Origin: an uncultured Pelagibacteraceae bacterium
Lineage (GTDB): Bacteria; Pseudomonadota; Alphaproteobacteria; Pelagibacterales; Pelagibacteraceae
Length of the DNA stretch: 64,000 bases
Assembly (NCBI GenBank): GCA_902559605.1
Contig: CACEIC010000001.1
Span: forward strand, 41,056-105,055
Reading direction: 5' to 3'
Part shown: in pieces, positions 1-64,000 of the stretch
Layout of the letters: every line of letters starts with the position of its first letter
Numbering within the stretch: the stretch's first letter is position 1
Translations under genes and position numbers: made by a program
The notes under the pieces: model-generated
What the model was told of the DNA's origin: nothing
Database searches by the model: none
What the model saw: the letters and a program-made list of their open reading frames with translations, nothing else

Positions 1-1128
1 AATTTTTAAATTTTTTACTCTTGAAATTCTATGTGGTTGGAAAATACAAACTATTTCCTCTTTATTATATACTTTACTGACACCATCTAACACTGATGAA
101 ATTTCAGTTGGATGATGAGCGTAGTCGTCGAAAAATGGCACTTTATTAATTTCAAATAAGAAATTAAATCTTCTCTGGACTCCATTAAAGTTTTTGAGAC
201 CTAATTTAATTATTTTATCTGATACACCAATTGAAAAAGCTACTGCCAATGCAGATGTTGCATTTTTTATATTATGCAAACCTAACAAAGGTATTGAAAT
301 ATTTTTTATAATTTTTGTTTTGCCTGGTATTTTTATTTTAATATTAAATTTTGAATAATCTTTATTCTGAATTATATTGAAAATATGAAAATTCGATTTC
401 TTATTTAAACCAAATGTATAGTAATTGTTATTTTTAATTTTTGGTAAAATATTTTTTACATTTTTGTCATCTAAACACAGAAAAGCCTTTCCGAAAGAAG
501 GTGTTTTATCAATAAATTCTATGAATTTATTTTTTAAATTTTTCATAGTTCTGTAATAATCCAAGTGTTCATTGTCAATGTTAGTTATTATTGAATAATT
601 AAAAGGTATTTGAAGAAAACTTCCATCTGATTCATCTGATTCAACTAAACTCCAGTCGCTTTTTCCTAATTTTGCCGAACTTCCTATTGAATTCAAAACA
701 CCTCCGTTGATTATTGTGGGATCTAATTTTGCGTAGTTCATAATGTTTGACAAAATTGATGTTGTAGTTGTTTTGCCGTGTGATCCTGTCACAACAATAT
801 TTTTCATTAAAGAAACTATATGACCTAACAATTCTCCTCTCTTATATATCGGTAAGTTTAACTTTTTAGCATGCCTTAATTCTGGATTTGATTTTTTTAT
901 AGCTGACGAAACTACTAATACGGTGCAATTTTTTATATTTTGCTTATTATGATTTAAATGAATTGGAATTTTTCTTTTTCTTAGTAAATTAAGATTTTTA
1001 TTATCCGATTTGTCACTTCCTTGTATTTTAAAGCCTAAACTATCCATTATTAATGCTAAACCACTCATACCAATGCCACCAATGCCAACAAAATGAATTA
1101 GTTCAGTTTTTCCGATATTAATTTTCAT
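1..1128 (-). CDS. murC: UDP-N-acetylmuramate--L-alanine ligase, 3'-truncated by the window edge
   Basis: Not in the ORF track. Read manually from ATG at 1128: MKINIGKTELIHFVGIGGIGMSG, later GSHGKTTT, ESDESDGSF and DDYAHHPTEI motifs; follows murG. Confidence 0.95.
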   Translation of the reverse strand, partial: MKINIGKTELIHFVGIGGIGMSGLALIMDSLGFKIQGSDKSDNKNLNLLRKRKIPIHLNHNKQNIKNCTVLVVSSAIKKSNPELRHAKKLNLPIYKRGELLGHIVSLMKNIVVTGSHGKTTTTSILSNIMNYAKLDPTIINGGVLNSIGSSAKLGKSDWSLVESDESDGSFLQIPFNYSIITNIDNEHLDYYRTMKNLKNKFIEFIDKTPSFGKAFLCLDDKNVKNILPKIKNNNYYTFGLNKKSNFHIFNIIQNKDYSKFNIKIKIPGKTKIIKNISIPLLGLHNIKNATSALAVAFSIGVSDKIIKLGLKNFNGVQRRFNFLFEINKVPFFDDYAHHPTEISSVLDGVSKVYNKEEIVCIFQPHRISRVKNLKI

Positions 1129-2194
1129 CTATAATTTCTATAATCTTATTATTTATATTATTCCAAGTATTTTTTTTAGTAATTTCCGCAAGATTTTTAA
1201 ATTTTTCGTTGTAATTTTGATAATCATTAAATATTTCAAATATCATTTCTGAAAATTTTTTAAATTCAAATTCCTTTTGATTTATTAACCAACAACAATT
1301 TTTTTTATAGTAAAATTCTGAATTATAAAATTGATGATTATCTCTTGCAGACGGGAGGGGTATTGAAATAAACGGTATATTTAAGAATGAAAGTTCGCTT
1401 AATGTACTTGCGCCACCTCTAGTAATTGCTAGATCTATACCATTGTAGAGTTCATGACTATCATTGGTAAATTCAATAAATTTGTAGTTTATATTTGATT
1501 TGTCATATTTATTTTTTATGGAAGATAAATTATTATTATTTGATATTTGTTGTATAACTTCGAAATTTCGTTTTTTTGAGATTTCGATAATTAATTCAGT
1601 AATATTTTCATCAAAAAACGATGCACCCTGACTGCCACCGATAATAAGAATTTTTTTTATTTCCTTTTTTAAATTAATTATATTTTTTTCTAAGTTATAT
1701 ATTTCTTTTTTTAAAATAGGTTTGACTATAACTTTTTTAGAATTGTATTTTATTGGGTAGTTTCTTAAATTTTCATCGTAACAAATTATTTTTGTTGAAA
1801 ATTTCAAAGCAAAACGGTTAGATCTACCTAAAACACTATTTGGCTCAAACAAGAAAACTTTTTTTTGTAATATAAATGCAGCTAAACAAAATGGAAATGT
1901 CATGTACCCACCAGTACTAATCACGATATTTGTCTTATTATTTTTTAAAAATCTAATAGATTGAAAAACGTTTAGTAAATATTTAAAAATATTTATTGGA
2001 AGTAAATAAGGTTTTAAAAATAAATTAGGTACATCTATTAATTCATATTTAAATTTTTCAGTATTTATATATTTACTTCCTCTCAAATCAGATACCATTT
2101 TTACAGAAAATTTGTTTTTCAAATGTTCAAACAAAGAGGTAGATGGTATTACGTGGCCACCAGAACCTCCTGTTACTATAAGTATATTTTTCAT
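1118..2194 (-). CDS. murG: Lipid II N-acetylglucosaminyltransferase MurG
   Basis: GGSGGHV, GGY, EPN, GGSQGA, RGGAST and HQxxN motifs; dcw context. Confidence 0.95.
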   Translation of the reverse strand: MKNILIVTGGSGGHVIPSTSLFEHLKNKFSVKMVSDLRGSKYINTEKFKYELIDVPNLFLKPYLLPINIFKYLLNVFQSIRFLKNNKTNIVISTGGYMTFPFCLAAFILQKKVFLFEPNSVLGRSNRFALKFSTKIICYDENLRNYPIKYNSKKVIVKPILKKEIYNLEKNIINLKKEIKKILIIGGSQGASFFDENITELIIEISKKRNFEVIQQISNNNNLSSIKNKYDKSNINYKFIEFTNDSHELYNGIDLAITRGGASTLSELSFLNIPFISIPLPSARDNHQFYNSEFYYKKNCCWLINQKEFEFKKFSEMIFEIFNDYQNYNEKFKNLAEITKKNTWNNINNKIIEIIDEN

Positions 2195-2195
2195 A

Positions 2196-3305
2196 CTAAT
2201 TTAATTTTCTCTTCGTCAAATTTAATATTATTCCAGTTAAGATTGATGTTCCAACTATTGAAGAACCACCATAACTAATAAATGGCATAGTCATGCCTGT
2301 AGTAGGAAGCATTCTTATATTTACACCAATATGAATGAAAGTTTGTAATAGTATTATTGAAATACTTCCAACTAATATAAGTTTAAAACTATTATTTTTT
2401 GTAAAATTTATTTTTTTTAAAACTCTATAAGATAAGACTAAATAAAGTAATATTATACCAAATAAAATAATTACTCCAAATTCTTCTGCAATTACAGAAA
2501 TTATATAATCTGTATGTGCTTCTGGTATTCTTGAATTTAAAGTTCCCTCACCTATTCCTTTTCCAAAAAAACTTCCGCTGGATATTGCATCGCTTGCTTT
2601 ATCAGCCTGGTAATTATTGCCGCCAGAATTGTCTAAAAATGACATTAATCTTGTTCTTATGTATTCAAATTTTGGAACCAAAAAGACTAAAAATAGTGTT
2701 AATGAACTCACAGCTAATAATGAGATTGCAAAAAGTAATAAATTTATTCCTGAGACAAAAATAATTGCAAGCCAAACAGAGATTATTAATAATGTTTGTC
2801 CTAAGTCTGGTTGAGATAAGAGTAAAATTATAATTGGCACTAAAATGACTGAACTCAAGAGATATTTTATATAAAGGTTTTTTTTTTCTAATGAGATTAT
2901 TAGTGAAATAACAATAACAAAAAAAGGTTTTAAGGTTTCAATGGGTTGAAACCTAGGTAATGAGCCAATATCTAACCATCTCTTTGACCCTTTGACCTCT
3001 ACTCCTATTAAGGGAACTAAGAATAAACTTATAAATGTGATAACAAATAATACGACTGATAACCTAATTAAAACTTTTTGATCTAGAAGAGATAAAAATA
3101 AAATTAAAAATATTCCTATTAAAACAAAAATTAAATGTTTTAAAAAAAAATAGTAAGAATTTGTGTTTAATTTATCTGATGCAATTATTGAAGTTGAAAC
3201 TAAAGAAAAGAACAATCCTAGTGAAAATAATAGACTTATTATCAAAAAAATTGTTTTATCGATGTTTTTCCACCAATCATAAAATGTATCAAAATATTTA
3301 TTCAT
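2196..3305 (-). CDS. ftsW: SEDS peptidoglycan polymerase FtsW
   Basis: Polytopic membrane protein with GSKRW, QPDLG, PEAHTD, EEFG and PFISYGGSS motifs. Confidence 0.95.
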   Translation of the reverse strand: MNKYFDTFYDWWKNIDKTIFLIISLLFSLGLFFSLVSTSIIASDKLNTNSYYFFLKHLIFVLIGIFLILFLSLLDQKVLIRLSVVLFVITFISLFLVPLIGVEVKGSKRWLDIGSLPRFQPIETLKPFFVIVISLIISLEKKNLYIKYLLSSVILVPIIILLLSQPDLGQTLLIISVWLAIIFVSGINLLLFAISLLAVSSLTLFLVFLVPKFEYIRTRLMSFLDNSGGNNYQADKASDAISSGSFFGKGIGEGTLNSRIPEAHTDYIISVIAEEFGVIILFGIILLYLVLSYRVLKKINFTKNNSFKLILVGSISIILLQTFIHIGVNIRMLPTTGMTMPFISYGGSSIVGTSILTGIILNLTKRKLN

Positions 3306-4591
3306 TCAATTGGTAAATATCTTTTAATTAGCATATTGAATTGTCTACCTCTTTCTTCAAAATTTTTGTATTGATCAAATGATGCAGCCGATGGGCTAAA
3401 TAAAACTGTAACTTTTGTTCTTATATCCTTAAGGTTTGGAATTAATTTAAGAGTATTTCTCAGATCTTTTGATAGATTAACTTTAATTTTATTTTTAAAT
3501 AGTTTGAGAAAGATTTGTCTATCTTTTCCGTAAATATATGCTTCTAAATTTTTAAAATACTTTTTATTTAAATTAAATTTATCACCCTTTTTAAATAATC
3601 CTCCCAAGATCCATAAAATTTTTTCATTAGATTCTAAAAATGGAACAGTAGAAGATAATGTTGTTGACTTAGAGTCGTTTATTATTTTTAAATATTTTGA
3701 TTGATGGATCACTTCCTGTCTAAATTTCAAAGGTTTAAATTTATTGATAGTTTTTATTACAGTTTTTAAATTAAGTTTCATATGTTTCGATAGCTCAAAT
3801 AAAAAATTTAAATTTTGAAAATTTGTTGAATTTTTAAAATTGTCATTACTTAATTTATTTTTTAAATATGCATACTTATTTTTACTTACATATATTATTT
3901 TAGATTTTATATTTTTAGTTCTTAATAAGTCTTTCAATAAATTAGTGTTTGTTATTATTGCTACATCATTTTCGTTTTGTCTTATTACACATTTTAATTT
4001 TGATAATACATAATTTTTCATTGTATTATGCCTTTCTAAATGATCTGGGGAAATATTAATGATTATAGAAAATTTTGATTTGAAATATTTACTATAAGCC
4101 AGCTGATAAGAAGAAGCCTCAATAACAAAGATAGTATTTTTGGTAACTCTTTTTTCCTCTAAAATAGGATTTCCAATATTTCCAGTTAGCCTAGTATCAT
4201 AATGGTGTTTCTTTAAAATATCATAAAGCAACTTACTTGTAGTTGACTTTCCGTTTGTACCAGTAATCGTAATTGTTAAAACTTCAGGGTTAAATTTATA
4301 AAAAATATCAAAATCCGTAATAACTTTTTTTTGGTTCTTTTTTAAATAATTTGATAACTGGCATCTATTTATATTAATACCGGGACTTATAACTATATAA
4401 TCAAAATTATTAGTTAATAATTTTGATTTAGAAATAAAAAATTTTTTATATTTATTTTTAATTTTTTTCTTATCATCATCAAAAATAAAACACCTATTTT
4501 TCTTTTTTAAATATTTTAATGATGAAATTCCAGATTTTCCAAAACCATAAATTAAAAAATTTTTACTTAACGTTTCATTTTTTAATTTCAT
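3302..4591 (-). CDS. murD: UDP-N-acetylmuramoyl-L-alanine--D-glutamate ligase
   Basis: SPGI, TGTNGKSTT, EASSYQL, DHLERH, NDSKST and SPSAASFDQY motifs. Confidence 0.96.
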   Translation of the reverse strand: MKLKNETLSKNFLIYGFGKSGISSLKYLKKKNRCFIFDDDKKKIKNKYKKFFISKSKLLTNNFDYIVISPGININRCQLSNYLKKNQKKVITDFDIFYKFNPEVLTITITGTNGKSTTSKLLYDILKKHHYDTRLTGNIGNPILEEKRVTKNTIFVIEASSYQLAYSKYFKSKFSIIINISPDHLERHNTMKNYVLSKLKCVIRQNENDVAIITNTNLLKDLLRTKNIKSKIIYVSKNKYAYLKNKLSNDNFKNSTNFQNLNFLFELSKHMKLNLKTVIKTINKFKPLKFRQEVIHQSKYLKIINDSKSTTLSSTVPFLESNEKILWILGGLFKKGDKFNLNKKYFKNLEAYIYGKDRQIFLKLFKNKIKVNLSKDLRNTLKLIPNLKDIRTKVTVLFSPSAASFDQYKNFEERGRQFNMLIKRYLPIE

Positions 4592-5676
4592 TATCTAAGT
4601 TTCAAAGTTGCTAATCCAATCATCGCTAGAATAATAGAAATTATCCAAAATCTAATTACAACCGTTGACTCTGGCCATCCTTTTTTTTCAAAATGATGGT
4701 GTATTGGAGCCATTTTAAATATTCTTTTACCTGTTAATTTATAGGAAATAACTTGAACTATTACAGAAACAGCTTCTAAAACAAACAATCCGCCTGTTAT
4801 TGCTAACACAATTTCGTGCTTAGTTATTATACCAACCGCTCCCAGCGAACCGCCTAATGATAAAGATCCAGTGTCTCCCATAAAAATTTTTGCCGGTGGT
4901 GCATTAAACCATAAAAAACCTAAACAAGCCCCGATTATTGATCCACAAAAAATCGAAGCTTCTCCTACACCCTCTATATATGCGATCTGAAGATAATCAG
5001 AAAAAATTATGTTACCAGAGACGTAACTAATAAATGCAAAACAAGCGGCAACTAACATAACAGGAACTGTTGCTAGTCCGTCTAAACCATCTGTTAAATT
5101 AACTGCATTTGAAGCTCCAACTAATATGAACATATAAAAAGGTATAAAAAACCAGCCAAGATTGATTACTAAGTTTTTGAAAAAAGGAAAATATAGATTG
5201 TTTATTTGATCAGAATTACTTGTGATATAAAGTATAAATATACCAATCAAAGCTAAAATAATTTGTAGAGAGAACTTTAGTTTAGAAGAAATTCCATTCG
5301 AACTTTTTAACTTTATTTTTTTATAATCATCATAAGCTCCCAATAATCCAAAAGAAGCTGCAATAAATATTAAAAACCAATTGTATGGATTTGATAAGTC
5401 ACCCCATAGCAATACTCCTGAAAAAACACCTAGTAATATTATTAGTCCTCCCATTGTAGGTGTTCCAATTTTTCTAATTATGTGATCGCTAGGTCCATCT
5501 TCTCTGATTGGATTATGAATCTGTTTTGAAGAAAAAAAATTAATTAATGGGTTTCCAACTAAAAAAACAACAAACATAGCTGTAAACATAGAAAGACCAG
5601 TTCTTACTGTTAAATATTTAAAAACATTCAAAAAACTAAATTGATCAACTAGAATTGAAAAAAGTTCAAACAACAT
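4591..5676 (-). CDS. mraY: Phospho-N-acetylmuramoyl-pentapeptide transferase
   Basis: GTPTMGG, NAVNLTDGLDGL, FMGDTGS and MAPIHHHFE motifs. Confidence 0.97.
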   Translation of the reverse strand: MLFELFSILVDQFSFLNVFKYLTVRTGLSMFTAMFVVFLVGNPLINFFSSKQIHNPIREDGPSDHIIRKIGTPTMGGLIILLGVFSGVLLWGDLSNPYNWFLIFIAASFGLLGAYDDYKKIKLKSSNGISSKLKFSLQIILALIGIFILYITSNSDQINNLYFPFFKNLVINLGWFFIPFYMFILVGASNAVNLTDGLDGLATVPVMLVAACFAFISYVSGNIIFSDYLQIAYIEGVGEASIFCGSIIGACLGFLWFNAPPAKIFMGDTGSLSLGGSLGAVGIITKHEIVLAITGGLFVLEAVSVIVQVISYKLTGKRIFKMAPIHHHFEKKGWPESTVVIRFWIISIILAMIGLATLKLR

Positions 5677-8504
5677 TATGATTTTGATCCAATTTGTTTG
5701 GTTATTTGATTAAGTCCTGTAGAATTTGAGCCCTTTATCATTAAAAAATCACCGTTATTTAAATCATTTTTTATTATATTAAGAATTTCACTAGTTGATT
5801 TAAGTATTTTTCCTCTTTTTTGTGTTCTAATTTTGTTAAATGTTTCTGTGATATAATTCCCATAAACAAACAACTTTTTGAACTTTGCCTTATTGATATC
5901 TTTTGCTGCTTTAATATGAAGTTTTTTTGAAAATTTTCCTAATTCTAACATGTCACCTAGTAGCATAAATTTTTTATTTGGATTTACTTTTAAATTATCA
6001 AATTTCTTAATCGAAAAACTCAGAGATAATGGATTTGAGTTATAACTTTCATCTATTATGTTAACTTTTTTAGAGCCTACAGTGAATTTTTTTATATTTC
6101 CTCTACCACTTGGTATTTTATAATTAGAAAAAAAGTTACTTTTTATTTCACCAGTGATATCTAAACTTTTGCAAACTGCTACGGAAGCCAAAATATTATC
6201 TAAATAAGGTAATAAATTGTTATTAATTTTAAAATTATAAATTTTAGAAGATATATTGATATAAATAATAGAAGAATTCTTAGATTTTTTTAATTTATAT
6301 AATCTAATATTAGAATTTTTATGTTTACCGAAAGAAATGATATTTAAATTATTTTTATTTGCTAAACTTGAAAAAAAATCAAAAAATTTATCATCTTTAT
6401 TCAATACAATTGTTCCATTTTTTCTTATATTAAAAATAATCTCTGATTTGGCTTTAGCTATATCCAATAAAGATTTAAAATTTTTGGCGTGCGCATAACT
6501 AATATTTGTAATAACTCCAATGTCTGGTTTAATTATTTTTGATAAATAGTCTATTTCTCCCTTTTTATCCATTCCAATTTCAAATATTCCATAAGTCGTA
6601 TCCTTATTTAAATTTATTAATGAAATTGGTAAACCGAATTTATTATTGAATGAATTTTTTGAAAATGTTGTAGAATAATTTTTTTGAAGACATTGTCCTA
6701 ACAATTCTTTCAGCGAAGTTTTGCCTGAAGATCCTGTAATTGCAACTTGAGATGCATTAGAGGAAATTCTTATTTTTTGTGAAAATTTAATTAATAATTC
6801 TAGAGTACTTTTAACATTAATCTTTTTTTTACTATCATTTTTATTATTTTGAAGTATTGCTAATTTTGCTCCATTTTTTAGAGCTTCGTCTGCAAAATCA
6901 TTTCCGTTCAGAGACTTCCCTTTAATTCCAAGAAAAATTTTACCTTTATTCTTTTCTTTCGAATTAGTGCTAATTTTTAAATTTTTTATTCTATCTAATT
7001 TTTTGTTATTTATAATTTCTTTAAGTATATTTAATTTCCAATCATTCAATAAAAATCTATTTTTTAAAATTATTGATTTTCTTATATTGTCTTTGTCAGA
7101 AAATTTATTTTTCCTAGTATATTCTTGGGTGTTTTCATGCCCTTTTCCTGCAATAATTAAAACCTCATCAGACTTACTATTTAGAATTGCTTTTTTTATT
7201 GCTAATTTTCTTGATGGTATTTCAATCATTTTAGATTGTAAAATTGATTTCTTAATACTTGCTCTGATATTTTTTGGATTTTCATTTCTAGGATTGTCGT
7301 CTGTAAGATAAATATAATTACATAGTTTGTTTGCAATTTTACCCATTATTGGTCTTTTTTCTTTATCTCTTTCACCGCCACATCCAAATACAATATTAAT
7401 TTTTCTAAATCCAAATTGTTCCTTAATATTTTCAATACTAGTTTTAAGAGCCTCTGGAGTATGAGCATAATCTAAAATAAAAATTGAATTATCTTTGGTT
7501 GATCCGATGATCTCGAGCCTTCCTTTTACGGGTTTAATATACTTAAGTTTTTTAACAATATCATCAATTTTTAGATTACTTTTAATTGCTGCTGCAACAG
7601 CCATCATCAAATTCTTAATTTGTATTTTTCCAATTAGTCTTGTTTTAAATTGGTATTCCTTATTATGAAAAGTAAACTTTATATGTTGGTAGTTATTTAA
7701 AATTTTAATTTCATTAATTTTTAAATGGCTGTCTGATGTACCAATATTTAATAAATTTAATTTTTTTCTCTTAGCTATTTTTTTAAAGATTTGTGAATAT
7801 TTTAAATCATTATCAAATATCAAATTTCCATTTTTATTTGTCAACTCATTAAATAAAATTAATTTAGAATTAAAATAATTTTTATAATTTTTGTGATAAT
7901 CTAAATGATCTCTGCTTAAATTAGTGAATATAGATGTGCTAAATTTAATACCATGTAATCTTTTTTGATGAAGGCCATGACTTGACGCTTCTAAAATTAC
8001 ATTTTCAATTTTTTTTTTCTTTAAATTTGCAAGTAATTTATTAATTGTAATAGCATCAACAGTTGTATTATTAAGTTTTAAGCTAAAACCATTCGATTTG
8101 ACGCCTAAAGTTCCAATTGAGGCTACTCTTTTTTTATTAAGTTTTAATATTTGGTAATAAAAATTGACTATTGAGGATTTACCATTTGTGCCAGTTACAG
8201 CAATAATATTATTTGGTTTTTTATTATAATATTTATTTGCAAAATTTGATAAGGCTAATCTAGGATCGCTTACTTTTATATATAATACACCTTTATTGAT
8301 TCCAGTTTTAAATTTATTTGATACAACTATTCGAGCTCCTCTTTTAATGGCATCATTTATGAAATTATTTCCATTAAATTTACTACCCTGTATCGCAAAA
8401 AATATATAATTTTTTTTTATTTTTTTTGAATTAAATTCAAATCCATTAAAACTTTTATTATTAAAATCTTTTTTAAGATTTTTAAAAAAGCTTTTTAATA
8501 TCAT
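5676..8504 (-). CDS. murE-murF: Bifunctional MurE-MurF fusion ligase
   Basis: N-half is MurE-like (TGTNGKSS, EASSHGL, DYAHTP, DNPR, AGKGHE). C-half is MurF-like (TGSSGKTS, SFNNKFGLP, DESYNSNP, GDMLELG). One open frame of 942 aa. Confidence 0.95.
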   Translation of the reverse strand: MILKSFFKNLKKDFNNKSFNGFEFNSKKIKKNYIFFAIQGSKFNGNNFINDAIKRGARIVVSNKFKTGINKGVLYIKVSDPRLALSNFANKYYNKKPNNIIAVTGTNGKSSIVNFYYQILKLNKKRVASIGTLGVKSNGFSLKLNNTTVDAITINKLLANLKKKKIENVILEASSHGLHQKRLHGIKFSTSIFTNLSRDHLDYHKNYKNYFNSKLILFNELTNKNGNLIFDNDLKYSQIFKKIAKRKKLNLLNIGTSDSHLKINEIKILNNYQHIKFTFHNKEYQFKTRLIGKIQIKNLMMAVAAAIKSNLKIDDIVKKLKYIKPVKGRLEIIGSTKDNSIFILDYAHTPEALKTSIENIKEQFGFRKINIVFGCGGERDKEKRPIMGKIANKLCNYIYLTDDNPRNENPKNIRASIKKSILQSKMIEIPSRKLAIKKAILNSKSDEVLIIAGKGHENTQEYTRKNKFSDKDNIRKSIILKNRFLLNDWKLNILKEIINNKKLDRIKNLKISTNSKEKNKGKIFLGIKGKSLNGNDFADEALKNGAKLAILQNNKNDSKKKINVKSTLELLIKFSQKIRISSNASQVAITGSSGKTSLKELLGQCLQKNYSTTFSKNSFNNKFGLPISLINLNKDTTYGIFEIGMDKKGEIDYLSKIIKPDIGVITNISYAHAKNFKSLLDIAKAKSEIIFNIRKNGTIVLNKDDKFFDFFSSLANKNNLNIISFGKHKNSNIRLYKLKKSKNSSIIYINISSKIYNFKINNNLLPYLDNILASVAVCKSLDITGEIKSNFFSNYKIPSGRGNIKKFTVGSKKVNIIDESYNSNPLSLSFSIKKFDNLKVNPNKKFMLLGDMLELGKFSKKLHIKAAKDINKAKFKKLFVYGNYITETFNKIRTQKRGKILKSTSEILNIIKNDLNNGDFLMIKGSNSTGLNQITKQIGSKS

Positions 8505-8515
8505 TATGAAATTTC

Positions 8516-10147
8516 TTAATATTTTATGGCTAAAATAGGCCCAATTTTTTCAATTATATTTTTAGCAACCTCAACCGAAGTCCAGCCAGCAGTATTAAAA
8601 GGTGTACCTATTATCTTCCTTTTTTTACCATCATTATATTCGTAAATATAAGTTTCACTCAATTTTGGTTCATCTAACAAAACAATTAAAACATATTTTG
8701 GAGAAGATATTGGAAAAATTGAAGCAAAAGTATTTATTTTTTTTTTTGAATATTTACCTTTTATAGATTTTTGAGCTGTTCCAGTTTTTCCAGCAATTTC
8801 ATAACCAACAATATTTGCTAAATTAGCTGTACCCTGTTCGGATGTTACAATTTTTCTCAATATTTCGTTAATTTTACTGGAATTTTCTTGTGTTATTATT
8901 TGCTCACCTCTTTTAAAATTTTTACTTTTTTTAAATAAAGTTGGTTCTATTTTATATCCACCATTTGCAATTATTGCATAGGCTTTTGCAAGTTGAAGTG
9001 GTGTAGTTGTTATACCATGACCATATGCTGATGTTGCTAATTTACATTTTCCCCATTTAAATGGAATTGGATTTCCAACTTCCTCTATATCAAATTGTAT
9101 CTTATTTAATAAATCTAAATTTTCTAGAAAATCTTTAAAATTTTCTAACCCAACTTTCTGAGCAATTTTGATTGAACCAATATTTCCAGATCTAATTAAT
9201 ATTTCTTCAGCTGTAAGACTAGATGGAATATCCATATCATATTCAGAGATTGACCTTCCTGCACATTTTATTTTTTTTGGTAAATTTTTAAAAAGGGTAT
9301 CTTCTTGGATAACATTTTGTTGAAGTCCAGCAGCGAATGTAAATGTTTTAAAAACTGATCCAAGTTCATATACACCTTTTGTGGATCTGTTTATAAATTT
9401 TTTATCAGAAATGTCTTCTCTTTTATTTAAATCAAAATCTGGTAGGGAAACCATTGAAAGAATCTCACCATTGTTAACATTCATTAAAATAGCTGTACTT
9501 CCATAACTATTAAAAATTTCTTGAAATTTTACTAATTCCTCTCTTATCAAATATTGTATTTCGGTATCTAAAGAAAGCTTTAATGGCTTGTTTGAAGTTG
9601 TTAATTCATAGTCGAAAGATTTTTCTATACCAGACACACCATTGTTATCTGTATCAATCTGTCCCAATATATGACTGAAAAGATTACCATTAGGATAAAC
9701 TCGAGCAATATTTTCTTCCTCTTTAAACGATTTTTCTCCCAGTAATTTTATTTTTTCAAGTTTTGCTGGAGATATTTTCTTTTTGACATAAAAAAACTTA
9801 TTTCCACTGATTTGCTTATCAAAATTCTTGTCAGGAAATATTAATTTTAAAGAAATTAATAACTTTTCTTTGTTAATTAGTTGATTTGGATTTATACCCA
9901 AATTGGTCACACGCACAGTTTTAGCAATAATGTTTCCGTTTCTATCCATGATGGATGCTCTATATTTCTCTTTTTCTTTTACAGTTTGAGTTTGGTTTGT
10001 TTTCTTAAATCCTAAATAGATAGTTTTAGACGTAAAAATTATTGTAATTATAAAAAATACGAAGAAAATAAATGATATACGTTCAAAAGATATTTTTAAA
10101 CTTGATCTATTTGCCTCAAATTTAAAATTTTCGTCAATATTATTCAT
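8516..10147 (-). CDS. ftsI: Class B penicillin-binding protein FtsI/PBP3
   Basis: N-terminal TM helix, RxxIxDRNG, and the SVFK / SGN / KTGT catalytic motifs. Confidence 0.93.
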   Translation of the reverse strand: MNNIDENFKFEANRSSLKISFERISFIFFVFFIITIIFTSKTIYLGFKKTNQTQTVKEKEKYRASIMDRNGNIIAKTVRVTNLGINPNQLINKEKLLISLKLIFPDKNFDKQISGNKFFYVKKKISPAKLEKIKLLGEKSFKEEENIARVYPNGNLFSHILGQIDTDNNGVSGIEKSFDYELTTSNKPLKLSLDTEIQYLIREELVKFQEIFNSYGSTAILMNVNNGEILSMVSLPDFDLNKREDISDKKFINRSTKGVYELGSVFKTFTFAAGLQQNVIQEDTLFKNLPKKIKCAGRSISEYDMDIPSSLTAEEILIRSGNIGSIKIAQKVGLENFKDFLENLDLLNKIQFDIEEVGNPIPFKWGKCKLATSAYGHGITTTPLQLAKAYAIIANGGYKIEPTLFKKSKNFKRGEQIITQENSSKINEILRKIVTSEQGTANLANIVGYEIAGKTGTAQKSIKGKYSKKKINTFASIFPISSPKYVLIVLLDEPKLSETYIYEYNDGKKRKIIGTPFNTAGWTSVEVAKNIIEKIGPILAIKY

Positions 10148-10415
10148 TATTAAATTTAAAAATTTTTAAATCTGTAATTTTTTTTTTTTTTAATTCTTTA
10201 TCAAAATATATTTTAGAATATTCCATTAACTTTTTTGGTGATGTAAGAAAGTTGTAATCAAATAAAACTAACTCATAAATATCATTGAGAGCTCTGATAT
10301 CTTCTTGAATTTCAAATATTTGTTTATCAAGTTTTTTTGTCGAATTTTTTGTAAAAGCAGTTGAAATTATAAGAATAATAATTGGGATTAATAAAAGAAT
10401 TTTTTTATGCATCAA
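10140..10415 (-). CDS. ftsL: FtsL-like cell division protein
   Basis: Single TM helix plus coiled coil ending LTSPKKL; sits between rsmH and ftsI. Confidence 0.65.
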   Translation of the reverse strand: MMHKKILLLIPIIILIISTAFTKNSTKKLDKQIFEIQEDIRALNDIYELVLFDYNFLTSPKKLMEYSKIYFDKELKKKKITDLKIFKFNNE

Positions 10416-11397
10416 AGTTCAAATTTTCTATATCTTTTAAATAATTAAAATTACTAAGAAATTTTTCAAAATTACATCCATTCTCTAATTTGTATGCAAA
10501 TCTAAGTTTTGCTGACCTTGAGGGAGGATTGATATTAATCTCAGTGGATGATGGGGTTATTGGTTTTTTTTTGGTTAAATTAAAATACTTTTTAGTTGAA
10601 ACACTTTTGGGTAGATACCTAGAAGAATTTTTTACTTCTGAATATTCTTTAAAAAAAAACTTTACTATTTTATCCTCGATAGAATGGAAAGTAACAACTG
10701 CTATTACTCCACCAACTGGCAAAATATTATAGGCTTTTATTAAACCATATATCAGCTCGGTTATCTCTTTATTTACAAATATTCTAAGAGCTTGAAAAAC
10801 TTTAGTAGATTTATTTTTTCCACTTTTATTTTTTTTTACATTTTCAATGATTTCTACTAAATTTTCTGTTTTAATTTTCTTATTTTTTCTTAATTGTACT
10901 ATTTTTTTTGATATTGGTTTTGCATATTTTTCATCGCCAAAATACTTGAAAATTTTAAAAAGACTTTGTTGGGTCATTTTTGAAATTACATCGTCACAAG
11001 AAAAATCATTTAATCCCATTCTCATATCTAGTTTGCCTTTGCTATTAAAAGATATACCTCTATTTAGATCAGATATCTGATTTAATGAATATCCCAGGTC
11101 GAAAATAATTGCTTTAATATTATCTTCCTTTATTTGATCAATATCTGAAAATTTTTTGTTATAAAATTTAAATCTTTTTTTATACTTTGTGAGGAATTGA
11201 TTAACTAAACAATTGACAGAATTATCTCTATCTAGTGCTATTATATTATTTAAGTTATTCTCTAATATCTTTCTTGAGTAACCGCCTGCACCAAATGTGC
11301 AATCAATAAATGTGCCACCATAAAGAGGGGAAATAATACTAACTAATTCGTTTAGTAATACTGGAAAATGTTTTTCCAGATTTATGGTGGCATTCAT
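10405..11397 (-). CDS. rsmH: 16S rRNA m4C1402 methyltransferase RsmH (MraW)
   Basis: HFPVLL, DCTFGAGG, LDMRM, FQALRIFVN, FHSIED and SRSAKLR motifs. Confidence 0.96.
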   Translation of the reverse strand: MNATINLEKHFPVLLNELVSIISPLYGGTFIDCTFGAGGYSRKILENNLNNIIALDRDNSVNCLVNQFLTKYKKRFKFYNKKFSDIDQIKEDNIKAIIFDLGYSLNQISDLNRGISFNSKGKLDMRMGLNDFSCDDVISKMTQQSLFKIFKYFGDEKYAKPISKKIVQLRKNKKIKTENLVEIIENVKKNKSGKNKSTKVFQALRIFVNKEITELIYGLIKAYNILPVGGVIAVVTFHSIEDKIVKFFFKEYSEVKNSSRYLPKSVSTKKYFNLTKKKPITPSSTEININPPSRSAKLRFAYKLENGCNFEKFLSNFNYLKDIENLNFDA

Positions 11398-11415
11398 TTA
11401 TTTTTTTGAAGACCA

Positions 11416-12861
11416 TTAATTTTTTTGTCTTCTCAAAAATGCTGGAATTTCTAAATCTTCTTCTTCCTCAGAGTTTATCTCTTCTGGAGAAGTTGATAAC
11501 TCCTCGTTAGCATCTGAATTAAATAGCTCAGGAGTATCATCATCACTCAACTCAAAATTCTCTAAACCATTATTTTCAGATACTTGCTCATCTATATTGC
11601 TTTCAAATTCAGAGTTTACTGAGCTAGCTACAGGTGCTTCGGATTGCTCTAAATCCTCACCATATATAGTGCTTGATAACTCATTTGCATAATTAGTATC
11701 TATGCTTTTAGAACTCAATTCTTCATTTTTTTCTTCTTCCTCTATTTTAAGAGCGTTCGCTCCATTAGTAATTATTGAGTTATTATTAGTAAATTGGAAA
11801 GATTGAGTTGATGTAGAATTTGAAAACTCAGAATAACCTGGATTTCTATTTTGTATTCTATGCACCATATTTATTACCGATTTAGGCTCAGGTTGTTGTC
11901 CATCTAATGCAGTCGCAACAATTGAAACTCTCATTAATCCATCCAAACTATCATCAGTTATAGCTCCTATAATTAATTCTGCCTCTGGATCGACTTCTGC
12001 TCTTACTTTATTCACAGCTTCATCTACTTCAAATAATTTTAAATCTTTACCTCCAGTGATATTAACCAAAAGTCCTTTTGCCCCTTTTAAAGAATAATCG
12101 TCAATCAATGGATTATTAATTGCTGACTCAGCGGCTTTGACTGCTCTGCCTTCTCCTTCAGCTTGACCTGTACCCATCATAGCTTTGCCCATTGAACTCA
12201 TAACAGTCTCAACATCAGCAAAATCTAAGTTAATAAGACCCGGTCTAACCATTAAATCAGTTATACTTTGAACACCATGAAGCAAAACATCATTTGATAA
12301 AGCAAAAGATTCTTCAAATGTTGTTTGTTCACTTGCAATCTTGAATAAATTTTGATTTGGAACAACTATAATAGTATCAACATGTTTTCTAAGTTCTTCT
12401 AAGCCTTGTTGAGCTTTTCTCATTCTTGACGGGCCCTCATATAAGAAAGGTAGAGTTATAACCCCGACTGTTAAGATATTAAGTTCTTTAGCAGCTCTAG
12501 CAATTACATGAGCAGATCCAGTTCCAGTCCCGCCACCCATTCCAGCTGTAATGAAAACCATATTTGCACCCTGCAATATATTTACAATTTCATTTAGAGA
12601 CTCGTCTGCAGCAGCTTGACCTATATCTAGTTTTGCACCTGCTCCTAACCCTTTAGTTAAATTTAATCCCATTTGTATTTTTGTTTGTGCCTTACTTAAT
12701 CTTAAATCTTGAGCATCTGTATTAACCGCAATAAACTCTACCCCCTGAAGACCAGCATCAATCATTCCATTTATTGCATTTCCTCCAGCACCACCTACTC
12801 CTAATACTAGAATTCTTGGTTTAAGTTCTTTTATATCTGGTGTTTTAAAGTTTATTGTCAT
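11416..12861 (-). CDS. ftsZ: Cell division protein FtsZ
   Basis: [16 protein letters not shown] tubulin signature, NLDFAD, C-terminal [10 protein letters not shown]; SD AAGGGGAG upstream. Confidence 0.98.
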
Positions 12862-12872
12862 TTTCTCCCCTT

Positions 12873-13328
12873 TTAGTTATTAAATTGTTTTTCCCATTTA
12901 AGACTTGCTCTATTAATATTTGATTTTTTTCTAGCGTTTGCCCTAAATTTTTCAAAAAGTGTTGGTTCCCAGATTTGAAACGTTTTACCTTGACCAACAA
13001 ATAACATGCTATTCTTAATTTTTGCATGTTTTAATAATTTTGGAGTTATTTGTACTCTTCCTTCACTGTCAAATTGTAAGTTTGTACTTTCAGATAATAT
13101 AGAAGTTGCAAAATAATCTTTTTTTTCTTCAAAAGGGTTGAGAGAGTCAATTGCATTTGAAATTTTTTCTATTCGATCTTGTGGCCATGCCTCAATACAC
13201 TGATTATTAAAAGATGGATAACAAATTATACCATTATAGCCAATATTTGATAAATAAGATCTATATGATGCAGGCACCGAAACCCTTCCCTTTTTGTCCA
13301 ATTTGTTTTCGTAAGTTGATAAAAACAT
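12873..13328 (-). CDS. mraZ: Transcriptional regulator MraZ
   Basis: Two DxxGR boxes (DKKGRV, DSEGRV) and FQIW. Confidence 0.95.
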
Positions 13329-13348
13329 AAACCATATAATCCTAAATT

Positions 13349-13372
13349 TGGGTTTTTATGGGATATTATGGG
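13349..13372. promoter_or_regulatory. Putative MraZ-binding direct repeats
   Basis: TGGG at 13349, 13359 and 13369 with exact 10-bp period, just upstream of mraZ. Matches the known TGGGN-N5 MraZ box architecture; here the repeats read on the + strand. Confidence 0.6.
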
Positions 13373-13454
13373 TTTTATTAGTTAGCGTCAATAGCTAATA
13401 TTATTGAACTCTAATGTAAATATTTAATAATTATTTGGATTAATTTTAACGAAA

Positions 13455-13812
13455 TGCCAGATAAATTATAAGCCGGGTTCTGTCGTTTAAACTTATCATT
13501 TATCTAGGCTTTAAATCACTTTAAAGCTCAAGCAACTAACCCTGATGACTAGCCAAAGACTGCTTTCTGCTATTTCTAACAATGTCATCTCTACTCAGTC
13601 TTGCTCTCAGTGGGGTTTTCCATGCGCTAGTTGTTGCCAACTTAGCCGGTGTGCTCTTACCACACCTTTTCACCCTTGCCTTGATAAGGCGGTTTATTTT
13701 CTGTGGCACTGTCCCTAGGGTCTCCCCCGCCAGCCATTAACTGGCACTGTGTCTTTGTAGAGCCCGGACTTTCCTCTTTAATAAATTAAAGCGATAAGTC
13801 ATTTATCTGGCA
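13455..13812 (-). ncRNA. rnpB: RNase P RNA (bacterial type A)
   Basis: Minus strand has GAGGAAAGTCCGGGC near the 5' end and ACAGAACCCGGCTTAT near the 3' end; the terminal P1 helix pairs TGCCAGATAAAT with ATTTATCTGGCA. Confidence 0.96.
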
Positions 13813-13852
13813 CGATTAGAATTATTCTTTTTTTTAAAAATTTCAACTTATT

Positions 13853-14593
13853 TTAATTCAAATAAATCAATGATTTTAATATTGCATCACACTCTTTATC
13901 AACAATACTGCTAATTAATTCAGGTCTAAATCTTCTTTGAAAATTTTTTAATATTTTGATTTTATCAGATGGATTATTTGTATATTTATAACCAAATTTA
14001 AATAATAATTTGTAAAAACTTATATTATTATCTAACTTAATTTTTCTCAATTCTTTACAATTTCTTTCACTTAAATTGTGCCATATAGATAATTTATTTT
14101 TGTAAAATAGTTTCCAGGGAAATTTTTCTCCTGGATCTTTTTTTCTTAAAGGCGCAATATCAGAGTGTCCTAAAATATTATTATTTTTAATTTTGTATTT
14201 TTTTTTTAATTTTTTGGATAAGATTATTATAGATTTAATTTGTTTTTTATTAAACTCTTTATAACCATATTCGTGTCCAGGATTTGATATCTCAACACCT
14301 ATAGATTTTGAATTAAGAAACTTGTCTTTTTTCCAATAAGAAATACCAGCATGCCAAGCAATATATAAATCTGGAACCATATTTATGATTTCACCGTTTT
14401 TTTTTATGAAATAATGACAACTTACTTTTGAATTTTTGTCTGTCAGCTTTTTTATTGCTCCAATTTCAGACTTCATGCCAGTGTAATGAAAAATAAGATA
14501 TTTTACTTTTGAAATACTTCTTTTTTTTGGATAAAAATTTGGGGAGTAGTTTATCGACATTTTTTCAACATTTTTTAGCATAAATTCAAACAT
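13853..14593 (-). CDS. N-acetylmuramoyl-L-alanine amidase (AmpD/AmiD, Amidase_2 family)
   Basis: HYT, VSCHY, AWHAG, SIGVE, GHSD, KxDPG and FQRRFRP motifs. Confidence 0.92.
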   Translation of the reverse strand: MFEFMLKNVEKMSINYSPNFYPKKRSISKVKYLIFHYTGMKSEIGAIKKLTDKNSKVSCHYFIKKNGEIINMVPDLYIAWHAGISYWKKDKFLNSKSIGVEISNPGHEYGYKEFNKKQIKSIIILSKKLKKKYKIKNNNILGHSDIAPLRKKDPGEKFPWKLFYKNKLSIWHNLSERNCKELRKIKLDNNISFYKLLFKFGYKYTNNPSDKIKILKNFQRRFRPELISSIVDKECDAILKSLIYLN

Positions 14594-14633
14594 TTTATCT
14601 TTATATTACTATCTAATATAATATAACTAATAT

Positions 14634-15431
14634 ATGAAAAAGGTCTCTTCAGTTTTAACAAGTCTAATATTATCATTATTTATCAGTTTCGCATATGCAG
14701 GTGAAGATGGAAAAATAGAGATTAGTAAAAAAAGTAACGGTTATGTGGAAGCAAAAGATTGTTTTGAAAGTATAAACAGGGGAATTTTTGCATTTAATCA
14801 GGGAATAGATAAAGTTATTTTTAAACCACTTGCAAAAGGATATAGAATGTTTCCTCAACCAATTAGGTCAGGAACCAGCAATGCTCTTACAAATTTAAGC
14901 AATGTGGTAACAGTTCCTAATAACGTTCTACAAGGACAATTTAAAGATGCTGGAGTAAACACGGCAAGATTTATTATCAATTCAACATTAGGCATTGCGG
15001 GGATTTTTGATGTTGCATCATATTATGGATTGAAAAAACGTGATAATGAAGACTATGGACAAACATTGGGTGTTTGGGGAGCAGGAGCAGGATGCTATTT
15101 TGTGTTACCAGTTTTAGGACCAACAACAGTGAGAGATTCAATTGGTTCCGTTGTCAATTTAATTGGTGGAGATGCATGGTATAATGTTACAGTTGTTAAT
15201 GACACTCAATACTTTTCTGAAGCAGATTATTATATTTCAAGAGTTCTTGATGGAATTGATTTTAGGGCAAAAAACTTAGAGTCATTTGATAGCCTTGAAA
15301 AGAGCTCAGTTGATCTTTATGCTTCAGTTCGAAGTCTTTATTTGCAAGACAGATATAGAAAAATTCAAAATATAGATGAGACAACTGACACATTAAGTGA
15401 TGATGACTGGGAAGAATTAGATAGTCAATAA
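14634..15431 (+). CDS. mlaA: MlaA/VacJ family lipid-asymmetry protein
   Basis: FESINRxxFAFN, RFIINSTLG, EDYGQTLG and LPVLGPTTVRD motifs. Confidence 0.93.
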   Translation: MKKVSSVLTSLILSLFISFAYAGEDGKIEISKKSNGYVEAKDCFESINRGIFAFNQGIDKVIFKPLAKGYRMFPQPIRSGTSNALTNLSNVVTVPNNVLQGQFKDAGVNTARFIINSTLGIAGIFDVASYYGLKKRDNEDYGQTLGVWGAGAGCYFVLPVLGPTTVRDSIGSVVNLIGGDAWYNVTVVNDTQYFSEADYYISRVLDGIDFRAKNLESFDSLEKSSVDLYASVRSLYLQDRYRKIQNIDETTDTLSDDDWEELDSQ

Positions 15432-15444
15432 TTTATCTTTAGAT

Positions 15445-16035
15445 ATGAAGGTTATCAAATTTTTAATTTTTTTCGTAATTAGTATTAATTTAAATAATTT
15501 TACTTATGCAAAAGACCCTAGTGATCTTATTAATGGTATTGTAGATGAAGCCGCGTCTATATTGTCAAGTGAAGATCCAGTTGAGTCTAAAATAATAAAA
15601 TTAAATGCAATTGCAGAAAGAAGTGTAGATATAAACGGAATTGGATTATATACACTTGGAAAGTATAGAAAAACAATTGATGAAGAACAAAAATCTAAAT
15701 ATCAAAAATTGTTTCGGAGTTATTTTTTAAAGAGTTTTTCTAGTAGATTGGTTGATTATACAAATCCAAGAATAAATGTTGTTTCACAGAAAAAAATTAA
15801 TGATAAGTATACCATTGTTAATAGTATTTTAGAAGCAACATCAAAAAGACCACAAGTTAAAATTGACTGGAGAATATATACTAAAAATCCAGAAAGACCT
15901 TTGATAAGAGATTTAATTGTTGAAGGATTAAGTTTAGCAAGAACACAAAAAGAAGAGTTTAATTCTATAATTCAGAATAATGATGGTGATATAAACGCAT
16001 TGTTTAAAACACTTGAGGAATTTTTAATTAAATAA
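15445..16035 (+). CDS. mlaC: MlaC/Ttg2D phospholipid-binding periplasmic protein
   Basis: Signal peptide, DLIVEGLSLxxTQKEEF motif, adjacent to mlaA. Confidence 0.9.
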   Translation: MKVIKFLIFFVISINLNNFTYAKDPSDLINGIVDEAASILSSEDPVESKIIKLNAIAERSVDINGIGLYTLGKYRKTIDEEQKSKYQKLFRSYFLKSFSSRLVDYTNPRINVVSQKKINDKYTIVNSILEATSKRPQVKIDWRIYTKNPERPLIRDLIVEGLSLARTQKEEFNSIIQNNDGDINALFKTLEEFLIK

Positions 16036-16620
16036 TTAGTAGAATCCTATTTCACCTAAGCAAATATCTGATTTAAAATTATCAAAACCTGCAACTAACC
16101 CAACCGATTTTATACTTTGCCCCAATATACTTTTAGGTTGATAAAAATTTGATTTTTTAAATTGTTCAAATGGTGCTCTAATTTCAATCCAATTTTTTGT
16201 TGAAGTAAAAGTATAACTGTAATACTGCCAAGGAGCTAATGTTAAACCAGTTCTTAAATGAAGATTATAATTTTTTTCATTGCCATAAACTTTTAAGTAT
16301 AATCCTTTATAGTCTTTACTATTAATTTCAGGACTTAATTTTGCTCTCATTTGTATAAATCCACCATTATTTTTGGTGGATACATCACCAGTCATTCTAT
16401 AGCATACCACACCTTCAACTTCCTCAACTATAAATTTTCCTGTTGATATACCTCCCATTACTTGATCAGTAATAAAATTCCATTTTTGAGATTGATTTGT
16501 TATTTTAGGATTTTTTAATTGATCTAAAATCATATCCTTAGAGAAAACATTATTTTGACATATTAAAAATAAAATTAAAAATATTATTTTTTTCAAAATA
16601 GAGCTACTTTTTTTTTGCAA
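16036..16620 (-). CDS. CIA30/NDUFAF1 family protein
   Basis: WxFITDQVMGGIS and GxVSxxNNGGFIQMR motifs. Confidence 0.85.
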   Translation of the reverse strand: MQKKSSSILKKIIFLILFLICQNNVFSKDMILDQLKNPKITNQSQKWNFITDQVMGGISTGKFIVEEVEGVVCYRMTGDVSTKNNGGFIQMRAKLSPEINSKDYKGLYLKVYGNEKNYNLHLRTGLTLAPWQYYSYTFTSTKNWIEIRAPFEQFKKSNFYQPKSILGQSIKSVGLVAGFDNFKSDICLGEIGFY

Positions 16621-17059
16621 GTTGTTGGAGAAGATAAATTTCTTTTTCAGTCAGGGTATTTTTTTCATCTTTAATTTGGTCCTCTAAACTGAATAAAGTG
16701 ATTAATGAAAAAAAAGCCACTAAACCAGTTAATAAAACAAAGTAAATTGAGCTCAAATTAACAATGACAAGTATTATAAAAACACTTGTCCACCCAATAA
16801 AGACACCTCTTAAAATTGTTCTATGACTCTTTAGATCAGGTATTTTTATAAACTGGATAAATAAAAGTATTAAAAGGAACATTATTCCTGAAATAGACGC
16901 ACGCAACAAGACTAATGTGTCTAATCCTCCACCATACAATTCTCGATGAATTAGATATGCAACAACTCCTTTGTAAGCAAAGTAAAAAAGAATTACAGAA
17001 GAGACTAGTATTGAAACATAGTAAGATATCTTATGACTGATTTTAAATTTAAACTTCAT
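16604..17059 (-). CDS. Hypothetical membrane protein (~4 TM)
   Basis: 151-aa ORF with four hydrophobic segments; no family recognised. Confidence 0.65.
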   Translation of the reverse strand: MKFKFKISHKISYYVSILVSSVILFYFAYKGVVAYLIHRELYGGGLDTLVLLRASISGIMFLLILLFIQFIKIPDLKSHRTILRGVFIGWTSVFIILVIVNLSSIYFVLLTGLVAFFSLITLFSLEDQIKDEKNTLTEKEIYLLQQLAKKK

Positions 17060-17131
17060 TTTATATATGTTGATAATACAGTTATTACATAAATTTTGAA
17101 AAACTATAATTTATAATAATTTTGCTTGATT

Positions 17132-17208
17132 TGGTGGGCCCGCCAGGACTCGAACCTGGGACCAATACATTATGAGTGTACTGCTCTAACCAACTGAGCT
17201 ACAGGCCC
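17132..17208 (-). tRNA. tRNA-Ile2 (CAU, lysidine-modified type)
   Basis: GGGCCTGTAGCTCAGTTGGTTAGAGCAGTACACTCATAATGTATTGGTCCCAGGTTCGAGTCCTGGCGGGCCCACCA folds as a cloverleaf with a CAT anticodon. C4-G69 and C5-G68 (TilS determinants) favour Ile2 over Met. Confidence 0.88.
17169..17208. repeat. att core, left copy (40 bp, tRNA nt 1-40)
   Basis: ATTATGAGTGTACTGCTCTAACCAACTGAGCTACAGGCCC, identical to 26331-26370. Confidence 0.95.
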
Positions 17209-17311
17209 TTAAAATTATCATGTAATTACAACAAAATTAAAATTGATACAAGTTAACTTTACAAACAATAGATTGAATTTTCATGTAATTTTATGACTAA
17301 ACTTTGCATTC

Positions 17312-17333
17312 GTTGGTAAATAGTTGGTAAAAA
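17312..17333. repeat. Arm-type-like repeat, left copy
   Basis: GTTGGTAAATAGTTGGTAAAAA (two GTTGGTAAA units, 11-bp period), identical to 26237-26258. Confidence 0.85.
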
Positions 17334-17337
17334 ATTT

Positions 17338-17817
17338 CTAAGTTTTTTTCCAATGATTTTTGAAAATTTTAATTCTTTCATTATTAACGTTTTTAAATAC
17401 CCAAACTTTAGTGTTGTATTGATTTAAAATTCTATCAAACTCAATTTTTGATTTATTCAAACACTCAATGAATAATAGTCCTTTTTTTCGTCTATTTTCA
17501 GGTCTATGTATTCCTTGGCCACCTATTTTATTATCATAATCTTTTAAAGGCGTAGTTCCTCTTTTTAAAAGCAAACTGACGTATTCTTTAGATCCAATTT
17601 CTGCAATTTTACCAAATTCCTCTGTGCTGATATAATCTTTACCTAAATCATACACTCTTTTATAATTTCCTGATCCAATAAATTCTTTTTCTTTAATATT
17701 TAAAAGTTCAGTCTTAGTTTTAGCTTTAAAAATTTTTCCAGTTGATGTTTGCTTCCAACACCATTGGTTTTCAGTAATACTAAAATAAAAACTGTCTTTA
17801 TTGTATCTATTCATCAA
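17338..17817 (-). CDS. Hypothetical protein (island)
   Basis: 159-aa ORF co-oriented with the other island genes; no family recognised. Confidence 0.6.
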   Translation of the reverse strand: MMNRYNKDSFYFSITENQWCWKQTSTGKIFKAKTKTELLNIKEKEFIGSGNYKRVYDLGKDYISTEEFGKIAEIGSKEYVSLLLKRGTTPLKDYDNKIGGQGIHRPENRRKKGLLFIECLNKSKIEFDRILNQYNTKVWVFKNVNNERIKIFKNHWKKT

Positions 17818-17845
17818 TTTTGTAAAATTTATTTAATTAAATTTT

Positions 17846-19945
17846 TTAAATTGTTTTGAATGTTTTTTCAGAAATTCCATTTATTCTTAATTTCTTATAT
17901 TTTAAAATTTCTCTAGCCATTTTTAAAAAAGAAGTATTTTTTAATTCTGCTGCTTTTTTAAATTCATAGCCATATATCCAGATATCTTTTAACTTTTTTA
18001 ATTTTTTTAACTTATTGAAATCAGTGTAACCATTGACTAAACGACTTATAACGCTACCTTCTTTATTATACTTTGTAAAATAATTGTAATATCTTAACTT
18101 TTCAAAAGTTTTTATTTTTTCAAAATTTGGAAAATCATCTACTTGTAAAATTCTGTGCATAAAATACAAATCATCGTTGCTTCCAGCGTATCCTTTGTGG
18201 TGGATATACTCATCGTTAGGTTTGTCCTCTTTAACTTCTTTTGGAACAACAACCTCAAAATCTTTCAATTTTTTTGGATAAATATTTTTTGGAAAATCAA
18301 CTTCAGATGGGGATATTAAATAACTGTCAGCATTTATTGTAAGTCTTTCTAAATTTGGCAACTTGTATAAATTAACAAAAAACGATTTAGTAGTTTTTGT
18401 ATCAATTATACATGTATCTAAATGTAAATGTTTCAGTTTCTTTAATTTTGATAGAGGTGTCCAATCTTTAATATACTCTATATTAGCTAATACCAATTGT
18501 TCAATGTTCTTTAGTTTTTCAATTTCTTTTAAATTTTTTGAGTCTCTTAAATCAATTTTATCTATTTGAGCGTATTTGAGTTTTTTATCTATTATATTTT
18601 TTAGATAAAGACTCTCTTTATTAAACTTATTTGCTATTAATTTTCCATGTTCGTTTTTATTTAAGTAACAACCTTTAATACCTTCTATAACAATTTTGAC
18701 ATGACCTTCACCCATATCATCTTTTGTCTCCTCATTTTTATAACAGTGCAAATAGACTGGATAGGAGCCTTTATTTGCTGGAAAAATAATTCTAGTTATT
18801 GAAAAATCAACATTCTCTCTTAATTTATAACCATCAAATAGTTCAGCTACTCCCTCTGAGGAAGATATTTCAAGTTTTTTTTCACTGAGTTTCTTTTTTT
18901 TACCTTTTTTTCCAAATGAGGGTAGGTCTAATTCTTGAGGTTCAATATCTTTAATTATTCCAATTATAAAATCTTCAAATTGTTTTTTTCTTCTTTCAAA
19001 AGCTTTCTTAAAGTTTTCTTTAAACAAAATCTTAGTTTGTTTCTTTAATATTTGAATAGCTTTTGGAAGACGATTAGAAATATATTCTGCAGAAATTTTA
19101 ATATCTTTATCTATTTTTAAATTAAAATTAGAACTAAAATTTTTATCTTCATCATAACCAACTTCATCAACTTTAGATAAATAATCTTTAAAAATATATT
19201 TTGTTGGATAACAATTTTCATCTAATAAATTGCTAAATAGTTCCACATAGGAATAGTTGATCGGTTCTTGATGGGGTTCTAATTTTTTATGTATTACTGA
19301 AGAACTAAAACTCGATGATTGAGGCCTGGTAATAAGGCCATAAGAAAATTTAACAATTAGTATTGGCGTAGTATTTTGGAAAATTCCACCTTTTTTAAAA
19401 TAGTTTAAATCAACATGTTCTTTGAGCTCTGAGTCACTATCTGTATAACCAGGTCCGTCATTCCAACCTAATAACCATCTTAATGGACCTGCATGATCAC
19501 CTACTGCAATAAGACCAGATCTTAAGTTTAAATCAAATAATTTAAATCTATTTTCAGAAACTTTGTTAAAAAATTGATCATTAAAATCTGCCTTATCCCA
19601 CCAAAAAGATAAATAACTTTGTCTGTCCTTAGGATGACTTTGATATTCTGCAACTGTTGCGTCAGCAAATATTTTTCTAATTCTATTTTTAGAATCAACA
19701 CCGACATAAACAGAGTAACCACCATCAGCTCCATTGCTGAATGAGATAGAATTATATTTTGAAGCATCTATATTTTTAAATTGGTCTGTAACCTCTTTAA
19801 GACTTGGAAAATCACTTCCTGTAACAAAATCATTACTTAGTCTTTCACATAAATCACCAACTGTAACAGTAGCTGCATCAACAGCATTCATTTCTAATAA
19901 ATAAATATCTGTTATTGGATATGGGTCTCTTATTTTTTTTGACAT
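17846..19945 (-). CDS. Protein with a DUF4241-like N-terminal region and C-terminal leucine-rich repeats
   Basis: LRR-type units (IEKLKNIEQLVL, LSKLKKLKHLHL, LYKLPNLERLTI, LKKLKKLKDIWI). N-terminal VDAAT...SNGADGGYSVY and LRSGLIAVGD resemble DUF4241 motifs from memory. Confidence 0.6.
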   Translation of the reverse strand: MSKKIRDPYPITDIYLLEMNAVDAATVTVGDLCERLSNDFVTGSDFPSLKEVTDQFKNIDASKYNSISFSNGADGGYSVYVGVDSKNRIRKIFADATVAEYQSHPKDRQSYLSFWWDKADFNDQFFNKVSENRFKLFDLNLRSGLIAVGDHAGPLRWLLGWNDGPGYTDSDSELKEHVDLNYFKKGGIFQNTTPILIVKFSYGLITRPQSSSFSSSVIHKKLEPHQEPINYSYVELFSNLLDENCYPTKYIFKDYLSKVDEVGYDEDKNFSSNFNLKIDKDIKISAEYISNRLPKAIQILKKQTKILFKENFKKAFERRKKQFEDFIIGIIKDIEPQELDLPSFGKKGKKKKLSEKKLEISSSEGVAELFDGYKLRENVDFSITRIIFPANKGSYPVYLHCYKNEETKDDMGEGHVKIVIEGIKGCYLNKNEHGKLIANKFNKESLYLKNIIDKKLKYAQIDKIDLRDSKNLKEIEKLKNIEQLVLANIEYIKDWTPLSKLKKLKHLHLDTCIIDTKTTKSFFVNLYKLPNLERLTINADSYLISPSEVDFPKNIYPKKLKDFEVVVPKEVKEDKPNDEYIHHKGYAGSNDDLYFMHRILQVDDFPNFEKIKTFEKLRYYNYFTKYNKEGSVISRLVNGYTDFNKLKKLKKLKDIWIYGYEFKKAAELKNTSFLKMAREILKYKKLRINGISEKTFKTI

Positions 19946-19956
19946 TTAATTATTCT

Positions 19957-20331
19957 TTAAGTCCTTTTTGTATTTGCACTCATTAAATCTCTTTGTTTTT
20001 TTGTTCTAGCTCTGTTTCTAAATGTATTTTCATCAATAATTTTTTTCTCAAATTCAATAATACTTTCTCTTGTAGAATGTTTATATACATCTTTTAAAGG
20101 TTGTTTGCTTTTGCCCGAATGTCCAAAAACTAATCCTAATCTTTCTGTTTCTTTTCTGGATAAAATTTTTGATCTATTGTTTTTTCCTTCGCCTCTAAAA
20201 TCTTTTTTAGTCCAATTTCGAGGATAACTATCAATTATTTTTTGTATTTCTTTATCCGATCTAATTTCCCACTGATTAAAACCATTAGGATTTCGATTGT
20301 AATCTCTATTCTTTTTTGTCATTCTTTTCAC
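19957..20331 (-). CDS. Hypothetical basic protein (island)
   Basis: 124-aa ORF overlapping the upstream ORF; the true start may be the internal ATG (MTKKNR) after AAGGTG. Confidence 0.6.
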   Translation of the reverse strand: MKRMTKKNRDYNRNPNGFNQWEIRSDKEIQKIIDSYPRNWTKKDFRGEGKNNRSKILSRKETERLGLVFGHSGKSKQPLKDVYKHSTRESIIEFEKKIIDENTFRNRARTKKQRDLMSANTKRT

Positions 20332-20584
20332 CTTTAAGCATTCTAATTTCGGTTTCTATCATTTCAAGTTTATGCCGATCATATATATAGCTAAAGTACT
20401 TTAATGTGTTGTAAGGTAAAAAATATAATTTTAAGACTAAATTTAAAAAAGGTTTATCTTTGTAATATAATTTCTTTGCATTAGCAGCTAAATGCCTATG
20501 AGTAAGTGACCATCCAAGATAGTTTCTCCATTCTATTCTATTTTCTAATCTCTCTTTTATTATTTCATCTAGGTTGTGCTTCAT
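20306..20584 (-). CDS. Hypothetical protein (island)
   Basis: 92 aa, ATGA overlap with the upstream ORF. Confidence 0.6.
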   Translation of the reverse strand: MKHNLDEIIKERLENRIEWRNYLGWSLTHRHLAANAKKLYYKDKPFLNLVLKLYFLPYNTLKYFSYIYDRHKLEMIETEIRMLKGEKNDKKE

Positions 20585-20973
20585 TTTTTTTTATTACTTA
20601 TAGTTACAGTAAAATATGACTCTTTATAATTTTCCCTCATAATTGATTTTATTAAGTTTTGGTCATGAAAGTCTTTTGCTTTAGCTAAATCTAAAGAATA
20701 ATTTACATTTTCATTAATTATCTGATTTTGAATTAATTGATTTTTTTTTTCATAATCTAATTTTAAATACTTTTCTTCATCAAAAGATGAAGTAATTTTT
20801 TCTTTTCTTTTTGTAAATCTGGCACTACCATTTTCTGAAATTGTTTTGTAAGAAGCATTTTTTCCCACTGTACTCTCTTTCAACAAATTTTTTAATTCAT
20901 CCAATCTCTTTTTATTTCTTTTAATATTATTTTGTAAATCGATTGCTTCGTCGATCAATTGCTCAATTTTCAT
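20581..20973 (-). CDS. Hypothetical coiled-coil protein, phage-like
   Basis: N-terminal heptad coiled coil followed by a beta-rich tail; overlaps the 708-aa gene by 11 nt. Confidence 0.6.
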   Translation of the reverse strand: MKIEQLIDEAIDLQNNIKRNKKRLDELKNLLKESTVGKNASYKTISENGSARFTKRKEKITSSFDEEKYLKLDYEKKNQLIQNQIINENVNYSLDLAKAKDFHDQNLIKSIMRENYKESYFTVTISNKKK

Positions 20974-23089
20974 CTATTGTAACCTTTATAATATTTGGAT
21001 TAAAAGATAACTTTAAACAAATAAGTGTATCTTTTTTAAAATTACTAATGATATCTTTTAAGTCCCAGATTCCTAAATTTATTCTTATGCTTGATTTACT
21101 TTCATAATTATAATATTGGCCTTCGAGAATATCATGCCAATGGGAGGGTAAATATCTTATAAATCCTTGGGAAATAATTGATTGTGTTAATTTAAATTTA
21201 ATATTAATTTTTTTATTATCTGCCCAATCAATTTTTAAATTAGGATCATTATCTTTACTTTCTTTACTCGCTCTTTGTTTAGCATTATTAAGTTTATCGT
21301 CTTCAATTATTGTTCCAGCTAAAACAAAAACTTTGTCTAATCTTTTTATTAAGTATGAACCATACATGTAAGCGTTTAAAGAACCAACATTAATTGAATA
21401 TTTTGCTGCCAAATCAATGCTTTCCCAGAAAGTGATATATTTACCATTTTCTAAAAATAGATTTATTATTTTTTGTTCTAAATTTGGAATTTCGGGTTTT
21501 TTTCCTTTGAAATATATAAAATGATTATCAGACTCAAAATTATTTGCTTTGCAAATTTTTTTAATCAAATTTAATGGTGGTGATGTCCTAATCCTATGAT
21601 CATTTAATAAAGCAGCCTGAAAGTCCTCAAATGATATTTTTTTATGGATAAATAGTAATTTATTTAAACGTTTCATAATATTTTGACCAGAAGTATCTAG
21701 AGCCATAAAATTCTCATCATCAAGCCAAATAAAATTTGAATGTTTTTTTAAAGAATTTTTAATATTCTCATATTTGGTATATTTCTTAGTTTTAAACAAA
21801 TCATTGATTACTTTATTGAAATTACAAAAACTATATTTTGTGGTTAATTTTCTACTTTCAGAGATAATTTTATTTAATTCCTTAATTTCATTCATTGAAG
21901 AAACCAAAAATTCTTCATCCTCTATTTTTTTTTCGTCGGATAATAGATCTTTATTTTCTAAATTAGAGTAATTGTTAGTGGTTAGATGAGTTTCAAATTT
22001 ATGCTTTGTAAACGCAGACAGTATAGTTCTTAAAGAAGAAAGTGACTTATAAGAATTAAAAAAGTTTTCAGCTTTTAATCTTTCGTTTAAATATTTTTCA
22101 CCTATTGGTGTATTATTTGATAAAAATTTTAATAATTTGTTGAACGCAAACTTAAAATTTTCTTTATTAATTAAGTGTTTGCAAAATTTACTCTGTATTT
22201 GTCTTATTCTCTCTCTTTCTACTTTAAATTCTTTTCCAAGAGAATCTAAAGTTGAAAACTCTTTGTCTATCGACATTCTAGATTTAATTATTTTTTCTTT
22301 TCTAATAAACAATAAGTCATTTTCTTTATCATTTTTGCTAAGATAAGATAAAATAATTTCATCAATGTTATTGTTAGAAAAATTTTTTGAAATATGTTTT
22401 AAGTAAATTTGATGAAAGTATTTTTTATCTATCGAATACCAATCAAATTTTGTTTTAGTTTTAATTATTATATCGTCTTTAATTATTTCATTATTTAAAG
22501 ATAATTTATTTGTTTTTAAGAATTCTTTTATTTCAACGATGGTTTTTACACCGATTTTTGGAGTTTTTTTTAATTCATCCTCTGAAACATTTAAAACCAG
22601 ATCTCCAACATAAGTTAGATTCAGATTTTTAAAAACTCCCATAGCTCTTTGTGAAAACTCACAAGAATTTAGTTTCTTTAAGTAAATGGGATCAAAAGTA
22701 AGATTTAATCTAGCCTGGAGAAGAGATCTTTGATATTGATCATCTTGAGTAATTTTTTTAATATTTATTTGATCACAAATAAAATTTTCTTTAATAAGTT
22801 TTCCAATTTTTTTACCATGTTTAGTTAATTGAATATTATTATTAAAAGATGTTGCTAAATTATATTTTTCTAGAACTTTGTGAGAAATTAAATTTCTTAC
22901 TTTTTGGCTAAATTTATCATCAGATCTATCTTTTAATATTTGTTTATCAGACTCAGGTATATTAGAGATTGATCTAATTTCAGAGATTAGTCTTGAAGTA
23001 GATATTTTATCTGTTGATTTATAACTGGCTACTATTAATGCGGGTGGTACAAGATTTAGATCGTTGACTGAGTCAAAATAAAATTTCAT
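20963..23089 (-). CDS. Multidomain protein: N-terminal wHTH-like, RNAP alpha-CTD, sigma70 region-4 HTH, C-terminal wHTH-like region
   Basis: aa ~133-198 (FSQRAMGVFKNLNLTYVGDLV...SEDELKKTPKIGVKTIVEIKEFL) matches the alpha-CTD pattern. aa ~263-306 (STLDSLGKEFKVERERIRQIQSK) aligns by eye with Rpo[24 protein letters not shown] in this same window. Confidence 0.8.
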   Translation of the reverse strand: MKFYFDSVNDLNLVPPALIVASYKSTDKISTSRLISEIRSISNIPESDKQILKDRSDDKFSQKVRNLISHKVLEKYNLATSFNNNIQLTKHGKKIGKLIKENFICDQINIKKITQDDQYQRSLLQARLNLTFDPIYLKKLNSCEFSQRAMGVFKNLNLTYVGDLVLNVSEDELKKTPKIGVKTIVEIKEFLKTNKLSLNNEIIKDDIIIKTKTKFDWYSIDKKYFHQIYLKHISKNFSNNNIDEIILSYLSKNDKENDLLFIRKEKIIKSRMSIDKEFSTLDSLGKEFKVERERIRQIQSKFCKHLINKENFKFAFNKLLKFLSNNTPIGEKYLNERLKAENFFNSYKSLSSLRTILSAFTKHKFETHLTTNNYSNLENKDLLSDEKKIEDEEFLVSSMNEIKELNKIISESRKLTTKYSFCNFNKVINDLFKTKKYTKYENIKNSLKKHSNFIWLDDENFMALDTSGQNIMKRLNKLLFIHKKISFEDFQAALLNDHRIRTSPPLNLIKKICKANNFESDNHFIYFKGKKPEIPNLEQKIINLFLENGKYITFWESIDLAAKYSINVGSLNAYMYGSYLIKRLDKVFVLAGTIIEDDKLNNAKQRASKESKDNDPNLKIDWADNKKINIKFKLTQSIISQGFIRYLPSHWHDILEGQYYNYESKSSIRINLGIWDLKDIISNFKKDTLICLKLSFNPNIIKVTIDEN

Positions 23090-23116
23090 TTAATTACAGT
23101 TGAAGGTCTCAATAAT

Positions 23117-23184
23117 ATTAACAAAGGCACCCCAAGCACAGAAAGGTATGGAAAGCGATATAAGCTTGGGGCACCTTTGTTAAT
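23117..23184 (-). other. Intergenic 21-bp RNA hairpin with a 26-nt loop
   Basis: Arms 23117-23137 and 23164-23184 give 19 Watson-Crick pairs; the other 2 positions pair as G-U only on the minus (sense) strand. Confidence 0.75.
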
Positions 23185-23209
23185 CTCTTTTAAATCTGCT
23201 AATTTCATT

Positions 23210-24835
23210 TTAAATATTAGACAAATCATTTATTATCTTTAAAGCTTCAGCTAAATACTCATCTGTATTCTCTTTAAACCATTTTTTTTCTAGTAACAGA
23301 TAACTTAGACCAAAAGCATATTCTGTAAAAGCAATCTCGTATGTAGTGATTTTGAATAACCACTCGTTATCTTTGCTCTTTTTTTTTATATCAACAATAT
23401 GTGGATGATCTAAATTAATATAAACAATATTATTATCTCTATCAAACTTAGCTCTATTATTATTTGGGGTATTATTTCTATATTGTACTTCAAATCTTGA
23501 CCCACCAGATGATTTATTTTTTCCAATACCATTAACCCTTTTGGCTTTTTTACTTTCGTTTTTGTTCTCTTCAATATTCGAATTGTTTTTTTTACTGCTA
23601 TTTGATTTTTTATCTCCAAACTTTCCTAATGATTTAAAATCATTGTTTATTATTGCCTCTAGCTCATCTCCAATACTTAATGATCCATTTTCATTTAGAT
23701 TTTGTGAATTAAATGCTTTTGCATTTCCAACATTTCCATTGGAAATTCTATTTACTTGCATTCTAATTTTATCTTTATATTGCTCAAAATGATTATTTAT
23801 TTTTTCGGCAGCAGTATCAGCAATTTTTTGGAGTTTTTTTGCTTCTTCAGTTTGTTTTTCTTCTTTATCTTGTTCAACAAGTTTTTTTCTTACATCCTCA
23901 ATATTTGGACCTATAAAAGAGTACAAGCTTTTTACAAGTGGGCTTGAGGTTGACAATGTCATATCTCTTGCAACTGTTGAATTTACTTCTTCATCGCTAT
24001 CGTAATCAAGTTTTGGACAATCAATTTCTCCAAATATAAACTCTGACATTTCTCTTCCCTCAGAACCGCAAAGAGTTTCTGTTAACAAAACATTATTAGA
24101 ATTAACTCTTATCCTATTTCGATTATTATCTAGCGGCTCGGCTGCAACTTTGATTATTAAATCAATATTTCCAAGCTCGGGATGAGTTTTTTCTGTATTA
24201 AATTTGTAGATTTGTTTTGAGATAGGTTCTTTGTATTCGCACAAGTGATTATCCACCCAAACTTCTGCACCTTTGCCGTATGAGCCCAAGTGTTTTTCGA
24301 TATAATCAATTGTATCTTTTTTATTAGATTTGCTAAATATTTCAGAGATTTCAACCTTTGTTCCATCATTCTCTTTTGTTTTTTCTCCATAATTAATTAT
24401 ATAATCTTTAAGAGGAATGTTATCTCCTTTTTCTTGATACTTCTTTAACTCTTTTTTAGTAAGCTTAATTGAATAATTTTTCTTATTTTTAGATGTTGAT
24501 AAAAAAAATGAATTAGCGATTGCAAATGCAGCTGATTTGCCAGTCCCATTTTTACCTCTTACCCTAATTCCTTTTTTTCTTGCTCTATTTTCACCATGCA
24601 TTGTAAAAAAATTTTGTAAACCATCTTTATCCATTCCAGCACCATTTCCTGATATAGTAAGTTTATCTTTTTCAAAACTTACATGAATTATTGGTTTTCT
24701 TTTAATTTCTACACATGAGTCAAGTTCATTCGACACATATTCCCAAACCACATTATGTGTATGTTTAAATAAATGAGCACCATCTAGAATTGATTTTGCA
24801 GTGTTAGATTTAAATTGTAAATTATCTCGTGACAT
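23210..24835 (-). CDS. GHKL (Hsp90/MutL/MORC-like) ATPase
   Basis: Bergerat-fold boxes WEYVSNELD, (G)NGAGM, GKNGTGKS and GTKVEI, then an S5-like region, a coiled coil, a low-complexity linker and a C-terminal domain. Confidence 0.85.
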   Translation of the reverse strand: MSRDNLQFKSNTAKSILDGAHLFKHTHNVVWEYVSNELDSCVEIKRKPIIHVSFEKDKLTISGNGAGMDKDGLQNFFTMHGENRARKKGIRVRGKNGTGKSAAFAIANSFFLSTSKNKKNYSIKLTKKELKKYQEKGDNIPLKDYIINYGEKTKENDGTKVEISEIFSKSNKKDTIDYIEKHLGSYGKGAEVWVDNHLCEYKEPISKQIYKFNTEKTHPELGNIDLIIKVAAEPLDNNRNRIRVNSNNVLLTETLCGSEGREMSEFIFGEIDCPKLDYDSDEEVNSTVARDMTLSTSSPLVKSLYSFIGPNIEDVRKKLVEQDKEEKQTEEAKKLQKIADTAAEKINNHFEQYKDKIRMQVNRISNGNVGNAKAFNSQNLNENGSLSIGDELEAIINNDFKSLGKFGDKKSNSSKKNNSNIEENKNESKKAKRVNGIGKNKSSGGSRFEVQYRNNTPNNNRAKFDRDNNIVYINLDHPHIVDIKKKSKDNEWLFKITTYEIAFTEYAFGLSYLLLEKKWFKENTDEYLAEALKIINDLSNI

Positions 24836-25412
24836 ATTTTTTTACCTCTTTTTTGTAATTATTTATTAATTGATAAATTTGATCTTGATCCTTAAAATTA
24901 TCTAAAAGATCAATTATGCGTTTATCAAGATCTTTTGCTGAAGTATAATCATTAACTTTAAATAAATTCTTAATATCTTGCGATGTAATATTTTTATTAT
25001 CATTACTCAAATATTTTTTATATGCATCAGTGTTCATAATTCTATTTTCTTCTCTTAAAATGTATTTTTTTTCTACTGCAGAAAGTCTTTTTTTTCTTAT
25101 AACTTTGCCATTAAATTTATGTTTAGATGATTTGCAAAAGTCTAATCCTATTGTTGTTAAAATCCATCCTTGCTTATCATTACCTTTTACAAATGCTCCT
25201 ATTTTTCTTACTCTAGCAGCATTTAGACTTTCAATAATCAGACCTTTATCAATGAACTCTTTGTATTTTTTGTTTCTCCACTTGAATCTCTCATTGTCAA
25301 TACGATCAGCCTGAACAGCTATATCCTCAGTATCAATAAATTTTCTTGCTCCACCCATTTCGTACAAAGCTATGGTCACTAATTCTATATTTTTAATTTT
25401 TTTTAGTATCAC
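24822..25412 (-). CDS. Putative winged-helix protein coupled to the GHKL ATPase
   Basis: ALYEMGG...DTEDIAV...GWILTTIG wHTH-like pattern; overlaps both neighbouring genes. Confidence 0.6.
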   Translation of the reverse strand: MILKKIKNIELVTIALYEMGGARKFIDTEDIAVQADRIDNERFKWRNKKYKEFIDKGLIIESLNAARVRKIGAFVKGNDKQGWILTTIGLDFCKSSKHKFNGKVIRKKRLSAVEKKYILREENRIMNTDAYKKYLSNDNKNITSQDIKNLFKVNDYTSAKDLDKRIIDLLDNFKDQDQIYQLINNYKKEVKKYVTR

Positions 25413-25633
25413 AATTTAAACTCCTTAGTCTCTCTGGAGTTTTTTGAGTTAAATTTTTCTTTGATATTTTTTACTTCTGATGACAAAGCATTAACTATTT
25501 TGTCTGCTTCATTTTGTGAGTAGGAATAATGACTTTTGTTAGCAAGATTAGATATTAACCTTAGCAATTTAATTGCTTTGTTTACTCTACTATTTGCTAG
25601 TTCTTCAAATTTAATTTTTTTTTCATTTGTCAT
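25409..25633 (-). CDS. Small helical protein (74 aa), first gene of the ATPase operon
   Basis: KFEELANSRVNKAIKLLRLISNLANKSHYSYS; directly preceded by a near-consensus promoter. Confidence 0.75.
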   Translation of the reverse strand: MTNEKKIKFEELANSRVNKAIKLLRLISNLANKSHYSYSQNEADKIVNALSSEVKNIKEKFNSKNSRETKEFKL

Positions 25634-25639
25634 AATATT

Positions 25640-25668
25640 ATTATGCTATGTAATACGGCACATGTCAA
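25640..25668 (-). promoter_or_regulatory. sigma70 promoter TTGACA-N17-CATAAT, probably yielding a leaderless mRNA
   Basis: -35 at 25663-25668, -10 at 25640-25645, with 6 nt between the -10 box and the ATG at 25633. Confidence 0.75.
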
Positions 25669-25717
25669 CATATAAATATTACATCTTTTAGTTGAATACT
25701 CGGCATATCTTAATATT

Positions 25718-25984
25718 TCAATGTATAGTTCTATTTTTCTGCAAATCATTTTCATACTCTATCTTTCCCACTATTAGTCTCAGTCTAGAGGATAACTTTA
25801 ACCATTTTTGTCTATTATTTAGTGGATTTAACCATGGGAGGTCTTTTTGCTTTAATTTTAGATAAACACACAAAATTTTGTCAATTTTATTCAAAAAATT
25901 TTGCCTATTGAGAGGTGTATGATGCTCAAAGAGTCTGATTAAGTTTGTGTTGTTATTTTTATTATTTTTTCGCTTTTTTTTCAT
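25718..25984 (-). CDS. Hypothetical basic protein (island)
   Basis: 88 aa with an SD (GAAAGGA) 5 nt before the ATG. Confidence 0.6.
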   Translation of the reverse strand: MKKKRKNNKNNNTNLIRLFEHHTPLNRQNFLNKIDKILCVYLKLKQKDLPWLNPLNNRQKWLKLSSRLRLIVGKIEYENDLQKNRTIH

Positions 25985-26236
25985 ATTTTTCCTTTCAAAT
26001 TAAGTTCTGCCTGGAAAAATACAAAATCTATCAATTAATCCAAAAGCAAAACTAAGTTTTGTTGGCTAATATGATAAAAATGTTTGAAATAGTTTAACGT
26101 AAAGATAGTTAAAAAATTGTCTAAACAAGTAAATCAATTAACTAAATAGTTAATATCAGAACCTTTTTTAATATCAAGATATTTGTTTAATTTGAGTTAT
26201 CAGCGATTAATAAATAATAATAAAAGAATATGTTTT

Positions 26237-26258
26237 GTTGGTAAATAGTTGGTAAAAA
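26237..26258. repeat. Arm-type-like repeat, right copy
   Basis: Identical to 17312-17333, same orientation. Confidence 0.85.
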
Positions 26259-26330
26259 TTTAAATTTTTATAAATAGTTTAAAAAACGTTGAAATATGTG
26301 GGTTTTTTGAAAGGATTTCTTTTACAAGAA

Positions 26331-26370
26331 ATTATGAGTGTACTGCTCTAACCAACTGAGCTACAGGCCC
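26331..26370 (-). repeat. att core, right copy: 5' half-fragment of tRNA-Ile2
   Basis: Identical to tRNA nt 1-40; the sequence diverges just after the anticodon loop. Confidence 0.95.
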
Positions 26371-26385
26371 AAAATTGAACACTTA

Positions 26386-26412
26386 ATTATACCATTTTTT
26401 TTATGTTGGCAA
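26386..26412 (-). promoter_or_regulatory. Probable native tRNA-Ile2 promoter (extended -10)
   Basis: TGGTATAAT (TGn-TATAAT) at 26386-26394 and TTGCCA at 26407-26412 (15-bp spacer), 15 nt upstream of the tRNA 5' fragment. Confidence 0.6.
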
Positions 26413-26429
26413 TTAAAGTAATTTGAATT

Positions 26430-26504
26430 TGGTGGGCCGTGTTGGTTACGCTCCAACTACCCCTGCAATGTCAATGCAGTACTCTACTATTGAGCTAACG
26501 GCCC
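26430..26504 (-). tRNA. tRNA-Val (GAC) with atypical D and T loops
   Basis: GGGCCGTTAGCTCAATAGTAGAGTACTGCATTGACATTGCAGGGGTAGTTGGAGCGTAACCAACACGGCCCACCA; all four stems pair and CCA is encoded. Confidence 0.88.
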
Positions 26505-28330
26505 TAACTTTCCAAGAAACTTTTTAATTGTTTAGATCTACTTGGATGTTTTAGTTTTCTTAGAGCTTTGGCCTCTATTTGTCTTATTCTTTCTCTAGTA
26601 ACCGAAAACTGAAGTCCTACCTCCTCTAAGGTGTGATCAGTGTTCATTCCAACTCCAAATCTCATTCTAAGAACTCTTTCTTCTCTTGGAGTAAGAGTAG
26701 ATAAAATTTTGGTTGTTGCTTCACTTAAATTAGATTTTATTGCTTGCTCTAATGGAGCTAAAGCTTTTGTATCCTCTATAAAATCTCCCAGACTGCTATC
26801 TTCTTCGTCACCAACAGGTTTTTCAAGGGAAACAGGTTCTTTGGAAATTTTTAAAACTTTTCTTACTTTTTCCAGAGGCATTCTTAATTTTTTTGCAAGC
26901 TCTTCTGGAGTAGCCTCTCTACCAAATTCACTTAAAATTAATCTTTGGGTTCTTACTATTTTATTTATAGTTTCGATCATATGAACAGGTATTCTTATGG
27001 TTCTTGCCTGATCTGCTATAGACCTGGTAATTGCCTGTCTAATCCACCAAGTGGCGTATGTAGAAAATTTATAGCCTCTTCTATATTCAAACTTATCTAC
27101 AGCTTTCATCAAACCTATGTTGCCTTCTTGAATTAGATCTAAAAACTGGAGGCCTCTATTGGTATATTTTTTTGCTATAGAAATAACTAATCTTAAATTT
27201 GCCTCAACCATTTCTTTTTTTGCTATTCTTGATTCTTTTTCACCTTTTTGAACTCTGCTAACTAATTTTTTAAAATCTGTGACTGATATTCCCAATTTAT
27301 TACTTATCTCAACTAACCTATCTCTTATATTTTTAAAATCATTCTTATTTTTTTGAAAAAATTTTTTCCATGTTTCATTTGTATCTAAAAACTCTTTTAG
27401 GTTGGGATTAATTTCATTACCAATATAAAATTTAATAAATTCATCTCTAGATATTTTTGAGTCTATTGCTAATCGTAGTAAATTTCCTTCCAAAGATACT
27501 ATCTTTTTATTTTCTGAATAATGTTTTTGCACAAGTTCTTCTAAAACTGAGGGAGAAAGCTGTAATGATTTTATTTTTTCTAAGATATTATCGACTATCT
27601 TCTTATAATTAGTTTCTTTAGACGAAGAAAATTTAATAGAATTTAATACACAATTAAGCTTCTCATTCTGATATTTAATTAATTTATTATATTCTTTAGT
27701 TAATAAATGTACTGTATTTAATACCTTCGGTTTTATTTCAGTTTCCATTGCAGCTAAAGTAGGATTAAACTCATCATCATCTGCGTGGTTATTCTCTTCT
27801 TGATTTTGATCGTCGTCCTGTTTTTTGGTTTTTGAATTATTTGAATTTTCATCATCATCCATATAATTCGTATCAATATCAATAATCTCTCTTACTAAAA
27901 TTTCATCGTTCTGGAGCTTTGTATTCCACTCAAAAAATTGTTGTGCGGTAATAGGACTTTGAGATAACGCATTTAACATTACGTCTTTCCCAGCTTCTAT
28001 TCTTTTTGCAATTGCTATCTCACCTTCTCGTGACAATAATTCTACTCCGCCCATCTCTCGAAGGTACATTCTTATAGGATCATCACTTTTCTCCAAAGTT
28101 TTTCCTTCATCTTTAGACGACGCATCTTTTTTTCTTAATATTTTATAGTCGGATTTTTTTTCAACAAGAACTATACTTTCATTGAGAATATGAATAAAAG
28201 CTTGAGCGAGATTTTCACTAGACAAATTTCTTTTTCCAAGCGATTTATTTAGTTCTTCGTGTGTTATAAATCCTCTATGGATCCCTCGACCCATTAGTCT
28301 TGCAAATGATTTTGTAATTATTCGTTCCAC
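26504..28330 (-). CDS. rpoD: RNA polymerase primary sigma factor
   Basis: [36 protein letters not shown] and [16 protein letters not shown] motifs. Confidence 0.98.
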
Positions 28331-28394
28331 AATAAAAGTTTGAAGAACTTATATAATGTCTATTACAAAAAAATCTATGTGATTTTTTTTATTT

Positions 28395-30170
28395 TTAGTT
28401 GATTTTTTGCAGCTTTTTTAACTCTTTTATCTTGTTAAATGTGCTTTCGCTCATATCTTCTAAAAACTTTGATTCTAATTCAGATATTCTTTGCTCTAAT
28501 TCATAATTTTTAAGATCTTGTATAATCTCAGTAAAAATCTCTAAAATTTTTTCTTCATCATTTAAGTTTTTTGAAATTATGTGTTTGACAGAAGCATAAT
28601 TCATAACTCTATTAACAAGATTTTTATCCACATTTAATTTTTGTAAGTCTAAATTTATTAAATTTTCTGATTGGTTTAAAATTTCAGCAAATAATTGCTT
28701 GTTTTCATCGCTATATAATTTGACTCTATCTATCAAATGAAAATTTTTCTGAATTAATTTAGGTTTAGAAAGCAATATATATAAAAATGAAAATTCTTTT
28801 ATTTCAAAAGATTTTAACGACTTCGTCTCATTGTAGTAACTTTTAGTTTTAGCAAGAGATTTCGGAAATGTTTTATAATTTTTATTGAATTTTGAGTTAA
28901 TATTTGGTGTTAACTCTGAAACTTTTTCAAGAAAATACTCTAGAGTATATTTTTTCACAAAACTATCTTTTATATTTGATGCAATCTCTCTTAGTTTTTT
29001 TTCAAAGATTGCTCGCGAACTAGGACTTTCCGTCGTTTGACTCATATAATGTTCAAAAATAAATTTATGAATAGGTATTATTTTATGATTTGAAATTTCT
29101 AAGAATTTCTCTCTACCAAATTTATTTACATAATTATCTGGATCTAAATTATCTTCTAAAAGTAGAAAAGAAATTTTTTTGTCAGGTTTTAATTCATCTA
29201 TAATATTCTCTGCAGCTCGTAGAGCAGCTTTATAACCACTTTGATCACCATCAAAACATATAATGACATGATTATAGAATTGATTTAAAATTTGTATCTG
29301 TTTGCTTGTTAAAGCAGTTCCTAAGTTTGCAACAGTATTTTCTATGCCATTTTTTGATAAACCAATAACATCCATATACCCCTCTACTAAATAAACATCT
29401 TCTAATTTATTTGATAATTTTCTTGCTTTATCAAGGTTATATAAATTAGATCCTTTCTTGAAAAAAGGTGTTTCAGGTGAATTAATATATTTAGCTAAAT
29501 TTTTATTTTCGTCTACAATTCTTCCTCCAAAACCTATTATATTACCTGATATATTTTTTATTGGAAAAATTATTCTGTTTCGAAATCTTGATATATATTT
29601 TTTTTTCTTCTCATCAAAGTAAAATAAGCCCGTGTCTTTGATAATTTCTTCATCAAAATCCTTTTTTAGAACTTCATAATAATCTAAATCCTCTGTTACA
29701 AAACCAAGATTAAAATTTTTAACCTCAATACCAGACAGTCCTCTTTCTTTAAGATAATTTTTTGCATTAATTGAATTCTTATTTTTAAATAATTCATTTT
29801 TATAAAACTCAGAAAAATTACTACATATAGATTTATATAACTTCCATTTAATCTCTCTTTCCTCATCTTGTTTTGAAAATGTATAAGGTTGCATACCTGC
29901 AAGATTTGAAAGCATTTTAACCGCCTCGCCAAATCTAAGATTTTGGGTTTTCATTACAAAATCAAAAATATTTCCGTGCTCACTTGTACTAAAGCAATGA
30001 TAAAATTCTTTTTCATCATTGACTGTAAATGATGGAGTTTTCTCTGTCTTAAAAGGAGACAAGCCAACAAACTCTTTACCTCTTTTTTTAAGTTTAACAG
30101 TTTTAGAAACAACTGTTGAAACTTTTAATCTAGTTTTAATTTCGTCTAAATATTCTTTTGGATATTTCAT
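28395..30170 (-). CDS. dnaG: DNA primase
   Basis: EKTPSF, FGGR, KYINSPET, VEGYMD, LGTA, DGD and DPD motifs. Confidence 0.97.
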   Translation of the reverse strand: MKYPKEYLDEIKTRLKVSTVVSKTVKLKKRGKEFVGLSPFKTEKTPSFTVNDEKEFYHCFSTSEHGNIFDFVMKTQNLRFGEAVKMLSNLAGMQPYTFSKQDEEREIKWKLYKSICSNFSEFYKNELFKNKNSINAKNYLKERGLSGIEVKNFNLGFVTEDLDYYEVLKKDFDEEIIKDTGLFYFDEKKKKYISRFRNRIIFPIKNISGNIIGFGGRIVDENKNLAKYINSPETPFFKKGSNLYNLDKARKLSNKLEDVYLVEGYMDVIGLSKNGIENTVANLGTALTSKQIQILNQFYNHVIICFDGDQSGYKAALRAAENIIDELKPDKKISFLLLEDNLDPDNYVNKFGREKFLEISNHKIIPIHKFIFEHYMSQTTESPSSRAIFEKKLREIASNIKDSFVKKYTLEYFLEKVSELTPNINSKFNKNYKTFPKSLAKTKSYYNETKSLKSFEIKEFSFLYILLSKPKLIQKNFHLIDRVKLYSDENKQLFAEILNQSENLINLDLQKLNVDKNLVNRVMNYASVKHIISKNLNDEEKILEIFTEIIQDLKNYELEQRISELESKFLEDMSESTFNKIKELKKLQKIN

Positions 30171-30631
30171 TAGCTATTAAGTAAATTTTTAATAATCTGT
30201 CCTGCCTTAGAAAAATCAATTGTATCAGCATAGTTTTTTTTTAATTCACTCATCACTTTGCCCATGTCCTTTAAAGAAGAAGCCCCAGAGTTTTTTATAA
30301 TTTCTTCACAAATCTTTTCTGTATCGGCTTCAGATAATTGCTTAGGCAAGTACTCTGATAAAACATCAAGCTCTCCTTGTTCAATTTCTAGTAAATCTGA
30401 TCTGTTATTTTTTTTGTATATTTCAATTGATTCGGATCTTTGTTTGATCATTTTTTTTAAGAGTTTTTTTATATCTTCATCGTCTGTTTCCTTTTTATTT
30501 GGGCCAGACCTATTGTTAATATCTAAGTCCTTAACTCCAGATAAAATTAACCTATAAGTTGATATCTTATTTTTATCTTTGGATTTTAAAGCATTTTTGT
30601 AATCGCTATCTATTTTATCTCTTAGGGACAT
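30170..30631 (-). CDS. GatB/YqeY domain protein (start reassigned to MSLRDKI at 30631)
   Basis: KMIKQRSESIEIY, YLPKQL and KDMGKVM motifs. The track's longer start overlaps the divergent carA. Confidence 0.9.
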   Translation of the reverse strand: MSLRDKIDSDYKNALKSKDKNKISTYRLILSGVKDLDINNRSGPNKKETDDEDIKKLLKKMIKQRSESIEIYKKNNRSDLLEIEQGELDVLSEYLPKQLSEADTEKICEEIIKNSGASSLKDMGKVMSELKKNYADTIDFSKAGQIIKNLLNS

Positions 30632-30753
30632 ATTAGAATGTACTTCATAGACAAAATTGTTCAAAAGAAAAAATTGTATTTTTAAAATATTATTATAGAT
30701 CTGTTGCGGATAAATACGTTTTATTGTATTAACCTTTAACTCATGAGTTGTAA

Positions 30754-31947
30754 TTGACTTTAAAACGAAAAAACAAAACTTCACATCTCTCAAATTTTAA
30801 CACAGCTATTTTAGTTCTCGAAAATAAGTCAGTCTTTAAAGGAATTGGACTGGGGTATAAGGGAGAGGCAACTGGAGAAGTATGCTTTAATACTTCATTA
30901 ACTGGTTATCAAGAAATCATATCTGACCCATCTTATGCAGGGCAAATAATAAATTTTACATTTCCTCATATTGGCAATGTGGGAACTAATAATGAAGACT
31001 TAGAGTCTGACAAAATATGGACGAGAGGAGTTATTTTTAATTCAGAGATAACAAGTCCTTCTAATTATAGGTCTCTTCAAAATTTAGATAAATGGCTAAA
31101 AAAAAATAAAATAGTAGGCATAACTGGTCTAGATACTAGAAGTTTAACTAATTTTATAAGAGATAAGGGTGCTCCAAAAGGAACTATATCAAACAATAAA
31201 AATGGTAAATTTAATATTAATAAACTAATAAATAAATCAATTAAATGGCCTGGTTTGAATGGAATGGATCTGGCTCAAGAAGTCACAACTAATAAAACTT
31301 ATATTTGGAAAGGATATAAAACTTGGAAAAAAAATAAGGGTTATGAAAAAAATAAAAAGAAAAAATTTAGGGTTGTTGCAATAGATTTTGGTATTAAAAA
31401 AAATATACTTAGGTATTTTTCTGATTTCGATTGCGAAGTTAAAGTTGTTTCCTGCAAAGAAAACGCAAATAATATACTTAATCTAAAACCTCATGGAATT
31501 TTCTTATCGAACGGTCCTGGAGATCCTGCTGCAACAGGAAAGTATGCAATCAAAGTTGTAAAAAATTTAATAAAAAAGAATATTCCATTATTTGGGATAT
31601 GTTTGGGTCATCAAATATTAGCTTTAGCTTTAGATGCGAAAACAGAAAAGATGAAATTAGGGCACAGGGGCGCAAATCATCCAGTCAAAAACTTGATTTC
31701 AAAGAAAGTTGAAATTACAAGTCAAAATCATGGATTTGAGGTTGTTAAAGAAAGTTTAAAAAAAAATACAGAAATAACTCATCTATCATTATTCGACAAT
31801 TCGATAGAAGGAATAAGACTAAAAAATAAACCAGTTTTCTCAGTCCAATATCATCCTGAAGCAAATCCTGGACCACAAGATAGTAAATATTTATTTAGTA
31901 ATTTTATTAAAGACATAAAAAAATATGCCAAAAAGAAAAGACATTAA
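30754..31947 (+). CDS. carA: Carbamoyl-phosphate synthase small subunit
   Basis: [22 protein letters not shown] and QYHPEA motifs; exact start uncertain. Confidence 0.97.
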
Positions 31948-34900
31948 AAAAATTTTAGTTATTGGAGCTGGCCCAATTATTATTGGTCAAGCTTGTGAAT
32001 TTGATTATTCGGGAACTCAAGCATGTAAAGCATTAAAAGACGAGGGTTACAAAGTAATATTAATCAACTCTAATCCTGCAACTATAATGACCGATCCCGG
32101 TGTTGCTGATAAAACTTATATCGAACCAATATCTTTGGAAGTGCTTGAAGAAGTCATCAAAAAAGAAAGGCCTGATGCTATTTTACCTACAATGGGTGGT
32201 CAAACAGCATTAAATCTTGCAATTAATGCAGAAAAAATTGGATTGTTAAAAAAGTATAAAATTGAACTTATTGGAGCAAACTCCAAAGCTATAGCAAATG
32301 CTGAGGATAGAAAAAAATTCAGAAAAAATATGTCTGATATTGGTATTGATTTACCAAAATCAGAAGTTCTAAATAAATTTTCAAACGCTAAAAAATGTTT
32401 AAATAAAATTGGTCTTCCTGCAATTATTAGACCCTCTTTTACTTTGGGAGGATTAGGTGGAGGAATTGCAAGAACATCAAAAGATTTTTTTAAAATTGTT
32501 AAAGAAGGAATGAACGAGTCTCCGCAAAATCAGGTTTTGGTTGAGGAATGTTTGGATGGATGGAAAGAATTTGAGATGGAGGTTGTCAGAGATAGAAATG
32601 ATAATTGTATAATTATTTGTTCAATAGAAAATATTGATCCAATGGGAACGCATACTGGTGACTCTGTTACAATAGCTCCGGCATTAACACTGACAGATAA
32701 AGAATATCAAGTAATGAGAAATGCATCTATTGCTTGCTTAAGAAAAATTGGTGTTGAAACAGGAGGTTCGAATGTTCAATTCGCCATAAATCCGAAAAAT
32801 GGAAGAATGGTAATTATTGAAATGAACCCTAGAGTTTCAAGGTCATCTGCATTAGCTTCTAAAGCAACTGGCTTTCCAATAGCAAAAGTGGCCGCAAAAT
32901 TAGCAGTTGGCTATACTCTTGATGAACTACAAAATGAAATAACAAAAGTAACACCTGCTTCTTTTGAACCAACAATCGATTATGTTGTGACAAAAATTCC
33001 AAGGTTTACGTTTGAAAAATTTTCTGACACAGAGGTAATTTTAGGCACATCTATGAGATCAGTTGGTGAAGCAATGGCAATTGGGAGAAATTTTAAAGAA
33101 TCTTTTCAAAAAGCTCTGGTTTCACTTGAAACTGGTTTATCAGGATTAGATAATATTTTTAACTATTCAAAAAAAGAAATCCTAAAAAATTTAAAAATCA
33201 ATATTCCAAATAAATTGCTATTAATTGCTGAAGCTTTTAGAAAAAAAATTTCTTTAGATGTCATATATAAATTATCAAAAGTAGATCCATGGTTTTTAAA
33301 TCAAATTAAGGAAATAGTTGATGAAGAGAAAATATTAAGTTTGAAAGGGCTGCCCAAAACTTTTGAAGAATTTAATAGAATAAAATCAATAGGCTTTTCT
33401 GACAAAAAGATCTCACAAATTACTGGTCAAAAAGAAGCAATCGTCAAATCAAGAAGAAAAGGGCTAAAAGTTATGCCTGTTTTTAAGAAAGTTGATACAT
33501 GCGCTGCTGAATTCAAATCTTTCACACCTTATATGTATTCTACTTATCAAAGAAATTTTTCTATTAAAACTGAATGCGAAGCTGAGCCAAGTAATAAAAA
33601 AAAAATAATAATCTTAGGTGGAGGACCAAATAGAATTGGTCAAGGTATAGAGTTTGATTACTGCTGTTGTCAGGCTAGCTTTTCTCTAAAAGAAGCAGGT
33701 TTTGAAACAATAATGATAAATTGTAACCCAGAAACTGTTTCTACAGATTATGATACAAGCGATAGATTGTACTTTGAGCCTTTGATTGAAGAGTATGTTG
33801 AGAATATAATTTTAAAAGAAAAATCAAAAGGAAATCTAATTGGCGTTATTGCACAATTTGGAGGTCAAACTCCTATCAAATTAGCTAAATTTTTAGATGA
33901 AAATAAATTACCTATTTTAGGGACACAATATAAATCAATTGATCTAGCAGAAGATAGAGACAGATTTAGAGAGTTACTTATAAAGCTTAAATTAAAACAA
34001 GCTGAGAGCGGAATAGCCTACAAGTTCGATCAAGCTATTAATGTTGCTGAAAAAATTGGATTGCCTGTAGTTGTTAGACCTTCTTATGTTTTGGGAGGAA
34101 GAGCTATGGAGATTGTTCATGACAAAAGCCAATTAAAACAATTTATCAATGAAGCCTTCAAAGCATCGGAGCAAAATCCAATCTTGATTGACAAATTTAT
34201 TGATAGCGCAATGGAAGTAGATGTAGATGCAATTTCTGATGGAAAAGATGTTTATGTTGCTGGAATAATGCAACACATCGAAGAAGCAGGAATTCACTCA
34301 GGAGACTCTGCTTGCTGCTTGCCACCGGTATCAATAAAGGCAAATCTTTTAAGAGAATTGAAAATACAAACAAGAAAATTGGCGCTGGCTTTAAAAGTTA
34401 AAGGATTTTTAAATATTCAATATGCAATTAAAAATGATGAAATTTTTGTCATTGAAGTTAATCCTAGAGCGAGCAGAACTGTCCCCTTTGTTTCAAAAGC
34501 AAACGGTATTCCACTTGCAAAAATTGCATCAAGAATAATGTCTGGGGAAAAGTTAAGTAAGTATAAATTAAAATATAAAACCAATAAAAAATTTGCTGTT
34601 AAGGAAGCAGTATTTCCATTTAATAAATTTCCAGATAGTGATTTATTGCTTGGGCCTGAGATGAAGTCTACTGGTGAGGTAATGGGTTTTGATGATGATT
34701 TTGGAATGGCTGTTGCAAAAAGTCAAATTGCTGCTTCTAATTCATTACCAACTAAAGGAATGGCATTCTTATCAGTAAAAGACTCTCACAAGCAAGAAAT
34801 AATAGGTATTGCTCAAAGATTAATCAAACTTGGATTTACACTTTCTGCAACCAAAGGAACTTCAGAGATTTTAAAACAAAATGGAATGAAATGTAAAAAA

Positions 34901-35149
34901 ATTAATAAAGTGAGCAGTGGTAGACCACATATAGTAGATGTATTAAATTCTAAAAAAATATCTTTGGTAATAAATACTGGAGGTGGAAATTCTGAACACA
35001 GGATTAGTGATGCAAGAGCATTAAGAAGAGGAACTCTTGCAAACAAAATCCCTTATTGTACGAATATGTCTACAGCTTATTCATTCTTAGAAGCAATTAA
35101 ATCCTTAAAAACAACAAAATTAAGAGTTAGATCTCTACAAGATAATTAA
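31925..35149 (+). CDS. carB: Carbamoyl-phosphate synthase large subunit
   Basis: [17 protein letters not shown], duplicated ATP-grasp domains, MGS domain. Confidence 0.98.
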
Positions 35150-35151
35150 TT

Positions 35152-35814
35152 TTAATTGACTTTCCAATCTGTCTCAAATGTAACATAATTTACTTGAAGA
35201 CACCTTCTCTCTTTTACTATTTCTTTTTTTTCCATACCATGCCAAGTGTTAGGGCCACTTGAAAAGAAATAGCCATAATTATCCTTATAAGGAACAGTTT
35301 TTGCTAATTTTAGATTTTCATCATAAAAATCTGTACCCAAATCTTCTTTTTCATTATGCTTATTTACGAATAATAAACATGACATCAGTTTCTCTTTAAT
35401 ATCGCAATGTGGTTTTAACCAGAATCCTTTTCTATCACAAATAACTTCAACTCTTACGTATGAATTTGAAAGATCTTTATTTATCATTTCAGAAATTTTT
35501 TTATATGTTGATGGATTTTGAAGTTCTTTAATAAATTCAACAAGATTAGGGAATTGATTTGAATTTTCTTTTGTTACAAAACATCTAAATTTTAATGCCT
35601 TGCCTCCGTCTGATATACCTTCTCTAAACTTACCTTCACCTCCATCAATTGCTCTTGTGCCATCATAGTTTAAATTATGTTCTATCGGATTAGCTATATC
35701 AGCGTTTACAATTTCCTGAACTTGGCCGTCAGTTAGTGGTTGATTTAATTCCCAATGTTCAAAAGGAATTTTGTGATTTGACGAATTTTTTAATATTGAA
35801 TTTAAAAATGCCAT
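35152..35814 (-). CDS. 2OG-Fe(II) oxygenase-like protein
   Basis: HxD (PHCD), distal H (TWHG) and R (RRCLQVNY). Confidence 0.75.
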   Translation of the reverse strand: MAFLNSILKNSSNHKIPFEHWELNQPLTDGQVQEIVNADIANPIEHNLNYDGTRAIDGGEGKFREGISDGGKALKFRCFVTKENSNQFPNLVEFIKELQNPSTYKKISEMINKDLSNSYVRVEVICDRKGFWLKPHCDIKEKLMSCLLFVNKHNEKEDLGTDFYDENLKLAKTVPYKDNYGYFFSSGPNTWHGMEKKEIVKERRCLQVNYVTFETDWKVN

Positions 35815-36761
35815 TATAGTTGAATTTTATCTTTAATGATATTTGCTACTCTATTCGTTTCATCTAATTTTTCATAGTTCCAATTTTCTAATTTTTCTCC
35901 TAATTCTCTAACAATTTTCATTTCTTGAAATAATTTTCTAAAATTTTTAAATCTTTTATCGCTTTTTTTAGGTGGGATATAGGCAATATAAATTGGCTTG
36001 CCTGTTAAAGCTGCCTCTGAAATCATAGAACTTGAATCGCACGTAATAACTATATGTTTTGATATTGCAAGCGCACTTAAATAGGCCTTTTTATCAACAC
36101 CATCTAATACTAAATGATCGTTTCCAAAATATATTTTTGCATGTTCTATAGTTCCCTTTGGCGTTCTCATAGAAGGGATGACTACTAAATTAAGATTATT
36201 TTCTTTAACTAAATAATTTACTTTTGAAAAAATTTCTTGGATATTTCTATCTGAATAATCATAATACTGGGTAGGACCACCAATTATTAAAGAAATTATA
36301 TTTTTATCCCTCAATTTGCTTGAAATACTAAACAAATATTCTTTGTCTTTTTCAATTTCTTCACTTGTTAAATAATGAATAGCTCCTTTTGTTTTTAATA
36401 CATTATCTCCATCAAGATTATCGTGCTCTGGCACTACAACTAGATCAAAATTATCAAGTTTTATCTTTGGGTTTTGAATATGAATGTTAAATACTTTTTT
36501 CTTTGAATTTTTTTTTAAGAATAAAGATGGAATAATACTTTTTCTTCCACATGAAATTATTAAATCAACATCTTCGCATTCAATTTTTTTAAAAACTGAG
36601 TCGGATATTGGAGTGAATTTTGGCGGTATAACTTTCCAGAAACCTTTTGTTTCAACTATGTGGTGAGAATAATTTATATCTAAAGCTTTAGCCAAACCTT
36701 CAACTTGGCTAATCATCCCATGCATACCTTCTGTTAATAATATACCTTTCAATTTAGTCAT
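35814..36761 (-). CDS. ELM1 (mitochondrial fission ELM1-like, GT-B fold) family protein
   Basis: SQVEGLA, IHIQNP, FDLVVVPEHD and TCDSSSMISEA motifs. Confidence 0.85.
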   Translation of the reverse strand: MTKLKGILLTEGMHGMISQVEGLAKALDINYSHHIVETKGFWKVIPPKFTPISDSVFKKIECEDVDLIISCGRKSIIPSLFLKKNSKKKVFNIHIQNPKIKLDNFDLVVVPEHDNLDGDNVLKTKGAIHYLTSEEIEKDKEYLFSISSKLRDKNIISLIIGGPTQYYDYSDRNIQEIFSKVNYLVKENNLNLVVIPSMRTPKGTIEHAKIYFGNDHLVLDGVDKKAYLSALAISKHIVITCDSSSMISEAALTGKPIYIAYIPPKKSDKRFKNFRKLFQEMKIVRELGEKLENWNYEKLDETNRVANIIKDKIQL

Positions 36762-36782
36762 TAATCATTATATAGCTTTCAT

Positions 36783-37730
36783 ATGAGTGAAAATCCAACT
36801 AAACACACAAAAGTGTTAATAATTGGGTCAGGTCCCGCTGGATATACAGCAGCAATATATGCTGCAAGAGCAATGTTAAAACCAATACTAGTTCATGGCA
36901 TGGAACCTGGTGGCCAATTAACAACAACAACCGATGTTGAAAATTTCCCTGGATTTAAAGATGTAATACAAGGGCCATGGCTTATGGATCAAATGAAAGG
37001 TCAGGCAGAAGTAGTTGGAACTGAAATGATACAAGATCATATTGCATCAGTGGACTTAAAATCTAAGCCATTTAAAGCTGTTGGAGATAGCGGCCAAATT
37101 TATGAAGCAGACTCAATAATTATTTCAACAGGAGCTCAAGCTAGATGGTTAAATATTGACTCAGAACAAAGCTTCAGAGGTTTTGGTGTATCTGCATGTG
37201 CAACATGTGATGGATTTTTCTTTAAAGACAAAATTGTAGCAGTTGTTGGAGGTGGAAATGCTGCGGTGGAAGAAGCTATGTTTTTAACAAAATTTGCCTC
37301 AAAGGTTCAGCTTATACACAGAAGAGATAGTTTGAGAGCAGAAAAATTACTTCAAAAGAAATTAATGGAAAATAAAAAAATTGAAATAATTTGGGACTCT
37401 GTTGTTGATGAAGTTATTGGTGATAATGATCCTAAAAATGTAACTGGATTAAAAATTAAAAATGTTAAAACAAATAAAGTAGATGAACTAAAAATCGATG
37501 GATTATTTATAGCTATAGGACATGATCCAGCAACTTCATTATTTAAAGATCAGTTAGAAATGGATAAAGAAGGATATTTAGTTACAAAGAATGATTCGAC
37601 AGAAACCAATATTCCAGGTGTATTCGCCGCTGGAGATGTAAAAGATAAAATATTTAGACAAGCAGTAACAGCCGCTGGAATGGGATGTATGGCCGCTTTA
37701 GAGGCAGAAAAGTTTCTTTCCCACGATTGA
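36783..37730 (+). CDS. trxB: Thioredoxin reductase
   Basis: GSGPAGYTAA, CATCDG, GGGNAA and HRRD motifs. Confidence 0.97.
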   Translation: MSENPTKHTKVLIIGSGPAGYTAAIYAARAMLKPILVHGMEPGGQLTTTTDVENFPGFKDVIQGPWLMDQMKGQAEVVGTEMIQDHIASVDLKSKPFKAVGDSGQIYEADSIIISTGAQARWLNIDSEQSFRGFGVSACATCDGFFFKDKIVAVVGGGNAAVEEAMFLTKFASKVQLIHRRDSLRAEKLLQKKLMENKKIEIIWDSVVDEVIGDNDPKNVTGLKIKNVKTNKVDELKIDGLFIAIGHDPATSLFKDQLEMDKEGYLVTKNDSTETNIPGVFAAGDVKDKIFRQAVTAAGMGCMAALEAEKFLSHD

Positions 37731-37789
37731 TTATATTCAAATAAAATTGATCTAGAATAAATATTTGAATTAAAATATAAATTAATTAG

Positions 37790-38164
37790 ATGGAAAATAT
37801 CGTAAAACAAATTCAGCTTGTCGCTTTAGTAATCATTTTAGTTAGTACAGTGATTGCTTTTGGACAAGAGATGTATCAGATGATACTCGTGCGAAGGGTT
37901 ACTTTAGCAGATCTGCTTTTACTTTTTCTATATCTTGAAGTGCTTGCAATGGTTAGAGTTTTTTGGGAGAGCCAATCAATTCAAATTACACTGCCGTTAT
38001 TTATTGCCATAACTGCACTTGCTAGATTTATTATTTTACAAGGAAAATCTCTAAATCCAGAGATATTACTGTATGAAGCTGGTGCGATTGTTTTAATTGC
38101 TTTAGCAATTGTAATCTTAAGATTTAGAAATTCTTCTCTAATTGGACTAAATAAAAAAAAATAG
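37790..38164 (+). CDS. Phosphate-starvation-inducible PsiE family membrane protein
   Basis: 4 TM helices; LADLLLLFLYLE and IAITALAR motifs. Confidence 0.8.
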   Translation: MENIVKQIQLVALVIILVSTVIAFGQEMYQMILVRRVTLADLLLLFLYLEVLAMVRVFWESQSIQITLPLFIAITALARFIILQGKSLNPEILLYEAGAIVLIALAIVILRFRNSSLIGLNKKK

Positions 38165-38166
38165 GT

Positions 38167-39354
38167 TTATCCTAAATCCTCACAAAACTTTTTAATTCTA
38201 GACATTGCTATTTTAAGTTTTGCCATTGAAGTTGCATATGAAATTCTAAAATATCCATCTAAACCAAATGCTGAGCCCTGAACAGCGGCAACATTTTGTT
38301 TTTCTAAAAGCTTTTGGACAAAATCAGTATCTTTTTTAAGTTTAGTTCTTTTATTTAAAAGTTTTTTACAATTCGGAAATACGTAAAATGCACCATTAGG
38401 TTTCAAGCAGCTAATACCATCAATATTATTTAAACTTTTTACAACAAAATCTCTTCTTTCTTTAAATGATTTTGCTCTTTTCTTAATAAAATCTTGTTTT
38501 CCATTTAAAGCTTCGACAGCTGCTGCTTGACTAATTGATGATGGATTCGAAGTAGACTGAGACTGAATTTTTCTAATTGCAGAAATTATTTCTTTTGGTC
38601 CAGCCGCATAACCAATCCTCCAACCAGTCATTGCATAAGATTTACTCACTCCATTCATTGTTAATGTTCGAGATTTTAATTTTGAAATTTGAGCAATAGT
38701 AAAAAATTTAAAATTATCATATTTAACATGCTCATAAATATCATCGCTCAAAATATGAACTTTTTTGTTTTTTATTAAAACCTTTGCTAATTTTTGAATT
38801 TCTAATTTGCTGTATCCAGATCCAGTTGGATTAGATGGTGAGTTAAGGATTATCCACTTCGTTCTTTTTGTAATTGCAGCTTTTAATTTTGCAGGTGTAA
38901 TTTTAAATCCATCTTTTTCATCACATTTTACTATTTTTGGTTTTCCTCCTGCTAAGAGAACCATATCCGGATATGAAACCCAGAATGGAGCAGGAATAAT
39001 AACTTCATCTCCTTTATTTAAAGTAGCCATAAAAGTGTTGTAGAGAACTTGTTTCCCTCCAGTTCCAACTGTGATTTCATCTAGTTTATAATTTAATTTA
39101 TTTTCTCTTTTAAATTTTTTTAAAATTGCTTTTTTTAATGCTGGAGTTCCATCAACTGCTGTATACTTTGTATCTCCGTCTCTTATTGCTTTAATAGCTG
39201 CATTTTTAACATTGATAGGAGTATCAAAATCTGGTTCCCCTGCCCCAAGTCCAACTACATCTTTTCCTGCAGCTCTTAATTCTCTTGCTTTTTGAGTAAC
39301 TGCAATAGTTGGGGATGGTTTAATTCTTTTTAAATTATTAGATATTATGCTCAT
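38167..39354 (-). CDS. aatA: Aspartate aminotransferase (class I PLP enzyme)
   Basis: GEPDFDTP, NSPSNPTG, DDIY and SKSYAMTGWRIG motifs. Confidence 0.9.
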   Translation of the reverse strand: MSIISNNLKRIKPSPTIAVTQKARELRAAGKDVVGLGAGEPDFDTPINVKNAAIKAIRDGDTKYTAVDGTPALKKAILKKFKRENKLNYKLDEITVGTGGKQVLYNTFMATLNKGDEVIIPAPFWVSYPDMVLLAGGKPKIVKCDEKDGFKITPAKLKAAITKRTKWIILNSPSNPTGSGYSKLEIQKLAKVLIKNKKVHILSDDIYEHVKYDNFKFFTIAQISKLKSRTLTMNGVSKSYAMTGWRIGYAAGPKEIISAIRKIQSQSTSNPSSISQAAAVEALNGKQDFIKKRAKSFKERRDFVVKSLNNIDGISCLKPNGAFYVFPNCKKLLNKRTKLKKDTDFVQKLLEKQNVAAVQGSAFGLDGYFRISYATSMAKLKIAMSRIKKFCEDLG

Positions 39355-39390
39355 TGAATTATGAAATTATTCAATTACGTTGTTTAATAT

Positions 39391-41565
39391 ATGGAGAATA
39401 CATATCAAGACCTAATTACAGACATTCAGAGTAAAAACCCAAAAATCGGTGGAAAACTCGAAGGTGGAAAAAAATTCAAAATAAAGTCAGATTTTACCCC
39501 GGCTGGTGACCAACCAGATGCAATTAAAAGGCTTGTTCAAGGAGCTAAAAAAAATGAGTTTAATCAAGTATTATTAGGAGTAACTGGATCTGGAAAAACT
39601 TTTACAATGGCAAAAGTTATAGAAGCTACAAATAGACCAGCATTAATATTGGCACCAAATAAAACTTTGGCAGCTCAACTTTACGGTGAGATGAAAACTT
39701 TTTTTCCAGATAATGCTGTTGAGTATTTTGTATCTTACTATGATTATTATACTCCAGAAGCTTACGTACCAAGATCAGACACATACATCGAAAAAGAAGC
39801 ATCAATAAACGAACAGATTGATAGAATGAGACACTCAGCAACGAGATCTCTTCTTGAAAGAGACGATGTTTTAATTGTTGCAAGTGTTTCCTGTATTTAT
39901 GGTTTGGGATCAGTAGAAGCTTACAGCAAAATGACTTTAACTCTTCAGAAAAACTATGAATATAATAGAGAACAAATAATAAAATCTCTTGTTGCTCTTC
40001 AGTATAAGAGAAATGATCAAAATTTTTTTAGAGGAACATTTAGGGCAAGGGGAGAATATTTAGAAATATTTCCATCTCATCTAGAGGATAGAGCATGGAG
40101 ACTAAGTTTATTTGGTGATAAACTTGAGAAGATTGAGGAATTTGATCCTTTGACAGGAGATCAGGTTAGAGATCTTAGTCTAGTAAAAGTTTATGCTAAT
40201 TCTCATTACATCACTCCTAAACCAACTGTAGAACAAGCAATTATAAAAATAAGAAAAGAATTAGAGGAAACTTTAAAAAAACACAAAGCTGAAAACAAGT
40301 TATTAGAGGCACAACGATTAGAGGAGAGAACTAAATTTGATTTAGAAATGATTGAGGCAACTGGATCTTGTGCAGGAATTGAAAATTACTCAAGATTTTT
40401 ATCTGGTAGAAAACCAGGAGAGCCACCACCTACTCTTTTTGAATATTTTCCTGATAACACATTAGTTTTTGTAGATGAATCTCATGTTACAGTTCCCCAA
40501 CTTAATGGGATGTTTAAGGGAGATAGATCTCGAAAAAGCACATTGGCTGAGTACGGTTTTAGATTGCCATCTTGTATGGATAATAGACCTTTAAAATTTG
40601 AGGAGTGGGATTTAATGAGAACACAAACTGTATTTGTTTCAGCAACTCCTGGGCCGTGGGAGTTAGAACAAACGAAAGGCAAGTTTATTGATCAGGTAAT
40701 AAGACCTACAGGATTAATAGATCCACCAGTTGAGATAAGACCAGCAAAAAATCAAGTGGACGACCTTATGCATGAATGCAAAAAAGTAGTTGAAAATAGT
40801 TATAGAGTTTTGGTTACAACACTTACAAAAAAAATGGCAGAGGATTTAACCGAGTATCTTCATGAGAATGGGATAAAAGTAAGATACCTTCATTCTGATA
40901 TAGATACACTTGAGAGAATAGAGATTATGAGAGATCTTAGAATGGGTGTATTTGATGTTCTAGTTGGAATAAATTTATTAAGAGAAGGCTTAGATATTCC
41001 AGAATGTGCATTAGTTGGAATACTAGATGCTGATAAGGAAGGATTTTTGCGATCAGAAACTTCACTAATTCAAACAATAGGAAGAGCTGCAAGAAACGTA
41101 GATGGAAAAGTTATTCTTTATGCCGATAAGGAAACAAAAAGTATAAAGAAAGCAATTAAAGAAACTGAGAGAAGAAGAAAAATTCAATTAGAGTACAATA
41201 AGAAAAATAAAATCGACGCTAAATCTGTAAAAAAAGAAATAAGTGATATTTTAGAAAGTGTTTACGAGAAAGATTACGTCAAAATAAGTGAGGGTTCCAA
41301 TATTGGTGGCAACCTTAAAAAACATTTAAAAGGATTAGACAAAAAGATGAAAGAAGCTGCATCTAATTTGGAATTTGAGGAAGCCGCTAAAATTAGAGAT
41401 GAGATGAGAAAACTTCAAAGTACTGAATTAGAAATTACTTTAAACCCTAAAATTAGACAGTACGATGTTAAAAATAAAATTTATCCCAAAGGTAGATCTA
41501 CATTAGGTATGCCTGGTACAAGAGTTACAAAAAAAAGAGATAAAAAATGGAAGCACGGAAGATAA
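39391..41565 (+). CDS. uvrB: Excinuclease ABC subunit B
   Basis: [23 protein letters not shown]-terminal UVR domain. Confidence 0.98.
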
Positions 41566-42302
41566 TAATTACTGGAGCAGCAACTCGAATGGGAGCTGCC
41601 ATAGCTAAAAAATTATCTGGACCTAACATTGAAATTGTTATCCATTATAACAAATCTAGATCCAAAGCAGAAAATCTTAAAAAAGATTTAACTAAAAGTG
41701 GTACAAAAATTTATTTAGCAAAAGCAGATTTAACTAAAGAAAAAGAAATAGAAAGAATGCTTAAATTTTCAAAATCAAAGTTGAAATATTTTGATTGTTT
41801 AATTAATAATGCTTCATTATTTGAGAACGATAAACTTGAAAATTTCACAACAAAAAGTTGGGAAAGCCATTTAAAAGCGAATTTAAAAGCGCCAGCTTTA
41901 TTATCAAAGGGTTTTGCTAAAAATATTAGAGGCAAAAACAATACTATTATTAATATAATTGATCAAAGAGTATTCAAGTTAACTCCATATTTTTTTTCAT
42001 ATACATTAAGTAAATCTGGTCTTTACACTTTAACCAAAACCAGCGCTATGAGTCTTGCCCCAAATATTAGAGTAAATGGAATTGCTCCAGGTCCAACTAT
42101 TAAAAATAAAAGACAGTCTGATAAACATTTTAAAAAACAATACATGGCAACACCTCTTAAAAGGCAGACAAATGTAGAAGAAATCTGCAATGCTGTTGAC
42201 TTTTTTATTAAAAATAGATCTATTACCGGTCAAGTTTTAGCAATTGATAGTGGCCAAAACTTAAACTGGCAAACTCCAGATATAATGGGTGGTAAGGAAT
42301 GA
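41547..42302 (+). CDS. SDR oxidoreductase, pteridine reductase/FolM-like
   Basis: [12 protein letters not shown] and YxxSK motifs; coupled to folB. Confidence 0.85.
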
Positions 42303-42724
42303 AAAAGAATAATTTAAAGATTGTTAAAATAAATAAAACAAAGAGCTTATTTAATTACGAAAAAAAAGTTTTAATAAAAGAATTAATACTGGGATTAAAA
42401 CTTGGTTATTTTTATTTTGAAAAAGAAAAGCCTCAAAAAGTAAAATTTAATTTAGAGGTTAATTATCAAGATAAACAGCCTTCGAATGACAAAGATATTA
42501 AATCGATAGTTAACTATGCTAAAATTGTAAAATTAATAAAAAAATTAGTAAAAAATAAACATTACAATTTTCTTGAGACATTGGCAGAAGATGTTTTTGA
42601 TGAGCTATTCAAAGATAAAAGAATAGATAAAATCACTCTTCAAATCGAAAAATTAGAAATAATGAAGGATTGCAGTTCAGTTGGGATCCAAATTTCTAAA
42701 AAAAGAAGCCATGATCAGCTCTGA
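42299..42724 (+). CDS. folB: Dihydroneopterin aldolase
   Basis: ExxxPQxV, VNY, LETLAE and EK motifs. Confidence 0.88.
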
Positions 42725-44546
42725 TATAGGTAAAGAAGTAATTAAAAAAGAATTGCCCTTGGTTCCTAAGCTGCCAGGTGTTTATAGGATGCTAAATTCA
42801 AAAGGAGAAATTCTTTATGTGGGTAAAGCAAAAAACCTTCCAAATAGACTCAAAAGTTATGTGTCAGAAAAAAATCATATTATTAGAACTGAAAGAATGC
42901 TCTCTCAAACAAAAAGACTCGAAATTACTACTACTTCAAATGAAAGTGAGGCTTTACTTTTAGAGGCAAATTTAATTAAAAAGTTTAAACCAAAATTTAA
43001 TATTTTATTAAGAGATGACAAATCCTTTCCTTTTATTTTTATAGGTGACAAAGATAAATGGCCACAAATCAAAAGGCACAGAGGAAAAAAAGGCAAAGAA
43101 GGATTTTATTTTGGACCATTTGCATCAGCTGGATCTGCAAATTGGACTATAAAAATGATCCAAAAAATATTTCATCTCAGAATTTGCGATGATACTGTTT
43201 TCAAAAATAGAGAAAGACCCTGCATACTTTATCAAATTAAAAGATGCTCAGGACCTTGCGTTGGTTACGTAACTGAGAGTGATTATAAACAAACTGTTGA
43301 TGACGCAATTGAGTTTGTGTCAGGCAAATCTAGAAAAATTCAGAAAAGCTTATCTAACCAAATGGAAAAGGCTAGTGAGGATTTAGACTTTGAAAAAGCA
43401 GCAATATTAAGAGATCGAATTAAATCATTAAATATTATTCAATCTTCTCAAAGAATTAATGAAGCAAATTTAGTCGAAGCAGATGTTATCGCAGGATATA
43501 AAGAATCTGGAAAAACTTGTATTCAAGTTTTTTTTTATAGGTCAAAACAAAATTGGGGTAATCAAGCTTTTTTTCCAAAGCATGATCCAGAAGAAAATCT
43601 AAATGATATCATTAATTCTTTTGTCTCTCAATTTTATGAAAATAAAAGTGTGCCATCTTCAATAATTTTATCAAATGAAATTAAAGAGAAAGAATTAATT
43701 GAAAAAACACTTACACAAAAAGAAGGTAAACAAATCACAATTACTGTCGCAAAAAAAGGGACGAAACTAAAAGTTATAAATCAAGCAATAAATAATGCAA
43801 AAGATAGTTTGAATAGAAAACTTTACGAGAGTCAGAATAATAGAGATCTTTTCGATGCAGTATCAAAAAAATTCAATCTTGAAACTAATATTAATTTAGT
43901 TGAGGTTTATGACAATAGCCATATTCAAGGCACAAATAGTGTGGGCGCTTTAATTACTTATGGCGATGTAGGGTTCGTTAAAAAAAGGTATAGAAAATTT
44001 AATATAAAAATTCAAAAAAATGCTCAAGATGATTATGGAATGATGAAAGAGGTTCTTAACAGAAGATTTAAAAGAGCAGTTCAAGAGAAAGATAATTATT
44101 TAACTTTCCCTGATTTAGTTTTAATTGATGGAGGGAAAGGTCAATATTCTGTTGCTAGAGAAGCGATGAATGAACTTGGTCTACATGAAATACCTATTGT
44201 AGCTATAGCAAAGGGCAAAATGAGAAATAGTGGAAATGAAACATTTTTTCATAACGGAAGAGAGTTCAAGTTTGAGAAAAATGATCCAACATTATTCTTT
44301 TTACAAAGACTAAGAGATGAATCCCATCGATTTGCAATAAGTGCTCATAGAGCAAAAAGAAAAAAGGGCATAAGCAAATCATTATTAGATCAAATTGATG
44401 GTATTGGATCTATAAGAAAAAGGGCATTATTAAATCATTTTGGTTCAGCCAGAGCTGTGGAATCAGCTAGTTTGGATGAAATAAAATCAGTTGATGGAGT
44501 TGAGGAAAAAGTTGCAAAAAAAATATATAATTTCTTTCACGAATGA
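42711..44546 (+). CDS. uvrC: Excinuclease ABC subunit C (start reassigned to ATG 42711)
   Basis: GIY-YIG PGVY...[24 protein letters not shown], HhH tail. Confidence 0.97.
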
Positions 44547-45127
44547 AATTTAAAATACCTAATTATTTAACAATTGGAAGAATAATAATTGTTCCAATAT
44601 TTGTTTTTACATTCTACCTTCCTGGATTTTATGGAGACGTTATACCATTTGCTCTTTTTTTAATTGCCTCATTTACAGATTTTTTAGATGGCCTTTTGGC
44701 AAGAATGTTTAAAGAAGAGTCTAAACTTGGTGAACTTTTAGATCCTATTGCAGATAAAATTATTGTTGCAACTGCGTTAATTTTATTAGTTATGGACCAA
44801 ACAATAAAAAATTACGAAGTTATTGCAGCTATTATAATTCTAACAAGGGAAATACTAATTTCAGGATTAAGAGAGTTTCTTGCAAAAGGGAAGATAAAGC
44901 TTCCTGTTTCTAATTTAGCAAAACTTAAAACATTCTTGCAGATGTTTTCGATAGCAATACTTCTGACTGGGGAAACAGGAAATAAATTAATAAATTTTCA
45001 AGATTATAATGCTCAAACAATTGGCATTATTATTTTATGGCTATCTGCGTTTTTAACACTTTATACTGGATATGATTATCTTAGAAAAGGAATAGACCAT
45101 GCAATATCTGAAGATAATAAGGATTAG
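44543..45127 (+). CDS. pgsA: CDP-diacylglycerol--glycerol-3-phosphate 3-phosphatidyltransferase
   Basis: PNxLT and DFLDGLLAR...[10 protein letters not shown]; follows uvrC. Confidence 0.95.
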
Positions 45128-46005
45128 GCAGCTTTTTTTTGTCTAACTAACTGATCAAAACTTTTTGATAATCCTAATATAACATCACAAATTTTGTATT
45201 TATGATCTGCTATGCTTGCAACAGGTGTTATTTCAGCTGCAGTACCGGTTAAGAAACATCCATCAAAATTACCTAGTTCATCTGGAGAAATTTTTCTTTC
45301 ATGAACTTTGATATTTTTTGATTTGGCTAATTCAATTACAGCTTGTCTTGTAATACCATTTAAAAAAGAATCTGGTGTTGGTGTATGTAATTCATTATTT
45401 TTATCTTTAAAAAAAATGTTTGCACTTGTTCCTTCTGCAACATTACCTTCAAAATCTAACATTAATGATTCAGAATACCCTTGTTGTTCAGCTTCGTGTT
45501 TTGAAAGTGTACAAATCATATATAATCCAGCTGCTTTTGCATCCCAAGGAATAGTATTTGGAGCCGGTCTTCGCCATTTAGAAATATTTAATCTTATTCC
45601 TTCGGCTTTTAATTTTGGATCAAAATATGCAGGCCATTCCCATGTTGCTATTGCTACATTTATCGAAGTTTTCTGTGCAGACACACCCATCATCTCGCTT
45701 CCTCTCCACGCAAATGGTCTTACATATCCGTTTTGAATATTTTGAACCGCTACTATTTTTTTAGAGGCTTCATTTATTTCGTCTTTTGTATAAGGAATGT
45801 TAATGTCTAATCTTTTTGCAGAATAAAATAATCTATCTGTATGCTCTTCTAGCTTAAATATTTCTCCGTCGTATACTCTTTCACCTTCAAAAACTAAACT
45901 TGCATAGTGAAGTCCATGACTGATTACATGGCATTTTGCATCTTGCCATTCAACAAGCTCATTATTGTACCAAATTTTTCCTGATCGTTTATCGAAAGGT
46001 ATCAT
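45124..46005 (-). CDS. ilvE: Branched-chain amino acid aminotransferase
   Basis: LHYASLVFEG, KAAGLY, EGTSANIF, GITR and GTAAE motifs. Confidence 0.93.
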   Translation of the reverse strand: MIPFDKRSGKIWYNNELVEWQDAKCHVISHGLHYASLVFEGERVYDGEIFKLEEHTDRLFYSAKRLDINIPYTKDEINEASKKIVAVQNIQNGYVRPFAWRGSEMMGVSAQKTSINVAIATWEWPAYFDPKLKAEGIRLNISKWRRPAPNTIPWDAKAAGLYMICTLSKHEAEQQGYSESLMLDFEGNVAEGTSANIFFKDKNNELHTPTPDSFLNGITRQAVIELAKSKNIKVHERKISPDELGNFDGCFLTGTAAEITPVASIADHKYKICDVILGLSKSFDQLVRQKKAA

Positions 46006-46064
46006 TATTTAATTTTATAAAAAAATATATTTGTATATATAATATGTCAATATAACTTACCAAT

Positions 46065-46508
46065 ATGAAAAAACTTTTATATTTAAAAGATGAAGATCTC
46101 AAACAATATATTGAAAAAATATTTCTTGGCTACAGAGAGACGGTCTCAGATGCTAGAAATGTGTTGAATAAATACTCCATAGGTGTCGCACATAACAAGG
46201 TTATTCATCTAATTTCATTATATGAGGGTATCACAATATCAGAACTTTTAAGAAAATTGAAAGTTACAAAGCAAAGTTTGAATAGAGTTTTGAAAGATTT
46301 AATAAATCTAAAAGCTATAAAATATGAAAAAGATCAAGTAGATACCAGAATAAAACATGTCTTCTTAACAGAGGAAGGAGAAAAATTATTTAACGAAATT
46401 TTCTCAGCTCAAAAGAAAAGAATTTACCAGGCATTCTCCGCATCAAAAGCAAATGAGGTTGTTAGTTTTGATAATGTTTTAAAAAAAATAATTAATGGAA
46501 AAATTTAA
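46065..46508 (+). CDS. MarR family regulator (PetP-like)
   Basis: VTKQSLNRVLKDL wHTH; divergent from ilvE as in other alphaproteobacteria. Confidence 0.85.
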   Translation: MKKLLYLKDEDLKQYIEKIFLGYRETVSDARNVLNKYSIGVAHNKVIHLISLYEGITISELLRKLKVTKQSLNRVLKDLINLKAIKYEKDQVDTRIKHVFLTEEGEKLFNEIFSAQKKRIYQAFSASKANEVVSFDNVLKKIINGKI

Positions 46509-47172
46509 AGCACATATTTTAGTTGTAGATGACGATGATGGTATAAGAGAATTAGTTAAAGAATACCTTTCCCAAAATGAATATCTTGTAACTAGTTCGA
46601 ATAGTGCTGAAGATGCTCTTGAGAAAGTTAAAATTATAAAATTTGACTTAATAGTGCTTGATATAATGATGCCGGGGAAGAGTGGTTTGGAATTTACAAA
46701 AGAAAATAAAGATAAAATTTCGACCCCTATAATTCTTTTAACTGCGAAGGGCGAAGCTTCAGAGAGAATAGAGGGTTTGGATATTGGTGCAGACGATTAC
46801 CTTCCAAAACCTTTTGAGCCTAAAGAATTAATACTTAGAATTAATAATATCTTAAATAAAACAAAATATAAAAATACAAAGAGAAAATTTAAATTTGGTA
46901 AAATTGAAATAGATCTTAATAAGCAGTTTATTTTGAAAAATGATAAATCAATAAAAATTAATAATACAGAAAAAATAATTTTAGATAAAATGGTTAATTC
47001 CCCTGGAAAAATTTTTAAAAGAGAGGAGATTGGAAATCTTATAAAAATTGATAAAGAAAGATCAGTTGACGTAATCATTACACGACTTAGGAAGAAAATT
47101 GAAGAAAACCCCAAAAGCCCAAATTATTTACAAACAATAAGAGGTGAAGGTTATGTTTTATGGATTGAATAA
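46495..47172 (+). CDS. OmpR-family response regulator (PetR-like)
   Basis: VVDDD, LDIMMPG, GADDYLPKPF, RSVDVxITRLRKKIE. Confidence 0.92.
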   Translation: MEKFKAHILVVDDDDGIRELVKEYLSQNEYLVTSSNSAEDALEKVKIIKFDLIVLDIMMPGKSGLEFTKENKDKISTPIILLTAKGEASERIEGLDIGADDYLPKPFEPKELILRINNILNKTKYKNTKRKFKFGKIEIDLNKQFILKNDKSIKINNTEKIILDKMVNSPGKIFKREEIGNLIKIDKERSVDVIITRLRKKIEENPKSPNYLQTIRGEGYVLWIE

Positions 47173-48466
47173 ATATATAAAAAATATCCTGCCAAAAAGA
47201 CTTTTTTATAGAGGTTTACTCATAGTCGCTGTTCCAATAGTAGTTATGCAAATAACTATCTCTTTAGTTTTTTTTGATAGTCTTTGGATCAAAACTAATT
47301 CTGGAATGACAAGAGCATTAGTCTCTGAAGTCAAAACTTTTGTAGATGCTTATGATAACGACGAAACTAACAAAGATTTTATAATTATTTTATTCAAAGA
47401 ACACTTGGGTTTTAATATCAAATATGAAAAAGATAAAATCTTACCAGATAAAATACCAGAAAGATGGTTCAGTCCAGTGGATCGATCACTAAGAAGAGAA
47501 TTAAAAAAAAAAAATTTAACTTATTGGTTTGATACAACAAACTTCAAAGAAGTTGTTGACTTGAAAATAGGATATTCAAAAGGATATTTTCAATTTTATA
47601 TTCCAAGGGATAGACTAACTACGAGTTCAGCTAGATTATTTGGTCTTTGGATAACATTGCCAGCATTATTAATGATAGCTGTAGCAATAATTTTTTTAAA
47701 GAATCAAACTAGACCCATAACTAAACTTGCAGAGGCATCTGAAAGATTTGGTCGAGGAGAAGATATTGATGAGTTTAGACCTTCTGGAGCACTCGAAATC
47801 CGAAAAGCTGGTTTAGAGTTTGACAAAATGAGAAAAAGAATAATTAGACATCTTAATCAAAGATCTGAGATGCTATCAGGTATTAGCCACGATTTAAGAA
47901 CACCTCTGACAAGGATAAAACTACAAATAGCGATGATTAAAGATAAAGGAGTTGTAGAGAAACTCTCAAGAGATGTTGATGAAATGGAAAAAATGTTAAA
48001 TGAATATCTTCAATTCGCAAGATCTGGTGCAAAAGATAAAACTGAAACGTTTGATATTTCCGTTCTTCTTGAAGATATTTGTAAAAAATATGAGAAACCA
48101 AATATAAAATATTTTTTAAAAGAGAGAGTTTATTTTGATGGAAGAAAGAATTTAATTAGTAGATGTATCAATAATCTAATAGATAATTCTTTAAAATTTG
48201 CTGACAATGTTGAATTATATTTAAAAAAAGGAAGATCAACTATCAATATTTCAATTGAGGATGATGGTCCAGGAATACCACAGAAAGAACATCAAAATGT
48301 TTTGAAGCCATTTTATAAAATTGATAAAAGTAGATCTGAAACAAAGTCAAGTGTTGGTCTTGGTTTAGCTATATCATCAGATGTCGTCAAATCACATGGT
48401 GGAGATCTTAAATTTGATAAGTCTAGTTTAGGTGGATTAAAAGTTATTATTTCTTTGCCCGTTTAG
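47153..48466 (+). CDS. EnvZ/RisS-like sensor histidine kinase
   Basis: 2 TM helices, HAMP, SHDLRTPL, NLIDN, DDGPG, GLGL; likely start at ATG 47153. Confidence 0.92.
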   Translation: MFYGLNKYIKNILPKRLFYRGLLIVAVPIVVMQITISLVFFDSLWIKTNSGMTRALVSEVKTFVDAYDNDETNKDFIIILFKEHLGFNIKYEKDKILPDKIPERWFSPVDRSLRRELKKKNLTYWFDTTNFKEVVDLKIGYSKGYFQFYIPRDRLTTSSARLFGLWITLPALLMIAVAIIFLKNQTRPITKLAEASERFGRGEDIDEFRPSGALEIRKAGLEFDKMRKRIIRHLNQRSEMLSGISHDLRTPLTRIKLQIAMIKDKGVVEKLSRDVDEMEKMLNEYLQFARSGAKDKTETFDISVLLEDICKKYEKPNIKYFLKERVYFDGRKNLISRCINNLIDNSLKFADNVELYLKKGRSTINISIEDDGPGIPQKEHQNVLKPFYKIDKSRSETKSSVGLGLAISSDVVKSHGGDLKFDKSSLGGLKVIISLPV

Positions 48467-48689
48467 TTTTTTTTTTAATTTTTTTTTCAGCAATTTTTTT
48501 TTCTAGTTTTTCAATTCTCTTATTTAATATATCTATTTCATCTTTGCTTACTAAATTCATTTTAAGGATAATTTCTTCTTTTTTTGAGCGTAAAATATTT
48601 ACGACTTCATCACTAAAATCTTTGTAGTTGACCAGTCCTTCTTCCAAAAATTTTGCAAATTTATCAAATACGAATCTTGATTTTGACAT
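48447..48689 (-). CDS. UbiK/BMFP-like accessory factor
   Basis: Short coiled-coil protein with an MNLVSKDE motif, divergent from lgt. Confidence 0.65.
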   Translation of the reverse strand: MSKSRFVFDKFAKFLEEGLVNYKDFSDEVVNILRSKKEEIILKMNLVSKDEIDILNKRIEKLEKKIAEKKIKKKTKRAKK

Positions 48690-48737
48690 AATAATTTCTT
48701 ATCAAAGTTTAAGTAATATTTATAATATTACAATTAA

Positions 48738-49514
48738 ATGTTTATTAATAATTTTGACCCAGTCGCTTTTGAGATCTTTTCATTAGAAATTAGATGGTAT
48801 TCCTTGTCTTATATATTTGGCTTAGTATTTGGTTGGTATTTTGCAAAGAACAAACTAATCAAAGATATTACTCAAAAAGAATTTTTCGACGATTATATAA
48901 CTTATTTGATCATAAGTATCATCCTTGGTGGAAGACTTGGATATGTAATTATTTATGACCCAATTTATTTTATTAGTAATCCAGTTGAGATTATAAAAAT
49001 TTGGCAAGGAGGCATGTCTTTTCACGGTGCCCTAATTGGAATTATTATAGGAACTTATTTTTTCTGCAAAAATAAAAATCAAAATATTTTTAGTTATTTA
49101 GATGTGGTTGCTGTTTGTTCTCCTATAGGAATTTTTTTAGGAAGAATATCAAATTTCATAAATTCAGAACTTTATGGCATAGAAACAAATGTACCATGGT
49201 CAGTAAAGTTTATAAAAATTGATGATTTAAATCGACATCCTTCACAAATTTATGAGGCAATATTTGAGGGAGTTGTTCTATTTATTATTTTAAGCATGTT
49301 GTTTAAAAAATTAAGAAACATACCTGGGATTATTTCAGGTTATTTTTTAATTTTATACTCATTTTTTAGATTTGTTATCGAGTTTTTTAGAGAACCAGAT
49401 CAACAACTAGGTTATATATTTTTCAACTTGAGTATGGGGCAAATAATAAGTTGTATAGCACTGACCTGCGGATTAATTATCGTTTATTATAAAAATGCTA
49501 ATAGGACACAATAA
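48738..49514 (+). CDS. lgt: Prolipoprotein diacylglyceryl transferase
   Basis: IRWY, GGRLGY, GGMSFHG, GRxxNFINxELYG and HPSQIYE motifs. Confidence 0.97.
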   Translation: MFINNFDPVAFEIFSLEIRWYSLSYIFGLVFGWYFAKNKLIKDITQKEFFDDYITYLIISIILGGRLGYVIIYDPIYFISNPVEIIKIWQGGMSFHGALIGIIIGTYFFCKNKNQNIFSYLDVVAVCSPIGIFLGRISNFINSELYGIETNVPWSVKFIKIDDLNRHPSQIYEAIFEGVVLFIILSMLFKKLRNIPGIISGYFLILYSFFRFVIEFFREPDQQLGYIFFNLSMGQIISCIALTCGLIIVYYKNANRTQ

Positions 49515-50535
49515 AAAAATCTCATTGGATAGATTTATTTACAAATCTTTGTATGACAAAGATAATGGTTATTATATTAAAAAAAATCCTTTCGGAAAAA
49601 AAGGTGATTTCATAACATCTCCTAATATTTCTGTTCTTTTTTCAGAAATGATATCTATTTGGTTAATTTCATTTTGGGAGAATTTAAAAAAGCCAAAAAA
49701 AATTAATATTATAGAACTGGGCGCAGGCAACGGAGAGATGATGTCACAAATTATAAAAACTTTAAATAATTTTAGTGAAATTAATTTATCAGCCAATTTT
49801 TTAATTTTGGAGAAAAGTCCATTACTTATAAAAATTCAGAAGGGTAAAATAGATAAAAAAAAAGTAAGTTGGATTAAAAATTTAAAAGAAATTCCAAAGG
49901 CTCCCACTATATTCTTGGCTAATGAGTTTTTTGATGCATTTCCTATCAAACAGTTTTTAAAGAAAAGCAATGATTGGTATGAAAAATATGTAGCATATAA
50001 AAAAAATAAGTTTGAAGTTTGTGATCAAAAAGTGTCATCAAAAATAATTGAGAAATATTTAGGTAAGGATATAAAAAAAGAAAAATTTGTTGAATATTCA
50101 CCTTCAGCAATGAAATTTGTTAACGAATTAGCGAACTTTATTTTTAAAAATAATGGTGGTTTATTAATGATAGACTATGGCTTTACAAGTGGAAAAATGA
50201 AAAATACTCTGCAAAGTGTTGAGAAGCACAGAAAAATTAGTTTTTTAGAAAATCCCTATAACTCGGATATTACTCATTTGATAAATTTTAAAATGTACAA
50301 GAAAGAGTTTGCAAATTGTAATTTGAAATCTTTAATAACTACCCAAGGTAATTTCTTAACTAAATTAGGAATATTAAAAAGAGCTGAGATAATAAGTAAA
50401 AATTTACAATTTAGTAAGAAAGCTGACATATTTTATAGAATAAAAAGATTAATTGATGAAAAATATATGGGCTCTTTGTTTAAAGTTTTATTTGTAAGCA
50501 AATCTAAAAATAATTTTAATTTGGGTTTTAAGTGA
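49495..50535 (+). CDS. NDUFAF7/MidA-family SAM-dependent methyltransferase
   Basis: GDFITSP, ELGAGNG, NEFFDA, IDYG, DIT and MGSLFKV motifs. Confidence 0.9.
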   Translation: MLIGHNKKISLDRFIYKSLYDKDNGYYIKKNPFGKKGDFITSPNISVLFSEMISIWLISFWENLKKPKKINIIELGAGNGEMMSQIIKTLNNFSEINLSANFLILEKSPLLIKIQKGKIDKKKVSWIKNLKEIPKAPTIFLANEFFDAFPIKQFLKKSNDWYEKYVAYKKNKFEVCDQKVSSKIIEKYLGKDIKKEKFVEYSPSAMKFVNELANFIFKNNGGLLMIDYGFTSGKMKNTLQSVEKHRKISFLENPYNSDITHLINFKMYKKEFANCNLKSLITTQGNFLTKLGILKRAEIISKNLQFSKKADIFYRIKRLIDEKYMGSLFKVLFVSKSKNNFNLGFK

Positions 50536-51284
50536 TTAAGTCAAAAATTTTTAGAGATCAAAAATCCATTTCACATTATTTTTTCAATAGATTAGGAGGC
50601 ACCTCAAAAGGAATCTACAAAAGCTTAAATTGTGGAAAAGGTTCAAGAGATAAAATTGCTAATATAAGTAAAAATTTAAAAATAGTTTCAAAAAAAATAG
50701 GCTGCACAAGTGAAAATCTAGTTTCTCTTAATCAAATTCACAGTAACAAAGTTTATAAAATAAGTGGTGTTCCAAAAAAAAGATTGACTGGAGATGCGAT
50801 GATCACAAATAAGCAAAATATTGCGATTAGTGTACTCACTGCAGACTGTGCACCGATTCTAATTATAGAAAAAAAGCAAAAATTTGTTGGGGCAATACAT
50901 GCTGGGTGGAAAGGTGCTTTTAAGGGAATAGTAAAAAAAACAATTCAGCTTTTAAAAAAAAATGGATGCTCAGAGAAAGATATGATTGCTTGCATTGGGC
51001 CATGTATAAAAAAAAATAGTTACGAAGTAAAAAATGATTTTTTAAAATTGTTTAAGGATAAAAATAAAAAAAATGTGAATTTCTTCACATTTAAAAAGAA
51101 AAAAATTTATTTTGATTTAAGTAAATATATAAAATCTCAATTTTATGAAAATGGAGTTAAAAAAATAGATATAATAAGGAAAGATACATACGCTCTAAAA
51201 AATAACTTTTTTAGTTCTAGGAGATCAAAAAAAAATAAGCATGCCGATTATGGTAGAAATATTTCTGCAATTATGATTAAATAG
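50532..51284 (+). CDS. pgeF: YfiH/PgeF family protein
   Basis: QIHS, TADCAP, HAGWKG, IGPCI and FFSSRR motifs. Confidence 0.9.
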   Translation: MIKSKIFRDQKSISHYFFNRLGGTSKGIYKSLNCGKGSRDKIANISKNLKIVSKKIGCTSENLVSLNQIHSNKVYKISGVPKKRLTGDAMITNKQNIAISVLTADCAPILIIEKKQKFVGAIHAGWKGAFKGIVKKTIQLLKKNGCSEKDMIACIGPCIKKNSYEVKNDFLKLFKDKNKKNVNFFTFKKKKIYFDLSKYIKSQFYENGVKKIDIIRKDTYALKNNFFSSRRSKKNKHADYGRNISAIMIK

Positions 51285-51294
51285 GATATCTCCA

Positions 51295-52227
51295 ATGAAA
51301 ATTCTCACAGGAAACAGTAATAAACATCTTAGTCAAAAAATATCTAAATTTTTAAAAAATAGACTAGTAAATTCAAATATTAGAAAATTTGCAGACGGAG
51401 AAATCTATATCGAAATTAATGAAAATATTAGAGGCAATAGTATTTTTTTAATTCAATCCGTTTCATCTCCTGCAAATGACAATTTAATGGAATTACTACT
51501 ATCGATTGATGCTTTAAAAAGATCATCAGCAAAGAACATAACTGCTGTGATCCCATATTTTGGATATGCAAGACAAGATAGAAAGGTGGTTCCTAGAACA
51601 TCTATATCTGCAAAACTTGTATCTAATCTTATTGCAAAAGCAGGAGCAGATAGAGTCGTTACAGTTGATTTACACTCTGGACAAATTCAAGGATTTTTTG
51701 ATATTCCAGTAGATAACTTATTTGCAACTCCAATATTTGCTAGACATATAAAAAAGAAATTAAAAAGAAATAATATTATCTGTGTTGCTCCAGATGTCGG
51801 TGGCACCGCAAGAGCAAGGGCTTTAGGAAAATTGTTAAATGTAGATTTAGCAATAGTAGACAAAAGAAGACCTGCTCCTGGAAAGTCAGAAGTAATGAAT
51901 GTAATTGGAAATGTGAAAAATAAAACTTGTGTATTAGTTGATGATATAATCGACTCTGGTGGAACAATTGTAAATGCAGCTTCTGAATTAAAAAAAAGAG
52001 GAGCTAAAGATGTTCATGTATATGTAACACATGGTGTATTAAGTGGTAATGCTGTTGGAAAAATTAAGAAATCCTCGATAAAAAATTTAGTTGTAACTGA
52101 TACAATAGATAATTCAATGAAAGTTAAAAAAGCTAAGAATATTGAGGTATTAACAATCTCTAATTTGGTTGGAGAAGCTATAAAAAGAATATCAAATTCT
52201 ACTTCAGTTTCAGATCTATTTAAATAA
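51295..52227 (+). CDS. prs: Ribose-phosphate pyrophosphokinase
   Basis: FADGE, GYARQDR, DLH and DDIIDSGGT motifs. Confidence 0.97.
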   Translation: MKILTGNSNKHLSQKISKFLKNRLVNSNIRKFADGEIYIEINENIRGNSIFLIQSVSSPANDNLMELLLSIDALKRSSAKNITAVIPYFGYARQDRKVVPRTSISAKLVSNLIAKAGADRVVTVDLHSGQIQGFFDIPVDNLFATPIFARHIKKKLKRNNIICVAPDVGGTARARALGKLLNVDLAIVDKRRPAPGKSEVMNVIGNVKNKTCVLVDDIIDSGGTIVNAASELKKRGAKDVHVYVTHGVLSGNAVGKIKKSSIKNLVVTDTIDNSMKVKKAKNIEVLTISNLVGEAIKRISNSTSVSDLFK

Positions 52228-52272
52228 TTTACTTGTAAAATTTAGTTTCATAAGTTAAAAACCCGACACTTT

Positions 52273-52989
52273 ATGAGTTTATTAGCAGCCACAATAAGAG
52301 ACACAAAAACTAAGGGTGAAGTAAAATCACTTAGAAGTAAAGGTATGGTTCCAGGAATTATTTATGGAGGAGAAGAGCCAAATCAAAAAATCTCTGTCTC
52401 TGTTAAAGAAGTAAAAAATTTATTAAATAAAGAAAATATTTTATCAAATATAATTTCAATTAATATTGATGGGAAAGAACAAAAAGTTTTACCAAGAGTT
52501 ATTGATTTTGATACGGTTACAGATGAGCCCATACATTTAGATTTTTTAAGAATTGTTAAAGGTGCGAAAGTAATTTTAGAAATACCAGTTAAATTTATAA
52601 ATCACGAATTGTCACCAGGATTAAAAAGAGGTGGGGTTTTGAATATTGTAAGACGTAAAGTTGAATTAAGATGTCCTACAGAAAATATACCAACAGAATT
52701 AGTTGTTGATTTAAATAACTTAGATATTGGAGCAAGTATCAAAATATCTTTTATAAATTTACCTGAAAATGTAACACCTACAATTCAAGGAAGAGACTTT
52801 GTAATCGCAACCGTCGCAGCACCAACGGTTGTTAAAGAGCCTGAAAAACCAGCAGAAGCTGAGGGAGAAGGTGGAGAAGCTGCGGAGGCAGCTGCGGATG
52901 GAGATGCTAAAGCTGAAGAAGGTGCAGAAAAAGGTGCAGATGGCGATAAAGGAAAAGAAGAAGGAAAAGCTCCAGCAGAGAAAAAATAA
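52273..52989 (+). CDS. rplY: 50S ribosomal protein L25/Ctc
   Basis: PGIIYGG, HLDFLR, PGLKRGG, acidic tail. Confidence 0.95.
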   Translation: MSLLAATIRDTKTKGEVKSLRSKGMVPGIIYGGEEPNQKISVSVKEVKNLLNKENILSNIISINIDGKEQKVLPRVIDFDTVTDEPIHLDFLRIVKGAKVILEIPVKFINHELSPGLKRGGVLNIVRRKVELRCPTENIPTELVVDLNNLDIGASIKISFINLPENVTPTIQGRDFVIATVAAPTVVKEPEKPAEAEGEGGEAAEAAADGDAKAEEGAEKGADGDKGKEEGKAPAEKK

Positions 52990-53017
52990 TAATCTGTGAA
53001 AATAATAATAAAATAAA

Positions 53018-53578
53018 ATGTTGTTACTCGTAGGTTTGGGCAATCCAACCCCAAACAGTCATAATAATAGACATAATATAGGTTTTAAAGTTGTAGATGC
53101 TATAAATCAAAAATTTAGTCTTTCAAAGCAAAAGCCAAAATTTAAGGGTTTACTTACAACAGGTAATATCGGGGAAAAGAAAATTTATGCTATCAAACCT
53201 CTGACTTTCATGAACAACTCAGGAATATGTATCAGAGAATTGCTTGAATATTTCAAAATAGATGCAGAAGATGTTATTGTTTTTCACGATGATTTAGATG
53301 TAGAGTTTGGAAAAATAAAGGCAAAATTTGGTGGATCAAGTGCAGGTCACAATGGAGTTGCTTCAATTGATAAATTTATTGGAAAAGACTATTCAAGAGT
53401 GAGGATCGGGATTGGAAAGCCAGAGAATAAAATGTCTGTATCAGACTTTGTTTTAAATGATTTTTCTGATGATGAACAAGAACACCTAGAAAAAATTACT
53501 CATAATATAATAGACTCTATTGCTATTTTAATAGATAAAAAATTAGATTTATTCTCAAGCAAAGTTAACAATAATTAA
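53018..53578 (+). CDS. pth: Peptidyl-tRNA hydrolase
   Basis: GLGNP, RHNIGF, TFMNNSG, HDDLD and GHNG motifs. Confidence 0.97.
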   Translation: MLLLVGLGNPTPNSHNNRHNIGFKVVDAINQKFSLSKQKPKFKGLLTTGNIGEKKIYAIKPLTFMNNSGICIRELLEYFKIDAEDVIVFHDDLDVEFGKIKAKFGGSSAGHNGVASIDKFIGKDYSRVRIGIGKPENKMSVSDFVLNDFSDDEQEHLEKITHNIIDSIAILIDKKLDLFSSKVNNN

Positions 53579-54652
53579 ATGGGTTTTAAGTGTGGTATAG
53601 TTGGTTTACCAAATGTTGGTAAATCTACTTTATTTAATGCACTTACAAATTCAAGTAAAGCCCAAGCAGCAAATTTCCCATTCTGTACGATAGATCCAAA
53701 TATAGGTGTAGTTCCTGTACCAGATTATAGGTTAGATGAATTGGTTAAAATTTCAAATTCAAAAAAAAAAATAAATACTACAATATCTTTTGTTGATATA
53801 GCGGGATTAGTAGAGGGAGCCTCTAAAGGCGAAGGATTAGGTAACAAATTCTTATCCCATATAAGAGAAGTAGATGCTGTTATTCATTTAATTAGATGTT
53901 TTGACTCTGATGATATTCAGAATGTAAATCCAACAGTTGATCCAATTAGAGATTTAGAAATAATTGAAACAGAAATGTATTTAGCAGATTTGGAATCTAT
54001 TCAAAAAAGACTAGATAAGAAAAATAAAAAAAATAATGATGAAAATCAAAACCAAATTCTAGAAAGAGCTCAGAATTTAATTAATGATAACGATGATATA
54101 AATAAATTATACGAAGAATTTGATAAAAAAGATGTTAAATTGTCAGGATTATTGTCAACAAAACCTAAATTGTATGTTTGTAATGTTGATGAAAATAGCA
54201 TTGATAAAGGCAATGATTATACAAAAAGTTTTATTGAAAAATATGGTACTAAAAACACTCTAACTATTTCAGCTGAAATAGAAAATCAACTAAATGAACT
54301 AGAAAATGAAGAAAGAAAAAACTATATGAAAATGATCAACGTAGATGATACTGGACTAAATTTATTAATCAAAAAAGGATATGACCTTTTATCTTTAGAG
54401 ACGTTTTTCACTTCAGGAGTTGAGGAGACAAGGGCTTGGACAATTAACAAAAATTGTATGGCTCCTCAAGCAGCAGGTATAATTCATACAGATTTTGAAA
54501 AAGGTTTTATAAGAGCAGAAACTGTGTCTTATCAAGATTTTGTTGGTAGTGGTGGTTGGTTAAAATCAAGAGAAAACGGCAAAATGAGATTAGAAGGCAA
54601 AGATTATATCGTTAAAGATGGAGATGTTCTAAACTTTAGATTCAACACGTGA
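53579..54652 (+). CDS. ychF: Ribosome-binding ATPase YchF
   Basis: GLPNVGKST, FCTIDPN, DIAGLV and IHTDFEKGFIRAE motifs. Confidence 0.97.
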   Translation: MGFKCGIVGLPNVGKSTLFNALTNSSKAQAANFPFCTIDPNIGVVPVPDYRLDELVKISNSKKKINTTISFVDIAGLVEGASKGEGLGNKFLSHIREVDAVIHLIRCFDSDDIQNVNPTVDPIRDLEIIETEMYLADLESIQKRLDKKNKKNNDENQNQILERAQNLINDNDDINKLYEEFDKKDVKLSGLLSTKPKLYVCNVDENSIDKGNDYTKSFIEKYGTKNTLTISAEIENQLNELENEERKNYMKMINVDDTGLNLLIKKGYDLLSLETFFTSGVEETRAWTINKNCMAPQAAGIIHTDFEKGFIRAETVSYQDFVGSGGWLKSRENGKMRLEGKDYIVKDGDVLNFRFNT

Positions 54653-55411
54653 CCATATCTTCTTCATAGTAAAGTAAACCAATACAGTCAATATTATCAA
54701 ATAAGCTATAACTCTAAATCCTGTTTTATGTCTTTGCTCTAAATGTGGTTCTGCTGACCACATCAGAAAATTTGTAACATCTTTAGACATTTGCTCAGCT
54801 GTTGCTTTTGTTCCATCTGTATACTCAATTAAATCATCGGATAAAGGAGCTGGCATTTTAATTTTATTACCATACATATACTTGTTGTAATAAACACCAT
54901 CATCAAGTTCTACACCCTCTGGTGGTTCAGAATATCCTAACAGTAAGGAATAAATATAATCTGCTCCGCCCTTTCTTGCCTTAACTAGAACAGACATATC
55001 TGGTGGATAAGCGCCACCATTAGCAGCTTTAGCTTCTTGCTCATTAGCATATGGCATCACAAATTTATCAGACAATTTGGCTGGTCTTACAAACATTTCT
55101 CCAGTGCTGTCAGGACCATCTGTTACCTCAAAACTTGCAGCTATTGCTTTGGCCTCTGCTTCAGAAAATTCTGGTCCACCCTTTTCTGCTAAATTTCTAT
55201 AGGTTAAATATTTCATAGAATGACAAGATGCACATACTTCAGTATATACTTGATAACCCCTTTGAAGTGATGCTCTATCAAATTTTCCAAAGAGACCTTT
55301 AAAAGTCCATTTAGTCTCTAAAAAAGGAGGTGTTTTTTCAGCAGAGTTAGATGAATTTAGTACTATAACTGAGAATATTAATACAAAAAAAATATTTTTT
55401 AACTTTCTCAC
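54629..55411 (-). CDS. petC: Cytochrome c1
   Basis: CASCH, PPDMS, IKMPAPL, C-terminal TM helix. Confidence 0.95.
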
Positions 55412-56679
55412 TTTATTGTTTTTTCTATTTTTTCATCACTCCTTGCTGCAGCTAAATTTGGCGAGCCTCCTAAAACTGGCTCGGTAATACTCAAAGGCAG
55501 CGGGGTAGTTTTTTCTTTCCATCCTAAAACTGGAAGAATAATTAAAAAATGCGCAAAATAATATGCTGTAGCAACTCTTGCAATTAACAAGTACAATCCT
55601 TCTGCTGGCATCGCCCCTACATATCCTAGAATTAAAACATCAGCTACCAAGATCCAGTAGAACTGTCTAAATAATGGTCTGAAAACCGCTGATCTAACTT
55701 TTGAAGTATCCAACCATGGTAAAGCAGCTAAAATTAAAATAGCTGATAACATAGCGACAACACCCATAAGTTTATCAGGAACAGATCTTAAGATCGCATA
55801 AAAAGGTAATAAGTACCACTCAGGAACTATATGAGCAGGAGTAACAAGTGGATCCGCCTCGATATAATTATCAGCATGACCTAAAATATTTGGCTGATAA
55901 AATACAAACAACGCAAAAACAATACAAAACATTAATAACGCAAAAGCATCTTTAATTACGATGTATGGATGAAACGGAACTGTATCTTTAGAAGGTTTTT
56001 TAATATCAATACCAACTGGATTGTTATTACCAGGAACATGTAATGCCCATATGTGAAGCACTACAAGCCCTAGTATTAAAAACGGTATCAAGTAATGAAG
56101 AGTAAAAAATCTTGTTAGAGTTGGATTGTCAACTGAGTAACCACCCCATAACCAAGTTGTTATACTCTCCCCCACAAGTGGAATTGCGCTAAATAAATTT
56201 GTTATTACTGTTGCTCCCCAAAAACTCATTTGTCCCCAAGGAAGAACATATCCCATAAAAGCAGCTGCCATCATTAGCAGATAAATTATAATTCCAAGTA
56301 TCCAAATTATTTCTCTAGGAGATTTATATGATCCGTAAAATAAAGATCTAAAAATATGAATATAAACTGCAAGGAAAAACATAGAAGCACCATTTGCGTG
56401 AACATATCTTAACAACCATCCATAATTCACATCTCTCATTATATGTTCGACACTGCTGAATGCCATATCTGCATGAGCAATGTAGTGCATAGCCAAAACT
56501 AATCCTGTAACTATTTGGGTAATTAAGCAAAAAGTTAATATCCCACCAAAAGTCCACCAGTAATTTAAATTTTTTGGTGTAGGGTAATCTGTTAAGTGAT
56601 TTGCCAATGTAAGCAAAGGCAGTCTATCATTAAACCATTTACCAAATTTAGAACTAGGTGTGTATTCGTGATCACTCAT
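55408..56679 (-). CDS. petB: Cytochrome b
   Basis: [16 protein letters not shown] and PEWY motifs. Confidence 0.98.
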
Positions 56680-56681
56680 AT

Positions 56682-57203
56682 TTATCCAATCTTAATCGTG
56701 TTAGTATTTACAAATTCGTATTTAGGTATCTCCATATTAGTTGGAGCTGGACCTTTTCTAATTCTGCCAGATGTATCATAATGAGAACCATGACAAGGAC
56801 AAAACCAACCATCATAATCACCTTTATCTGTTAATGGAACACATCCTAGATGTGTACAAATTCCAAGCATCACTAACCATTCAGGATTTTTTGCTCTATC
56901 CTCATCTTTTTCTGGATGCTTAAGATCATTAATGTCAACTGCTCTCGCTTTTTTAATTTCATCATCCGTTCTTCTCTTTATAAAAACAGGTTTACCTCTC
57001 CAAAGAACTGTCAAAGATTGTCCGGGTTGCATTGAACTCACATCTACTTCTGTGCTTGCTAATGCTTTTACAGAGGCATCTGGGTTCATTTGATCGACTA
57101 ATGGCCAAACAGCAGCACCTACTCCAACTGCACCTGCTGCGGCAGTAGCAGTAAACAAGAAATCTCTTCTGTTGGTCTTTTTTTCGTCTTTTTGATCTGA
57201 CAT
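56682..57203 (-). CDS. petA: Ubiquinol-cytochrome c reductase Rieske subunit
   Basis: Tat motif NRRDFL; CTHLGC and CPCHGS. Confidence 0.97.
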
Positions 57204-57263
57204 CTTTAATATTTTATAACTTTGGTAATATATGATTTCATATAATAAAAAAGAGATATTTCT

Positions 57264-57740
57264 ATGGTAACAATGACACAGAAACCTTTAAAACACGGTC
57301 TAAAAGTAGCTCTATATCAGCCGGATATTCCTCAAAATACAGCTTCAATTATTCGAACTTGTTCTTGCCTAGGGGCTAGTTTAGAAATCATTGAACCTTG
57401 TGGGTTTTTATTTAGCGATAAAAGGTTCAAGAGAGTTGTTATGGATTATTTAGATTACAGTGAAATTAAATTTTACAAGAGCCCTAAAGAATTCTTTGAT
57501 GAAAATAGTAAAAATAGAGTAGTTTTAATGACGACAAAAGCTAGCAAAGTTTATACAAAGTTTAAATTTAAGCGTAATGATATATTGCTCTTTGGCAGAG
57601 AAAGTGCTGGTGTTCCAGAAGATGTACATTCTAAGGTTAATGAAAGAATTAAGATTCCAATGATAAAAAATAAAAGATCGTTAAACATTTCAATATCAGT
57701 GGCTATTGGAGCTTCAGAATTTATAAGACAGTTAGGTTAA
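57264..57740 (+). CDS. trmL: tRNA (cytidine/uridine-34 2'-O)-methyltransferase
   Basis: PDIPQNT, MDY, FGRESAG and RSLN motifs. Confidence 0.93.
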
Positions 57741-58565
57741 ATGGATCAATACATAAAAAAGAAATTAGCAAAAAATTGGTTTAAAACTTTACAAGAAGTA
57801 CTTTGTAGAGAAATAGAGGAAAAAGAGGGCAAAAAAACCAAATTTAAAATTACTAATTGGAATAGAAGTAAAAGTAATGATGAAGGTGGAGGACAATATA
57901 GAATTTTAGAAAATGGAAAAATTTTTGATAAAGTTGGAGTAAATTTTTCAGAAGTTTATGGAAAATTTTCAAATGAACTTAAAAATAAAGTTCCAGGTAC
58001 TAAAACAAGCTCTAAATTTTGGGCATCAGGAATATCTGTTGTTATGCATATGAAAAATCCTCATGTGCCCGCAATGCATTTTAACACAAGGTATATAGTT
58101 ACTTCATTTGGTTGGTTTGGAGGTGGAATGGACGTTACACCTTGTATGAAAGATAAGAAATTAGAAAATTGGTTTCACTCAGAACTAAAAAAATCATGTA
58201 ATAAACACAACAAAAATTATTACAAAAAATATAAAAAGTGGTGTGATGAATATTTTTATTTACCGCACAGGAAAGAGCCTAGAGGTATTGGCGGAATTTT
58301 TTTTGATTATAAAAAAAGTAATTGGGAAAAAGATTTTTCTTTTGTTAGAGAAGTGGGAATAAGTTTTAAAAACATTTCTAATGAAATAATTGAGAAAAAA
58401 GATAAATTAAAATGGACAATTAAAGATAAAGAAATCCAATACAAAAAAAGAGGTAGATATGTTGAATTTAATTTATTACATGATAGAGGGACAAAATTTG
58501 GTTTACAAACTGGTGGAAATGTTGAAGCTATACTTATGTCATTACCACCAACAGCTAAATGGTAA
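57741..58565 (+). CDS. hemF: Oxygen-dependent coproporphyrinogen III oxidase
   Basis: HFNTR, WFGGGMD, RGIGGIFFD and RGRYVEFNL motifs. Confidence 0.96.
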   Translation: MDQYIKKKLAKNWFKTLQEVLCREIEEKEGKKTKFKITNWNRSKSNDEGGGQYRILENGKIFDKVGVNFSEVYGKFSNELKNKVPGTKTSSKFWASGISVVMHMKNPHVPAMHFNTRYIVTSFGWFGGGMDVTPCMKDKKLENWFHSELKKSCNKHNKNYYKKYKKWCDEYFYLPHRKEPRGIGGIFFDYKKSNWEKDFSFVREVGISFKNISNEIIEKKDKLKWTIKDKEIQYKKRGRYVEFNLLHDRGTKFGLQTGGNVEAILMSLPPTAKW

Positions 58566-58568
58566 ATT

Positions 58569-59045
58569 ATGGATAAAGAACCAATTACTACTGAAGGATT
58601 AGAAAAATTAAAAAGTGAATTAATTTTTTTAAAAGAAAAAAAGAGACCTGAAATTGTTGCAGCCATTGCTGAAGCAAGATCACATGGAGATTTGAAAGAA
58701 AATGCTGAATATCATGCTGCAAAAGAACAGCAATCACATAATGAGGGAAGAATTCAAGAAGTTGAGGATTTAATTGCGAGAGCAAATGTAATTGATATCA
58801 CCAAGATTAGTAATGATGGAAAAGTGATATTTGGATCTACAGTCTACCTTCAAAATTTAGATACAAATGAAAAAATAAATTACAAAATTGTTGGTAAAGA
58901 CGAGGCAGATCTAAAACAAAAGCTTCTTTATTTTCAATCACCAATAGGAAAAGGTCTCATAGGTAAAAATAGAGGGGATCTTGTAGAGATAAACACACCA
59001 GCAGGGACAAAAAATTTTGAGATTGTAGACGTAAAATACGTTTAA
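58569..59045 (+). CDS. greA: Transcription elongation factor GreA
   Basis: [17 protein letters not shown] and SPIG motifs. Confidence 0.97.
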
Positions 59046-60313
59046 TTTGATAAAACTTGTTCCATATCTTTTTTTGATAAATTAAAATTATTTTCAATCC
59101 ATTTCATTTCTAAATTTTTTAATTTTTGACCCAATTCCCTTCCCTCCTTTAATCCATAATCATTTATTAATAACTGAGCTTTTATTGGAAATTCTGGTTT
59201 ATCTAATTTTTCAAAGTAAGTTTTTAATTCTGAAAGTTTTTTACTTTGTTTAAAATATAACAAATTAAAATCAATTAAATCGATTGTGCTGGATTTACCT
59301 TCATAATAAAATATTTTTTGTAAATCTTTCTTGTTAAAAATTTTAGTACTATCTTTATTGAGTGAATTATTTTTTAGAAAATTAATTTTATCTTTTAACT
59401 CATTGGGTAAATTATATTTATATGTAAAATAGTCAGAATTGTCAGTTTCATCGATTACAAGAAAAGAAATGACGAAATTTAAACTTTTATTTTTAAATAT
59501 CTTTTCTTGTGGTTTTGATAACTTGCTCAATTTTTTAAAGTTTTTTAGTTGAGGAAAAATTAATGAAAATAATTCACAAGAGGTTTTATTTTTAAATAAC
59601 TTTAAAAAGTTATCCAATTTGAGAATTTTTTTTAATTCATTGAATTGTCTTTCTTTTGATATTTTTCCTAAACCCTCTATATTTTTTTTAATGATTTTTA
59701 TTATATTAATTTCATGATCGATTTTGCTATATTCAGTATAAAATCTTAAATATCTAATAATTCTTAAATAATCTTCTTTTATTCTAGTTTCTGGATCACC
59801 TATAAATTTAATTATTCCATCATTTAAATCTTTATGACCAGAATTTGGATCATATAAATTCCCGTCTAAATCTGAATATATTGAATTTATTGAAAAATCT
59901 CTCCTTAATGAATCTTCCTTCCAATTAGTTGTATATTCTACGACAGCATGCCTTCCATCTGTTTTTACATCTTTTCTTAATGTTGTAATTTCAAAATTTT
60001 GATCATCAATCACTGCTGTGATTGTGCCATGTTCAATTCCTGTTTCAAAAAACTTTATTTGGTTTTTATCCAAACATTGCTTAACCTGATCAGGCGTTAA
60101 ATTAGTTGCAAGGTCGATATCATCTGTTTTTTCATCATTTAAAATTTTTCTTACACAACCACCAACATATCTAATTTCGCTGGTTTCATTGTGGTTGTTT
60201 AGTGCACTAAATATTTTCTTTACACCCTTATTAATTTTTAAATTTAGAAATTTGAGATCTTTATCGCTTGAAATTTTTTTGTTTTGAAAAATTTTTTTAA
60301 GTAAAGCTTTCAT
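59042..60313 (-). CDS. cca: CCA tRNA nucleotidyltransferase (class II)
   Basis: VGGCVR, DIDLAT, EITTLR, RRDFSIN and EDYLRIIR motifs. Confidence 0.9.
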
Positions 60314-60316
60314 AAA

Positions 60317-60391
60317 TGGCTGGGGTGCTAGGATTCGAACCTAGGAATGGCGGTACCAAAAACCGCTGCCTTACCACTTGGCTACACCCCA
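60317..60391 (-). tRNA. tRNA-Gln (UUG)
   Basis: TGGGGTGTAGCCAAGTGGTAAGGCAGCGGTTTTTGGTACCGCCATTCCTAGGTTCGAATCCTAGCACCCCAGCCA; U1-A72 pair, G73 discriminator. Confidence 0.96.
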
Positions 60392-60423
60392 AGATGTTTT
60401 TCGTATAACACAAAAAAAAAGCT

Positions 60424-61266
60424 TTATATAGTTTTAGAGTAAATACACCAATAGTTTTTATATTTATTTTTTAATTTTTTTTGAGCTTTTATAGCCGCAT
60501 TTTTGGTTAAAAAATAACCAATTATAGTCGAACCCGACCCTGTCATATTTGCAAAGTAAATATTATCTAAATTTTGCAAGTAACTTTTGATCTTTCTTAA
60601 AATTGGATATTTAGTAAAAGCTGCTAGCTCTAAATCGTTATTTGAAACTTTTAATAGATCTTGTCTGTCAATCTTGTTTGAACTATTGAATAGGCTCTTT
60701 GAAAATCCTTTGTGTTTTGCATAAATCATCTTAGTCGAACATCCAAAATTAGGCTTTACTATTAACAAATGAAAATTTAATTTTTTGTTAATTTTACTTA
60801 TATTTTGCCCTTGTAGGATCATTGGACTTTCATAGAGACCCAAAATTACATCTGAGCCAACTTTATTTGCAATTTTTATTAAATTATTTTTTGTAGTTTT
60901 AATTATTCTTTTTTTAAATAAAAAGTTCAAAATGGATGCAGCATTCATTGATCCTCCTCCCATACCAGAGGATTGGGGTATATTTTTTTTTACTTTGATA
61001 TTGAATTTTTTATTTTTAATATAATTATGATTATTTAATATTTTTAGTAGTTTTGAGATTGTATTTGTATTTGAAATATTTGAGGAAAATTTCCCACTAA
61101 ATGATATTCTATTTTTTGAACCTTGAATCTCTTTTATTGAAATCTCATCAGCCAAATTAATCTTAGATATTAAACTTTCAATTTTATGATAACCATTTGA
61201 GTATTTATTTAGAATTTTTAAAGTTAGGTTAACTTTTGCAAAAGATTTTATTTTATGAAACTTCAT
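60424..61266 (-). CDS. ispE: 4-diphosphocytidyl-2-C-methyl-D-erythritol kinase
   Basis: AKVNL, KNIPxxSGMGGGS, GSDV, NDLE and MTGSGS motifs. Confidence 0.93.
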   Translation of the reverse strand: MKFHKIKSFAKVNLTLKILNKYSNGYHKIESLISKINLADEISIKEIQGSKNRISFSGKFSSNISNTNTISKLLKILNNHNYIKNKKFNIKVKKNIPQSSGMGGGSMNAASILNFLFKKRIIKTTKNNLIKIANKVGSDVILGLYESPMILQGQNISKINKKLNFHLLIVKPNFGCSTKMIYAKHKGFSKSLFNSSNKIDRQDLLKVSNNDLELAAFTKYPILRKIKSYLQNLDNIYFANMTGSGSTIIGYFLTKNAAIKAQKKLKNKYKNYWCIYSKTI

Positions 61267-62946
61267 TTAGGAATTATTATTTAAGCCATTATATAATTTT
61301 TCCTTAACTTTAATTTTTAATTCTTCGTCTGCTTCGTCACTATTTAAAGCACTTTTCCAAAAATAATTAGCTTGGATTTTTCTATTTAATTGCCAAAGAA
61401 CATCTCCATAATGATCACTTGCAACAGGATCACTTGGTAACAATTCAACAGCTTTTCTTAAATATTTTTCTGCTTCAATATAATTTCCTGTCAAATAATA
61501 ACCCCAACCAACTGAGTCTGTTATATAAGGGTCTTCTTCTTTCCCTTTGTAAGCTTGATTCAACATTTCTATTGCTTCTTCAATTTTATATCCTCTTTCT
61601 AACCAACTATAAGCAAGATAGTTAAGTGTATAGGGTTCGTCGGGTCTAATTTTAATTGAATTTAGCAAATCCTTATCCGCCAAATCATAATTTTTTAATC
61701 TTTCATACGCTCCACCTCTGCGATAAAGAACATCTGCATAAGCCATAGAATTTTTATCCAAATTTTTTAAGGCCAAAGTATAATAATTTATAGCCTCATC
61801 ATATTTTTTAAAGTTTTTGTAAATATTTGCCAAATCATAAATCATCTTTGTCGATTTATTATTAAATTTTTCAAGATTTTTTAATATATAGTTCAAACTT
61901 GCATCATAATTTTCTTCCTCTGCTATAATTCTGGCAATCTTCTTTGTTTTGTACCAAAAAAATATTTCATCCTTATCGTCAAATTTTTCGAAAGTTTTTT
62001 TTGCTAGATCATAATTATTATTAGACTGATAGTTTTCAGCTATTAATGATAAATTAAAATAAAATTTTGGATTTAAATAATTTGAAATATTTAAATATAT
62101 GTTTGAGTAATCAAATCTACTTTGAGATGAATAAAAATTAGATATAAGGAAAAAGAATTCTGCCAAAATATCATTCTCATTTTGACATGAAAAATGCTGT
62201 GTTAATTTTGTATATTTTTTTTCATCTATCCATCTTTTTACTTGAGAAATAAGCAAACTACTTCTTAAAGGATCTATTGTATCTGCAAAATTATCAACTG
62301 TTGCAAGGTCATTATTAGACACTTCGTTACTCAAATAAAAAAAAGTATATCTAGAGTAATCACTTTGAGGATCGTTAATTAAATTTAAAAAATAAGGCTC
62401 AGTTTTTTTGGAATTCAAATAACAATTTTGAAAAGCCATGTTTATCAAATCTAATTTTCCAAATTGCTCAACAATGTCAGATTTTTTATATATAAAAAGA
62501 TCAATGTAACTTTTTAAGCTAGAATAAATTATAAATTTGTATGAGTCGTCCTCTTTGAACTTTTCCAATTTTTTTAACTTCAAAGCTGCTTGTTTAAACT
62601 TTTTCTTGTTAATGCTATCTAAAATTAATAATAAATTTCCTTCAAAAAAATCTCCTCCTATTGAGGTATTAGAATATTTTACTTGTTTAATTGCTTTTTT
62701 AACCTGTCCATCCAAAAGTAAAGAAAATACATATTCTTGCAAAAAACTATCATGTGATTGAATTAATATTTTTGAATTTTCAAAAAACTTAAGAGCATCG
62801 TTATTTTTCTGATTATCAAATGATAATAATGCTGAAAGATAATTTGATAGATACTTCTGGTTGAATTCTTTTTCATTCGCTGCTTTTGAATAGAGATTTG
62901 TTTGGTATAGAATTAATATTATAAAACAAAAAATTTTTAAAAACAT
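61267..62946 (-). CDS. Tetratricopeptide-repeat protein
   Basis: LNYLAYSW...DSVGWGYY...DHYGD TPR block, typical upstream of ispE. Confidence 0.88.
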   Translation of the reverse strand: MFLKIFCFIILILYQTNLYSKAANEKEFNQKYLSNYLSALLSFDNQKNNDALKFFENSKILIQSHDSFLQEYVFSLLLDGQVKKAIKQVKYSNTSIGGDFFEGNLLLILDSINKKKFKQAALKLKKLEKFKEDDSYKFIIYSSLKSYIDLFIYKKSDIVEQFGKLDLINMAFQNCYLNSKKTEPYFLNLINDPQSDYSRYTFFYLSNEVSNNDLATVDNFADTIDPLRSSLLISQVKRWIDEKKYTKLTQHFSCQNENDILAEFFFLISNFYSSQSRFDYSNIYLNISNYLNPKFYFNLSLIAENYQSNNNYDLAKKTFEKFDDKDEIFFWYKTKKIARIIAEEENYDASLNYILKNLEKFNNKSTKMIYDLANIYKNFKKYDEAINYYTLALKNLDKNSMAYADVLYRRGGAYERLKNYDLADKDLLNSIKIRPDEPYTLNYLAYSWLERGYKIEEAIEMLNQAYKGKEEDPYITDSVGWGYYLTGNYIEAEKYLRKAVELLPSDPVASDHYGDVLWQLNRKIQANYFWKSALNSDEADEELKIKVKEKLYNGLNNNS

Positions 62947-62956
62947 TTTTTACTTT

Positions 62957-63661
62957 ATGACTTTAAATGAAAAAAATCAAAATGACATATTTGATAATGA
63001 TTTATTAAAGGAGCTAGGTATTGAATATGAATTTAGTGATGAGCCAATAAATAGATTTAAAAATAGTGCTTCAAATGATGAAAAATCTGAAGAATTAGCA
63101 AAACTTAGAGTTGAAATTGAAAAGATCGAAGATTGTGAACTAAAAAATAGTGCAAAAAATCTTGTTTTCAGTGATGGAAATTCATCTTCAAAAATAATGA
63201 TTGTAGGTGAAGGACCTGGACAAAAAGAAGATGAATTAGGAAAACCTTTTGTTGGTGATGCAGGAATGCTTTTAAATAAAATGTTGAAAGCTATTAATTT
63301 AGATAGAACTAACGTGTATATAACTAATGTTGTAAATTATAGACCTCCAAATAACAGAAAGCCTGAAATATCGGAAATAAATAGATACTCTGAATATTTA
63401 AGAAAACATATTTCGATTATAAATCCAGAGATACTTATTTTAATGGGAAGCACAGCAATGGAAGCGCTCTTCGGGAATAAAATTAAAATCTCTAAAGAAA
63501 GAGGAAAATGGAAGGAAGTAATAATTAATAATAAAACATATTTAACAATGATAACTTTTCACCCAGCATATCTATTAAGACAAGCAGAGCAAAAAAAATA
63601 TTCTTGGGCCGATCTTAAAGAAATTAGAAAAAAAATAGATGAAACTAGTTTAGAGATTTAA
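62957..63661 (+). CDS. Uracil-DNA glycosylase, family 4
   Basis: GEGPGxxED, PFVG, RPPNNR and HPAYLLR motifs. Confidence 0.92.
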   Translation: MTLNEKNQNDIFDNDLLKELGIEYEFSDEPINRFKNSASNDEKSEELAKLRVEIEKIEDCELKNSAKNLVFSDGNSSSKIMIVGEGPGQKEDELGKPFVGDAGMLLNKMLKAINLDRTNVYITNVVNYRPPNNRKPEISEINRYSEYLRKHISIINPEILILMGSTAMEALFGNKIKISKERGKWKEVIINNKTYLTMITFHPAYLLRQAEQKKYSWADLKEIRKKIDETSLEI

Positions 63662-63680
63662 ATTTTTAATAATACTTTAT

Positions 63681-64000
63681 ATGAAAAAAATTATTGCTGG
63701 GGTTGATGAAGTTGGGAGAGGAAGCCTTGTAGGACCTGTTTATGCAGCTGCTGTTATATTAAATAAAGAAATTAATAGAAAAATTCTAAAAGATTCAAAA
63801 AAACTTAACAAAATTCAGAGGGAAACTTTAGCTAAATATATAAAAAAAAATTCAGTTTGGGCGTTAGGATCTGCATCAATAAAGGAAATTGAAAAAATTA
63901 ATATTTTAAATGCTAGCCTACTTTCAATGAAAAGAGCAATTAAGAAACTCAAATTGAAACCTAAAAAAGTTTTAATAGATGGTAATAAACCACCAGACTT
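63681..64000 (+). CDS. rnhB: Ribonuclease HII, truncated by the window edge
   Basis: Manual translation: MKKIIAGVDEVGRGSLVGPV...DSKKL...NILNAS...LIDGN. Confidence 0.94.
   Translation, partial: MKKIIAGVDEVGRGSLVGPVYAAAVILNKEINRKILKDSKKLNKIQRETLAKYIKKNSVWALGSASIKEIEKINILNASLLSMKRAIKKLKLKPKKVLIDGNKPPD

What the first reader, a model, noticed from the sequence alone, without database searches (positions are those of the whole stretch)
20581..25684. Candidate new system: small protein + wHTH + MORC-like GHKL ATPase + alpha-CTD/sigma4 fusion protein
Seen: a dedicated promoter leads three overlapping genes (74 aa, 196 aa, 541-aa GHKL ATPase). A hairpin follows, then a 708-aa protein carrying RNAP alpha-CTD and sigma70 region-4 domains, coupled to small ORFs. 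All of this lies inside a tRNA-integrated island. Known: prokaryotic MORC-type GHKL ATPases typically occur in restriction or anti-phage loci, alongside a nuclease, methyltransferase, Z1 domain or helicase. I cannot recognise any such partner here. Inference: this may be an anti-phage or transcription-silencing module in which a DNA-clamping ATPase works with an RNA-polymerase-mimic protein instead of a canonical R-M effector.
Basis: partly seen in the sequence, partly recalled or inferred. Interest (0 to 1): 0.85.

Follow-up and report, generated by a model that had tools for sequence, protein, structure and literature searches.

The report
Nuclease-free MORC-like ATPase three-gene module
An ocean SAR11 bacterium carries, in a tRNA-inserted island, an unnamed three-gene set that recurs in many unrelated bacteria: a predicted MORC-like clamp ATPase, a small partner and a large protein built from RNA polymerase's promoter-gripping parts; with no recognisable DNA-cutting enzyme, it likely defends by clamping and silencing promoter DNA, which is untested.

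The parts
25640..25668 (-). sigma70-type promoter (-35 at 25663-25668, -10 at 25640-25645) with an A/T-rich upstream stretch; probably gives a leaderless mRNA here
   Evidence: conserved upstream of 7 of 7 SAR11-like loci examined; start site inferred
25409..25633 (-). 74-aa small basic helical protein, accessory, likely a regulator
   Evidence: profile hits in 33 of 160 loci; VapBC pairs or a ~205-aa family occupy the same place in other loci; no family hit
24822..25412 (-). W, 196 aa, core; basic; N-terminal winged-helix-like domain (assigned by sequence pattern, not folded alone) plus helical C-terminal part
   Evidence: directly upstream of the ATPase in 137 of 139 informative loci; no Pfam family across 78 members; 688 clusters at E<=1e-10; invariant E29, W45, E121, Y156
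23210..24835 (-). GHKL+S5 ATPase, 541 aa, core: ATPase 1-~200, S5 to ~327, helix to 364, disordered linker 366-445, conserved C-terminal alpha/beta domain 446-541
   Evidence: E32, N36, G97-T98-G99-K100 and R290 invariant in 73; box-II Asp replaced by Gly in 17 of 73 including this copy
23117..23184 (-). 21-bp hairpin between ATPase and AS; lineage-specific, not core
   Evidence: (gap <=35 nt in 73 of 88 loci)
20963..23089 (-). AS, 708 aa, core: variable N-terminal winged helix (1-105), alpha-CTD (132-199), sigma-4 (242-309), tandem winged-helix-like domains (~310-594), C-terminal beta-rich domain (619-705)
   Evidence: model pLDDT 91; folds; adjacent in 63 of 65 informative loci; residue conservation
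26325..26370 (-). disrupted 5' part of tRNA(CAT), one attachment-like end of the island
17132..17208 (-). intact tRNA(CAT), other end of the island; its first 46 nt repeat 26325-26370
   Evidence: empty-site joints 17209/17210->26430 in 3 of 4 runs laid
17309..17336 (.). 28-nt direct repeat, copy 1, just inside the island end (copy 2 at 26234-26261); possible recombinase arm site
17338..20973 (-). island cargo outside the conserved module: 130, 92, 124, 699 (LRR) and 159 aa ORFs

Best explanation
W, the ATPase and AS form a conserved mobile three-gene unit, which likely acts as a nuclease-free DNA clamp: AS is predicted to bind promoter-like DNA, the MORC-like ATPase would close on that DNA with W as adaptor, and transcription would be blocked, probably as defence against phages or other invading DNA. 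Shown: the three genes co-occur and co-diverge across phyla; the ATPase has a GHKL+S5 fold with conserved catalytic residues; AS carries alpha-CTD and sigma-4 folds whose DNA-contact residues are conserved, plus further winged-helix-like domains; no cutting or modifying enzyme is a constant neighbour. Inferred from established knowledge (recalled): alpha-CTD reads A/T-rich UP elements, sigma-4 reads -35 boxes, GHKL dimers close on ATP, and eukaryotic MORCs trap and silence DNA. Inferred and untested: complex formation, the DNA target, how self is spared or whether the host is shut down on infection, and the defence role.
Against: No phenotype or expression data. Defence-type genes are almost as frequent 2.5-10 kb away (12 of 148 scanned, of 434), there was no random-locus control, and 43 of 63 loci show no such close neighbour. 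AS homologues (E 1e-54 to 1e-60) stand without W or ATPase within the ~4-6 kb fetched on 3 of 3 plasmids examined, beside rep, dnaE/dnaG or Ku/ligase genes. Two ATPase loci lack both partners (L073, L079). A generic -35 reader has no obvious self/non-self rule. A -35-like hexamer upstream of the operon is only weakly enriched family-wide (29 vs 18 of 118). This copy has lost the box-II Asp, which may weaken ATP binding. Loci were chosen by ATPase score (80 of 212 and 80 of 492) and include near-duplicates; kinship alone inflates the matrix correlation. The ATPase-AS fusion sits beside a frameshifted W and may be decay.
Confidence: 0.4

Rival explanations
1. Decoy-guard abortive system: alpha-CTD and sigma-4 are bait for phage proteins that attack RNA polymerase, and the ATPase acts like an Hsp90 chaperone that holds W or AS in check until the bait is hit.
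Against: The conserved face is the DNA-binding one. The HtpG match is weak (probability 0.5-2.5%). No toxic effector domain is recognisable.
Confidence: 0.2
2. Helper for restriction or other nucleases encoded elsewhere: the set marks or remodels DNA for an unlinked or variable nuclease or methylase, as proposed for MORC/paraMORC operons.
For: R-M-type genes lie close in about 13 of 63 loci. One N6-methylase family neighbours 5 loci and C5 methylases 3. Iyer 2008 notes stand-alone paraMORC3 genes that may work with unlinked systems.
Against: No partner family recurs across clades; this island holds none.
Confidence: 0.15
3. Not defence: a transcription or maintenance module of mobile DNA (self-silencing, addiction, or regulation of element genes).
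For: Stand-alone AS homologues beside replication genes on large plasmids; VapBC pairs upstream in some loci; many loci sit among housekeeping genes.
Against: No full-length ATPase or W relative in the plasmid, phage or viral collections; defence genes are common nearby.
Confidence: 0.13
4. A cryptic enzyme is present: W, the AS C-terminal half or the ATPase C-terminal domain is an unrecognised nuclease or other catalyst, making this a restriction-like system.
Confidence: 0.1
5. Chance assembly of unrelated island genes.
For: The small flanking ORFs are indeed lineage-specific cargo.
Against: Near-complete co-occurrence of the three core genes in three gene orders across phyla.
Confidence: 0.01

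Closest known systems
Prokaryotic MORC/paraMORC1-5 GHKL ATPases of R-M-like operons (Iyer, Abhiman, Aravind 2008, PMC2292703; parts 1-2 of 4 and passages read)
   Same: GHKL+S5 module with a conserved basic residue, C-terminal extension, sporadic lateral spread; family members hit the BbrUII/HgiDII model (63 of 73, best E 3e-24).
   Different: No MORC signature Arg; no constant SFII helicase (about 70% in that paper), nuclease or methylase; constant partners are W and an alpha-CTD/sigma-4 protein, and 'sigma' and 'RNA polymerase' do not occur in that paper's main text.
MZA (mzaABCDE) anti-phage system
   Same: Pairs a sigma-factor-like protein with a GHKL-type ATPase (NCBIfam names; passage in PMC9523054).
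Eukaryotic MORC2/MORC3/SMCHD1 silencers
   Same: Closest solved folds; ATPase with a long disordered linker; described as DNA-trapping repressors (passages in 10.64898/2026.09.30.754977).
   Different: About 15% identity; no CW or hinge domain; targeting would come from a separate promoter-reading protein.
BREX type 2 PglW
   Same: Alpha-CTD-like domain followed by several winged-helix modules in a defence protein (passage in PMC12839542; weak hits).
   Different: AS has no kinase or NERD domain; no PglX or PglZ family among the neighbours scanned.
Tiamat and Hsp90-like anti-phage GHKL proteins
   Same: GHKL clamp used in defence (passages).
   Different: Tiamat is a large protein with its own DNase; nothing similar is recognised here.

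Membership tests
GHKL+S5 ATPases | ATP-binding motifs (ExxxN, DxGxG, GxGK, GT) | tested here: met
   E32, N36, G67, G97-K100 invariant in 73; G158-T159 in 70 and 72 of 73; box-II Asp in 56 of 73 but Gly in this copy
GHKL+S5 ATPases | S5-fold domain with a conserved basic residue | tested here: met
MORC family (Iyer 2008) | GhXhhpXXRhl motif in S5 | tested here: not met
   G241 in 71 of 73, but position 249 is Arg in 0 of 73
MORC/paraMORC R-M-like operons | constant SFII helicase, nuclease or methylase neighbour | tested here: not met
   Helicase within 2.5 kb in 4 of 63 loci, all different; no enzyme family shared across clades
paraMORC2 | ExxxH in the C-terminal part of S5 | tested here: not met
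   2 of 73
paraMORC5 | HxH in the C-terminal domain | tested here: not met
   1 of 73
paraMORC3 / paraMORC4 | C-terminal restriction-fold nuclease or TIR domain | tested here: inconclusive
   No Pfam or PDB sequence hit; the domain was not folded and searched alone
paraMORC1 | its own conserved C-terminal extension | not testable with these tools
   The text read gives no motif; figure and supplement not seen
MZA system | MzaA and MzaB above curated cut-offs | tested here: not met
   MzaA 31 bits vs 800, sigma-4 only; MzaB best E 4e-8 among members, none for the window protein
sigma70 factors | regions 2 and 3 as well as region 4 | tested here: not met
   Only Sigma70_r4 in the window protein and in 14 other AS homologues scanned
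Hsp90/HtpG | HSP90 middle and C-terminal domains | tested here: inconclusive
   No PF00183 match in this genome; C-terminal profile match only 0.5-2.5%
B3/EcoRII-N DNA-binding barrel (AS C-terminal domain) | pseudobarrel fold and profile similarity | tested here: inconclusive
   Strand/helix order fits from recall; profile matches no better than a control
Anti-phage defence system | protection against phage needing the genes | not testable with these tools
   Needs experiments

The most novel reading that the evidence does not exclude
This is a bacterial counterpart of MORC-type epigenetic silencing: an immune system with no nuclease or methylase, in which a protein assembled from RNA polymerase's own promoter-recognition modules finds strong promoters on invading DNA and loads an ATP-driven clamp that shuts them off.
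Probability: 0.27. Interest if true: 0.92.

Novelty: new variant of a known kind. Interest (0 to 1): 0.7.

Why it matters
Prokaryotic MORC-like ATPases are thought to serve nucleases in restriction-type operons, whereas eukaryotic MORCs silence transposons and viruses without cutting. A compact three-gene set with a MORC-like ATPase, a promoter reader and no enzyme partner makes it directly testable whether clamp-based silencing already exists in bacteria. Cultured carriers exist (Maritimibacter alkaliphilus HTCC2654, Allopontixanthobacter confluentis). It also shows a streamlined SAR11 lineage carrying a candidate defence module in a tRNA island.

Tried and rejected
Complex prediction (ATPase 1-365 and 444-541, AS 369-708, W as partner): no answer, score 0.21 against a mark of 0.32, controls not run; not used for or against. 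PADLOC: no hit for the ATPase or the 74-aa protein; W only a chance-level Cas2c hit. PDB sequence searches with W, AS C-terminal, AS middle and ATPase C-terminal profiles: nothing significant. Pfam on fragments: no recurring family. B3 and Hsp90-CTD assignments by profile: not significant. Foldseek of AS against PDB and viral models: nothing at E<=0.001; AS residues 310-708 were barely tested, so no claim of a new fold is made. ESM Atlas: only unnamed clusters for W; leads under 0.9 for AS. Viral, phage and plasmid collections: no W relative and no full-length ATPase relative. No RNA holder listed. MADS dropped as a relative: its MAD3-MAD4 is an OLD-like ATPase-nuclease (abstract start in listing; passages). 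Dnd paper passages: no GHKL mention. Zincin peptidase dropped: no HExxH. My first idea that other SAR11 inserts at this site share the tRNA duplication was wrong: 16 of 16 relatives' stretches have one copy. The tree is the quick search; the careful one did not finish, and the SAR11 rows sit on long branches.

Full report
Setting. The window looks like a SAR11/Pelagibacter chromosome (about 27% GC; rpoD, dnaG, carAB nearby; the name is my inference from the protein hits). The finding lies in a 9.1-kb insert between tRNA-Val(GAC) and tRNA(CAT). The first 46 nt of tRNA(CAT) are repeated at both ends, and a 28-nt repeat lies just inside each end. Of 16 relatives' stretches picked for matching this site, 10 have the two tRNAs side by side and 6 carry 0.9-4.6 kb of other DNA with no module gene. 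No integrase was found in the island or in the 62%-complete genome. Near-identical pieces occur in four seawater metagenomes of four studies and bridge the gene junctions.

Observation. ORFs, overlaps, promoter and hairpin are as described. The promoter is no rarer than chance by itself but is kept in 7 of 7 SAR11-like loci. The hairpin is found only here and in L081; 73 of 88 loci have a gap of 35 nt or less.

What the unit is. The ATPase has 90 relatives in one search, most full length, down to 28% identity. With their alignment I fetched the best 80 of 212 genome matches and the best 80 of 492 metagenome matches. Of 156 loci in the ATPase cluster, 139 had at least 700 nt upstream: 137 have W there (126 by ORF clustering, 11 by profile, one of them split). 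65 had enough DNA on both sides: 63 have AS. L073 and L079 lack both. Four loci (L142, L150, L152, L157) fell outside that cluster and were not counted; all four carry W and AS sequence. Some loci are near-duplicates. Gene order is W-ATPase-AS in 90, AS divergent in 14, AS-W-ATPase in 11 and unclassified in 9 of 124; where both are present W sits directly before the ATPase. The 74-aa gene is in 33 of 160. Pairwise distances of the three proteins correlate at 0.83-0.92 over 68 loci, which kinship partly explains; the quick tree needs 19 phylum changes for 14 phyla, with Acidobacteriota in 6 places. None of 400 other genomes of the family has the ATPase. So this is a rare, widely scattered three-gene unit.

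W has no family name but a large family. Single fusions W-ATPase, AS-W and ATPase-AS exist; each may be a lost stop or a deletion.

Neighbours. Of 233 proteins within 2.5 kb in 63 long loci (one representative per cluster), 25 in 20 loci are defence-type by my classification: R-M, GmrSD, McrBC, Mrr, HNH, SIR2, DndB, HerA, sacsin-like, SNF2/DUF1156, PIN, Fic. Farther out the rate is 12 of 148 scanned, of 434. There is no steep gradient and no random control, so this suggests residence in defence-rich regions without proving it. An N6-methylase family sits beside 5 loci, four of them actinobacterial; it is not general.

Mechanism. Most likely (0.4) AS binds promoter-like DNA and the ATPase clamps it with W's help, blocking transcription without cutting. 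Rivals: decoy-guard abortive system (0.2), helper to unlinked nucleases (0.15), non-defence regulation of mobile DNA (0.13), cryptic enzyme (0.1). That the three genes are one functional unit is near certain; that the function is conflict or defence I put at about 0.7.

Novelty. No PADLOC 2.0, NCBIfam, Pfam or PHROGs model names the set. Ten paper searches found no description. I read parts 1-2 of 4 of PMC2292703 and passages of PMC12839542, PMC10853773, PMC9523054, 10.64898/2026.09.30.754977, 10.1101/2023.03.30.534895 and 10.64898/2026.04.03.716430; PMC13662399 only as a listing. PMC3272235 and PMC10681802 were not held, and no figures or supplements were seen; they could list this operon. 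Earlier notes of this scan report the same module in other genomes; my reading was set down before I saw them. I file it as a new variant of GHKL conflict systems, not as a member of MORC or MZA; it would be categorically new if nuclease-free silencing is shown.

Noticed in passing
window 17132-26370: The island carries the 5' part of the tRNA rather than the usual 3' part: the copy beside tRNA-Val is broken after the anticodon loop and a full tRNA is restored at the far end. No integrase in the island; 28-nt repeats inside both ends. The CAT tRNA may be Ile2 rather than Met (not tested).
   Followed up: partly
window 17846-19945: 699-aa cargo protein with LRRs and a weak DUF4241 hit; an earlier scan note describes a look-alike in SAR11.
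   Followed up: no
L150/L152/L157 (e.g. L157:1169-4330): ATPase residues ~1-357 fused in frame to AS in a 1053-aa ORF, with W frameshifted; three near-identical metagenome contigs.
   Followed up: partly
L162:5542-7458, L163:3270-5372, L164:6151-7101: Stand-alone AS homologues on large plasmids next to Ku/ligase, rep, or dnaE/dnaG genes.
   Followed up: partly
window 24647-24649 (ATPase residue 63): Box-II Asp replaced by Gly in 17 of 73 sequences, 16 of them the marine clade nearest this copy.
   Followed up: partly
L187-L190, L199, L200: Other same-genus genomes hold 0.9-4.6 kb of unrelated DNA between tRNA-Val and tRNA(CAT) without a tRNA duplication: a variable site. Cargo not examined.
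   Followed up: no
L076:6667-6743: In an unrelated proteobacterial MAG the module also lies beside yqeY-dnaG-rpoD and a tRNA(CAT).
   Followed up: no
L035: The module sits between an SNF2/NOV_C gene and a DUF1156 gene, apparently inside another defence operon.
   Followed up: no
window 25646-25662: The promoter spacer is conserved among SAR11-like loci and may be an operator for the 74-aa protein or W.
   Followed up: no
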